63,131 nucleotides of DNA from Vermamoeba vermiformis. Lineage: Eukaryota. The notes under the pieces were generated by a model that was not told the origin of the DNA, ran no database searches, and worked only from the letters and a program-made list of their open reading frames with translations. Shown piece after piece: positions 1 to 63,131 of this stretch (within the stretch, counting starts at the first letter, position 1; the number at the start of each line of letters is the position of its first letter). Made by a program: the position numbers and the translations under genes. The stretch lies in assembly GCA_045837725.1 (NCBI GenBank), contig JBEWZL010000161.1:1-63131 (forward strand). The letters are read 5' to 3'.

Positions 1-74
1 GAACGTATTTGATTGCTTAATAATCCGCTTAAATAGAGTGTATATTAACGTTTTTATTAGTATCATATATTTAG

Positions 75-1611
75 GAACAACAGATGGGAAGATAATCAGC
101 GTTCAAGTCAACAATTATGATTTTTCAAACTCGCCAGTCGTTGATCTTACTGTCACCACCGAAGCAATAACAACCGTGCAAGTAGACTCATTAAGAGGAT
201 ATTTATACGCCGCTACAGCAGGATTATCTTCTACAAGCCCATCAATCTTGTACCGCATTTCTTTGGCCAATTTCAGCGTTGTGGATCAGCTCGTTCTGGA
301 TTCGCGAGATTTTACCGTTTCGATAAGCGCTATTAGCGACACTGCCAAAGGTAATGTTAAGCAATTTGAAAATCATTATTTAACAGATTCTAACGAATTT
401 TTAAAATTGAATTTTTCAGGCGGGATCTTGTACTTGGCCACGCAGCAAACACCTGCTCGTATCATTCAAATAGACGTCTCAAGATTCGTGCGCGAGACAG
501 GATATTTCTTACCCGATGCGTCAAGTCAGGGGAGTAGTAGCGCAGCCATAGATCTCAAACGCAACATTTTGTGGATCGGAACAATCGATCCATTAACAGC
601 CTCGCCGAGTGCTATTGCTATACAAGGTGCTGGTACGTACACATTATTGATTTCAATATTACTGAAAGATTACTAATTGTTGATCTGCAGATCTGTGTCT
701 TGGCGATTGTTTTGGCCGAGGTACTTGCATCAACAGAACGTGCTCTGATTGCGGCACTGCTGACATGAACGGTGTTACATTGGAGTGGATGCAGCCTTGG
801 TGCGAGTTCCGTAAGTATAGATGATTTCAAACGAGTCGCAGCTTGACGGTTAATGACACTTTTGACACTTTGACACTTACGTTATATGGCTTTTTGACGT
901 GCTCAAGCACTTGCCGGCATTTAAAAATGACTTTTTTGACACGTTGACACTGAACACGACTCGTGAAATCTGGCGATGCAGTTGTCAGAAATTCGAGTTC
1001 GATGTGACACTTTGCGACACTTTGACACGTTACTATAGCGTCACTATGGTACCGTTCGTCATAAAACTTACAGTCAGTGTCGAGTTTAAGTCACTTTAGG
1101 CATCGCTCCATTCATATAGTGTTATAGACGGCTCACAGCACGTGACACTTTTGATGCTAAACATTGATCAATGTATTGTTGACACTTGTTTCGCACAGTG
1201 AATTGCGTGGATCCGAGCTGCAGCGGTAACGGCCAGTGTCACAACGCGACGTGTCTGTGTGACGCTGAATGGACAGGCGTCAACTGCACGATCAAACAAT
1301 GTCCCAACAACTGCACGTCTAGTCTGCAAGGCACGTGTTTGTATGACCAGAACAATCAACCTGTCAAATGTGAATGCAAAAATGACTGGCAAGGCGAAGA
1401 CTGCAGCACAGGTATATACTATTAACTTTAATAAGGAGCGTTTATATATCGATATTAATTTTTCTTGCTCCCAGCGTTCTCTCCTGTCACATCCGCTCAA
1501 CCGAGTGATACAACAGCTCCAATCTCCAAACCAACAAGCAGTGCTACGATGACTACTGTGCTAAACTATATGATATTGCTATCGTTGGTAGCATTGTTGG
1601 TTCTACGGTAG
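75..1611 (+). CDS. 3' part of a GPI-anchored cell-surface protein (propeller-like region plus tenascin-type EGF repeats); 5' end lies outside the window
   Basis: Exons ~75-350, 420-632, 691-810, 1199-1411 and 1475-1611 join in frame over GT-AG introns. EGF motifs CLGDCFGRGTC, CSGNGQCHNATCLCDAEWTGVNC and CPNNC..CECKNDWQGEDC are followed by an S/T/P stalk and a hydrophobic C-terminus (MILLSLVALLVLR*). Confidence 0.85.
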
Positions 1612-1765
1612 ATCTCGATCTGATCGAAGTCAGATCCCAAAGAGCGTCATTTTGTCAGCGCCAAAAACTTTTGCCATATTTTTCCCTTCGAACAGATTTT
1701 ACAAAGAAATTGCTAATTAATGTAATCGTAATGAAACTAATATTTATTGTTGTGGTCACCTTCGC

Positions 1766-4700
1766 TTATTTCTTATGTTTCTTCTTTTCTTTGATGTTTG
1801 CAGCTGCTTGGGCTCCTTGCATTAAAATCATTTGCACTGGATCGTTGGTGTTATTATTTCTTGGTGAAATTTCATTAAGCACACGTTCTTGTTCTTTTTC
1901 TTCCTCTTCGTCTGAATCAGGCTCGTGTTTTTCCGTATAAAATGCAAGCAAATTTTGCAGTGAGCTTTGCGGTTGACTGACAAAGATAAATTCCGCTAAA
2001 AATAGAAAAGAAATTAGTATTTTTTGGCTTGAAAATCTTAATTAATTATTGTACGCACTTCCATCGGCTAAATGCAATATCGTGTGCGTTTCTTCGAACG
2101 CATTGCCACTAATGTCATCTTCAATCGTTTCTTCGCCGAGCGTGGCTCCTTTAGTGTCGTATAGCTCCTGCAAATGAAAACCTATCAATATTTGCAGTAT
2201 CGATATTAATTTCTCTCGTTAAATTTGATGTGAGAATGCAAAGCAGATCCGATAACAAAAAAGAATTAGAACTTACATTGTCAATGATGATCGTATGTCT
2301 ATCTTTGGACGAAATTTCGACACGTTTGAATTCGCTGCTAGGCTGAGGGGTCCATTTTAACCTTTCACCTCGGTACGTCACACCGCGGTTTTTCAACACA
2401 ACGGCTATGACAGTTGTTTTGACCTTTCTGCGCGCCAAAAAGTAATAAATCATTTTGCTATTTTTAGCGCACAAGGCCTCCATTAATCCGTCGCTAAACG
2501 CTTGTTCAAAATCTGTCTTTAAGATTTCGTCGAGAATTCTTTTCAAGATTCTGGTGCTCGGATCGTAATCGGGGAATGCTCCGGCGCATTTTATCAATCG
2601 TTCGTAATTTTGTTCTCTTCTTCGCACCTAAAAAACATAACAGACACGTCAAACTTCGTGAAAAAAAAGTCGTACAACAAATTTCCTTATTAGGAAATAA
2701 AATATTGTTGTAATTTTGACTTACATTAGCGTTGTAGAGCAATAAAGTTGAGACGCATTTCTGTACTTTCATTGAAACAGTTGTCGATTGATATTTAGCG
2801 AGGCAGATCTGACGGAAAAATAATATTAGACGACCGAACCTTTAAAAGGAAATACTAAAGTGTCAAACTGTGTACTTCAAGTGCGGTCTTTCCGTCAGCA
2901 TTTTCAACTTCCAATTGTGAATTGAGTCCTTGTTCGAGCAAAAACTTCATTGTCTTTGGCTTGGGCTCTATTGACGCCTGATGCAATGCCGTGTTGCCTT
3001 TAGCATCGATGTACAGCAATTTGAGTGGCGAGTTCGAACCAACCTAAGAGAATTTCCTTATTTAGAAAAGTACGAAAGAAGACAAATTTCCTTATTTGGA
3101 AGGCAGTGTCACATTAAACAGTTTTGGTATAATTGAAAAATTAAAAATTTTTTTTGGGAATATACCTTTTCCATGATCAATTTCAAAGCGTTTCTCGTGG
3201 CCGAATCTTTGCTGGACAACAAGCACGCTTGAACGATGTTCTTGTCGTTCATTGAAATGCTTTCGAGATACTCTTTTGGCAACAGACCGAAGTTCGGTTC
3301 CTATAAATAGAACAACGGTCACTCGCATGAGCAAAAAATGAAATCTCAAACCGATTTGAAAAACATGAGAAATCTGAATGCTCGATTGTAAATATTTGCA
3401 GACTGCTGGGTGAAATTTGCAGATGGTCCAGTGAAATTTCACTTGATTTGGAGGAGCACGTACCTTGGACATCAACGAGACGTTGTAAAACAAAAATCCG
3501 GTGGCAGGCTGCAAGAAGTCATCGCGATTGAAGACAATAGCGTTATGAATCACATCGCAGCCATGTCTAATATTAATTTCAGCCATAATGCTGTTCTTGT
3601 AGTTGTCGCGCACTGCGGTCAAGAATTGTTCCGCCAAAAACAGACCCACGAACAGATCTCTTTTGTTTTCAAGAGGATACTTGCTCAATCGACCTACAAT
3701 AAAATTAATAATGGATTATAACATTATGATATTACTCAATTGAATATTGATTTGATCGAAAAGCACAAGTTGGATCTGGATCCTGATCAGATCAGATCTG
3801 GATTCGGCAACGTAGAGAAATTTCGAGGCAAATTGAAGGAAAATATGATTATAGTCGTACCAAAGTATATCGATTCAATAAATAACTCCATATTCGCTGC
3901 AATGTCGTTTGGTTCCAAAGTCGGACTTTTAATTTCGATCTCGCGGTTGTCTTTGTCAGCCATTTCTGAACTAAACATTCCTCGAAAGTATTCACTGCCT
4001 AATTAGGAAATAATATTATTACTTCAGAATCGGTCTGCAAATAAAAAAAGAGTTTCTTACTGCATGCCAAAAATAATCTATGGCAGTTGTAGTAGTTTGC
4101 GTGACCGGCAATTTTAAGTTTGAAATCGCTGAGCGGCGTATCGGAGTTCACTTGCGGAACAATCTCAAGCGGGAGATTGTTCATTTTGTAGAGCACTTGG
4201 TATTTCTGGATGCGGATCAAAAAATTAAAATGGTGCGGAAAACAGAGAATTCTATTCGCATGGTATTATTGCTGATAATATTAACTTACTTCTATCAAAG
4301 GCTGCAATGCGCTCTTCAAAACTACATTTTCAGTTTTGCCGAGAACGGATGGCTCGTACAAACTTCGCAAAAATAATTCGGCTTCTTGTGGCTTATCCAA
4401 TAGCTCCTCGATAATATAAACGGTGTCTTTATCGTCAATTTTGTTATTTTTGAGGGCTTGAAGAAGCGCTGGGCTGCTGAGTTGGATCACAATTTGATGG
4501 CAGTTAAAGACGGCGCTGGAGGTGCTTGGTTTTGATACGGATATTTTTATATCGCTTAAAATAGGCGAATTAAACCATGATTGGAAGTTTACAATCGAAC
4601 GGCGAATTTCTAAAATTATTTAAAAATTGTTAGTCTTTACGATCAGCCGAAGCATATTGAATTTGATAGCCACCCGTCTTTACAGTATTAAAAATCGATT

Positions 4701-4817
4701 AAAAAAATCTTGTTTAACTTCGAGTTCGATGCAAAAGTTTGGTAAAGTAACGGCCTCATCCGAAAAAAACAAGCGGGCCTGATTTGTTAAAATTCGGTTG
4801 TACTTACTCTGCTCCAT
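1766..4817 (-). CDS. Multi-exon ankyrin-repeat protein; 5' end uncertain
   Basis: Minus-strand exon ~2840-3040 reads IDAKGNTALHQAS...MKFLLEQGLNSQLEVENADGKTALE (ankyrin consensus). Flanking minus ORFs 1766-1951, 2151-2627, 3787-3978, 3999-4220 and 4281-4490 fit one spliced gene. The candidate ATG at 4817 is tentative. Confidence 0.6.
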
Positions 4818-4945
4818 TATTTTCTATTGATTGAGTCTTTGTCTCTGTTCGTGTTCTGATCTCGATAGTTTTTAGGGAGTTTTTTTTTTTTGTAACGAAT
4901 AAATTTCTCCCGTCATTTTCATGAACAGCGCGTGAAAGTACCACA

Positions 4946-6163
4946 ATGTCGAACGAAGATATACAGCGCGAGGAAATACAAGTGCTTGACTCCATGTATG
5001 GTGGAGATCAAAGCTTGACTATTATTGACGACAAAAAGTTCCAGATCAAGATTGAGGATCTTGAAGGCGAACCTAGTAAGCCTCTGTTAATATTCATTTC
5101 AATATTAATATTACGTACATATTGATTTAACGGCAGAGATTAACTCGGACGCTCCTTAATGCATATCAAACAGAAAATTATTTTTGTATCCGTAACTAAC
5201 CCTATTAACCTTGATTTAATTATAGAGCAACATATATATATCGAGTTTGAATTTACCCCAAATTATCCGGCCGAAGCACCGATTTTTAAGCTCGATCTAC
5301 CTGAAAATGAGAAATTGTCAGTAAAAGGAAGACAAGCTATTATTGATAATTTAAACGAGCAGGTAATTATATTAAATATTAAATATTACATGGCGATTGG
5401 CGATTAAAGCTTTTCATATTTAACTTCATGAACACAGATACGATCAGATTTGCTTTCTCGCTTTGACAAATCATGCGTTTTTGAAAATATTCGTACATAT
5501 GTCGACATTATAGCGATCCTTTATACTAACAGTTTCCTCGTGAAGGTTGCTCCTCTTCTTGACATGCCAATGATTTATACCCTTGTCGAACACTTGCGAA
5601 GCAATTTCAAAGACATTATCACTCCTCATATTGTAAGTGCTATTAATATTAATAATGGATCCTTAATTTTGATTTAACTAAACGAGTTCTCGCGGGATCT
5701 TTTTCAACTTTCAGATCGAGATTAAAAAAGATTCTGAGGCTTTGAAATATCACTATAATTGTTCTTCGACTAATATTCTCGTAACATTAGCACACTTCGA
5801 AGAATTTGTGGGAAGCAGCGCAACAAAAGAAACCAACCGAATCAGAGCAGAAATCGAGCGTTACACAGGCTTCAACGAGCAGCAAAAAAGATGAAGAGCC
5901 GAAAGAAAAGCTTACGAAGGCTCAAAAGAGAAGATTAGGCAATCAAATTGACGTTAGAACCGGTGAGAAACCGCGAGGTAAGTCATGAAGCCAGATCTTG
6001 TCTTGGCCGCTCTATTTTCATAACTTATGATATCTTTAAGCATACTTATTGATATTTAAATGTTTAGGCTGGAATTGGGTTGATGTTATTGCTCACGTAA
6101 GTAATTTTTAAAACGCGTGCATCCGCTAACATTTTAAACTTTTAGTTGAGCAAGACTGGATAG
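4946..6163 (+). CDS. RWDD4: RWD domain-containing protein 4
   Basis: N-terminus MSNEDIQREEIQVLDSMY, RWD motifs FTPNYPAEAP and DMPMIYTLVE, and the RWDD4-type C-terminus LTKAQKRR...[20 protein letters not shown]. Confidence 0.9.
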
Positions 6164-6255
6164 ATCTATTTGTACATATTATTAATAGAGCGTGTAGTAA
6201 ATATTATTATTACAAAATACAAATGTTTATTCTAAAACTAGCAGATCTAACACCT

Positions 6256-8121
6256 TCAATTGTTGCTCGAATAATATTTCGTCAGAATAGAAATAACAGG
6301 CTTATTTTGCGGAGTGTAACTGTTTTTAACGTCCCATGTACCAGCTTTATAGTGTAATAGGTCAATAGGTGCACTAGCAAACAATTTTTAAACTCACCTT
6401 TTGGATCGGTCAACCAAGCCCACCAGAATATGCTACCGCAAAATAGTTAACAAAAGTAGCAATAAGGCAAGTATTTAATATACCCTTTGAACCACGATCG
6501 ATTCGGAATAGCAACGGCCTCGAAAACAGCTTGGTACAAATCTGGATGTGGGTTCAAAGTCAGATTAAATTGAATAAAAGCATGCCTTATCGTACCTGAT
6601 TGCAATTTATAATTTACTGGAGCATCAGAGATGTATTCATAAGGATGAATATTCGCACCATTTTGAGAAGGATAGCCTGAATCGAAATAATTAATGGACG
6701 AAACGTACTAGCGGCTAAATAGCTACATACCAATTTCAGTAAATATGAGGGGCTTATTATACTGTTCAGATAAGCTTTCCAACGAGCTGACGAGGTCTGA
6801 CCAACCATCGATCAGATCTTGTAACGAAGGATCGTCGTTGTCAGGAGCGATCGGATAATATGCATCCTATAAAAATAAAGGTGCGTTGAGTCTTATTGAA
6901 ATTTGGCCTTATTATCTCATTCGTAGGAGTTCAGGCAGGCTGTGGATGTACATCCGCACTAGCGTCGACCTTGGGTTACTTACCACGCCAATAAAATCAA
7001 CGGCGTCCCACCAAGTAATCGAAAATGGCGAGTAACTATCAGGACCAGCCCAATTAGCAGCATAAGTCAATTTTCCGCCGTAAATTCCTTTCACGTGCTT
7101 TACGACGTCTCTCCAGTACGACTAAAATATAGTAATGGTTAATTAGTGATATATACAAAATAGGTATAGAGTATTGATGAGAAGAATTAATTCTGGATGG
7201 ATAACCTACCTCGTGTGGATCGAGCGATTCAAGTTCAGTTCCAACAGCGAATTGTTCAACACCGTATTGTTGGGCGATAGTAGCGTAATGACCGATGAAA
7301 ATTTTGTAACTCTCGAAGAACCACTTGAAATCAGAAGTATTGAAATATTGTCCAATCTACCAGAATTAATTCTACTTAGTATCGCACGTAGTAATAATAA
7401 ATATAAACAATCATCTTACATCTCCGCGCCATTCTCCGTTTGCAGTATCTTGATAAAATAATTAGCTCTAGTAAAGTGGAATCTATTAAAGCGTAAAAAG
7501 TACTTACTAACCGGATCTACGTGCGCTTTTAGCATGACAGATAATCCCTTCTTATGTGCTTCATTAATGGCATGCACGAGCTATAATTAATCAGTTAGTA
7601 TTAATTTGAGCTCGAGGGCTTAAAGATCCTTACTTGACCATCAGTGGCGGTATGAACGCCCGGCAAAATAGTGGTGCTATTAATATCTTTGACGAACCAT
7701 ACAACGATAATGCTGACCCAATTAGCTCCTAATAATACAAGGTAAGTAACATTAAAATTGATCTGTGGTGATTTTATTCCTTACCAGTCTTAGTTAAATT
7801 TCCTAATGAATAATCTGAACCTCTTTGATCATATTTAACTTGTGGGCAATAGATATCGTTCGCGTAGCTAAAGCCTTAAATAATAAATTAATTCATAATT
7901 TTATTTATTGATAAACGCGACTTGCAATATTAAGTCGGATCATTTATGATAAATAATGGCGTAATTATTGCAAGTTTGTTTGATTAAAGAGCGGATCTGA
8001 AAGGCATCACAAAAATTTTGCTCTGCTTACCTTTCTGAAAATCATTACTCAGCTGAGCATCGACTCTATGATATATAACACATAAAATAAACAACGTAAG
8101 CACGCCAGATATTTTGTTCAT
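6256..8121 (-). CDS. Secreted glycoside hydrolase family 113 (beta-mannanase-like TIM barrel)
   Basis: Signal peptide MNKISGVLTLFILCVIYHRVDA. Motifs KGLSVMLKAHVD, FAVGTELES, GKLTYAANW, WWDAVDFIGVDAYYPI, FWWAWLTD and YTPQNKP. About 10 introns. Confidence 0.8.
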
Positions 8122-8381
8122 CTTCGCTGCCAAAAATAAATTGTGATCGGCTTGAAAAACTTGTCTCCACCGTTCGCGGTACACAAACTTACTTCTTGAT
8201 TATTTTACTGGCATTTGTGTATGCTTATTGCGCTACTGCAACAAAATACGAAGATTTATTTCTGAGAAATTAGAGACCGTTTTTGCTTTTTTGGCGCCTT
8301 TTGAAATATTTTGATTTTATTCGCTGCACGAGGAAGATGACGCCTGAGTACCCGATCATTTTATTTTAATATTTATACAAC

Positions 8382-11300
8382 ATGGGTATTCAAGGCTTAT
8401 TGCCAAACCTCGCGTCCATAACGAGAGCCGTGCATCTGCGCGATTTTGCAAATCTCCGTATTGGCGTGGATGCGTACGTTTGGTTGCATAAAGCTACGTA
8501 TTGCTGCAGCTATGAATTATGCAATAATATTCCAACCGACAAGTAAGCTTACTAATTAATTCAGAATTATAATTTCCTAAAATCAAAATCCAATTGTTTT
8601 CATTCGAGTATTTGCTTTTTGCCTGATTACTGCAAAATCAATTATAATAAATTATTATTACAAGGTATATTCAGTATTGCCTCAAGTGGGTGCGCATGCT
8701 TCAAAGTTTCAATATCATTCCGATCTTGGTGTTTGATGGCGGCCATTTGCCCGTTAAGGGCGATAAAGAGATAGAACGACGCACGTAAGTGGCAAATTAT
8801 TTAATAATACCCTTTTTGGAAATTAAATAATCAAGTTCCTGATCGATCCCTCTTGCGGAACTCTTTACAACCCACTCGCTAATAAAGTTTCAATTATTAA
8901 TTGTTTTCTTTAGCCGTCGTGAAGAGTACAAGAAAAAAGCGGCAGAATGTATGAGCAAAGGCGACAAACGAGGCGCGTACGAGCATTACCAAAAGTGCGT
9001 GGATGTGACTCCCAAGATGGCTTTCAACTTGATTAAGGCCCTCCAAATGATGAATGTACAATATATAGTGTCTCCTTATGAAGCTGATGCCCAGTTGGCG
9101 TATTTGGCTCGCAACAGCATGGTGGATGCGGTCATTACTGAAGACTCAGATCTTATTCCTTACGGAGCCAGCCGAGTAAGTTCAACAAACTTTAACTACT
9201 AATAACATCATGCTAACTATCGAGCACTACCATAGATCATCTTCAAACTCGATAAGCTCGGCAATGGTAAAGAACTGAGGCTTGCGGATCTGAGCGAGGT
9301 CAAAGAGTTGGATTTTAGCTCTTTTACGCGAGACATGCTAAGGTACATAATCATCGCGTACTAGATAACGTATTTATAATAATAACGTTCAAATAGGCAC
9401 ATGTGCATTCTTTCTGGCTGTGATTATGCTGGATCTATCAGCGGTCTTGGTGTAAAGAAGGCACACGCTCTGCTCAAGAAATACAAAGACATCGAAAAGG
9501 TACTCGTTATTTTGCAATATCAATGGCACCTTCTAACGGATTTTTCAGGTCTTTAAAGCGATTAAGCTTGACAAAGCCCTCACGATGCCCAAAGACTACG
9601 AGATAGCGTTCAAGAAAGCTGATCTGACATTTTTGCACCAGCGCGTGTACGACCCAATTCAACGCAAGATTGTGACGTTGACGCCTTTGCCTGACGATAT
9701 CATCGATCCTGAACAAGACTGGAACTTTTTGGGTCCCGAGTTACCTGATGACATTGGCCGAAGAATTGCTGAAGGTATTTCCTTTTATAGTAACATTATA
9801 CGTGCTGTGCTAATTTAACCATTAGGTATTTTGAATCCTCATACCAAGCAACCGTTTGAGAATGACACGCCGACGTACAATCCGAACCGACTTTCAGCTT
9901 CGAAGAAAGTGGTTGGTAAAGAAGTCAAAATCTACGCGCAAAAAAGAAGGGCAATGACTTCATCTGCAAAAAACACTCCTGTCGCGCAGAAGAACACAAT
10001 TTCGAATTATTTCGTGACCAAGTCCACGAGCAGTTTGAACGTGTCGCTCAACAACTCGGTGAGCCAGAGCGAAGACAACAGTGTTTTTGACGAAGAAAGT
10101 AATGACAGCGGGTATTTACCAAATATGGCAAAGAGCACCGCGAGCATGGATTACTTCGACGATGACTTTTCTAACGTGGATCTTGATGCACTGTTCGAGA
10201 ACTCGCTTGGATCTGGCAACAACAATTCCAACAGCAATCACAGCACCGAGCCTCAGAGTTCAGTGAACAATGAAGAAGAGGTCAAAGAAGAAAAGACTGA
10301 TGACACGCGTCAAGACCTCATTTTGGCACCTGCAACGCCAAGCCCGAAGAAAAAAGTTTTCATCGTTCGCAGCAAATATTTTGACCCAACGACGTCGCAA
10401 GGCACGCCTAAATTAGACGAGTCAACGGATCTACTGCTAAAATCGCTGAGCAAGTCACGTGACGTGGATCAAGAAGACGTTTTCGCGTCATTGGATGAAG
10501 ACGACCACATTGACGAGGACTTTGAGACACCTAAAAATAGAAGCACTGAGCGCATGATGCGAGATATGGGCAAGCCACTCACCTCGACTCCAAAGTTAGC
10601 ACGCAATTTGAATACGGAATTTCTGGCGATCGACAAGTCAACGGACAATAGCGATGGAAGTCTCAGTCCGATGGGTCCTGAAGACGTTTTTATCGATGAG
10701 AAGGGCGCTAAGAAATCTCCATTTTTCCAAGGTACGTCGCACTTTTTTATCTTCTTATTTGCACTATTTAACTATAATAACACCGCTTTTTGTGTAACAA
10801 TTATGGCTCTTATTGATGATTATTTTGCAGTTCCGCTCAAGCCCTTCTCGAGTCCGCTCGTTAAAAGCACTGGCAGATTGTCACTTCGTACCACGCAAAC
10901 GATTAAATCGAGCTCAGTGGTGACAAAAGTCATCACGGACAACGATCAAATCGAAGAGGTTGATACGAAGATCACCTTGACAAAATCTCTTAGCTCCGCG
11001 TCTATATTTAGAATGAAAGATACTCCTGGTTACAACGATCAGGATGATGACGCGCAAGAAAATAGCGCTAAAAATAGCGCGGGAGAAAGCAGCGAGAACA
11101 ATAATAATAGCGAAGATAAGCATAATAAGAGCGATGATAATTTGTTCGAGAGCGTGTCGAAAGAATTGACCAACAATAACAACAGCTCTAATAATAACAA
11201 TAATAAGAATGTTGATAATAACGATAGCGAGAATAATAATAACGAGAATAGTGCGAATAGTTTGGATGATTTTGACGTGAAGCCGCCAAATCCCAAAAAA

Positions 11301-11719
11301 CGAGATCTACCCTCGGAATCTTCGTCTTCGGTTGACAGCGATAAAGAGAATAGTCCAGTCGTAGTTGAACCAAAGTAAGTATATACTATAGTATTAATAT
11401 AATCCCGTTACGTGCGAATAATGCAAATTTGTCCGATCTTGATCTAACCCAAATTTCCATCCGCAGAAAACCTTCGCTGTTTGATAAACTCAATTTGAAT
11501 AGATTCTCGTTCAAGAGGAAAGAACGTGAAGGTAAGCATCATAAATATACTAGTATAGGGTTTGATAATGTTGCATCTATTCTTTTCTGACGTCAAGTGC
11601 ACTCAGGGGACTCGGAAGAAAAACCAGCGACGAAAAAGTTGAAAACGTCATCATCTACGACTACCTCGCGGATGACATTTGTAAATAGCTCGTCTTCGGC
11701 CATCGTAATAGATGATTGA
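8382..11719 (+). CDS. EXO1: Exonuclease 1 (XPG/FEN1 family)
   Basis: [57 protein letters not shown] and [12 protein letters not shown]-box-like QKNTISNYF and a long S/N-rich tail. Confidence 0.95.
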
Positions 11720-12153
11720 AGATTCACATGTGTGTATATAAAAATTGCCTTCAACACATCCACCAACTTCAGCAAGAAAATCCGTGGGCAAAGCCTAGAT
11801 CTAGTCTAATATAATAGGTACGTTTTACGTATTTTCATGGTATACATATACTTGGCTAACCATTACTTCGTAGTTACGTTCGTCGATCGTCGTTTTTAGC
11901 CCATCTGCCTGATCGGATCCTGAATCCACTTAGATACTGCAAGATTTTTTCAGTCTCGATTCTCGGAAGGTAAGTGCCACAAATGGACTGCACGAATCTT
12001 GCATGGATTTTTTGGTCCCGTTTCTACAAAGAATATACAGAAACATGCCGTACGTGTCATATCACACTGATTTGACGTGCAGTTAACCAAAATGCAGGTA
12101 CAAAAGCAAATCTTTTACGCAGGATTTTCATTATTTTTATTGCACTCGACAAT

Positions 12154-14131
12154 ATGCGACAACAACTTGTTGGCTTAGCTTTCTTCTTACTCGTTGCTTG
12201 TGCAACATCTGCTCCTTTGGAAATCCGACCAACGGATTCAGACTGGCTTCCTAAAATCAAAGGACTGACTGCTGGCCAAACTTTGATTGTCCACGCTGGT
12301 ACCTACACTCTTACCTCGAAGTTTTCTACTACTTGGGCCGGCACTGCTGCATCTCCGATCGTGATCCAAGCCGCTTCTGGTGAAGCTCGCCCAGTCTTCA
12401 AGCAAACCTCTGTTCAAAATATTTGGGACGTTAATGGTTCATATTTCACCGTTAAGGGCCTCGAGTTTAGTGGCGGAGGTCGCGGCATCCGCTTGGGAGA
12501 AGTTACCAGTACGCGGTTACAAAACAATACCTCATAATTTGTACTTTTTCTAACATCTTATTATAGATACGAGCCACGTTGTTTTTGATAGTATCTACGT
12601 CCACGACACTGCGGATAACGCATTCAGTGCTAACGACCACAACAAAGTTTACGAGAACATTACTGTTCGATACAGCGAGTTTACCAGAACAGGTACGCTA
12701 TTTACATATACGCAAGATTTTCCGTATCGTATCTTTGCGGGGAATTGCCTCATTTGTTTTTTTCGTCCCATCTACGGACTTGTTTACTGATCCCATATTT
12801 TTAGCCCATACTGGTGAATGCGTCTACCTGGGTTGCCAAGATAATGCCTGCAGAACATTTAACTCGCTCGTTGAGTTCAACTATTGCCACGATACGACTA
12901 CGGACGGATCTGGTTCCGCTGGATCAGGTTTCCAAATCAAGACCGGATCTTACAACAATGTTGTCCGCAACAACGTCTGCAAGAACACTCCTGGTGCTTG
13001 CGTCTTGCTCTATGACGACTATAACCTCGGAGCCAATCTCGTTGAAGGCAATGCTATTTTGAACGTCAAAAACGACAACGGCATTCAAGTGACTGCTGGT
13101 GCTATTGTTAGAAATAACGTTATTATTGGATTCGGTAAGAGTTGTCAAATTGTTGAGCGCATTTGATTCTTTCAATTTACTGGATTTGCTATTTTATCCG
13201 AAGCTGATCTGAATTCATTAGGTGCTGCTGGTATCGCTGTTGCTAACAACCAACCTATGACCGGTTCTACTCCTCGTAATGTCGTCATTGAGCACAACGC
13301 TATTTACAATACTAAGGGCGAGTGCCTTCGTTTAACAAGCATTGCCGCTGATGAAGGTTGGGTCGTTTCGAACAATGCTCTTTACTGCGCTTCATCTATT
13401 GCTATCACTGTTGCTAGCGGCACATTGACTGGTAAGCAGCACTAAAATTTTTGTAACGAATCCGGAATCTGAACGCATCTGAACAGGAGTCCCTGTTACA
13501 AACAACGGATATATTGGTACTGCTCCTACTCTCCCTGCCTCGAACATTAAATTATCAGCCACGGTCGCTCAAGTCTTCGCTGATGTTTTGAACAACAATG
13601 TTTACCCTGCTGTCGGATCCGCACTTATCAAGGCTGGTGATGCTACTCATTCGACTTCAATCGACTTTAACGGATTGGCTCGTGGTAACCCTCCCACTAT
13701 TGGTGCATACGTATGTAAACTGGATATTTATGATGATTACTAAGACTAACTCAATGCAGGAATTCTCGTCGAACACCAATCCTGGCTGGCAAGTCCAAGG
13801 AGGCTTCAAACAACTCGCCAATGGTGCTGCTCCTCCTCCTCCCGTTAGCAATCCTCCTCCTAGCACTCCTCCCCCTAGCAATCCCCCTCCAAGCACTCCT
13901 CCTCCAACTCACACTCCCACTAGCGGATCTGCTCCGACCTCATCCGCGACTCCAGTCGCGGCCAATACCCCAACTGCTGGTACGAATCCACCTTCTACTA
14001 CACCTAGTCCAAGCGATGTTACTCCACAAGCGGCTAATACTCCAGCCTCGTCTATCACTTCAGTCAGTAACACTCGTTCTATTTCAGGTGCTGCTGTCTT
14101 GCTCGTGTTGAGCGCTGTTTTGTTGGCTTAA
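12154..14131 (+). CDS. GPI-anchored right-handed parallel beta-helix (pectin-lyase-fold) surface protein
   Basis: Signal peptide, GTAASPIVIQAASGE, GECVYLGCQDNAC, FQIKTGSYNNVVRNNV and repeated N-ladder motifs. P/T/S-rich stalk and hydrophobic C-terminal GPI signal. Confidence 0.85.
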
Positions 14132-14230
14132 ATTTTGTATACTAGTATTGTAGCGAATTGGGTGACTTTTAATGATTGCCTTAAATGTCATTTTTACATG
14201 CGTCGAAAAAATAAATCGCTAATTTTTTAT

Positions 14231-14510
14231 TTACGACCTTTCAGGGCAAGAAATTAAATATATACCCTGGCAATAATGATGGAAATAATTACAATTAAGA
14301 TACAAATTTTGAGTGGTTTACCAGGTACTTCTCTTTTAAAAGGTCTGTATAGTCATTGAGGTGTAGGTCATTATCGAGATTGGTCAAATGCGAATCCAGC
14401 ATATCTAAGTCCATCGTTGACATTGTTTGTCGTATTTCTTTTAGTTGCCGTTCCAGATTCGCGATTGCTTTGTCGTTCATTTTTTCTATGTTGTTGTCTT
14501 CGCCTTCCAT
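14231..14510 (-). CDS. Small hypothetical coiled-coil protein
   Basis: ATG at 14510, coiled-coil-like IANLERQLKEIRQTM, GT donor at 14321 and AG acceptor at 14267. No recognisable family. Confidence 0.35.
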
Positions 14511-14801
14511 TTTTGCTTGTGATATGATTTGTCACTCTTTCGTAGTAAAATTATCTGGCCTTTTGTCAAAACCAAACCTTTCTTGACACGACGTATGATT
14601 TTCAAATAAAATTCCTGATTTTTCGTACTTCGTGGTGTACGCTGCATAATTATGCTCCAATCAACCAAAACATGGCATTGTTGTTCAGGCAGACACGTGC
14701 ACGACAAAAAGTGGTTTGAAATTTTGCTCTGACTTTTTTAATTCACCTAAGAAAATTGTAGATACCACACTACGCAGAAAATATTTTAATAATACCTGAT
14801 A

Positions 14802-16808
14802 ATGGACTCTCCAAACATTCAAGTACGTTTTACCGATGAGGAACTAGCGCAAAGATTACACGATCAAGAAATGGATAGCTACTTGGCGTCGCAAATGCAA
14901 GCCGAAGCTGATGCTAAAATAGCTAAACAAATAGCTAGTCAAAGAAGTGACGATGAAGGCGCAAAGTCGGATTCAGACAACGAAAGTGAAGAAGAAAAAG
15001 GTCCTCAAAAGAGCGCCACTGCAGGTAAAATATTTTATATATTACGTAGATATCTGTTTTAATATTTGATCGTGAATATTTGCTAATAGAATCAATTTTT
15101 AAATTACTAATTTTTATTTTGTAAATCCAGAAATTGAAGAAGAGCTCGATAAATTCAGCCAAGACATCGAAAAGGGTCTTAAGGATATAGGCACTTCAAT
15201 TACTAGTGTTTGGTCTAAATTCACACAAAAGACGACGCAAGTTTTCGGTCAAGTCAAAACGAAGGTAAAAATTAGACCGCTAGATCCGCTCAAAATTAGC
15301 AATTACGGTTAAATTACGTAATATACTATATATTTGATAATTAAGCGTAATATTCAAACGCTCCGCAAAATCTTTTTCGATCCACTTGCGACTTTTTGAC
15401 TAAATTTCATTCAATTTTTCCAATTTTACATCTCCGTTTATAGCAAGTTAACTGCATTAATGAATTATTCAATTTATATCATTTTATGCATACGAATTAT
15501 TATAATTGTTGAGACTAACCTAAAGCGGAAAATTTTTCGGATTTGCGAAACGCGGAAATTGAATACCCTATTATTACTTTTATAGATTCAGATACTAATA
15601 TTATTTGTACATTTAGGTCGAAGAATCGAGTCAAAAGATTACAGCTCAAGACACTAAAAAGGAGATCAAGAATTTGTTTACTGACTTCAAATCCACTAGC
15701 CAGCAACTCGTTCGCAAATATATTAAAGGTAATACACTTATAATTCATAATATTAATAATTGTAAACGATGCGATTTTGTGTTGGAAATTCGCTTTAGAT
15801 TGAATATTTACTTTTACTGACACGTGCACTTTTCGATAGATAATCCGCACCAAGTATTTGGCCTCACTATTCGCGAAGCATGCAAAGGCCAGCACTCGAT
15901 GCCTTTAGTCGTTGAGCACGCTATTGATATTATTGAAGCTAGAGGTACGTCACTGTTGTAGCCTTAACATACCGATCCACACCGGATCCAATTTCAAACT
16001 TTTGTACCCTCGTTTTTCTTTGTATTACTATTATATAATATTAGTACTTATATATTATGCTTAATAGGTCTCAGAGAGCCTGGTATTTTCAAGTTGAGTG
16101 GTACCTCGCAAACACAACTGACGGAGATCAAGAACTTGTACGATTCAGGCGCAGTCGTTGATTTGTCAATGTACGACGTCAATCTCGTTGCTGAATTGTT
16201 GTTGGCGTATTTCCGTGACTTGCCTGAACAAATCATTCCTAATGACGTTGATGAAATTGGTACGTATTAACTCTCGATCCAGATCTTCTTTCAACACTTC
16301 ATAATCGTCCTTACTTAGTAATAGCAATAATTATATTAAAATACTGTTATCTAGTATAGCGAGTTTAATACTGATTGTAAATGTAGGTCGCGCTGATTAC
16401 GTTGCACGCATTACAAAACTGCGCACGTTGATCCAATCAATTCCTCGTGAAAACAAAGCAGTGTTGAAGCGACTGTGCGGCATGTGGAAGAAATTGTTGG
16501 CGAACTCGGATGAGAATCAATTGTTGGTTGAAGATCTGGTGGATGCGTTTGGCCCTGGACTCGTGAAACATTTCGGATCTGCCGAGTCACACGAAGTCGT
16601 CAAATTTATTGTTGGCAAGTCAGACGAGCTGTTCAGTCTCGTCTATGATCCGAGAAGCCAAACATTGACCTCGAGTGATGGCACTGATGCTCAATCTAAT
16701 AACAACAATGGCAGTCCTCAGAACGGATCCAACAAACCCGGCAATAATCCCAACAAGCGCTTAATTGTTGAAGAGGAAGAAGACACTGAAGAGGTCTTTG
16801 AGATGTAA
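14802..16808 (+). CDS. RhoGAP domain protein
   Basis: QVFGLTI..MPLVVEHAIDIIEARGLREPGIFKLSG, VAELLLAYFRDLPEQII and IPRENKAVLKRL. The usual catalytic arginine of GIFR appears as K (GIFKLSG). Confidence 0.85.
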
Positions 16809-17223
16809 CGAAGATTTACCTAATAAGGAAACGAGTACTTCATTGGGTAAGCGATCGAAGATTTCTTTTTGACACGTGGAATCATATTTTCAACATTTTC
16901 GCGTGTCAAAGAAAGAATTGTTACTTTGTACATAATTAAAATTAATTTATTTAATTATTTCGACTCGCGGCCTAAGTAATTTAAAAGGGTACTAGAGTAA
17001 GTTTGATTGAAAAATGGATCTGACAAGAGCATAGTTGGCTTGCCTTAGTTGGTGATTTTTTACCCCATGTTTACCTCTTCCTGATTTTTTGGTTCTTTTC
17101 TGCTAGATCCGAAAAAATTCAGAAAAATGTCCATAAATCGACATGTTTGATTCATTAACGTTCAATTATTCCAGCGATCTTTAAAGAAACAACCACTTGA
17201 TAAGTTAAACAGACTGTGCACCA

Positions 17224-18095
17224 ATGCCTCCTAAAAAGAAAGCAGATCAGAGCGAATCCCCGAAGAAAACCTCCAAACCACGCGTTTTCTACCCTAACGT
17301 GGTCGAAATCTCTCCTACAAATAAGACAACGTGTTTATCGTGCGATGGAGTGATAGAGAAAGGAGATTTTCGAGTAACTGAAGCAGATGCGACCCGCAAC
17401 TCGCAGTTTGGTGGAGGTGAAGGAGCAAGTCGTGGTTATGGAGTATTTAAATCATATGCACATTTAACCTGCCACGAGGTAATTATTCGGTTGATTAAAA
17501 TATCTATTCAACCAATTTTTTTTCTTGTAATTTACGATTTCAGCTCAGCTGCAATTAATGATGCCCCTACTTAGTATACCTCAAATTTTAGAATTTCAGG
17601 GCTCAATAATTAAAATTAATTTGACGATTTTATTTTCGTTTAGCCTCCTGCTTGGCTTTACCCGCTGAGTGCCGCGTCATTCAAATTCCCCAAGAAGTTG
17701 ACACCAGCCCAGAAAACAAAATTTGAGGAGTGGCTTAGCAATAGAAACGGTAACGAATCCGATCGAAAAAAACTGGCGCGAAAGTACTTACTTCTTGATC
17801 TACTGTAGAAAGAGGAGCAGGAGACGAAGATTACTACATGCGTAATAAGAAGTGGCTGGTGCTCGTTGATTTGGAAGGTGCTAAAGTGTACAGCAAGAAA
17901 AAATTGTCCGTGCCACGAAAGATCGACGGAAAAAAGAAGATAGTCGATGAGGACGATGATGAGTCAGATAGCCCAAAGAAAAAAAGTACTACTAAGAAGA
18001 AAACTGCGGCAACTAAGAAGCGAAAACGCGACGATGAAGACGAGGAAGAAGATGACGAAGAAAAACCACCAAAAAAGAAGCTGAAAGCCAAATAA
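17224..18095 (+). CDS. PARP-type zinc finger protein with a basic/acidic tail
   Basis: VEISPTNKTTCLSCDGVIEKGDFRV...YAHLTC matches the zf-PARP C-x2-C...H-x2-C pattern. K/D/E-rich NLS-like C-terminus. Confidence 0.65.
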
Positions 18096-18276
18096 GGAAC
18101 GTTGGCTTTTACTTTCTATAGAAAGTAAACAAGGGTAGACAATATGTAGGTAAATATTTATTTCGGGCTCGTTACTAAATTTGGATCTTCTGTTACAAAA
18201 ATGTGTTGCTTTTATTTTCTAACTTGTACGTAATCTAATAGGTAACCTCTTGTCATTTGTAATTAGGAACATATAA

Positions 18277-20690
18277 ATGGCGACAAGAGAACAAAATAGG
18301 TCATTAGTCCCAAAATCTCGGATTTCGCGTCGATCAGCAACGTGGATTGCAATTATTATCTTACTCAATATTGAATTGGTATCATCTCAACTGGGCGCAA
18401 CTGAAATAGACGCTCTAAACGACATTAAAGCCTCTATTGTACCAGCAAACCTTTGGGACACATCGAATCCGGACCAGTGCGCCTGGCCTGGCATTTCCTG
18501 CATTATAATATCGAATACTCAATATGTTTTTGAAATGTAAGTCAAACCAAAAGTAATTTCCAAAGGGTTAAACGACTGCGAAAGATGCAACTTAATTTTT
18601 ATTTGTGCGTTTCGAAATTTTGAATTTTTTTAATAAGAGTATTATTATATCGAACGCATTATTTCAATATTGGATCGATAATTTTCATACCTAATTTGGC
18701 TGATTATTTACTAACGTTAACTTTACCTACGCAGAAGTTTGTACTTTGGTACTTCATTTCAAATAGCCATTCCTGCTACGTTTCAAAATTTTGCGAATAT
18801 TAATTCACTCAGTATTGCCAATGCGACGCTTACTGCGCCGTTGCCAAATCTTGGTGCTATGAAAGCGATCCAGTTAACCAACGTATCCAACATCCAGTGG
18901 TCAGCCAGTTCTTCGCTTAGAAATATTAACTTACTATACTGTACTATGGATGCACTACCCGTACTCTCGAATTATCCTAGTCTTCAATACTACATACTTA
19001 TTGGCGGATCTGCTACGAACAACGCGTTCTCGATCACTTGCCCTCAAGGATATGGCTTACTTGTGCTACACATTGCAAGAATAGCTGTTGTTGGATCAAT
19101 TCCTGACCTCACCGGGTGTACTTCAATACAAATTGTAATATTGAGCGATCTGGGTCTGCTGAGCGGCCAACTTCAGTCACTAGCCGTATCGACAGTTTTG
19201 CAACTCACTTACTCTGGCAATCAACTGACTGGAACTATACCACCTGAAATCATAGCACTGAAAACCTTATTCTTTTTGGATCTATCGTACAACAAACTTA
19301 GCGGAACTTTGGATCCGGCAGTCTTTTCAAAACCGGCTTTAGTTGGCTTGAGCTTAGTAGGCAATCAATTTGAGGGCACTATACCTGATACTTTTCAAAC
19401 CTCGGCATTGAGTGCACTCGCCTTGGGAAGCAACAAACTCAACGGAACAATTCCATCGAGCTTGGTTGCTCATCCAAAAACTACGTTGCTTGACTTGCAA
19501 AACAACCAATTGACTGGCACTATCCCGAAATTTGCTGCGATTGGCTTGACAACTTTGAAATTGAACAACAATCAATTTACTGGAACGATCCCGGATATTT
19601 TCTACTCGAATGTGACTTACAGCCAGATCGACTTGAGCAACAATCAGCTTATTGGATCAATACCAGCATCATTATATAGAGCTCAAAATATTACGACTGC
19701 ATTGAGTTTGGCTAACAACACTTTGAGCGGATGCGTCGAAACCGCACAGTACACTGTCCCACAATTATGCGACTTATCGGGCAACTTTTTTTGTTGCAAA
19801 TCTGATACTCCATTGTGCCCGGTAGTAACAAACTGTAAGCGATCATATTGAAGTACTATCCAATCATTTCTAACGAAATTTCATAGGTCGAACATGCCCT
19901 CTGCCAAAACCGACGGAAAATGCCACGTGTATTGTCGATTCAAACGGCAATCCTGTCTGGCTCGTGATTGGTGACCTCATTATTTCAGCGAACAATACAA
20001 ACAGCACTGCCATTCAGAACGGCTATGTTGATGGTAACTTGGTCACGATCACTTCAGTCACCATTGACGGCGTTACTGTGACTGGCAACTTGACCGTAAT
20101 TGGTGATTTGACTGTCAACGCCGGTGTCATTAAAGTGCAAGGGTGTGCTTATGTGAACGGTAATTACGATCTGAATAATAGTGCGGCAAACATGCTGACT
20201 GACACTTGTTGACAGGTTCGTTGACACTTAACTTGACACCTGAAGAGATTGACCAGTTGTCTTTGAACGGAACTATAACACGTGATTTGATTCAATATGA
20301 CGCACTATGCGCTGATTCAACGGTTAAATTTGATACAATTGTCGTTCAAGGAGATGGTAAGTTACTCGATTTTTGATAAAAGCCTAATAATGTATGACAG
20401 TCGATTGCACTGAGTTGACTGGCAAGCAACAGAATTCACCTGGTTTAGTGTCTATCGTTGTGACAGCGTCAAAAATAGATTGCCCGGTTATAACCCCCAA
20501 CGCCCAACCATCGCCTCCAAATCAACTTCCTGATTGGGCAATTGGAGTAATCGTTGGTGGTTCTTGTCTAATTGTCGGAGTTATTATAATGGCAGTGTTA
20601 GTAAGCAGACATCTGAAGTTGAAGAAAAAAGAAAAAGGAATTAATCAGCGGATGGTGTCAGCCTCGACCAGCGTTCCACCTCTGCAATAA
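18277..20690 (+). CDS. Single-pass LRR receptor-like protein with no kinase domain
   Basis: Signal peptide, LRRNT (CAWPGISC), plant-type LxxLxLxxNxLxGxIP repeats, a Cys-rich juxtamembrane region, TM helix WAIGVIVGGSCLIVGVIIMAVLV and a short basic tail. Confidence 0.88.
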
Positions 20691-20865
20691 GAAATTGAAT
20701 AATGATATTAATGTACAGAACGTAATATAGAGAATTATTTTTTTTATGTAAATCGGCAAAGCACTTCGGAGTTTATTTTATTTTCATTATAGAACGTTAG
20801 TTAATTCAACCACAAGACAATCGCATTTCAAAGGAAGTCAAAATAATCACTTAGGATAATCTCAT

Positions 20866-22563
20866 ATGAGCATTTTGGAGCTGCCTAAAGAGATTCTGCA
20901 AGAGATTTGGCGATTTATCGTCGAGATCGAGGATATTCTTCGGTATGCACAATAATGGCTCATATATATTTTTAAATTTACTTTCATATAAATATTCATT
21001 GTTGGTAATATATCCTATTATTTTGATTGTTATTGAAATTTAATATTAATTTTTTCAATATTTTCTCAGGTTTGGAGCGACATGCAAGAAAATGGATTCT
21101 TTGTCATTCACAGTGGATAGGCACATACATTTGACCGAAGATTATCCAATGGAGATTTGGAAAAATATTCTCTCGCGGGATCTGCAGCACGTGCGAACAT
21201 TGTCGTGCGATTATTACTACAGTTCTAGAAAACACTCGGAGGCAATTTGGGTCATCGACAAATTAATACCTCTATCGACATTACGTAACCTCAATGACTT
21301 CAGGTGCCAATTTATAAATATTGGACGATCTGATGAACCAAACTTGGCGCCAAAATTTCTGGATCTGACGCAGACTATCAAAAACATGACCTGGCTTGAG
21401 AATATAGAAGCTTTATTTCCTTTACCAAATAATTGCAATATTGGCGAGTTATTTAAAGATCACTCGATATTGACAAAGTTAGCGGTAATCTTTGGTGAAG
21501 GTAATACCTAGTTAAAACCAAAAATTTATATTTAATATTAATAGATTAATTTAATTAGGTATCGGCTATAATACACTTACTCAAATCAAATCATTGGAAG
21601 TTTCATACTGTGAAATTACCCCGAAAGTTTTTCAACAAATCGTTTCGTTAGATAATTTGACCGAGCTAGATCTATCCGAGACATGTGGAATGGAAGCGGA
21701 ATTATATCAATTATCGAAATTGACTAATTTGGAAGTGATCCATTTGAACGGCTTGGCAACCGTTATAGATCTGAAAATACTAGAGTCTTTGCCAAAATTG
21801 GACAAGTTATTGATCGATTCAGGAGAAGAAGAGTACATGGTCGAGCAAATTTCAATCGAAGATTTAAACAGATTGACACGATTAAAGCATTTGGACATTT
21901 ATGGCGGCAAGAATTTCTCGGATCTTGATCCGACAAGAATCGCCAATCTGACCAATCTAGAATATTTATGTTTCGAGATGAAAGTAAACGGCAAATATGG
22001 ATCTTTTGCAGATTTTTCAGTGTTCGAAAGATTAACAGCGCTGGAGATCTTTGATGCTTCGGATGTGAAGCACATCCACCTTCCACACAGATTGAAACAC
22101 CTAACAATACGAGAATTACAATACGAGGATGCTATGAATCATATATGTCAAGTTGATAGTATCAAATCATTGTCTCTCTACTGGTGGGGTGAATCTGCGG
22201 AATCGCTGATCCAGATCAGCCGATTGACGAACCTCCGCAACATTTCATTAACATTTTCTCAGAAACTAGAAGGTAAATTTTCCCAAGCAGTCTAGTGACA
22301 TTCTCAAATACGTATTTAAGTTTAAAAAAAAATCGATCGGATCTGACACTAATTTTTCAGGGCAAGTTCTCCCTCACTTGACAGGCCTACATCGTCTACA
22401 ATCAATGAATATAGATATTATAAGTACATTGCAAGATGTTGATGCACTTAAACAATTAACGCAGCTTCAGCAATTGACCATTAGTAAAGTCTCTCGAAAC
22501 TGTCCATTGACACTGCGCGAAATTCGTCAACAACTGCCTTTTGTAGTATTTAAATATAGATAA
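20866..22563 (+). CDS. F-box/LRR protein
   Basis: MSILELPKEILQEIWRFI is an F-box start, followed by many LxxLxxLxL repeats over 4 exons. Confidence 0.8.
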
Positions 22564-22603
22564 CATTCACATTTCAAAACTTTATACCTAGATCCACCGG
22601 ATT

Positions 22604-22710
22604 ATGAATGCATTACCAGAAGAGATTCTTCCAGTACAGACATTTGGCCGACAGCGGAAGTCGCAACGATGACACACATCGTTGTGAGGAAACTTGAAAG
22701 AAGTTATTCA
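22604..22710 (+). pseudogene. F-box gene relic
   Basis: ATG AAT GCA TTA CCA GAA GAG ATT CTT encodes MNALPEEIL (F-box start like the upstream gene), then the frame decays. Confidence 0.35.
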
Positions 22711-22770
22711 GTTTTGAGACGTCAAATGTCAGTTAGCTGGTCTTAAATAAACCGAAAAATTTATAAAACG

Positions 22771-24920
22771 AGCAATTATTCTACGTAAGTAAACGAAACA
22801 ATTAACAAAGATTGCCGTATTTAATCAAAATAACGTCTTGTATCTATTTCGCTAGCTTTGCGCTAACGAGTATCGCGAGGCAGAGACTCAACAGAGTGCT
22901 TGGGCGGTAGATTTCACCAGCACTCGTGAGGCCATTGTTGTTGCGTGGAGTTGCAGTACTTGGAGCGATGGCTGTTTGAGGTTGATTCGGATTAATTGAT
23001 GGGCTACTTGATGAGCACACTACAGTCACTGATTGCAACACGGATTCTGCACCAAATCGTTGGATCTCAAAGTCGACTTGAACGGTGTCGGTACTAACAT
23101 TGGAATAATTATGAACAACTGTCGTTATCATTGACGCACAATCTGATTGCGTTGTGGTGCACACCTGGTTTGCATCAAAGTCGTTCATGTTGCATGAGTC
23201 CACCAGGGCATATTGAGAGCACGTGTAGTTTAGTGGTTCAAAAAGACAACGAGGAACAGAGTGAATGACTTTGTTGCCGTCAATAAGCAAATTTTTGTCG
23301 GTCAAAGTCATTGACAAGCCGAAATAGAGCTGGTTGATAGAGCCAGATATCAAGCCAACAACCGACCACGTGCCTTGACGTCGTTGAATCACAGCGACTC
23401 TGCCAGTCTCGTTGCTTTTTTGCTCAAAGAGTGGTGCGGAGACCAAAACGGTGTCTTGGCCAATAGGCAGAATGTCGTAGCCAAAGCCTCCCTGTGTTAA
23501 GCCAACGTCTGAATCATTCGTTGGCGTCAACGTCTTCCGAGAACCATTTGCAGCAATAATGTACGTGTAGAGGAAGGTTGAAGCACTCGAAAAAATGGTA
23601 TCGTTCCCGTTCCAAGCCAGATCGTTGATGCCAAACAAACGGGTTGAGCCGTTAAATGAAGTGTTAAGGGTCCAAGTCCAATCTAACCCTTCATAGATGT
23701 TTATCTTGCCCGTTAGAGAGGTTTCTTGGCTGAAGGCGATTAACGTAGTGTCAGTAAAGTGAAACACTGGCTTCCATCGTCGAAGGGCCAAACCAGAGGT
23801 AGATCCAAATTGCAAGTTTTCCTTGAACGTGAAATTTCCAACGAGCGTCCATTGCAAGTTGACTAGTGCAAAGTGATATATTGATGCTGGTCTTGGAGCA
23901 AATGTTGAGCTAAAAGAACTGAAGGCAGCCAGAAATCCATCGGACAAAAATCGGACAAATTCGATGGTAGAGCCATTGATGTTTGGCTGCTGAATGTTGC
24001 TGATTGAACCATTATCTTCCACCTTGAAAATGATCAAAGTCGATGGAGCTATTCCGAGTTTGTCAAAGTACGATGTTGCGACCCATCTTCCATTCGTATC
24101 AACATCGGAATAAAACGACGTGGAGTTGGAGGGCAAGTTGAACGTAGCAAATGAATCAAATCCACCTGTCTGGTTTTGTTTCAGAACTTGGATTTGACCA
24201 GGATTGTTCATAATGGAAACCAGCCAATCATTGACGACTCGGATCGTTCCTCCAGCGTAGCTGCTGATGGAACTTGCCAAGTCGATCGCCGTGTTAATTT
24301 GAGCTTCAACGATCTAGTCATGTACAACGGATCAATAACAAAAAAATCAGTAAAAAGATATTTTTTCTGCATACCGGCAATGAGCCATTGACTGTCAAAA
24401 CAGGCATTTGCGCATGTGTCACCGAGACTAGGGCAACAGCGATACATAATGCTGTTATGATGCGGTTCATGATTGTGTTGTTCAGTGAACTTGCAAGTAT
24501 CGTATCGAATTTGTGCAAATTTTTGACTCTAATCATGTACCCGAGGTATCTGATTTTCCGAGAAATTCTTTCGCAAAATAAGCAAGTGCAAAGCCTGTCA
24601 CGTGTCACAAAGTAACCGGACTCATTTTGGTGGTCAGATTCTTTCACCTATCGTACTTTTTTATGTTTATACTTACATATATGATATTCATGACTATTCA
24701 TTGGTGCTTATGAAGTATCAGAATTCGCGCAAAGATTCGGGGCAACTTGACTAAACGAAAGATCCGGACACGAACTCTGCCAGCATGTGAGCCAATAATG
24801 CTCGTACATTTGTATTCATGATCACCTGAAAAAGATATTATCTATTGATTTATACAGCGAAGAAGTCTGATCCGTTCTTTGCCGTCGGATGTCGTCATCA
24901 AAATCTTGCGCTATCAATCT
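22771..24920. repeat. Arm 1 of a ~2.15 kb inverted duplication (partner 58360-60540)
   Basis: The reverse complement aligns by eye with 58360-60540, including upstream and downstream non-coding DNA and the intron position. Confidence 0.92.
22844..24470 (-). CDS. Secreted/GPI-anchored beta-propeller-like surface protein, copy 1
   Basis: Signal peptide MNRIITALCIAVALVSVTHAQ, one intron 24314-24374, FG-GAP-like FGYDI...VLVSAP motif, Cys-rich domain, stalk and GPI-like C-terminus. Confidence 0.85.
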
Positions 24921-25059
24921 CGGTGATAATAATTACTCAACAATTTTACGGTTTTGAATAAGTAACGATAAAATATGAGAAAATTTTGTATGGTGTGGTT
25001 TCGATCTGGCTCTAGCAATTAAATTGTCATGGACCTATTTACAGTATTTTTCATACCGT

Positions 25060-28000
25060 TTATTTTGTTCCAATCAGATTGACGCGTACTTCGTGCTCGT
25101 CCTCACTTCCGCTGTGATCCATGTAATTTACATTTTTGAGGTTGATGTTGCTGGCAGGAGGCGAGTTGGCACGTGGGTTAGGTACGCCTCGGATCTTGGG
25201 AGGACGCCAAGAGCGCAAGAGCAAGGCAGCCATGACTACGACAAGTGTCGATGAGGCCTCAAGGGCTGCGGCAATGCCTGCGGGCAATGGGGCTTGCGTA
25301 AGTGGGTACATAACACCCGCGGCAACTGCAAAAAAGCAAGGTTAGGATAAACTGTCAAACAATTTGACACGTGTCAAAGATGATTTTTTCACGCGTCACT
25401 TAAAAATATCAACCTCGGTCTCAAGACGCAATTTAACTTTAAAAAGTTTGAAGGTGTCAAACACCCACAACAAGACTAACTTTTCTTTGACACGTGAAAT
25501 TTTGTGACACGTGTCAGATGAGGGGTTGCTGAGGTACTTACTTGGCACAGCAATAACGTTATAAGCTAGAGCCCATGTAAAGTTGAACTTGATGCGTCGG
25601 AAGACAGTGCGCGAGAGGTCAAGCGATGACACGACATCGGTCAACTGAGATTTCATCAACACAATGTCCGCACTCTCGCTCGCAATGTCAGATCCGCTGC
25701 CCATGGCAATGCCAACATTAGCTTGGGTCTGTTCATATCATAAGCATTAGTACATTGATATTATTAACCGTATAACCCTTACCAAGGCAACAGAATCATT
25801 CACACCGTCGCCGACCATAGCAACTTTGCGTCCGTTATCCTAGAGAGTAAAGGCTTAGCACGAGCAAAAATAGATAAAACGCACGACTTACTTGCAACTC
25901 TTTGACTTTTTGAGCTTTTTGTGAAGGCAGAACGTTGCCCATGACTTTTGTAATGCCAAGTTGTTTGCCAAGGGCTGAGGCAACACGATGATGATCACCA
26001 CTAATGATCCACGGTTCGATATTGAGTTGCTTGAGCTTTTCAATAGTGGCCGTGGCTTCGGGCTGAAAAAAAATTGTCAATAAAATTTGTAGATGTGGAT
26101 CCGATCCGAATTTGAACGCGCAACAGAGACCCAAAAAGGTTAATAATAAGCGTTACTAGGCAAAAGTAAAAAAAAAAAAAGAGCACAACACCTCCGATTC
26201 CCAGGTAGTCTCCTACCCCAGTACTAAGAAGGCCTGAACAAGCTTAACTTCGCTGATCGGACGGGAAGCGGTGCATTCTTGTTAGTGTGGTCGTGCCCGA
26301 GACGCTTTGCAACGTCATGCTCGGGTCGCCACTTGCCACTACCAAGAAAACCCAGCCCAACCAGCGCAGGTCACAACTTGTGGTGCGTGTACTCAAGCTG
26401 AGAAGTGGATCTACTTACGCGAATAGTATCAGCGATGGCGATAATACCAACGATGGTAGAATCGACGCAAACGATCATTGTGCTCTTGCCGTAATCGTAA
26501 AATCGGGTCATTTGCTGCTCAAACTTGGCGTTGACTTCGACTTGGTTGTCAGCCATTAATCTCACGTTGCCAATCAAAACCTTCTTGCCCTCCCATATGC
26601 ATGAGATACCCTTGCCAGGGATTGCCTAAAAAGGAAAGTTAGAATAGCCGCAAAGCTTTGGTATCAAACGTACCATGAAGTTTGAGACGCGGTTCAGTGC
26701 GATGTTTCTGGCCTTGGCGTAGTTAACTACAGCGCGTGCCAATGGGTGCTCACTTTCAGCTTCACAGGAGGCGGCAATCTGAATCACACTATCTTCATCG
26801 TAGTTCGCGTAGTTGAATGTGAGAACATTGGTAACGTTCAGTTGTCCCGTGGTCAGCGTGCCTGTCTTATCAAACACAACTGTGTCCACGGCGTAGGCGC
26901 TCTCGAGGGCAGCTCCACTCTTGATAAGAATACCTCGACGAATACCAACACTTGTTCCGACCAACTGAAACCAAAATAATCAGATTCAGATCACGAATCT
27001 CGAAGTTCTCCGTAGTACTTACAACTGCAGTAGGTGTGGCAAGACCAAGAGCGCAGGGACAAGCCACTACCATGACCGCAATGGCGTTCAAAAGAGCAAA
27101 GACGAAGTTCTTTGAGAAAGGTGCGTCAGGTCCGTATGGCAAAACAAGGTTGAAGTGGATCAACAACATCCAGCCAACAAAAGTGATGATGGACAAGGAA
27201 AAGATCAAAGGAACGAAAACATTGGATATTTTGTCGGCAAAGCGCTAAAAAAGATCAGTCAGTTCGGTTCTTAGAGATTCGGGTGTTAAATCTGACTTCG
27301 ATCTCGTGCTAACGCAATATGAAATGTGGCTATGTTACCTGAATTGGAGCTTTGGTAGTTTGAGCAGTTTCGACCATCTTGATAATTTGTGCAAGCATAG
27401 TCTCATTGCCAACTTTGTCAGCGCGGATCAGCAGTGTGCCATTAGTGTTGATTGTAGAGCCCACAACTTGGTCTCCAACTCGCTTAGTAACAGGAAGGGC
27501 CTCACCTGGAGATTAAACGTTAGTTAGAATCTCCCAAGAACAAAATCAATTTGGATCAAATCCGGATGTGGGCACGAAAAAATTTCTTACCAGTAATAAT
27601 AGATTCATCAACAGAGCTTTCTCCAGCAACTACAGTGCCATCTACTGGCATTTTTGAGCCAGGATAGACCTTCAAAATGTCGCCGAGTTGAATTAACTTG
27701 ATGCTGATCTCCTCCTCCTGCAGCTGCGCATGAACTCTGTTGTTGAAGTTTGTATTGTTAATTGAGTTGAAGTTGGTGACTAATACACCCGTCGAGGCTT
27801 GAAGTTGAGGCAGCTTTCGAATGGCCTCAGCTGTTTTGCCCTTCGAAATATTTTCGAGGACTTTGCCCAAGAAAATAATGTTGATCAAAATGCCGCATTC
27901 TACGAATAAAATATCGCCTTCGTAATTCTCTAACGCAACTGATAGGATCAGCGTGATGACGGAATATACAAACGCAGATGTGGTGCTCAAGGACACGAGC

Positions 28001-29538
28001 ACATCCACGTTAAGTCGTTTATGCTTCAAGGCGTTGAAAGCTCCTTGATAAAAGCTCAATCCAATCCAGAACTAAAGCAATAAATCAGTTTATTGCCACG
28101 GCTGCGACAGAAATCGAAAAAAATGTTGTTACCTGCATCGGGATTGTCAATATGAACTGGGCTATGCCATTAATGGTTAGGTTTTTATATACGCTGTGGT
28201 TAATGAAGTCGTCGGTCTCTATTAACAATACGATTAGTAAGATCTTTTACATGTATGTGAACCGCTGCAGACTCGGTTAAAGATCCCGTGTCACACGACA
28301 TCCAGTATGAAACAGAACCGTACCTTTCCAAATAGGCAAGACCCATTGCAGTAGCACCAATGGTATGACGAATATTAAAGAGATGAAGAACTTCCTCAGA
28401 AGCATTTTACGCTTCTTGTATTGTTTGTCTTCTTTTTCGGGCTTTTCATACAGCTCTACTCGTTGCTGCGTCTAAAATGATACGATTAATATCGACATAT
28501 ATACATGCTTAGTATTAGTTTTACGTACTTTATCTGTTATCTGCCGAATCAGGTCGCGGATGCCGACAATTTTGGTATTGTACTCGATCTCAGCCACACG
28601 TTGTTTCAGCTTCAAATGAACGTCATAGACACCAGGAATTGACTTGATGGTGTTAAATATATTATCTTCATTATGCTCGTCTAAACCGCTGAGCTTAAAA
28701 TCGATTCTAGTTCTGTTTCCCTGGTTGATCGGTCAGATCTGTTAGCAAGTCTGAAAATACTACGAGAACACGCTTACCTCTGCATGTATCTTATCGTACA
28801 CGTGGCATCCAATTTCTTCGAGCTCTTTGATTATTTGGTCGTCCTACCGAATCACAAGTGTCAAATAAAGTTCTGTCGAAAGATCTGCACCAAAAAAATA
28901 CGCCACGCGAATTTTGTGAGATAATTACTTTTCCTCGATATTTTCAAAGCGATAATATGATGGAAAGAAGTTTAGGTAGAATAATCAGATCTGGATTCCT
29001 ACCTTCGTGACCAGTGTGTCATAATGAATATAAACTCTTCGAGTATATAAATTTAGACTGGCTTGCACGACGCCCGTAAGGTCCTTCAAGCTATTTTCGA
29101 CGGATTGAGCGCACTCAATGCAATCCACTCCTTTAAAACGAAATACAACGGATTTGAGACTGCCTGTAATTGCAAAAATGAGTGACATATATCCAATAAT
29201 ACAACTATTATATTATTATTACCTTCTTCTTCCTCGCAAATGTGGAATCCTTGGGCTTCCGGATGCTTCTCGCAAACGGCTAGATCGCAAAAAAAATTAA
29301 TTTAAATGCCAAAAAATCAAATAAACGTTCAAGGTCAATTCTATTATTTACCTCCAAGATTTGGCATTGCGTCAATGTGTCCATTGCTCAGCTTCATGAA
29401 CTTTTTGGATTTCTTTTTTTTGTGTCCATGCCCGTGTTTCTTGCCATGCTTATGATCATGATCGTGGTCGTGGTCATGGTCATGGTGTTTATGATCATCG
29501 TGCGGTGCGCACAGAGCTTCTTCGTCCGACGAGCACAT
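25060..29538 (-). CDS. P1B-type heavy-metal-transporting ATPase (copper-ATPase-like)
   Basis: His-rich N-terminus, HMA domain [48 protein letters not shown] and WALAYN. Confidence 0.93.
25363..25517. repeat. ~155 bp imperfect inverted-repeat element in the last ATPase intron
   Basis: Left arm TGACACGTGTCA..TTTCACGCGTCA matches the reverse complement of the right arm, TGACACGTGTCA..TTTCACGTGTCA. A perfect 16-bp palindrome lies at 25363-25378. Confidence 0.6.
26180..26298 (-). rRNA. 5S rRNA: 5S rRNA gene inside an ATPase intron (26063-26418)
   Basis: Reverse complement GGGCACGACCACACTAACAAGAATGCACCGCTTCCCGTCCGATCAGCGAAGTTAAGC...TTAGTACTGGGGTAGGAGACTACCTGGGAATCGGAGGTGTTGTGCTC, about 119 nt. 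Helix I GGGCACGAC/GTTGTGCTC pairs, and a T13 Pol III terminator follows. Confidence 0.97.
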
Positions 29539-29821
29539 CTGGATCTGATCTTAGGTGAACGAACGTAGTGATTGATATTGCACGAGGCCGGAGCCAATTC
29601 CTCGAACGTTCGTGGTAAAGATACGCTTCGTAAAATAACACTATTGAAATTTTTGTTCGTGTCACTTTGAGAACAGCCAAAAAAATGTGACACGTGGTTG
29701 GTACTCGCGGGCAAGCGTCTAACTAACTTGCTGGGTTAAACAAATCTTTAATCAAAACTTCTTTTTCCAGATTAATGTGAAACTGCTAAAAATGGATCCG
29801 CCCGATACTTTCCACCACAAT

Positions 29822-32800
29822 TTAAAGTTTGGCCTTCTTCAGTTGCTTCTCATATTCAATCTTGGCAATAGTGTTGATGTGGACTTCATCAGGGCCATCA
29901 GCAAGTCGAAGAGTTCTAGGAAATGGCGCGATTAGATCCGACCAGATCCGAGTACTGCCCGAGACTTACCTAGCACCAGCATAAGCTTTAGCCAATGGGA
30001 AATCTTCGCAGAGGCCGGCCGCGCCAAAAGCTTGGATGGCACGGTCAATTACGCGGCAGGCCATTGACGGTGCAACGACTTTAATCATGGCAATCTCAGT
30101 GCGGGCAATCTTGTTGCCGAACAGATCCATGGCGTGTGCAGCCTTGAGGGTCAATAGACGAGCTTGATCAATCTCAATACGCGACATAGCCACGTCGTGC
30201 ATGATTTTGCCGTGTTGAGCAATCTTTTTGCCAAATGTCGTGCGGCTATGAACTCGCTTGACCATGGCTTCGAGCGCACGTTCAGCTAACGAAGCGCTAA
30301 GTTAATAAACGATCCCGCGAGACGAGCTTGTTCAGGGACGTACCTAGACCGATCATTCGCATGCAGTGGTGAATTCTACCAGGGCCTAATCTACCTTGAG
30401 CGATTTCAAAACCACGTCCTTCACCAAGGATGACATTCTTGACAGGCACTCTGACGTTGTCCAATGAAACTTCACAATGGCCTAATAACAACGGGTTTTA
30501 GCACGCGTAGTTGTAGGTGAGAGGAACTTACCATAAGGAGCATCGTCATAGTTAAATACAGTCAAGGGTCGTACTACTTTGACTCCCGGAGTGTCCATTG
30601 GCACGAGGATCATCGAATGTTGTTTGTGGCGCGGTGTGTTTTTATCACCAGTCTTAGCCATGAGAATCATAATCTTGCAGTTAGGGTCTGGCCGACATCA
30701 ATTATTAGCCGTAGCAATTGCATCAAATTTATTCTTGACTTACGACCAGCACCAGTAATCCACCACTTTCGGCCGTTAATGACGTACTCATCTCCTTCGC
30801 GCTTTGCCTCGCAACTAATGTTAGTAGCATCAGATGAAGCCTATGTAATAATATTAATATGGTGCTATATAAAATGGAAGTCAGCTACGTACTACTGCAG
30901 GCTCAGTCATGCCAAAACAAGAGCGGATCTCACCGCGCAAAAGAGGCTCGAGCCATTGTTTCTTCTGTTCAGCATTACCGTAGTTTTCTAACACTTCCAT
31001 ATTGCCAGTGTCAGGAGCATTGCAGTTGAAGATTTCAGGCGCAATGTCAGCGGATCTGCCCGTGACCTCGCAAATGATGGCGTACTCCAAGTTTGAAAAT
31101 CCAGGGGCACCGTGTACGGCGTGAGGCAAAAATAAGTTCCAAAGGCCCTTTTGCTTAGCTTTTTCTTTTAGTTCTTCCACGAGCGGAACAACTTGCCATC
31201 TGTTTTGACGGTTGTTGATCTCGTGTTCAATCTTTCTTTCACTGAAAAACGCGTTTTGTGAGTTATAAACGCATTAAAAAATAAGGAGATCAACATACTT
31301 AGGATAGATGTATTGTTCCATAAACTCTTCAACTTCACGACGAACTTTTTTCACGCGATCTGAAAAGTTGAACAGAGCCAAATCAATCTACAACACTCAT
31401 TAGAATATATGCTCAAATATATATATAATAGGTCTTAACGAATATGATACGTACTGAAAGAGTGTCAGCCGAGTTGACAATTTCCCAAGCACGATCTGCG
31501 AACCACTCGGCAAAAGAACCCACAGCCTTGCCATCAGCGCTGCTAGCATTGCCTTGCAAGGCACGTTTGTAAACTCCTTGAAGAATTGCAGACATTCTGA
31601 ACAGACTGAACGCTACGTAGTATGATAAGTTTGGAATCGAAGATTTGTGTCGCAATTTGCAATACATCGCCACGTATTCATCTACGGATAACGCAAGATA
31701 TACATTAATATTTCCTTATTTGGCAATATCGTTGTGTTGTTACCTTGTGTGGGAATTCCATTCTTTTTGAAGTTAAATTCTCCGAAGCCATTTAAAGGAA
31801 CCTTTGCTGGCAAACGTGGTAATTGATATGGCATACAACTATATATAAAATTATTACTAGCATATGAGTTACTAAGCAGTGATTCTTACTTATAAGCCAG
31901 ATCTGAGTACGGATGACCGAGTGTGGATAATTCCCAGTCCAACACTGCCAAGACACGTGGTTCAGTTGGGTGATAGATTAAGTTATCAAGTCGATAATCG
32001 CCATGAACAATAGTCACTTCTATAATATAATTATTGAGTATTGTTTGCTGCAAATAAAAACTTTTTCACTCCACAAATTTTCTTATTTGAAGCTCAAAAT
32101 AATTCGGTTTGCAGATTGACTCCCATAATCAACCAAAAGATTATTATATGAACTTATAATACGACAATTAGGATAGTGTATATTTGACTGTCGTAGCTCA
32201 ATAATAGAGCGCTCAACTATTATTAGGGAAACTGTTCGTTTAGTAAATCGAGTGGATGCAGGTGTAAATCCTGCCGACAGTCGTTTTTTTTAAATTACTT
32301 AATAGAAAATATATTATAGACATATATCATTTACAGATAATCATAAGAGATTATAAACTTACCTTCGTTGTCTTTTGGAATATTTTTGGGCAAGTAATCG
32401 ATTAACTTGTTCATCGACGGAATTTCTTTTGTTTTGCTGCTCAAATATTGTTGCGACCAGCGCGCAGTTTGGCGTTCAAAATATTTCTCCGTTGGAGCAT
32501 AGTCACCGAGACCGATCGCTCTAAAGTCCACATCTGCCAAATAACACCGTATTAGTATATGCAGGTACTAATATAGTAATATATCGTATATAAAGTATAG
32601 TTGTATTAATTGTTTTGCGTACTATGAATTTTGGCCAAAGTGTCCGCCATGGATTTGTAGATCGCAGTACGTTCTTCCGGCGAGCATTCTTCTAACGCAA
32701 TATCGCTGGAAACCCATTAATAAGGATGTATAATATATGTTATTGATAGCAATCGCAATGAAATTGCAACAGGTGTACGGATTTCGCATCTATCTGTCAA

Positions 32801-33413
32801 AAAAATTTTCTTGATCTTGAAACTTACCGCAAGATTCGACCTCTTACATATTCCATAACATAGAAAGCTGTTCCTATGATCTCGTTGTCGGTACATAAGA
32901 CGTATGTCTTAGGCACAGGCACGTCTGTTTTGTTCAAAGCATTGATAATTCGATACTCTCGTTCAACCATGTGCTATATCCAAATATCATTAATAATATT
33001 ATTCTCATAATTGATATGAGATTACGGGCAAATATTATGCGGCTTGAATATGAATTTAGAGGATAACGTTTCATTGAATTGAAATAAATATTTTACGGAG
33101 CTGGTAGCGGAGCGAATCCCAATACTTACAGCACTCGGCAATAATTTGCCATAAGGCTTTTTGCGCAATACATATTCTCTGCCAGCTGAATCTTTGAAAT
33201 AGAAAGTTGGATTTGATTGTCCTCCTTTGAATTGCAATATTTCGACAATTGGACCTTTGAAAACGCTGACTGTATTTTTTAAATAATTTTCAAGTGATGT
33301 CTTATCGAATCCTTGGCCTTGACGCACTTCAATAGTTCCAGGAGGTCCAGACTAAAATTGAAAAAATATTATGGCCTGATCTTAAACGCAATGTCATTTC
33401 GGTTAATTACCAT
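29822..33413 (-). CDS. ACAD11: Acyl-CoA dehydrogenase 10/11-like (APH phosphotransferase plus ACAD), peroxisomal
   Basis: [72 protein letters not shown] and a C-terminal PTS1 (AKL*). Confidence 0.93.
32186..32283 (+). tRNA. Degenerate intron-containing tRNA-like gene, anticodon ATT (Asn-like), probably a pseudogene; antisense within an ACAD intron
   Basis: Acceptor (G)ACTGTCG/CGACAGT(C), D stem GCTC/GAGC, anticodon stem CTCAA/TCGAG with one mismatch, a 24-nt insert at the 37/38 position, T stem GCAGG/CCTGC and a T8 terminator. It lacks the D-loop GG and T-loop TTC. Confidence 0.7.
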
Positions 33414-33547
33414 TTTGTCAAATTTAGCACGTTTGTGGTTTACAATAAAATTAGGATCAATAGAAGTGCACAATCGCGGGCCGCTGGAAATTTTATCGGG
33501 TAACAAAAAAATCACGTGATCCAGGGCTTTGATTTTATTCCGCGTTT

Positions 33548-35549
33548 TTATTTTGATTTGTACACCATTATTGAATTATCAGCCTTGGATTTTATCGTAC
33601 TATCTTCACTTTCGTCTGACGAGTCATTTTCATTTACATAAAACTTTCGCTGGCCAGTAGAAACAGCCAAGTAAGGCAATGAAGGGTGCATTGAAACTCC
33701 ATTAACAACATCTATATTATTATTAATATAGGTATGCTATTTTGCTTATTTGTTACCTTTTGTAACGGCGATGGATCCTGCCAATAAACCTGAGCTTACG
33801 TTGTACGCTAATACTTGACCGTCCTAACGGATTTATTAGATATTAATACTAAGGTTTATTATACTATTACCTGAGATGCAGTTATGATGTTCCTACTAAT
33901 CGGATCTATGTCGAAGTACACGCGTTGGTTGGTCCTACACACGCGATTGAGCTGATAAACTGGATTAACCAAATTCCTCATATCCCAACATAGTATTCTA
34001 TTATCTTTTCTTCCTCCACTGAATAAATACGTTCCGTCCAATGAAAATTGGATCTGCCAAAAATGTAAGTCAAGAAATTTCAATAGTTAATTACGTACAT
34101 GTGTGATGCCATTGAGCTGGCCTTCAAGTATGTATATAGGGTCCATCGTCTCCGCTGCATATAATCCTAATCGACCTGTATACGTTCCTGCTGCAAGTAC
34201 AGTGTTTTGTCCGAACTGATAGTTGAACGCCATTGTCGACACAATTCCTAAAAAGGAAATGATCAGACACGATCTGTAAATATCATTTAATAGTTACCAT
34301 GGAGGGAGTACTCAGGAGAGTCCTTAAGCACGGTATTGAATTGCTCACATTCTCGGCCAGGGCTATTGATATCAAACACTCGAATCAATTTGTTGAAACC
34401 AGCATAAATCCTGGAAATAGTCGCAAGTTAAATATAATACCCTTAAATATATATGACGTACTTTGTTCCTTCAGGGTTTACTCGAACAGAGAATGCAGCA
34501 GTAATTTCATCGGCCGAATCAAATGCACGGTAAGTCGCTTTCATCTGTAACTTATCAACACTTGTCTTCAATTGTAAATTAACTTACTTCACCAGTGAAC
34601 GCGTCCCATAGGTGTACTGGATGGTCTTTGCTAGTTGACACGAAAAAGCATGTTTCAGGTCCTGTACAAAAGTCAGCACTTGGTCAAAAAGTTACGTGCA
34701 CGCGCATACTTAATGAGTCCATAAACGGATTCCAAGCAAAGTCATAAATGGGTTCTCCTTCGCTACATATTAACGATGGCCTTGTTGATATGGGCAATTG
34801 TTTGTCATTGAGGTCTTCTTCCAAGGGACTTAAAAAAAAAGTGTTAGATCGCGTTCTGACACTCGCTTAGAATATTCCAAACTTACACGTCATAGACTCG
34901 TAGTATATTATCCTCGCTATTTGCTAATAAACATGTGCCATCGGGGGCCCATTTAACGCCTTTTAAGAAGTTGTTTCGTGGTTTTGCATAAACATCGCTA
35001 ATTTTTGCTATCAGATCTGGTTGGTTCGACCAATTAAATTCTCTGTACACAAACGTCGCATCATTATTATTATAGTAATATTCTGAGCCCTCTACTGCCA
35101 TTGCACTATCTTGTGCTGAATAACTGGTTGTATAATTTTGGAACGATGTATTTGAATTTGTTTCGGTGGCTTGTAATTGCTGTAACAATGCTTTCTTCTT
35201 TGCCTCTAGTGTAGCTTGAATGTCTGTGTAATTATTAGATGCCTCGACAGTGCTACTAGAGGATTTGTCTGTGGATTCAAGCCGCTGTTTCTTTCTCGGT
35301 GGTTCTTCTGTCTTGTCATCTACAAAAAATATTTATAAGGATTATATATTCAATATTAAACGATTTTCACGAGAAAATACTCGTTTTAAGTCGACGGGCG
35401 ATTTTTAAATAATTTTTTGTTGACAAGTCGTAGATCTTGCACTCACCTGATTGTGACTTTTCAGTTGTGCTATTTACATTATTGTTATCACCTTCTTTTG
35501 CTTCTCGTCGTAGAAAATTGAGCAGTCCTGATATTTTTGTTCCTCTCAT
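33548..35549 (-). CDS. WRAP53: Telomerase Cajal body protein 1 (WD40)
   Basis: NNFLKGVKWAPDGTCLLANSEDN, GEPIYDFAW, STSKDHPVHLWDAFTG, LFSGGRKDNRILCWDMRN, TNQRVYFDID and STGQRKF. Confidence 0.92.
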
Positions 35550-35747
35550 CTGATCTGCCACCAACAAAGTTTTTTTTAGATGAACTTTGATTACCTCGAC
35601 ATACGCTAATAATATTGCGATGTATTTGATGTAAATGTGCAAGTGTTACACGTGCCAACTTTTAACAGGTAGCCTTTTTAATCCCTGGTTGATTTTTCCT
35701 TTTTTCACAACCACGCAAGATAATTTGAGATTGATTAGTAGATTGCA

Positions 35748-38073
35748 ATGAGCACCACAAAGCGATCAAAGAAGGATAGTAAGAGCTCTAGCGAGCCTAA
35801 TGGCAATGGCTACACTAACGGGCTCACGAATGGCCTCAACGGGCTTGCGAATGGAAATGGCCACTCAGATGACTTTGCGGAGAAGAGATTGGCAGCAGAA
35901 CAATACTACTTGGACACTTGCGAACGATACAAAGTGCTCCCCGATGCTGCCATTGTCGTAAGTAGTGATTTTAACAAATTCCACCCAAATCCGCAAGATC
36001 TCGCTTGAAATTTATCGGGCAAAAGCCCGAAGCTTGCGATAGATGTATTATAACGGGTCATATCATTTTATATTAATTTAAGACCTATCTGATTGTTTTA
36101 ATACCTTTTCCCGAACTGTTTTTGGTAGCCGCAGATCTACCAAGGTTCCATTTTAATTTTTTTTATCTTTTTTATCATTTAAATATAAAATATAACACCT
36201 ACGCACGCGTAATCTGGTTAACCCACGCGTACTATAGTAACTTTTTATGGATTTACTGTCTTTTATGTGCACCCGATAAATTGGTTATTTATCTTCGCAA
36301 AATTCGACTACTTAACGATAAATTTACATTTACATTTGAAGATCGTAGCTGATCATCAATGTCGATCTTTATAATCACCGGATTCGAAATTTAAATTTAG
36401 CGCTGTTCGCTACGCGGGTCTTAAAACTTCATAATCAGCTTTGTTTTGTGATTAAAGCAATTATAACTTATTTTTGCCCTTCAGATTTCGCTACAAACCG
36501 GAGCCAACGTTATAAAGCCTCGTCGCGTGTACGCAGAAGCCGAGTTTCTTGCTTTGGCCAAGTTCTTAATGATCGAAGGTACGTGCGACTATCATAGGCT
36601 GACGCAGTAATAATAGGATTAAACCGTAATATGACTCTTTTAAGAAAACGAAAGATTTTAATCCTCGTACAAATAGATCTCCCGCTGAAAGTTACGAAGC
36701 TGGATCTGCACAAGAGCAAAATCGGTAAGAATCAATATCATAGTACACGTCATATTATTTGGAGTGCGGTATTAACGAAAATACCAGGATCCAACGGCGC
36801 CATTTTGTTGGCTGAAATTCTGAAAACGAACAAAACGATTACTCACGTTAACATCTCTGAAAATGATATTGGACCACGTGGTACTTATAAGATAGCTGAG
36901 GCTATTAAGCAAAACACGACTTTGACCCGTTTGCAAATGAAAGGAAACAAATTGTAAGATCTGACGGGCCGCTTGCGATTACAAAAATAGTTCTAAAATT
37001 TCTTTTTAGGTTCGTTAAAGGTGCTAAAGTAATTGCCGAAGCAATCGCATCGCCTAATCATGCACTGACTTACGTGGATCTCGAAGACAACTTGCTGTCT
37101 TATGAAGGTGTTACGCAGATCCAAAAGGCCGTTACTGATCGAAACGAAATTAATAAGGTACGTTACAATAGTATAAGCTACGATACAATATTGCATCAGT
37201 ACTTTTGTTATCAATATTCTAATATTTCCTTTGTAGGCGAAAGGACTTCCATCGCTTTACGTCGAGATTGAAAGCAACTTCGTTATCGAAGAAGTATTCA
37301 ACAGCATTACTCACGGCATAGGTATGCATATTACATCGTTTACGAGCGTAAAATCGTTCTAAATTATACGCATCTAGGTGTTTTGCTGGCTCTTTTTGGT
37401 ATTCTCGTCCTTTGCATTGAAGGCCGCTCCTTGTCCTGGGGCATGCAGTCTTCATTATGGATGTACAGCTTTTCTCTATTGTTTTTATATACCATGTCTA
37501 CATTGTACCATAGCTTCTTCAAGTTGGGAATTACGAAAGTTATCTTCCAACGATTGGATCACGCCGCTATTTATTTCTTAATTGCTGGTAAGCTATTCAT
37601 GACAATAACTATCATTTAATTAGCATGTTATACGAGCTCTTTCAGATTTTAATACCTTTTTTTGTGGATTAGGAACTTACACTCCCTTGCTTCAAGTTGG
37701 TTACCCTGATTGGGAATGGAGCTTCTCCCTCCTAGTCTGGGAATGGGGTTGCGCAGTTGTTGGCATCATTATCGACTTATTCTTGCCGCAGTTCTTCTCT
37801 TACACGCTTGCTTTGTACCCGCTCATGGGCTGGGGAGTTGTTCTCGGCGGAAATTCCTTCTTTGAAATAGCAAGTGCGCCAGTTAAGACTTGGTTGCTTA
37901 TTGGTGGTCTGTTCTACACGGGAGGCATTTTCTTCTACAAGAAAGGCGACAGGATCCCGCTCTACCACGCGATCTGGCATTTGTTCGTCTTGGTTGGCAG
38001 CATTGCTCACTGGTTCTGCATCTTCAACCACGTTGTATTAGTAGTCACTGAGAAGCAGCGTCTCGGTGTCTAA
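35748..38073 (+). CDS. RNI-like LRR domain fused to a hemolysin-III/PAQR membrane domain
   Basis: IGSNGAILLAEILKTNKTITHVNISENDIG repeats splice into EEVFNSITHGIG, STLYHS, QRLDHAAIYFLIAGTYTP and HAIWHLFV. Confidence 0.85.
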
Positions 38074-38349
38074 GTAACCAAAATTAGTTTGCTGGACGCA
38101 GATTCAGACCGAAAATTATCTTGTACACATAGAATAGCGGTATTTTCTTGTTCTATACCTATGAATTAATTTATTAAATATGTTTTAGTTAATATGACTC
38201 GTATTGGTTCGTTGTCAATAGTGCCCGATTTTTTTTTATCGTTGTTTGTCGAAACTTTTTGTGGATGAAGCAAACACGCTCCTTCTTACTATAAACACTG
38301 TATATGTCTTGTATAATTTAATATTTAATACTGTAAATATGAAAATATA

Positions 38350-41300
38350 ATGATTACTGAAAAAGAAGATCCGTCACAAAAAATGGATGGCGCATTAATG
38401 ACTGTTCCTGATTACAAGGTAAGCTAGGGCACATTAAAGTATCCACATAAAAATTAAAATACCTTTTTTTACGCATTTTAGCGTTCGATCTGTATTAATG
38501 CAAAAAAATATTCTTGCTGCACACAAAAATTTTGCTTCGTCACGGAGCTATTATATTTGGATTATATTTGTAATTTATTACCATTTTATTAATTTAATAA
38601 TTTTTTAAGATGGATATCGAAGTCACATCCAAAACAGATCAACGGGAGAAAAATCTCAAATTAATCGATGACAAATTCAAACAACTCCAATCAACTAGAC
38701 GATGGGATCGTATTCAAAAATTCATATCAACATTCCCTACGAAGATTGACGTCGATAAACCAGGTATGATCTACGATAATTTTTTTTGGATCGGTCTAAC
38801 TCGTTATTATAGACTTTGATATTAAAGCGGACGTTGGATTCAGCATGATAGGAGGGTTAGAAACATATTTAACGCCTAAAGTCCCATTATACGATGATAT
38901 GCTAGTGCTGCAAGACAAATTGTTCAAAGCTTTAAAACCATTCATGCTCGTCACCTGCAAAATTCTTCGCGCCGAGTCTTCTGGCGTAAAATTACAATTA
39001 AAGCACGTGCATATTGAAGACGTATTATTAGACTGTTTAGAAGAGGTCAATGTAGTCGTAAGTAGCAGATCTGATCCGCAACTTTTAGGAAAAATCACAA
39101 TTTATCGGTATATTGGTATTTATAATATACTATTTAGGGTCATTTGCCTACGAGCAATTTGGGCGAGTCAAAATTACAAGATTTTAAAACGGGAGATTAC
39201 GTCTGCAGTAAGTAAATTAGATTTCATTGGTATAATAGCTAACGTTATTATTTTTACTAGCTTTCATCAAAGAAATCGATTATAATGCAAAATTTATCGA
39301 ATTGAGCTTGAAAAAGGACGATTTATGTTGGCGTCGAAATTTGCTGGTAAGATCCAAAAAAAAAGCTCTAAGAGCGAGTAGGTTGATATTAAATGCCATT
39401 GTATTTTAGGGCAAACAATCTGCAGAATTGGAGCAGTTCCAATTATCAGGAAATCAATTTAAAGAATACCCGCTCAATTTATACAAAGATCTGGCATTTC
39501 AGAATCCTAACTCCATCGAGTTTATGATTGATTATTATGAGATTGATGATATCAGCACATTTTGTGATCGAAGAGCGTATAACTCTGCGGATACTTACGA
39601 AAAGATGAGAACTTATATTTTTGATGACCAAGCGCACTATGTGTAAGTTTTAATTTGTTTTTTTATCGTTTATTTCCACGAATTATTTACTAATTATTAT
39701 TACAGCCTTAACAACGCTATTAAAGCGACGAGAGAACAAAAGCATAAGAAGGCTATTGAACTGTATGACAAAGTCCTCGAAATCTCCGAGAAAAATACCG
39801 ATGCCCTTGTCGGTAAAGGCGTAGTCTATGCAAATATGGGCGCATTTGTCAACGCAATTCAGTTCTTTGAAAAAGCATTGGAAATCAATCCTTCGCATCC
39901 AAACGCTGCTAAATACCTCGAACGAGTTCAAGCAAAGGTAACTATCAATGCCATTAGCAAATACCAACATATCATATTTTGATGCGTTGCTACTTGGTAA
40001 TATTATTTGCTAACTGAATTTTTCCTTTTTTGGAAATATTGTTGTACTTGGTTACTAAATCGTTTTTTGTAGCTTGAAGGCAAAGAAATACCAACAGACA
40101 AGCCTGCAAATAATGGCGAGAGTAAATCGAGCGAACAGCCTAAAGATGCAAAGAGCAATATTGGTCAATTGAAAGCGTTGTTGCAAAAAGCAATTGAAAC
40201 GCCTGACAAGAAAAAGAAGAAAAAGAGAAATCGCAAGAAAAAAGGCGCGAACGATAATAATAATGATAAGAAAGAAGAGAGAAAAGATAAAGAAAAGAAA
40301 GAACGAAGACACGGCAGATCGTTGTCGAGATCTCCTTCGGGATCACCCGTAATATCAGACTCAGAAGAGAAAGCTAAGAACGCCAATGGCACTAATAAGC
40401 ACGATGTCTCGAAATCTCCGGAGTTTAAATACTCGATTAGTCCGACCGAGAAGAAACCTCTGGCCAGCAGCGCTGATGACGTTAAGAAAGCCAACGTAGA
40501 AAGCAATACGAACGATAAGCGTACTAGCGTCAGTGATAAGAGCACTAAGGACAAAGAGAGGGCGAAAGAGCCTTCACGAAGACGTTCCAGATCTCGATCT
40601 CGTTCAAGATCCAGATCACGAGCTCGACGCCGTTCACGAAGCAGATCACGTGATAGATCAAGATCACGTGAACGAAGAAGAGAGCGTGAGCGTGATAGAG
40701 ACGATAAAAATAGGAGAGATAAAGAGCGCGAGTCACGTGACAAAGAACGAGACAATAAGGACAAAGAGAAGGATAGAGATCATAAAGACAGAAATAGAGA
40801 TGATAAAGACAAAGATAGAGATAATAAGGATAAAGAGCGAGATCGAGAATCGAAGGATAAAGAACGAGATCGCACCCGAGATCGAGATTCGAAAACTGAA
40901 ACAAAAGACAGAGACCGAAAAGACTCTACGAAGGATAAGGAAAGAGATGCCAAAGAACGCGATAATAAGGATACAAAAGATAAAGAGAAGAAAGATCGAG
41001 ACAACAAAGACTCAACTACGAAAGAAAAAGAAAAAGAGCGCGAAAAAGAACGCTCTGAGAAGGAGAAAGAAAAAGAAAAACCGCGCGATAAACAAGAAAA
41101 AGAACGCGAGAAAGATAAGAAAGACGATAAAGATTCAAAAGAGAAGGAAAAGAAGGACGAGAAAGAAGTTTCCAAGGCTGACAAGGAGAAAGAAAAAGAT
41201 AAGGATAAGAAACGAGAACGTAGTCGAGATAGAAAGCGAAGTCGTAGTCGCAGCAGAGATCGTCGAAGAAGCAGATCCCGTAGTAGAAGTCGCGAAAGAT

Positions 41301-41479
41301 CTCGTCGTAAACGAACCAGATCTCGCAGTAGAAGTCGTAGCAGAGATCATAAACGAAGTAAGAGAAGTAGAAGTAAGTCCAGATCGCGATCTCGGTCACG
41401 AGATAGAGACAGAAAGCGACGCAGATCCCGATCGAGATCACGAAGTGGAAGTCGAGATCGAAAACGACGAAAGGTTTAG
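38350..41479 (+). CDS. TTC14-like protein (S1-like region, TPRs, RS/RD-rich tail)
   Basis: TPRs YDKVLEISEKNTDALVGKGVVYAN and FEKALEINPSHPNAAKYL, preceded by FQNPNSIEFM and followed by a long RS/KD/RE tail. The architecture resembles TTC14. Confidence 0.7.
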
Positions 41480-41539
41480 TTTATTGTTTCAACATTGTAT
41501 TCGTCAAATATATTATTAATTGCGAGAATTTTTTCACTA

Positions 41540-41878
41540 CTATCGAGTGCTGCTTGCTGTTGAATTGACGCACTTATTTGGCTCTAAAACTTTCAATGCC
41601 ATATTATCTTGATCGCGGAATTGCAACCAGCCCCCTGCAAACAGTAAATTCAGGTGTTGTGGGTTATCATAATAGACGTCGTAATGTTTTTCAGTTTTAG
41701 ATAATTTTGCATTAGCCTGCAAGTACTGAACCACATAATTGGAGCAAGGAAACCGGATGTGCAAGCAAGTGTGAGGATATTCGAAGGATGACTGTGACTT
41801 GAAGCATTTTAATAGTGTTAGAGCATCGTTGGCGCTGAAATAATGGTGTACAGGAGTTACGGAGTTGTTGCGTTCCAT
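41540..41878 (-). CDS. Short ORF with a partial CYTH (thiamine-triphosphatase-like) motif; possibly truncated
   Basis: HYDVYYDNPQHLNLLFAGGWLQFR resembles the CYTH DxYYD...L....WLRxR segment. The ORF is only 112 aa. Confidence 0.4.
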   Translation of the reverse strand: MERNNSVTPVHHYFSANDALTLLKCFKSQSSFEYPHTCLHIRFPCSNYVVQYLQANAKLSKTEKHYDVYYDNPQHLNLLFAGGWLQFRDQDNMALKVLEPNKCVNSTASSTR

Positions 41879-42058
41879 TTTTGCTGAAAAAAACTTTGGT
41901 TTGCTTTGGAAAATATTTTATTAGAAATATAATACCCTTAACCACAAGCATATTATTTTTTGCTCCTGCAACACTTGTTCTTTTGTTGCGGTTATTTATT
42001 TTTGAACCGGATCTAGTAATTTGACTGTCACCGTTTAATTGATGAAGATCAGCTTATT

Positions 42059-45000
42059 ATGACAGACAATTTAACAACAAAACTAATTAGTGAAATTAAT
42101 CAAACCGAAGTAACTTCGGATGAGCAGTGTAAGATCGACATCCAATCCGAATTTATTTTTTTAAATATTTCTATTTATTTCTGTTAAATAACCAATTCAT
42201 TATGCAAAATATGCATTGATTTTTGCATGCAGAATTAATTTTTTTTAATTTTTTTTAAATCCAGTCCAAGAACTTTTCCTCCAGCTTCCATTGCCTCTCA
42301 TCAAATCAGTCGTCCTCAACATAGTTCCAAATTTTATCCGATTAGATGTTGATGACATTATCAAACAAAGATTTCACTCGCTACGAGCTGTCATCGAAAA
42401 GCGATCAAGATCCGGCAAAACGACCGGTTTGTGGCAGATCTTGCTTCTCTTTGCGTATGCAAAGCGACATATATTATTCCCCGAAGACAGAGGTAAATTT
42501 GATATTGCTTAATATATTCCTCCATAAACTCACATTGTCCGCAAGTTCAAATAGATCTCGAGACGCTTCTGGATGGAGCTTTGGAAGCGACGCAGACCTC
42601 TTGGACGATTACCTATTTATACTCTATATACGAATATTATGACAGAATAACCGAAGAAGACGTTAAAGAGCCAAAGCAAGTTTTTGACAATGTGCCAGAT
42701 CTAGCTAGTATTCCTACAGAGTAAGTAAAAATCAATTAGTAATTTAAAAGCCACAACTAATATAAATTTCTTAGAAAAATAAAAGCACTGCTCGAGAAGA
42801 ACGGTTTGCACTTGAAAGCTGGGATTTTGTGGGACGCTTATGTAGATCTGTTACTCGCGTATGTTTATTTTCAAAAGGTATTTCTTGTGATTAATCGTGA
42901 TTTGCATTATAGACATAAGAAATATAACGAAGCATTCGATGTTATTGAATATTTAATGCAACTGCCGATCCCGTTTGCTGCGTTCGTGGATCGTGTGAAA
43001 ACTCAACTGGCACAATTGAGCCAAGTCAAATCTGACGGTACAAAAGCTATGCAAACCGACGGCACTAACGGGGCGAACGATACAGACGGTGATAGTAACG
43101 AGAATACAGAAGAGGAAGTTAAGAGTGAAGAGCCAGATCTGCACTCGAACGGGGTAAACTTGATTGACAATGAACGCAAAACTGAGGTCTTAAAATTGTT
43201 AGAAAACGTAAGTAAACAATATAATACCACTCCTATATGCTAATTATCGGCTAGTATACGGCACCGGCCTTACTTAAGTCACGTGGAGAGTTCGATCTGA
43301 AACGAAAAGAGCTCGTCAAATCAGCGGATTCAAAAGCCATCCAGTGGCTTCAAAAATACTTTAGCCTATGGACGGATTATTTAGACCTGCTTGAAACGAG
43401 CGAGCAACTTCAAGACACAAATTTTCAGGTGAAATCGATCGCGATGGGCACGGACCTTTTGTGCTATGAGTACAAGCGCTTATTGGTTGAATCGGATAAT
43501 TTAAAGGTTCCTGTAAGTATACTTGCCTCCTACTATCTAAACATTGTTAACATAGGTTATACTAGCAAATTGTAATCTACCCGATCTTTGAAAAACTTGC
43601 CGCTCGAATCATGTCGTTGTCGCAACTTCACCAGTCTTTCGCGAACGATCAAAAGTGGATTATCGAGTTTGCTTCGATTCTGAAAGACACCGTTAAGAAT
43701 AATCTCGAGTTTTGGATCACCTTGATCTCTTTGCAAAGTTTGTGCGTTGGTCCATATTTCAACTTTGCAACGACTCAAGATATCGCTCCAAAAGTTAAGA
43801 AGTAAGTGACAGTCATATGCTTTTGGTGCCTTCTTTACTAATTTATTGTAGTATTATCATAGAGGCTTGTGCCGCTAACAGCGAATGGGCCAAACTTCCA
43901 CCTTTGCAATTTGTCACGGCAGAAGTTAACGCTGAAATTTCACAGCTAGCTACTACAGACGAGGTCGAGCTTAAGGCTAAATCAAGAGAGATATGGGAGG
44001 CCAAGATAAAGAACTACGAGTCACTGGTGGATCCGAGCGACGACAAACAGATCGAGTCCTTGGCTAACTTGTGGTTCGAGTATATGGAAACACTAGGTGA
44101 AGAAGAAGACTTGGAGCCGTACTTCGAACAGGCGTTATCTTTCCAACCACTTCGAACGATTGCTACGATATGGATGGACTACGTGTCAGAAGTCATCGAC
44201 AAAGATATTAACCGCGGCTACGAACAGTTTCAGAAGGCTCTTAGCTTCGTCAAAGATCAGTACAAGGACCAAATGTGGCACGAACTATTCGAGGCCGTCA
44301 AGCAAGACACTGGCCTGTCACTCGAAGAACTTAAAGAGCTCGTGTCTAGTCTTGGCAAAGAGCCCAGTGTGGTCGCTCCAAAGCCCGAGGCTGTCGAGGC
44401 CGAGAAACCTAAAGAAGTCACGCCTGAAGTGAAGCCAATGGTAGTAGATCTGACAAGTGAAGATGAAGTTCCCGAGAAAAAGAGTACGGTACCAGCCACG
44501 AGTGCGAGTGTCAGTCCCAAGCCTGCTATTCCACCACCAACTGCTGCTGCAAAGAAGGCGCCGAGCCCTGGTAGAAAACAAGAGATTTCACCTCCCCCTG
44601 CTGCTTTTCCGAAGAAACGACCTGCACCAACACCGTTGAGTCCCAAACGTAAGCCCAAAAACTCCCCTTTAAATAGTTAACTCTAACGTAGAATTCTAGT
44701 GGGCAAGCGAAGAAAGCTCGTTCATGAAAATTCACAACAGGTGCCTGGATTTTTGCAACCGCAACGGTAAGACACTGCGAGATTGAATATTTGCAGATGT
44801 GTGCTAATATTGGACCTTTTGATAGCCCTGGTAGTCCACCATTGTTGGCCAATGTGACATTCAAACCATTGATCTTGCCCCAAGGCCAGTCACTTCCATT
44901 CGGAGCTGGTCCGATGTTGAATAATAACTTTGCGAGACCTCAAATGCCAGCTGTGCCTAATATGAACCTCAATCCGATGCAGTTGCAAGTAGCTCCTCAG

Positions 45001-47063
45001 TTACAACAATTGTTGCCTGCCATTCAGCTACAACAGTTAGCACAGCTGATGCAAAGCAAGCAGCGCGAACAGCAAGCGATTCAATTGCAACAACAATTGC
45101 AGCAGTTGATCGTGCAGTTGAATATGAACCCTGCTTTGGGACCTATTTTGGCACCCCAGATCCAGCTTATAAGTCAACGGCTATTGAGTCTGCAACAACC
45201 TAACGTTGGTGCTGCCCCTCCTGTGCCGGGTGGTCAATTTCCATTCCATAAGCCTCCCATACAACACGACAAAGTACGTGCCAACATCGACTTTCCAAAC
45301 TAGGAAATTTTTCTAATTTTCTATTTCTGAAGGTGAAACGGTTAGATTTTGATACGAAGTTCCAATTGGACGTTAAATACATTCAAGATCTATTACCACA
45401 CTTCAACATTGATGATTTCAAGAGAAAGCCTGAAGAGTTTGATTTGAGCGTGCAGATCGAGCCGTTAGAAAACGTCATGTCAATGTTTTTGCGCCAAAGA
45501 ACACAGGCACAGCAACAACAGCCCAACACGGCAAATCTCCCGCCATTGCCAGATTACACCGTGCAACAGATCTCAGAGCTCGTCAAGAACCCGACCTTCA
45601 GAGAAATCATTAAGCAGCTGCAAATGCGTCAATCTCATCTTGAAATGGAACTCGCTCAACGACGCGAACAAATTCTTGCGGCACAAGCTAAAGAACGAAA
45701 CACATTGATTCACATGCACAAGTACGTCGCACTTAAAAATTTTATCAAATTTATTTTTAACAAACTAACATCTCGCCCAAACCTTATAATAATATCACAG
45801 TTACTATTATTAATATTATAATCTACAATAGTGTTGCAGAGTATAAAATTTTTTTGTAGATCTGTCGCTAATATTTTTTCGTAGTATGAGGTTGCAAGCC
45901 ACGCCAGGTCGCACAGACTACGTGATGAAAAAGAACGACAATGAAATGCGGTCGTTAGAACAGACCTTCAAACAACAGCTGTTAGAGTTCGATCAGCAGT
46001 CCTTGCGTGACTTTGACAAAAAAATCGAAGAACAACAAATCATTTTGCAGCAAGCAGGTGAGTTTCCATATTAGGAAATATGCAAATAACACCGTGAAAA
46101 TTAATTTTACTGCTTTTATTAGGCGTGCCAGGATTTTTCCCGACACAGAGTCAACAACAACTTGCGCAGCAAGGTCAAATTTTAGATTTTATCGTGCAAA
46201 AGAGTACGTATTATAAATATACTATATATTATACTAATGAAGTTCTATTTATAGTTAAAGAGACTGAAAAAGCGTTACAACAGCAGTCACGGTTTGAAAA
46301 TTCATTCCAACAGCCCCGGCCACAAGAACGTATCGTCACTATTCAAAAGAACGTGCAGCCTGTCGTACAACAAACACGCGACCCACGATTGCCTAATATG
46401 GAAGTCACGATACCTGGCGGCGGAAATATGAGTGTTCCGCAACAACAATCACAACAGCTGGATCCGCTCATGTTGTTGCAAAATCAGCCAGATATTTTAG
46501 CGGGACTGATGCAAAATAATCCTGCTGCGCTATTAATAGCCACGCAAGGCACGCCGCAACAAAAACAAGAGTTGTTGAATCAACTGCAAAGCAACGCGTT
46601 GTTGATTGCCGCACAGGGCACGCCGCAACAGCAACAAGAATTAATGAACCAATTAATAGCCCAACAACAGCAAAATATTGGGTTGCCTAATTTGGGCATG
46701 GGAATACCATCCATCGGACAACCTCCGCAACAACAACAAAACGCCAATTTTGGAATGCCACCGCCGTCGATGCCACCGATGGGTCCAATCGGAGGTGCTC
46801 CGATGAATAGCCTCAATAATAACAATGCTAATTTTATGAGCCCACAACAACAGCTCATGAATCAGCTGCAAAATATCACGAACAGCAGTGCCAATCCGAA
46901 TAATCCGCTGTTACTTCCTGGAATTAATACTAATAATCCACTGCCGCAACAAATGCAACCGCAACAGCAACAGTATAATAATAACATGAATAATAATCAA
47001 TTTAGAGGTGGTTATTCGAAGCGAGGTGGAGGACGTCCGCACAACAATCGAGGGCGATTTTAA
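42059..47063 (+). CDS. Large HAT-repeat protein with a DGCR6-like domain and a Q/N/P-rich tail
   Basis: HAT-like segments LWDAYVDLL, LWTDYLDLLE, LWFEYME and IWMDYV. DGCR6-like FDKKIEEQQIILQQAGVPGFFPT...QILDFI. Ends in RGG motifs. Exons can be joined across 44649-44827. Confidence 0.7.
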
Positions 47064-47430
47064 AGCCTGACAGGGTGTAATAATAAACAACACCATTGCT
47101 ATTAATAATTCATTCAAATGTCGCTGTTCGCTACGTATCGATTGCTAATAACCAGCTGTACTTGATTTATGCGTGACGAGTCCTTATTTTTTTGTTGTTT
47201 GTCTTTCTACGGCACTGCTACATCATATTCTCATATCCTGTATTTTTTCGATCACGGATCCATATCTTTTTCGAAGTCACCCTTTGTACCGAACGCGTCA
47301 CTTGGGTGGAGCCCAGTGAGCCATTGAGTACATCGCTTTTATTAATTTTGTCTCCATACTTAGACTTTTACAGCACTCATTACGCTGATTGTACAATAAG
47401 AAAATTAGTTTATTATTTCAAACGCAAGAG

Positions 47431-48068
47431 ATGGCAGCAGCTCTTCGAAATCAAGTTGTTTTAGCATACAGAAGCTTATTAAACGCTCAGCGTATATTGT
47501 TCCAGCAAGGTAAGCACTTCAATATGATGTTGAAGGATGTGGATTCACGGATGAATTGTCAGATACGCACCGAAGAGCCGAAGCCAAAAAATTCACTCGC
47601 ACAAAATTCGAAGAAAATAGGTAATAATTAATATGACTATTAATGTTGGACTTAATTTAACACTAAGATAATTATTTTTTGAATTATCAAAAATTACAAT
47701 AATTCAGATCCAAGCTCGCTTCGTGGCTTTAAAGGACTAATTTATGCTAGATAATTTATACGTTATCTATATCAATATTTTTTATTGTCAGTTAAATCCG
47801 ATCTAATCACTTTTTTTCAGATCTGAACAAAACGAAGCAAAAATCAATGAAATGTTGAAAGTAGCCACTGATAGCAAGAAATATATTGATAGTCACGTTA
47901 TTCAAGCACAAATAAACACTAAGGGCCGTTATGGTACGTCAAATCTGAATCTACCGCGATCGGATTTCGCTTCGAGTTTTCGCTAACGCTTTGAATATAA
48001 TAGAAATGAAGATTAGAGACACTACATATACCACACAAGATACTTGCCCTCCAAACTTCACGTTCTAA
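47431..48068 (+). CDS. LYRM7: LYR-motif protein, MZM1/LYRM7-like complex III assembly factor
   Basis: VVLAYRSLLNAQRILFQQD, TKFEENR and HVIQAQ...GRYEMKIRD. Confidence 0.8.
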
Positions 48069-48293
48069 ATCGAGTTTTCTGGTACGCGAAACAGATTTGA
48101 ACTTTTTCCTTGTAATTAGTATTCTATTAAACTGATTTAATATTCGTAATAATGGCATTATTTTATAAGCGAGATTTGCATAGTAATATTGCCATCATCT
48201 AGATGATTCTAGCGGCGATTGGTTTTTTGTAACGCAGATTTGTAACGCAAATTTGCAGTAACTTTTTATAGTTCAATACAAGAAATATTATTA

Positions 48294-48603
48294 TTACACA
48301 AATATACGCCAAAACCTGCCTTTGTGTTTCATAGCTTGAATCGCTTGCTTGATCTCAGCAAGCTCTCTCTTGCGCTCAGCCCGATCTTGAGCAAGAAAAA
48401 ATGTTTTTAGCAGCTTTTATTTCTTCGAGCTCTTTTTTTATCTCAGCTCGATCTTTGGCCAGAGATTGTTCCAAGCTGAAGATCTTGGAAGACAGCTTAT
48501 TTTCCATCTTTTTTATCTCTGCAGAGGTCTTCGCAATCTCGAGCGACAGTTGTTCTTTGAGCAGGTCAGCTCGGGCTCGTGGAATACTAAACAGGAAAGA
48601 CAT
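48294..48603 (-). pseudogene. Small coiled-coil gene A, frameshifted at a homopolymer
   Basis: Removing 1 nt near 48396-48408 joins LAKDRAEIKKELEEIKAA to its internal repeat LAQDRAERKRELAEIKQA...RIFV*. Confidence 0.5.
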
Positions 48604-48965
48604 GGTCAGTGGTGCTCGATAAACTAGTTAGCAAATTTTGAGCTGTCTGTGAACAAAAACTTATTTTACATGAACTCAAAAGACAGAATTATTTGCACGC
48701 TGCGTGAATTACGAACAATTTAGCGTGAGCAAGTACACGGTGCATGCAAAAACTCAACGAACAACAGTAGTCACTAATATAATATGCAATAGGTTACCTA
48801 GGATGATAAGTTCGGAGTTTAGTTTTTGTAACGCAGATTTGCAGAAGTTTGTGAGTTTATTTAATTCTGCTACAATATTATACAAATATACAAGAGATTT
48901 ATACATAACTTAGCGACGTCATAACAAGCCGTTGAGTTGCGTAGTTGCTTAATTTAACCATTTTT

Positions 48966-49210
48966 CTATCTCTTGGCTTTAGACGCGGCGACTTTAAGAT
49001 CCGCAACTTCTTTTTTAAGTACAGAGACTTCTTGTTTAACTTTATAGAGTTCTACTTTAACTTCATTTAAGTCGGTTTCAATTTGACGGAATCTTCTTCT
49101 AAATTCGTTGTTTTCAGCCATTCCCTGGACCTCTACCTGTCCGATCTTAAGGCTGAGTTTATCGTCGACCATCTGAACGTCGGGCCGTGGACGTCTAGAA
49201 AAAAAAACAT
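48966..49210 (-). pseudogene. Small coiled-coil gene B, tandem relative of A, frameshifted at a homopolymer
   Basis: Same ACTGACC-ATG start context as gene A. The ATG at 49210 is 1 nt out of frame with ORF 48966-49172 across an A9 run. Confidence 0.45.
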
Positions 49211-50252
49211 GGTCAGTCCGTGGTAGTTGCTAAATATAAATAACGTGCAATTGGATAGCGAAAAAATAAAATCGTTTTTTTGTACGGAAAATGTACAATT
49301 TACCAATTAAAATCATTAAATTATTATTTGTGCGCGGCAATTAATTGGGCTTCAATAGTGCTTACCCAGAATTCGTGTGATAGAGGTAGGCCCCAATACT
49401 GGTTCCAACAAATGTTGAGCCGGTAAGTAAAAGGAATTCGCGAGAGAACATCGTTGTTGTCGTTGTAGTGTGTTGTAAGTAGAAGAAAATAACAATTTTG
49501 TACCGTTTTTCGGTTTTTATGGCCGATGTATCCGTTACAATCTGGCGGATGGAGATTGCGTCTTGGCGGGAACAATTTTGATTACTACGCGCTAGGAACC
49601 TTGAATTATAGGGTAAAGGCCGCACGTAAGCCCTTTTTCACGCTGGATTCGTCCACGATCCGAAGATCAAGATAACCCGTAGTGAAGGCTTGACCATGGC
49701 ACGCTTAGAATGTTTAATAATAGCTAGGAAAATATAATAATATATATTGTGTGGCCTACAATCGAAAAATATTGGCCAAAATGAAGCTATTGCCATTTGA
49801 GTTTTTTTTTCGGATTTAGTGTACCAAAAAAAGAAAGTAGAATCAACCGCAATCCATTATATCTCCGCATGCACGACGTTACAATTAGTAACGGGATTCA
49901 CCAGAAAGAAGCGTCTCCTCTTTGCTTTTTGTTGATCTTAAACTCGGTACAAATAGGCGAAGTAGATCTTGTAAATTATTCCACAAGCATTCAGTACTGA
50001 TCTTACTATTCTCCAATGTATTGTGGGCGCGGATAGTGACCTGGTGAATATTTTGGAATGCGTAGTTTTTTTTTTGAAGCTAAATCCGGTAAGATCTGCA
50101 AGCAAACGTTACTAAAAGTGCCAAATAATACCTATACTTGATATGACGATAAAGGTTTATTTATATTTAAATTAAATTGCACAATTATTACAACGCTTGT
50201 AAAGGTTTGATTTCGAGCTCAGTTGCAACAGTCCTATTGCTCGTATTCATTT

Positions 50253-51227
50253 TTAAACACGCTCGTTTCTTGCAATAGCAATGAGAGAAGTGATCATTCT
50301 ATATAGAATAGTATTAGTAAGCCATTTTAGACCAAGTTCATCGCTCAATCTGAATCCAAAATTCTTCGCGAGCAAGATCTCGATAAAACGTACCTGTACA
50401 AGTACAAGAAGAAGCAGATCAAATAGAAGCCGAGTTTAATAAGAGCTTTGCGCTTTTCAACGGTCAATCTGTCGCCTTGCAGAATGGTTGTCGCATCCAA
50501 ACGGTGATTGCCGTTCATGAACCTAGAGAACCGATTAGAACTGTATAAAACGCTTTATATATTTAAAAATACGCTTTTATATCACATTTAATTGTTAAGA
50601 ATTGATTATTAATCGATTTACACGAGATCCAGCTGACGTTGCACGATCTCGCAAAAAATTGCAATAAATCAAATAAAATTAGGAATAAATTTAAATAATG
50701 ATATTAAGCGAATAATATTACCGAGCACTAATATTATAATACTTACAGGTAACCATAGTAAGCCAACAAAGGCAAGTTAAACAAAAATTCGAACCAATAG
50801 CCCGAGAATAAGAATAGGACTGTAATAAAACCGTGCAAACCAACGTCGGGATAGAGGAGCATATTCATACGGTCAGCCATATCAATTGGATTAATGTAGT
50901 CATTTTCAAGATCTGACGCGGAAATAAACTAATAAAATAAATTAGAGAAAAATGCCAAAAATCAAGTTTTAATGTAATAAAATATTTGCAGCAAATATAA
51001 CACGTTAATTAACGGAGATATTGCATTCTAAGAACGGATTTGCTCATAGAAAAAAATTCAAAAAAATTTACAAAATCTTGCTGACGTCGCACATTTATCA
51101 AAACTATAATATTCATATTACTATAGTATTATATATGTATATTAAAGCTTACCTCGAAAATTGAAGAAAATACAAAGTAACACACGGCCAATACAGCCAG
51201 AAGCCAAATGATAAATAGCCACGACAT
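50253..51227 (-). CDS. CNIH: Cornichon/Erv14 family ER cargo receptor
   Basis: SDLENDYINPID, FLFNLPLLAY, HRLDATTI and IKLGFYLICFFLYLYRMI. Missed by the ORF track because the exons are short. Confidence 0.92.
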
Positions 51228-51403
51228 TAAATAAGGTTATATTATAAGCTTAGTAGTAGTTATATATCACTAATGAATGAATTAAAAGAATAATGGCTCT
51301 GAATTTTTTGTAAGGGAAACTGGAAAAATTTTGGCTCGGTAAAAAATCTTTGGCCGCACTGTTTTGCAATCAATTACGAGCAGAATAATATACATAAAGC
51401 ACA

Positions 51404-52603
51404 ATGGTAAATATTATTATAATACCGAGCGAATAGATTATGATTGATTTTGTTGGATGGAGCGAAAGATAACGGTCATTAATTGTAACATTGTTGTATA
51501 GGCCAGCCATAGCACTTGCACGATTCCTCAAGAGTTGAAGGACCAATTTAAGAATTTTAAAACCAAAGAGAAAGCTCGCAGCGCTTTCATTAGTAAGATG
51601 CAAAAAAATTACGCGTAGATTCTTACGAAACAAAATCAATTAACGGCTTCACGTTATTAAATTGGATAAATCGGTACATAATTATACTAATATTTCGTAA
51701 TTTAATAGTGAAAGTCAACCAAGAAAAGTTGGAGGTTGAACTTGACGAGATTATGCGAGATGTTTCCCTGGAAGATATTGCCGCTGAATTGCCCGAGAGC
51801 GCTCCTCGTTATATTGCCTACAAGTAAGTCATATATTTTAGGACGATCATGCGTGTCATATTAGATGAAGATAGATTTTGAATGAAAATTAGATCGAAAT
51901 TTTTTGCCGGCTTCAGATGCGGCCGTTTCGTTGATTAATCGCTTTTTACACGTGCAAGATCTTCATATATTGCCATAATAATATTTATAATCTTAAAATG
52001 AGGCAAAAACGCCAAATTGATTTCGATACTTTAGATTTCCAATGCGTAGCATTTAATTTGCTTTATTTTTATTCATAACCCGATTAATTTATTGCTATTG
52101 TCAATAATTATATCAATGATAAGCATTTTAAAGCAAATAGATCAATTTGAGCGCATCTGTTCTTTTTGGTCGATCAAGATCAAGCTTGATCTCTTTGCAC
52201 GTGCTTTATTAATACAATACTGACCATATTAATACTACTAGTGCCGAATTTACTTGGCCCGATGGTCGCAAATCGTTCCCGTTGATCTTTATTTTCTACT
52301 GCCCCAAAGTTGTGAGCCCGACTAACGGCACAATGTACGCCTCGACTAAGCCCCGTTTGGTCAACGACTTGGCTATCATGAAGGTACATATTCATAATAT
52401 TGATATCTTATATAAGCCTTTCATTAGCGATAATTTTTTGGATCGCGACATCCGCAAACAAATTTATCGTTAAAATTTAGTTAAATTAGGTTTAAATTGT
52501 ATATGGATATTTAACTAAATATACCTGATAGATTTTCGATATTCGTGACTCAGAAGAAATGACCACTGAGTGGATGAACAAGAAGCTCGAATTCTTCAAG
52601 TAA
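51404..52603 (+). CDS. GMF: Glia maturation factor (ADF-H family)
   Basis: ATG directly followed by an intron. ELPESAPRYI, DGRKSFPLIFIFYCP, MYASTK and EEMTTEWM. Confidence 0.92.
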
Positions 52604-53078
52604 TTTTATTGAAGAGATTACTTGGTTGTAATAATAGTAACGCTATTAATTAACGTTGTGATACATTAAATCATAATAATAAAGCATTGGAATACACCTC
52701 CTCGACGCTTGAACGAATAGACCATTAAAGTAACTACGGATTTGACCAATTTCCTTTTAATCTTCAAAAAGCGAATTTAAAAAGTAGTATATCTCCTTAT
52801 GCATGATGATTTAAGCCCGCGGCAGCTATCGAAGCTGTAAATGCAGATCTGTCATATCGTTTGATCCCTCATTCCTCTTTTAGCTTTTGAATTACTTCGG
52901 CTTTTACTTTATATGCTCTAATAATATTGAGAGCTTAGTGCATCATTCGGTTGCGTTGAGTTTGTGCTGCTTTACGAGTTTTTTTTTTGTTATTTTCATT
53001 CGATCCGACAACAGCACGCCCAGCACCGCGTATTTGTATTGTATGACAACAAGACACTATTAATATAGCGAAGATAAT

Positions 53079-55905
53079 ATGCTGGAAGTTGGACCTGTCA
53101 AGCTGAAATATTGGCAGCTCGCCTGCTTGTTGTTCTTGGGCGAGATCGCTCTAAATTATTTAATTATTCAAAAAATACCGTGTAAGTATTGCAATTATAA
53201 TAGTACTACTGTTTATAACTTTAGTCATTGCCCTAAAATTCACAAAAAATCGGAAAAAAATATCTACGGCTTGATCTGGCGTAATATTCGTTATACTAGC
53301 ATAAAAAATATCAACCACGATATTATTATTAAAATTACTTTAATTTTACGCGCATCTAGTCTGCACTGAAAACTTCGACGGAAATTTTTTCATGAAAGAT
53401 TAACGTATTAGCTAGCAACGTATTTAAAGTCTATAATGAATCCAAATAAATATAAAGCACCATAATATCAAATTTTATACTAATGATTTTGTCAGACACT
53501 GAAATTGACTGGATCGCGTACATGGAAGAAGTCGCGCCTGTTGTAGACAAGCAAAATTACGATTATAGTCAATTAGAGGGCAATACTGGTATCATAGTAT
53601 ATCCTGCTGGATTTGTTTATATTTACAGCCTTCTTTATAAGTAAGTCAAGATCCAGATCCGAAAAAAATCAAAAGTCGACTTAAATTGCTTCGAATAATA
53701 TTGTAGAGCTTAATAATATTACTCTATTAGGGTTAATATTATATTATGATGGTTTTACTAAGGAATAATTAGGCTGACGCATAATGGCAAAGACATCCGC
53801 ATGGCGCAGTATCTTTTTATGGCTTTGTACCTCGCTACTATTGCCGTATTGTTCTTCATTCACGCTAAGAGCAAGAAGGTACATATAATATTAATAGATC
53901 ATAGTGATATCAGCAATTCTAATTTTTTTAATTTTTGGCAGATCCAAAAGGCGATCTGGGTCATAATTCTGCTTTGTATCTCGCGACGAATTCATTCTAT
54001 ATTCGTATTGAGATTATTTAATGACTGTTTTGCAGTATTTTTCGTATATTTATCGATTTATTACATGCAAAAAGATAAGTGGACAATTGGATGCATGTTT
54101 TTCAGGTAAATTTTCCTTACAAGGAAATATAAATATTTGCGTATGGTGTCTAATCAATATTACTATATTTAGCATTGCAGTATCAGTCAAAATGAACATT
54201 TTATTGTTCGCGCCTGGTTTGTTCTTTTTGCTAATGAAAAGATACGGCCTTGGTGGCACGTTCTCGAGAATAACGTTGTGTGGCATAATACAAGTAAGTA
54301 TATTAAATTAATAATATGCGTATTATACTGTTAGTAACTTCAAACGAGATCCAATAATTTTTTCAATTTCGATCCGGATCCACCAAAATTTCGATTAATT
54401 GCAAAAAAATCGCGCTGTATTATACTAATCGCTTTATTATAATACATAATATTGTATTTGATATTAAGGAGCATAGTGGCGTTACTTCGTTAAGATCTGG
54501 ATTTGACAGTTATTTTTTTCAGGTCGTATTTGGCTTGCCATTTTTACTAGAGAATCCTACTGCCTATTTAAAACGATCGTTTGACTTGGGCAGAAAATTC
54601 TTCTATATTTGGACTGTCAATTGGAAGTTTTTGCCGGAAGAATTCTTCGTGAGCACTACTTGGGCAATTATTTTGTTGTTCTTGACGCTAGCTTTTTGGC
54701 TATTATTTGCAAAGAGATTATGGATCAGGTAGGTCCATAAATATATTACTATAAGTGCCCCGTTTCTCAACATTCACCTCTAAAATTTTTTAATATCACC
54801 CTTACTGTTACGGCATTGGGTGTTTAATTTTATGATAAACTATTTCAGGGCTTGCCAGATTTTTTGGTTCGTTCGGTGAAAAAGTAACCGTTACGAACCA
54901 TCAAACTTTTCCCGCTCGATCCAGCCAGTTTTTTTGCTTAGTCCGGATATCTCAACAAATCGCTTCGCTGAGTTCGGACAAGCAAACAGAAACAGCTGCA
55001 CGTGCACATTATATGTTTAATTATATATTTGCCATTTCCTTGGCTACTTGAGGTTGCTGTGACGAGTTACAGGTTTGGTCGTCCGAGACCCAAATCTGCA
55101 ATCCGCCACGCAAGCAATCAGTCAGCCACTCGCAACCACCTGGCTTGTAGTCACATAATTATATATTAATTATCCAAGCACTACCAAATTTGTTAGTGCC
55201 TGTTGAGGCACGGTAGAAACGCTTGGATCAAAAATTTGGCCGAGAAATGTATGGGCCAAGTAGGTTTTAAAAATGTTGAGATAATGGGTCTGCCGAGATA
55301 CGGGGCATTCGTAGTATAATAAGCTAATTCTAATCAATTTAATTTTTTGTAAAGGTATTTGGATCCGATCTCGTTCATGCTTAAGGCCGTTATGGACAAG
55401 AAAAAGCGTAACGAAATGCCTGATGCTGACGGTAATATTATATTATTGCTATATATTAATATTATTAATTCTTTCATTATTAGAGATTTTATTGACGATG
55501 TTTACGAGCAATTTCATTGGTATTGTTTTCTCGCGTACTTTGCACTTCCAATTCTACGTATGGTACTTCCACACTATACCATATTTATTATGGTCGATTA
55601 GAATGCCTACTGTCCTCAGGTACGAAAAATTTAAATCCGGCATCTGAAATCTGTTTCCGTCCAAAATTTCTAAAATCGAATTTTATAGGTTGATATTATT
55701 AGTAGCCATTGAATTCGTATGGAACGTGTTCCCTTCTCGTGCAGAAACATCACTCTTGTTGTTCATTTGTCATTTAATTATTTTGTTCGGGCTCTACTTG
55801 CGACCAATTTTCGTGGACAACGTGAACATGTTGAAGAAGACTGACGAGCCTAAACCAAAGAAGAAGGCAGGTCATAGTCATAGTCACCACGACCATAGCC
55901 ATTAA
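53079..55905 (+). CDS. ALG3: Dol-P-Man:Man5GlcNAc2-PP-Dol alpha-1,3-mannosyltransferase
   Basis: [66 protein letters not shown] and EFVWNVFPS. Confidence 0.96.
54749..55314. mobile_element. MITE-like non-autonomous DNA transposon in an ALG3 intron
   Basis: Left end TA|CTATAAGTGCCCCGTTTCTC versus reverse-complemented right end TA|CTACGAATGCCCCGTATCTC (18/22 identical). An extra inverted match TCTCAACATT/AATGTTGAGA lies just inside. TA on both sides and no ORF. Confidence 0.7.
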
Positions 55906-56400
55906 CAATCAAGCACAATAAAATACATTGATGCAAGTAGCAGATCTGATTGACATCTATCCAAAAATGTAGTCGAATTTATTTAGCTATGACCATCCAT
56001 TAATCACAGCATTTGTCATTAATGTACATACGTAGCAGTTGTTGTTGTAGCATGTTGTAGCAGCTACGATCTCGTAAACTTATTGACCGATCCTTCGACG
56101 GAGGTTGATGGATTCACGCGGCGAAATGTCAGTCGTTTGCCGTAGAAATTGAAAACATCTTTCAACTACCACCATCGGCGCATGTTCCTCAGATGAGCAC
56201 GAATACTAATTCGCCATCTATTGTCAGGATTACCAACACTTGCATTTAATGAATGAGCGCTTGTTTAAGAATTAAAAATTACGAGGGTTACATAGGGCAT
56301 AAGTTCAGATTAAATACAGGACTTGATATAGGGTCAAAGTAGCAACTAGAATATATGTAGCAACTTCGTTGAAGCTATGACATAGGTATAAATATTTTAT

Positions 56401-57678
56401 TTACAACGAGAACTGCACGCCGTAACTCGAGTGCAAACTATCGACTGAAAATGACTTTTCAACGCTCTTCGTGTACAAATAATACCACGTGGATTCAATC
56501 TTATCTAAGAACTTCTTTTCTTCACGGTACTTGCACACCAATTTCATACCTAGATCTGCTAGTGTGACTTCGTACCATTTTGGAGACCACGAGGACCAAT
56601 ACCTAAAAAGGAAATTTATCTTTTAACGAGAATTCTGAACCTGTTAATATCGCAGATATAAACGCCTTCTAAATATCTTGACACCGTGAAAAATGTGATG
56701 ACACTGAAAAATGTATGAGACACCCCGTGAAATTTCCTAAGACTGCATGCCAAGCGGTATATTTGTAATTATATCTACGAGCATTTTAAGTATAAACTCG
56801 TGCAAAAAATGTGACACGTGTCAATAAAACTAAGTGTTTCTTACATCGTTGTGCCGAGCCAATCTTCTTCGAGACCTTCACCAGCCTCGCCGTCAGGCAC
56901 GGTAAATAATAGCTTGCCATTAGCCTCTAATATCCTATGAATATTATAAAACAGATCCGCGTGCATTGTTCGTGGCAAATGGAACAACGAGAACAAAGCT
57001 GAAAAAAATAATTATTATTTATTTATTGCTAATTAATTATGCGTACCTAATACTGCAGCAGCTGAATGATCGGGTTTTTCTCGGCAAAATCGAAGCATTT
57101 CGCTTTGAATAAATTTGTGGCTATGTTTCGGATAGTGATCTCGCGCCAATTCTTTAAGGTTGAAAAAAAGTATTATTATCTCGTATATTATATTTAAATA
57201 TAGTCATTTTATCGTACCTAACTGGCTATCAGCAATATCTACGCCAATGTAATCGAGATTTTTCTCCTCGATCTGAAATTGACGCCAGATTAGAAATTCT
57301 GGTTCGCTAATAATATTATTTTTTCATATTATAGTATTAATATATTACTTACTTTATCGAGCACGGGGTATCCAGCTCCACAGCCCAGTTCTAAACTGTC
57401 ATTAATTACACAAGATCTGAAAAACTGCGTATTTCGCATTGGAACAACGTGCAAAGAATTAAATAGCACTTGTAATATTATAAATATAATTTCTAATAAC
57501 TTTCAGACTGGGAACTCGAGATCTTACCGAGTACTAAACCTTTCTTCGGGATCGCGTCTAAAAACATTTGAAATATTGCTAGCTGGACTAATGAATCATC
57601 TTTTTGCTGACTATATGGCAATGCTGCCTTTTGATACCCTATTCGCACTAAATCGACGAGTTCTAGTGCTGGATCCAT
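56401..57678 (-). CDS. Class I SAM-dependent methyltransferase
   Basis: Spliced motif I VLELGCGAGYP, YIGVDIADSQL, LFSLFHLPR and GKLLFTV. Confidence 0.85.
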
Positions 57679-58359
57679 TTTGTTTCAAAAAATGAATGCT
57701 GACACACGAAGCCTGCTTTATCCAATGGCACAACCGCACAACTTCATTCCCTATAATTAAGAATATAGGTCCTACCTATATGCCGTATGTAACCTGTTCA
57801 TTATCAAGGGATAAAGCTCTTTAATACTGAATCTGACGACTAGTAAGAGAAATATTAAAGCAGTGGTTGTCAAAAATTAACAAAATTATCGTACGGTAAG
57901 ATACTAGCTCTGATTAGGTCTAGCTTGTTAAGATGCGATGGAGAAAAATTAATTTTTTTGTCTGGCTTACTAATTTTAACTAGAAAAGGCGACAATTAAT
58001 TCAGAATATCAGCTTTTGTTTTAATATTACTTACAACCAATATTTTTAGTTTCGCTGCGACGCTGAAGCATGTCGTGAACTCTGGGATCGTTCGTAATAA
58101 TAATTAATGAAATTACCGTTTCCACTTTTTCGTTGTTCATTGTTTACAAAATTTGTCCAATCGAAGCCGTAATAACAGATCGAATATAACGAACTGGTTG
58201 ATGCACTACGTACTCACTGTGGAAGGGCCACCACCGCACAATCAATGCAGGCATGACGTAAGTACCACCATGCTCGTAGCTGCAGTGCGAGTGATAAGTA
58301 ACGTAGTTACTATCATTGTTGTACTTGGTAGTTTAAAATCGATGAGTTAATTTAATTGA

Positions 58360-60540
58360 AGATTGAGCACAAGATTTTATCTAAGACAACCGACTTGGAT
58401 CCAGACCTTCGGAACTCGCTCCTTCACTGTACTAATCAATAGATAATATCTTTTTCAGGTAATCATGAATACAAATGTACGAGCATCTTATTATTTATTG
58501 GTTCACATGCTGGCAGAGTTCGTGTCCGGATCTTTCGTTTTGTCAAGTTGCATCGAATCTTTGAGCGAATTCTGATATTTCATTAGCACCAATGAATAGT
58601 CATGAATATCATATTTGTAAGTATAAACATGCAAATGTATGATAGGTGAAAGAATCTGACCACCAAAATGAGTCCGGTTACTTTGTGACACGTGACAGGC
58701 AATGCACTTGCTTATTTTGCGAAAGAATTTTTCGGAAAATAAATAAACAGCGAGCACTTGATAACAGTTAAAATTTGCACAAGGATCATAAAATTCGATA
58801 TGATACTTACAAGTTCACTGAACAACACAATCATGAACCGCATCGTAACTGTATTTTGTATCGTTGTTGCCCTAGTCTCGGTGACACATGCACAAATGCC
58901 TATTTTGACAGTCAATGGCTCTTTGCCGGTATGCATTTTGACACCACATAGAAAAAAATCTTTTTCCGTAATACTGTTATTGATCCGTTGTACTTGACTA
59001 GATAGTTGAAGCTCAAATTAACACCGCAATCGACTTGCCAAGTCCGAACAGCAGCTACGCTGGAGGAACGCTCCGAGTCGTCAATGATTGGCTGGTTTCC
59101 ATTATGAATAATCCCGGTCAAATCAAAGTTCTGAAACAAAACCAGACCGGTGGATTTGACTCTTTTGCTACGTTCAACTTGCTCTCCAATTCCACGTCGT
59201 TTTATTCCGATGTTGATACGAATGGAATATGGGTCGCGACATCGTACTTTGACAAACTCGGAATAGCTCCATCGACTCTGATCATTTTCAAGGTGGAAGA
59301 TGATGGCTCAATCAGCAATACTCAGCGACCAAACATCACTGGCATCACCATCGAATTTATCCGATTTTTGTCCGACGGATCACTTGTTGGCTTCAGTTCA
59401 TATGCCCCAAATGTGGTTCCAACGCCAGCATCGATTTATCGATTTGCAATGGTCAACTCGCAATGGACGCTCGTTGGAAATTTCACGTTCAGCGAAAACT
59501 TGAAGTTTGGATCTATTTCCGGTTTGAGCCGATGGAAGCCAGTGTTTCACTTTGCCGACACTACGTTAATCGCTTTCAGTGCAGGATCTTCTAGAATTGG
59601 CAAGATAAACATCTATCAACGACTGTCGTCAGACTGGACTTGGACGCTCAACACTTCATTCAATGGCTCTTCGCGTTTGTTTATCATTGACAGCCTTGCT
59701 TGGAACGGAAACGATACCATCTTTTCGAGTGTTACAGGCTTCTTCTACACGTACATCAATACTGCAAATGATGTTTGGCAGACGTTGGCACCAACGAATG
59801 ATTCGGACGTTGGCTTAACATTCAGTAGCTTTGGCTACGACATTCTGCCTATTGGACAAGACACCGTTTTGGTCTCCGCACCACTGTTTGATCAAAAAAG
59901 CAACGAGACTGGCAGAGTCGCTGTGATTCAACGACGTCAAGGCACGTGGTCGGTTGTTGGTTTAATATCTGGCTCGATCAATCAGTACTATGTTGGCATT
60001 ACAATGAGATTGACTGACAGACGTGTGTTTTTTGACGGCGACAAAGTCGTCCACTCTGTTCCTCGTTGTCTTTTTGAACCACTCAACTACACGTGCTCTC
60101 AATATGCCCTGGTGGACTCATGCAACATGAACGACTTTGATGCAAATCAAGTGTGCACCACAACGCAATCAGATTGTGCGTCAATGATAACAACAGTTGT
60201 TCATAATTATTCCGATGTTGGTACCGACACCGTTCAAGTCGACTTCGAGATCCAAAGATTTGCTGCGGAATCCGTGTTGCAATCAGTGACTATTAGCTGC
60301 TCGTCGAGCAACCCATCAACGAATCCGAATCAACCTCAAACGGCCAACGCTCCAAGTACTGCGACTCCACGCAATAACAATGGCGTAACGAGTGCTGGTG
60401 AAATCTACCGTCCAAGCACTCTGTTGAGTCTCTGCCTCGCGATACTCGTTCACGCAAAGCTAGCGAAATAGATGTTATTTTTATTAAATACTGCAATCTT
60501 TGTATTAATTGTTCGTTTACTTACTCGTACAATAATTGCT
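58360..60540. repeat. Arm 2 of the inverted duplication (partner 22771-24920)
   Basis: Reverse-complement match to 22771-24920. Confidence 0.92.
58833..60471 (+). CDS. Secreted/GPI-anchored beta-propeller-like surface protein, copy 2
   Basis: MNRIVTVFCIVVALVSVTHAQ, with an intron at ~58929-59001 in the same position as copy 1. Long blocks are identical to copy 1. Confidence 0.85.
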
Positions 60541-60677
60541 TGCAAAATTGATCTCGCAATGATGAAAAATAAAATTACGCATGGGAGAAATCTTAACGTG
60601 ACATGTGACAGGCGTCAGCTTTGCCTATTTTCCGAAAGAATATCTCGGAAAATAAATATACCACTTAAAAGTATTAA

Positions 60678-63131
60678 AGGAGCATTCTGGCGCCCTGGTT
60701 GACGTGACCAATCAAACGGGAAAAATTGAACGGAACACCACACGAGCTTACTATTTATTTTTACTTTTCCTTTGCCTTTGTCTATTATTTCGCAGCCATG
60801 ATTTTATCCTTGCTGCATCCCACTCCGATCCAAGCTTTTTTTGGATTTCTTCGAAACTTTGGTCCGATAAAGGTGAATCCTTGTCTAAATAAGCTACTAA
60901 AAAATTGTATTCATCTTTAGTAGTGGTGCGCCGCCGCTTTGGATTCGATTTGGAATTTTCTTGCTTTTTTTCCGTTGTGGATTTATTGTCTTCTCGCTTT
61001 CGCTTGCCTGCAACCTTCGGTGTGTCATTTGCAGGAGCATTAGTCAATTTTTTCTGTTGATTAAGCTTTTTTTGGGCCTCTTTGGCTGCCTTTTCAGCTT
61101 CGCGTCGTTCTCGCTCCTGCAAGATGAAGTACTTCTTGTAGATATTTGCCATTGAAAATTCTGTGAGCTCTGCTGCATCGATTGGGTCTTTGAATATATC
61201 AAGAGCAAGCCTCTTAATAATTTGTCGCTCAAAAACGGCAAGGCCTGCATCTCTGGCCACTGGATCTTTCGCTGCGTTCCAATTTAGTGTTCCAACTGCT
61301 CGTAGTGCACTAAAATTGTCTATTTTTGAGAAATGGCAGTATTTTGGTGTGTAGACTAGACATGAATGAAAGTACGATTCAAGTTCACTAGAGTGACGCG
61401 CACGCACAAGACGGCCAGCTATCTCCTTCGGGGCACCTTTGCTGCCAAATATTCCTTTTTTCATAAACTTGTCAAGTACATCCAAGGCTTCCTTATTTGT
61501 TACGATTGTGAAAGGCACAGGATTCTTCGCATCCGCATCCAAGTCAGCCAAGTCGTCATATGAAGCCCAATTGTGGGTGGCGCATGATGCATTATTATTG
61601 TAGCTATAGCATAGTGAGTGATCGTTTTGAACATGGTTGACAAAGTTAGATAAGAGCTTCACGAATAGATCCGAGTCACCGCCACAGTGATGCAAGCAAT
61701 ACCAGGCATGCTTCTTGATGAATACTGGCTTATCCTTCAATTGGTCCCAGTAAGATTCTTTCTTCTTTGCTTCAAAGCACTTGTTTGCCTTTTTCTCTGT
61801 CTTTTCGACCCAGTGCCAGCAGTCAGTCGATAAATGCTCTATGTCAGGATGTCGCTCGCGCATCTGCTTTGGAATAGACCCATGAGCATCATATATGACC
61901 TCTTTGATTGGTATGTATTGCTTCAGATGTGCAAGACCAAGGTTGAAGCCGATAACTTCGCAATGAACGGATCGGCCAGCATCCTTGCTTGGTATGACTT
62001 CAAAGTGCAGTACTTTCTTCGTATTATAGTCCATAAATGCTTCAACACCATAACAACCATCTCTAGAAGAGTCCCATGTCATATCAGCGACTACAATTTG
62101 TGGTTCGTTGGTCGCGGCGGCTGCGCGTAACAATTCGTAAGATTCATTAATGTGGCTTTGAAAAATAAGGGGATTGATAGTTCTTTCGAGAGTAGTGTAC
62201 CATAAATCATTTGAGATCGATGGTAAGCCAAGTGTCTGGCCAAAATGAGTCCATTTTGAGTGCGTAATTCCTGACAACTGACAAGCTAACACTACTGCAG
62301 CTGCGGGAAACTGACTTGAGGAATAAGATATAGGAGCCCATTCAAAGCTAACAGCACATGTGTTGCACTTAATTTGATACTTCAAGCTGCCTTTGAAGGT
62401 AGTTTCGTGCTGGGTGTACAAGCGACCACCACATGAACAATAGCAGGCTGTAATTAATTGAGATAGTTGAGAACGCTGCACGAGTGCAAAGGAGAACTTG
62501 AATTGATTGCGAAGTTCTTCGGTTGTTGGAATAGAGTTTGGATCAACTGGTGTCGCGGGAAGCAAATCAGACAACGAAGCAGCCAGATTCAAGTTATCTA
62601 CATCTTCTGCTGGTACTGATTGACTTGAAATATATCGATCTATCAATATGGATATCAATTGCGAATTAGACTTGAGTTGTAGTTGCTCCCGAAGCGCGTA
62701 AAATCTGGGAGCGACAGATTTGCTCAATGATATCTGATTTCGCCCATTAATCGCTCTGAATTTTTTCTGTCTCTTATTTATTGCCGCCTTGCTCTCCTTG
62801 CTCACTCGGCGCATGTTAAGCGATGGATGAAGCTTCGAAGAAATAATATTTAATTTATTTTTACTTATTTTAAGTATTTGACATGCAATTATACGATTAT
62901 GTACATACTTGTATTTGTTTACTACTAAATTGGAATTATTAAACCACGGAACTACGGATTTGGATGCGAATGCGGAATGTTTTAGCTTAGTTGTTTCTAT
63001 TTTGGTGTTACAGGAGTTAAGGACGAACAAATACAATAAGATATAAGCAATATTATAATGGTGATGTGTGGTGTTCGGTAGAAAAAGATAACGAGCAAAA
63101 ATTGCGTTACCAGGTAACGCAGAATGCTCCT
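60678..63131 (-). mobile_element. Kolobok-superfamily DNA transposon, apparently complete and autonomous (2,454 bp)
   Basis: TTAA at 60674-60677, then AGGAGCATTCTG (60678-60689). Its exact reverse complement CAGAATGCTCCT is the last 12 nt of the window. AG...CT termini enclose a single transposase ORF. The second TTAA would lie beyond the window. Confidence 0.88.
60751..62814 (-). CDS. Kolobok-type DDE transposase with a C-terminal homeodomain-like module (687 aa from the first ATG)
   Basis: Intronless. N-terminal RFYALREQLQLKSNSQLISILIDRY, Cys cluster CYCSC..CNTC, catalytic candidates ADMTWDS / IYDAH / ELESYFH, a DCWH motif, H2CH-like NHVQNDH..CATH, and C-terminal KRRRTT...IKSWLRNNRQR. Confidence 0.85.
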   Translation of the reverse strand: MRRVSKESKAAINKRQKKFRAINGRNQISLSKSVAPRFYALREQLQLKSNSQLISILIDRYISSQSVPAEDVDNLNLAASLSDLLPATPVDPNSIPTTEELRNQFKFSFALVQRSQLSQLITACYCSCGGRLYTQHETTFKGSLKYQIKCNTCAVSFEWAPISYSSSQFPAAAVVLACQLSGITHSKWTHFGQTLGLPSISNDLWYTTLERTINPLIFQSHINESYELLRAAAATNEPQIVVADMTWDSSRDGCYGVEAFMDYNTKKVLHFEVIPSKDAGRSVHCEVIGFNLGLAHLKQYIPIKEVIYDAHGSIPKQMRERHPDIEHLSTDCWHWVEKTEKKANKCFEAKKKESYWDQLKDKPVFIKKHAWYCLHHCGGDSDLFVKLLSNFVNHVQNDHSLCYSYNNNASCATHNWASYDDLADLDADAKNPVPFTIVTNKEALDVLDKFMKKGIFGSKGAPKEIAGRLVRARHSSELESYFHSCLVYTPKYCHFSKIDNFSALRAVGTLNWNAAKDPVARDAGLAVFERQIIKRLALDIFKDPIDAAELTEFSMANIYKKYFILQERERREAEKAAKEAQKKLNQQKKLTNAPANDTPKVAGKRKREDNKSTTEKKQENSKSNPKRRRTTTKDEYNFLVAYLDKDSPLSDQSFEEIQKKLGSEWDAARIKSWLRNNRQRQRKSKNK

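Follow-up and report, generated by a model that had tools for sequence, protein, structure and literature searches.

Does an open reading frame (ORF) at one end of this amoebal contig encode a transposase that finishes in a homeodomain, and what might such a domain do there? The window, i.e., the whole stretch of 63,131 nucleotides analysed here (Vermamoeba vermiformis, contig JBEWZL010000161.1), had been the subject of a preliminary description, which read the end of a DDE transposase as a homeodomain. Homeodomains are DNA-binding modules best known from developmental regulators. The reading considered likely here is that of a compact and probably mobile Kolobok transposon whose transposase has an atypical homeodomain at its C-terminus and no THAP domain, the homeodomain having been gained once and kept since.

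The minus-strand ORF at 60751-63036 (protein P0001) encoded the segment PKRRRTTTKDEYNFLVAYLDKDSPLSDQSFEEIQKKLGSEWDAARIKSWLRNNRQRQRK as its residues 699-757, corresponding to DNA positions 60766-60942; SKNK and a stop codon at 60751-60753 followed. The interval of 60763-60943 given in the preliminary description was borne out to within 3 nt. The transposase gene was single, intronless and on the minus strand. Its start codon is a putative one because the frame remained open upstream as far as the window end; the alignment of the homologue P0003 to P0001 began at P0001 residue 102. Residue numbers are those of P0001 (the window ORF), and numbers counted from the first ATG become P0001 numbers on adding 74. 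The protein features were as follows:

60751 to 62814, minus strand: transposase coding sequence with the first ATG taken as start (MRRVSK...), 687 aa, stop codon included.
62527 to 62814, minus strand: N-terminal basic and helical region, residues 75-170, kept in P0003.
62356 to 62439, minus strand: zinc-ribbon-like CxC...CxxC motif (C200, C202, C224, C227), unchanged between the window ORF and P0003.
61225 to 62337, minus strand: RNase-H-fold DDE core, residues 234-604, from pLDDT above 90, conservation and Foldseek.
62083 to 62085, minus strand: candidate catalytic D318, its role suggested by conservation.
61888 to 61890, minus strand: candidate catalytic D383, on the same ground.
61378 to 61380, minus strand: candidate catalytic E553, on the same ground.
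61573 to 61635, minus strand: H2CH-type motif (H468, H473, C485, H488), from conservation and sequence reading.
60943 to 61134, minus strand: long helix at residues 635-666, then a disordered Lys/Arg-rich linker at 667-698, both predicted by AlphaFold.
60766 to 60942, minus strand: atypical homeodomain, residues 699-757, arm KRRRT, from profile, AlphaFold and tail alignments.

Homeodomain (PF00046) was the only Pfam family listed for the window tail at E ≤ 10, and it ranked first for each of the five tails examined (window, P0003, P0004, P0158 and P0159). The isolated window tail scored 22.2 bits (E 1.3e-4) over profile positions 2-57 of 57, i.e., 0.7 bits below the Pfam curated cut-off of 22.9; in the scan of the whole ORF the score was only 15.7 bits (E 0.013). 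The cut-off was passed by P0004, both as an isolated tail (28.5 bits, E 1.3e-6) and as a whole protein (23.3 bits). The isolated P0003 tail (16.4 bits) and the whole proteins P0158 (21.7 bits) and P0159 (17.3 bits) scored below it. Transposase HTH and Myb families were absent from the tail Pfam scans at E ≤ 10.

In sequence searches of the PDB, homeodomain proteins accounted for seven of the eight matches of the window tail alone and for 34 of the 41 matches of a three-tail profile at E ≤ 1, including the best 12; none of the 41 was a Myb domain. The best match, with single tail or profile, had an E value of 0.011. The nearest solved sequences were POU-class, ATBF1/ZFHX3 and PBX/Exd homeodomains, and the tail was assigned to none of the homeodomain classes. 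A language-model protein atlas queried with the tail returned no usable match, which speaks for neither absence nor novelty.

Helix 3 of homeodomains bears the signature W48-F49-x-N51-x-R53; in the same numbering Arg occupies positions 3 and 5 of the N-terminal arm, and the hydrophobic core includes positions 16 and 20. The preliminary description had matched W48, N51 and R53, and these residues were present as W747, N750 and R752. The window helix 3 reads W747-L-R-N750-N-R752, in which positions 49 and 50 are Leu and Arg. This Arg and an insertion of about two residues before helix 3 had also been pointed out earlier; both were recovered in the alignments, the two extra residues lying in the turn that joins helices 2 and 3. 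Alignment by HMMER to 2da1 and 1ocp matched KRRRT to the N-terminal arm and placed L713 at position 16 and L717 at position 20. The tail had 58 residues over 56 profile positions, short of the canonical 60; atypical lengths occur also in accepted homeodomain classes.

The five tails fell into two subgroups. W48 and N51 were invariant in all five and R53 was present in four, while position 49 was F in three members of the second subgroup, L in the window and Y in P0003. The second subgroup also had 3-4 more residues in the loop between helix 1 and helix 2. The P0004 tail reads WFNNKRQ, on a body only 28% identical to the window protein. In the five-tail alignment, the contact positions and the hydrophobic core were conserved along with basic residues. 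Across the subgroups, homeodomain identity was 32-36%, and identity of the upstream linker, which also changed in length, was 11-31%; between the window and P0003 the homeodomain identity (46%) was scarcely above that of the linker (42%).

Two AlphaFold models of the tail, one from the single tail sequence and one within the whole protein, both contained three helices, the third (recognition) helix being long and carrying W747, N750 and R752. The single-sequence model (pLDDT 75.1) placed the helices at residues 707-717, 728-735 and 741-759. In the whole-protein model they spanned 707-714, 725-735 and 741-760 with pLDDT 87-94, and the tail pLDDT was 80-94, with just three alignment rows covering the tail. 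The coiled-coil and basic linker that had been described ahead of the tail corresponded to the predicted helix at 635-666 and a disordered basic linker at about 676-700 (helix 561-592, and linker pLDDT below 50 at 602-626, in from-ATG numbering).

In Foldseek, the best four PDB matches of the tail model were the homeodomains of ATBF1 (HD3), WUSCHEL, PBX1 and HOXA13; ranks 5-12, close after them, included Myb/GARP domains (PHR1, ARR1). None of the 15 PDB matches reached E ≤ 0.001, and all 15 had E > 1. Of the checks proposed in the preliminary description, the profile search gave a homeodomain hit and the three-helix fold was predicted; in Foldseek homeodomains ranked first, at E values above 1 throughout. 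The Foldseek result is consistent with a homeodomain and was not taken as proof.

Judged by profile and predicted fold, the window tail is a true but atypical homeodomain. It shares with classical homeodomain factors the KRRRT arm, three helices, W48/N51/R53, hydrophobic residues at 16 and 20 and a full-length profile alignment. It differs from them in its place on a transposase of a probably mobile element, in the two additional turn residues, in an arm one residue shorter, in L49 and R50, and in a score slightly below the curated cut-off.

Two other accounts of the tail were weighed. An improbable one takes it for a different three-helix HTH, either Myb/SANT-like or of the Tc1/mariner-pogo 'homeodomain-like' type, resembling a homeodomain through convergence and basic composition. 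This account can draw on the Foldseek E values (all above 1) with PHR1 and ARR1 at ranks 5-12, on the window and P0003 tails falling under the Pfam cut-off, on Leu or Tyr at position 49 in the window subgroup and on the two-residue insertion before helix 3. It has to contend with the absence of any family but PF00046 from the lenient-threshold scans of the window, P0004 and P0158 tails, with a profile covered end to end, with a second subgroup whose WFNNKRQ passes the curated cut-off, and with PDB sequence matches made up of homeodomain proteins in 34 of 41 cases and of Myb domains in none. The other account, a chance match of a Lys/Arg-rich low-complexity tail, is close to refuted. Tail and linker are very basic and the best E value of the window tail (1.3e-4) is modest, but five tails from two subgroups (about 28% body identity) all matched one Pfam family from end to end, core and contact positions were conserved, and the region was confidently folded in the model.

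Conservation and modelling supported the body of the window protein as a Kolobok-type DDE transposase, the identity it had been given at the outset. A profile search returned 503 relatives at E ≤ 1e-3. In a 75-row family alignment, D318, D383, the D405-x-W407-H408 stretch of the DDE core, H468, H473 and C485 were at least 90% conserved, as were C126, C128 and C150 (from-ATG numbers) of the zinc-ribbon-like motif. In a three-way alignment the candidate catalytic residues and D405-x-W407-H408 were invariant; for E553, conservation was seen in that alignment only. H488, the fourth H2CH residue, was read from the window sequence and is Q in the second subgroup. In Foldseek, five of the six matches of the body at E ≤ 1e-3 were the ISCth4 transposase (best E 6e-5, probability 1.00).

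ISCth4 (6xgx, 6xgw, 6xg8), the best structural match of the catalytic body, is IS256/Mutator-like (PF20700). A Pfam scan of 149 relatives found PF20700 in 62 and THAP, N-terminal and joined to the core, in 30. PF20700 did not match the window protein at E ≤ 10, and its cut-off of 26.5 bits was passed by P0004 (28.3) and P0159 (27.6); this limits the kinship to the superfamily level. The ends and target of the window element (TTAA, AGGRR) are Kolobok-like.

The available text of PMC6004289 gives TTAA, an AGGRR / RR terminus and DDE and H2CH motifs as Kolobok features. The window element fits in its TTAA, AGGRR terminus and DDE and H2CH motifs, and the canonical THAP is missing. The Xenopus elements described there (XKol / T2-MITE) share TTAA, an AGGAG terminus, DDE and H2CH motifs and a single-ORF cut-and-paste organisation with it; ten full-length Xenopus copies measured 6.7-13.9 kb, as against 2.45 kb for the window element (PMC6004289). 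The relatives found in the profile search often had an N-terminal THAP, whereas the window element lacks this usual domain and has a C-terminal homeodomain past the long helix and linker.

THAP did not match the window protein at E ≤ 10, either whole or in N-terminal pieces, nor did it match P0003 (E ≤ 0.01), P0004 or P0159. In the N-terminal region no Pfam family, THAP included, was found at E ≤ 10. This region had a pLDDT of 36-69, and its residues 102-170 were 55% identical to P0003; being conserved, it could be the actual end-binding domain. A ribbon-helix-helix at residues ~101-139 was considered and rejected, with no Pfam support at E ≤ 10 and low pLDDT.

Four relatives carried the tail: P0003, P0004, P0158 and P0159. 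A word-indexed search with the whole protein or the three-way alignment recovered P0003 only, and P0158 and P0159 were added solely by a tail profile run against longer proteins. On a tree of the catalytic core only (76 rows), the five homeodomain bearers lay on one side of a branch with an SH-aLRT of 95. One change explained the homeodomain distribution, and none of 500 label shuffles was equally low. The five bearers thus form one clade on the core tree, which fits a single old gain. That the homeodomain was 'captured', as the preliminary description put it, is something we infer with the backing of this core-only tree, on which a single gain suffices; the ancestor of a deep sub-clade would have acquired the domain once and its descendants would have retained it.

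Retention in homologues had been proposed as a check, and the segment was in frame in all five related protein records. It was frameshifted in the metagenome locus L001 alone, at low coverage; L001 was the one true locus among 188 pattern matches in the metagenome scan.

The element and its ends were delimited as follows:

60678 to 63131, minus strand: whole element, 2454 bp, putatively autonomous and Kolobok-type, from inverted ends and unitigs; its right terminus is the last base of the window.
60674 to 60677, no strand: TTAA target site abutting the left terminus; the pattern TTAAAGGAGCATTCTG has a single match in the window.
60678 to 60743, plus strand: left inverted end, with AGGAGCATTCTG at 60678-60689 (AGGRR-type) and subterminal ACGGAACACCACAC at 60730-60743.
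63066 to 63131, minus strand: right inverted end, with AGGAGCATTCTG at 63131-63120 and ACCGAACACCACAC at 63079-63066.

The left terminus started with AGGAG right after the TTAA, and the two blocks lay at equal offsets (0 and 52) in the left and right ends. The subterminal block occurred at two places in the window only, and at least two matches were seen in none of 100 shuffles. The terminal 12-mer by itself was not significant (window-wide BLAST E 0.37-0.86); it carries weight because of the adjoining TTAA, its position at the window end and the second block at equal offset. Elsewhere in the window, allowing up to three mismatches, the terminus matched one three-mismatch site at 56622, which is chance level (at least two matches in 16 of 100 shuffles). 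A right-hand TTAA would fall outside the window, and TTAA was seen at the left end only. No other copies of the element were found in the 63-kb window by tblastn.

The element is probably still mobile, because the same element occurs in public contigs with different flanks and at a several-fold higher word depth. High-depth unitigs of run X1 began at 60673 and extended four letters beyond 63131. An X1 contig carried the flank without the element as far as the TTAA (60677) and diverged there. In the independent run X5, one contig matched from 60674 on, and therefore takes in the TTAA; its upstream flank was unlike that of the window. In total, the element was joined to unlike flanks in two contigs, one from X1 and one from X5. 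Apart from the one insertion site that was fully visible, two flanks were known, from 30-letter consensus stretches only.

Word depth was 2085-3158 in element unitigs versus 295-306 in flanking-gene unitigs; it does not equal copy number, and against summed flank depths of ~450-1500 the excess was just ~2-6-fold. X1 listed zero variants within the element, and as possibly the source of the window itself it does not count as independent support. RNA runs X20 and X22, under the same species label, had 0 reads anywhere, the flanking gene included, which says nothing on expression.

The transposase is read in the order N-terminal basic/helical region, zinc-ribbon-like motif, DDE core, H2CH, long helix, basic linker and homeodomain. 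The homeodomain may bind DNA sequence-specifically and so assist the transposase in recognising its own ends, the ACSGAACACCACAC block located 52 nt inward from each terminus being the candidate recognition site. It would then assume some or all of the job that THAP does in other Kolobok elements, and the basic arm and linker could additionally serve nuclear import. The tool results support domain identity, transposase identity, element ends and clade distribution, and from these we infer function. Recognition of the element's own ends is a tentative best guess for the role of the homeodomain, and self-regulation is an unlikely alternative. It is decidedly doubtful that an active cut-and-paste transposase here relies on a classical homeodomain, in replacement of THAP, for its sequence-specific DNA binding; if it did, the clade would be a mobile source of new host homeobox genes, by domestication, and homeoboxes could move between genomes on its elements.

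A real homeodomain might instead choose target sites in AT-rich or promoter DNA, or tether the transposase to them, rather than bind the element ends. The chromodomains of some retrotransposon integrases are a parallel for such tethering. The insertion lies at TTAA within AT-rich sequence, inside a motif that recurs upstream in a gene family; in the AlphaFold prediction a long flexible linker leads up to the domain, as in a tether, and end binding could fall to the conserved N-terminal region. This targeting role is possible but rather unlikely, with one insertion site in full view and two further flanks consisting of 30-letter consensus stretches. A further reading, and a very improbable one, is that the gene is a domesticated host transcription factor or a single-copy relic whose homeodomain regulates host genes. 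One copy was present in the 63-kb window, and domestication has happened repeatedly to Kolobok transposases according to the available text of PMC6004289. Against it stand an ORF enclosed by a matching pair of inverted ends, together with TTAA and an AGGAG terminus, intact candidate catalytic residues, and public contigs with at least two other flanks, higher word depth and an element-free flank ending exactly at the TTAA.

That transposases use the broad HTH fold class is well known; Tc1/mariner-type HTHs are N-terminal paired-like domains and are not known to be of the PF00046 type with WFxNxR. Unlike them, the window domain is C-terminal, belongs to a different transposase superfamily and fits the classical homeobox profile. 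The 'homeodomain-like' HTHs of Tc1/mariner, pogo and IS630 (e.g., Dici) resemble it as HTH modules on a DDE transposase, the Dici-type matches being to the InterPro homeodomain-like superfamily IPR009057 (available text of PMC13469147). No published report in which a Kolobok transposase, or any other DDE transposase outside the Tc1 group, carries a homeodomain was found in the openly accessible papers searched (Repbase reports and supplements excluded).

In the available text of PMC1702500 and PMC3537659, the DNA-binding domains common to transposases and transcription factors are AP2, BED, THAP, Paired, VP1 and WRKY, and the homeodomain is placed among domains without a transposase link. A PF00046-type homeodomain on a seemingly mobile Kolobok transposase would join the list of shared domains. 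Transposases and transcription factors swap DNA-binding domains repeatedly, and the clade would be a natural experiment in the exchange of an end-recognition module, raising the question of whether a homeodomain can direct the choice of transposon ends or targets. The element is 2.45 kb long with a single intronless gene, and excision and binding assays should therefore be practical. Domesticated descendants, if they exist, would offer a route to lineage-specific homeobox genes.

The C-terminal tail of the window transposase, read as a homeodomain at 60763-60943 in the preliminary description, lies within 3 nt of that placement. The features of the element are listed here by line, with residues numbered on the translated open reading frame (ORF; P0001).

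63036 down to the stop at 60751-60753, minus strand: transposase ORF, frame open to the window end
60766-60942, minus strand: tail peptide (residues 699-757), read from the ORF translation
60674-60677: TTAA, directly 5' of the left terminal block
60678-60689, plus strand: left terminal 12-mer, AGGAGCATTCTG
Beginning at 63131 (last window base), minus strand: right terminal 12-mer, identical to the left, AGGAGCATTCTG
60730-60743 and 63079-63066: subterminal block, ACSGAACACCACAC, 52 nt inside each end

Searched alone, the last 79 residues had Pfam Homeodomain (PF00046) as their sole family at E ≤ 10 (22.2 bits, E 1.3e-4, profile positions 2-57 of 57). With the curated cut-off at 22.9 bits, and a score of 15.7 bits (E 0.013) for the whole window protein, the window tail is a near-threshold rather than a clean match. 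PF00046 was also the best family for each of the homologous tails of four related proteins. The P0004 tail alone scored 28.5 bits (E 1.3e-6) and the whole protein 23.3 bits, above the cut-off; whole-protein scores for P0158 and P0159 were 21.7 and 17.3 bits, and the P0003 tail alone scored 16.4 bits. A profile of three tails gave 41 matches to PDB sequences at E ≤ 1 (best E 0.013), of which 34 were homeodomain proteins judging from molecule names, including all of the best 12. These comprised POU-class, ATBF1, PBX/Exd, HESX1, OTX2, Engrailed, Bicoid, NANOG, WUSCHEL, and ceramide-synthase homeodomains. When the window tail was the sole query, homeodomains made up seven of eight PDB matches at E ≤ 10 (best E 0.011).

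Modeled by AlphaFold as a single sequence, the tail formed helices at 707-717, 728-735, and 741-759 (mean pLDDT 75.1). The same three helices appeared in the whole-protein model at pLDDT 80-94, although the tail is spanned there by no more than three rows of the alignment. In a Foldseek search of the PDB the tail model ranked the ATBF1 HD3, WUSCHEL, PBX1, and HOXA13 homeodomains at the top, with Myb/GARP domains close behind and all 15 matches at E > 1, a result consistent with a homeodomain but not proof of one. The Pfam matches and the predicted three-helix fold support the homeodomain identity. W48 and N51 were invariant in the five tails and R53 was present in four. Position 49 was Leu in the window, Tyr in P0003, and Phe in P0004, P0158, and P0159, whose helix 3 reads WFNNKRQ. 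The insertion of about two residues before helix 3 recurred as two extra residues in the turn of all five tails, making this an atypical homeodomain. The coiled-coil and basic linker described before the tail correspond, in the AlphaFold model, to a long predicted helix and a disordered basic linker of ~25 residues, after which the homeodomain is placed.

The remainder of the protein is a DDE transposase, as had been proposed, with an RNase-H fold. The ORF likely starts at the first ATG (62814), which would give 687 aa, and its body had no Pfam family of its own in the Pfam scan. Searching 1.84 billion representatives with a profile returned 503 relatives at E ≤ 1e-3, aligned at profile positions ~180-600. 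Among the matches listed, 149 of 150 were Pfam-scanned (50 at E ≤ 1e-3 and 99 at E ≤ 1e-4); PF20700 (Mutator-like transposase) occurred in 62 of these and an N-terminal THAP domain in 30, some below curated cut-offs. An alignment of 75 rows, the window ORF and 74 hand-picked, chiefly longer relatives, contained D318, D383, D405-x-W407-H408, H468, H473, and C485 at ≥90% conservation, and E553 was invariant in a three-way alignment. Based on this conservation, the DDE residues among them are putatively catalytic. The whole-protein AlphaFold model (pLDDT 79.6, pTM 0.70, core above 90) matched five chains of the IS256-family transposase ISCth4 (probability 1.00) and one SPT6 chain at E ≤ 1e-3 in Foldseek, followed by retroviral integrase cores, P-element transposase, and Hermes.

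Kolobok elements, in the passages of one source that describe them (PMC6004289), target TTAA, have termini starting RR (AGGRR in T2-MITEs), and usually encode a transposase with DDE, THAP, and H2CH. The subterminal block was found at only two sites window-wide, and a pair of matches arose in 0 of 100 shuffles. The terminal 12-mer by itself was below significance (BLAST E 0.37-0.86), and the weight of the evidence lies in blocks and positions combined. Inverted blocks at matching offsets, with TTAA abutting the left end, thus delimit an element of 2454 bp at 60678-63131. Its transposase shares the DDE and H2CH motifs of Kolobok and, unlike usual Kolobok transposases, lacks THAP; Pfam scans found no THAP at E ≤ 10 in the window protein, nor any in P0003, P0004, or P0159. 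With TTAA, inverted termini, and both motifs in place, the Kolobok label fits despite the missing THAP. The last window base (63131) is exactly the transposon terminus, and the source contig may have broken at the border of a repeated element.

A local HMM of three tails scored the window ORF, P0003, and P0004 above 100 bits and the other 148 of 151 proteins at ≤4.9 bits. The tail profile matched four of the longer proteins of a 5.8-billion collection, namely P0003, P0004, P0158, and P0159 (the last with nine member sequences on six contigs). The expectation that homologues keep the tail held for protein records, where it was in frame in five of five, and failed in the one DNA locus retrieved. 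This locus (L001), the sole related one from metagenome contigs, is P0159-like, and its homeodomain is broken at a run of A by a 1-nt frameshift, with helix 3 resuming in the next frame; since coverage is only 3.9, the frameshift is possibly a sequencing error. Across 269-2560 of L001, a stretch of ~50 nt with two in-frame stops lies between the N-terminal region (269-838) and the body (887-2404), a pattern that would fit a short intron or decay.

A core-only maximum-likelihood tree (quick IQ-TREE) had 76 rows. Of the 75 rows in the alignment, 74 passed a 200-residue filter, and P0158 and P0159 were added. The row lost was likely the N-terminal fragment P0005. The five homeodomain bearers fell on one side of a branch with SH-aLRT 95 and split into two subgroups (the window ORF with P0003; the other three) ~2.5 substitutions per site apart. 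One state change was enough to explain homeodomain presence, and none of 500 label shuffles was as low. Between subgroups the homeodomain was 32-36% identical, against 11-31% for the preceding linker, whose length varied; the contrast was slight for the window/P0003 pair (46% against 42%). The simplest history would be a single gain, in an ancestor without THAP or having lost it, followed by retention. P0030, P0066, P0069, and P0107 formed the sister group (SH-aLRT 97 for the joint group), with the placement of P0030 unsure because of its long branch. Pfam scans found neither homeodomain nor THAP in these four, and their termini may reveal the form preceding the gain. In tails of the P0004, P0158, and P0159 subgroup, the loop joining helices 1 and 2 is longer by 3-4 residues and includes an NPHPS motif. 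TALE-class homeodomains carry a three-residue extension in this loop, and PBX and Exd were among the PDB matches of the three-tail profile.

Logan contigs from two public DNA runs were compared over 58500-63131: X1, which may be the window's own source, and X5, a water metagenome from a separate study. Word depths in X1 ranged from 2085 to 3158 in the listed element unitigs and from 295 to 306 in those listed for the neighboring gene. This excess is smaller against summed flank depths (~450-1500) and does not equate to copy number. Element unitigs started at 60673 and stopped four letters past 63131, the limits that a repeat with TTAA common to both sides would give. No variants inside the element were listed in X1, whose contigs drop rare variants. 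One X1 contig had 172 unlike letters upstream of 60668. One X5 contig covered 60674-61335, including the homeodomain segment, with two differences (60718, 3' untranslated; 61294, coding and upstream of the tail) and was preceded by 72 unlike letters. Another contig, from X1, tracked the flank to 60677 and continued into non-element sequence; it represents an allele lacking the insertion or else a paralogue. The flank at 60597-60677 is itself paralogous to 58684-58772, with likeness ending at TTAAA, where the element starts. Together, the depths, unitig limits, unlike flanks, element-free flank, and paralogous flank favor a recently mobile, multi-copy element as the best reading of these sequences.

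At the fold level, transposases of the Tc1/mariner type are already well known to carry helix-turn-helix 'homeodomain-like' domains; the match reported for Dici elements of this type, in the relevant part of the source, is IPR009057 (PMC13469147). The window tail differs in being a PF00046-type homeobox domain, C-terminal, on a transposase of a different superfamily. The homeodomain is absent from the lists, in the sections concerned, of DNA-binding domains common to transcription factors and transposons (PMC1702500, PMC3537659), and the pertinent passage of a homeodomain review ties the PAIRED domain alone to transposases (PMC4901127). No account of a homeodomain on a Kolobok transposase turned up in full-text literature searches, in which 'Kolobok', 'homeodomain', and 'transposase' co-occurred in one paper only, in unrelated contexts; the architecture may already stand in subscription journals, Repbase reports, or supplementary files. 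The architecture is of interest to transposon and homeobox specialists.

The domain's identity (within the limits given), its position, the absence of THAP, and the two conserved blocks per element end come directly from the tool results. As to function, we tentatively prefer a homeodomain that would bind DNA specifically, aiding the transposase in recognizing or pairing its own ends and assuming part or all of the role of THAP in other Kolobok elements. The piggyBac transposase binds its ends via a C-terminal domain, which would be a parallel. Caution is due chiefly because the true end-binding domain could instead be the N-terminal region, which is conserved (55% identical to P0003). Use of the homeodomain as a target-site tether is a less likely alternative, and self-regulation at the element's own promoter more doubtful still; a domain serving mainly nuclear import is a further alternative to end recognition.

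Within the N-terminal region, the stretch ISLSKSVAPRFYALREQLQLKSNSQLISILIDRYI (62620-62736, minus strand, residues 101-139) has a strand-helix-helix pattern recalling ribbon-helix-helix DNA-binding domains, and the N-terminal ORF of L001 contains a stretch arranged like it. Pfam gave no support for such a domain here and pLDDT was low, so it is offered as a mere idea; the nature of this stretch bears on which domain binds the element ends.

Elsewhere in the window, several other ORFs of at least 200 aa had no family in the Pfam scan, and two leucine-rich-repeat ORFs (LRR_1, LRR_8, LRR_14, and others) were located as follows.

18739-19851, plus strand: leucine-rich-repeat ORF
21594-22295, plus strand: leucine-rich-repeat ORF

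A motif of ~80 nt, GTGACAyGTGACAGGC followed by the palindromic TTTTsCGAAAGAAT.T.TCGGAAAATAAAT, occurred in three copies: 58684-58772, 60597-60677, and 24553-24608 (minus strand). Paralogous 478-aa ORFs that are 83% identical (59035-60471, plus strand; 22844-24280, minus strand) each have one copy upstream, and sequence directly 3' of both ORFs is also similar (60474-60540 and 22771-22834, 88%). The remaining copy (60597-60677) is the landing site of the transposon, which suggests a third paralogue just past the window end.
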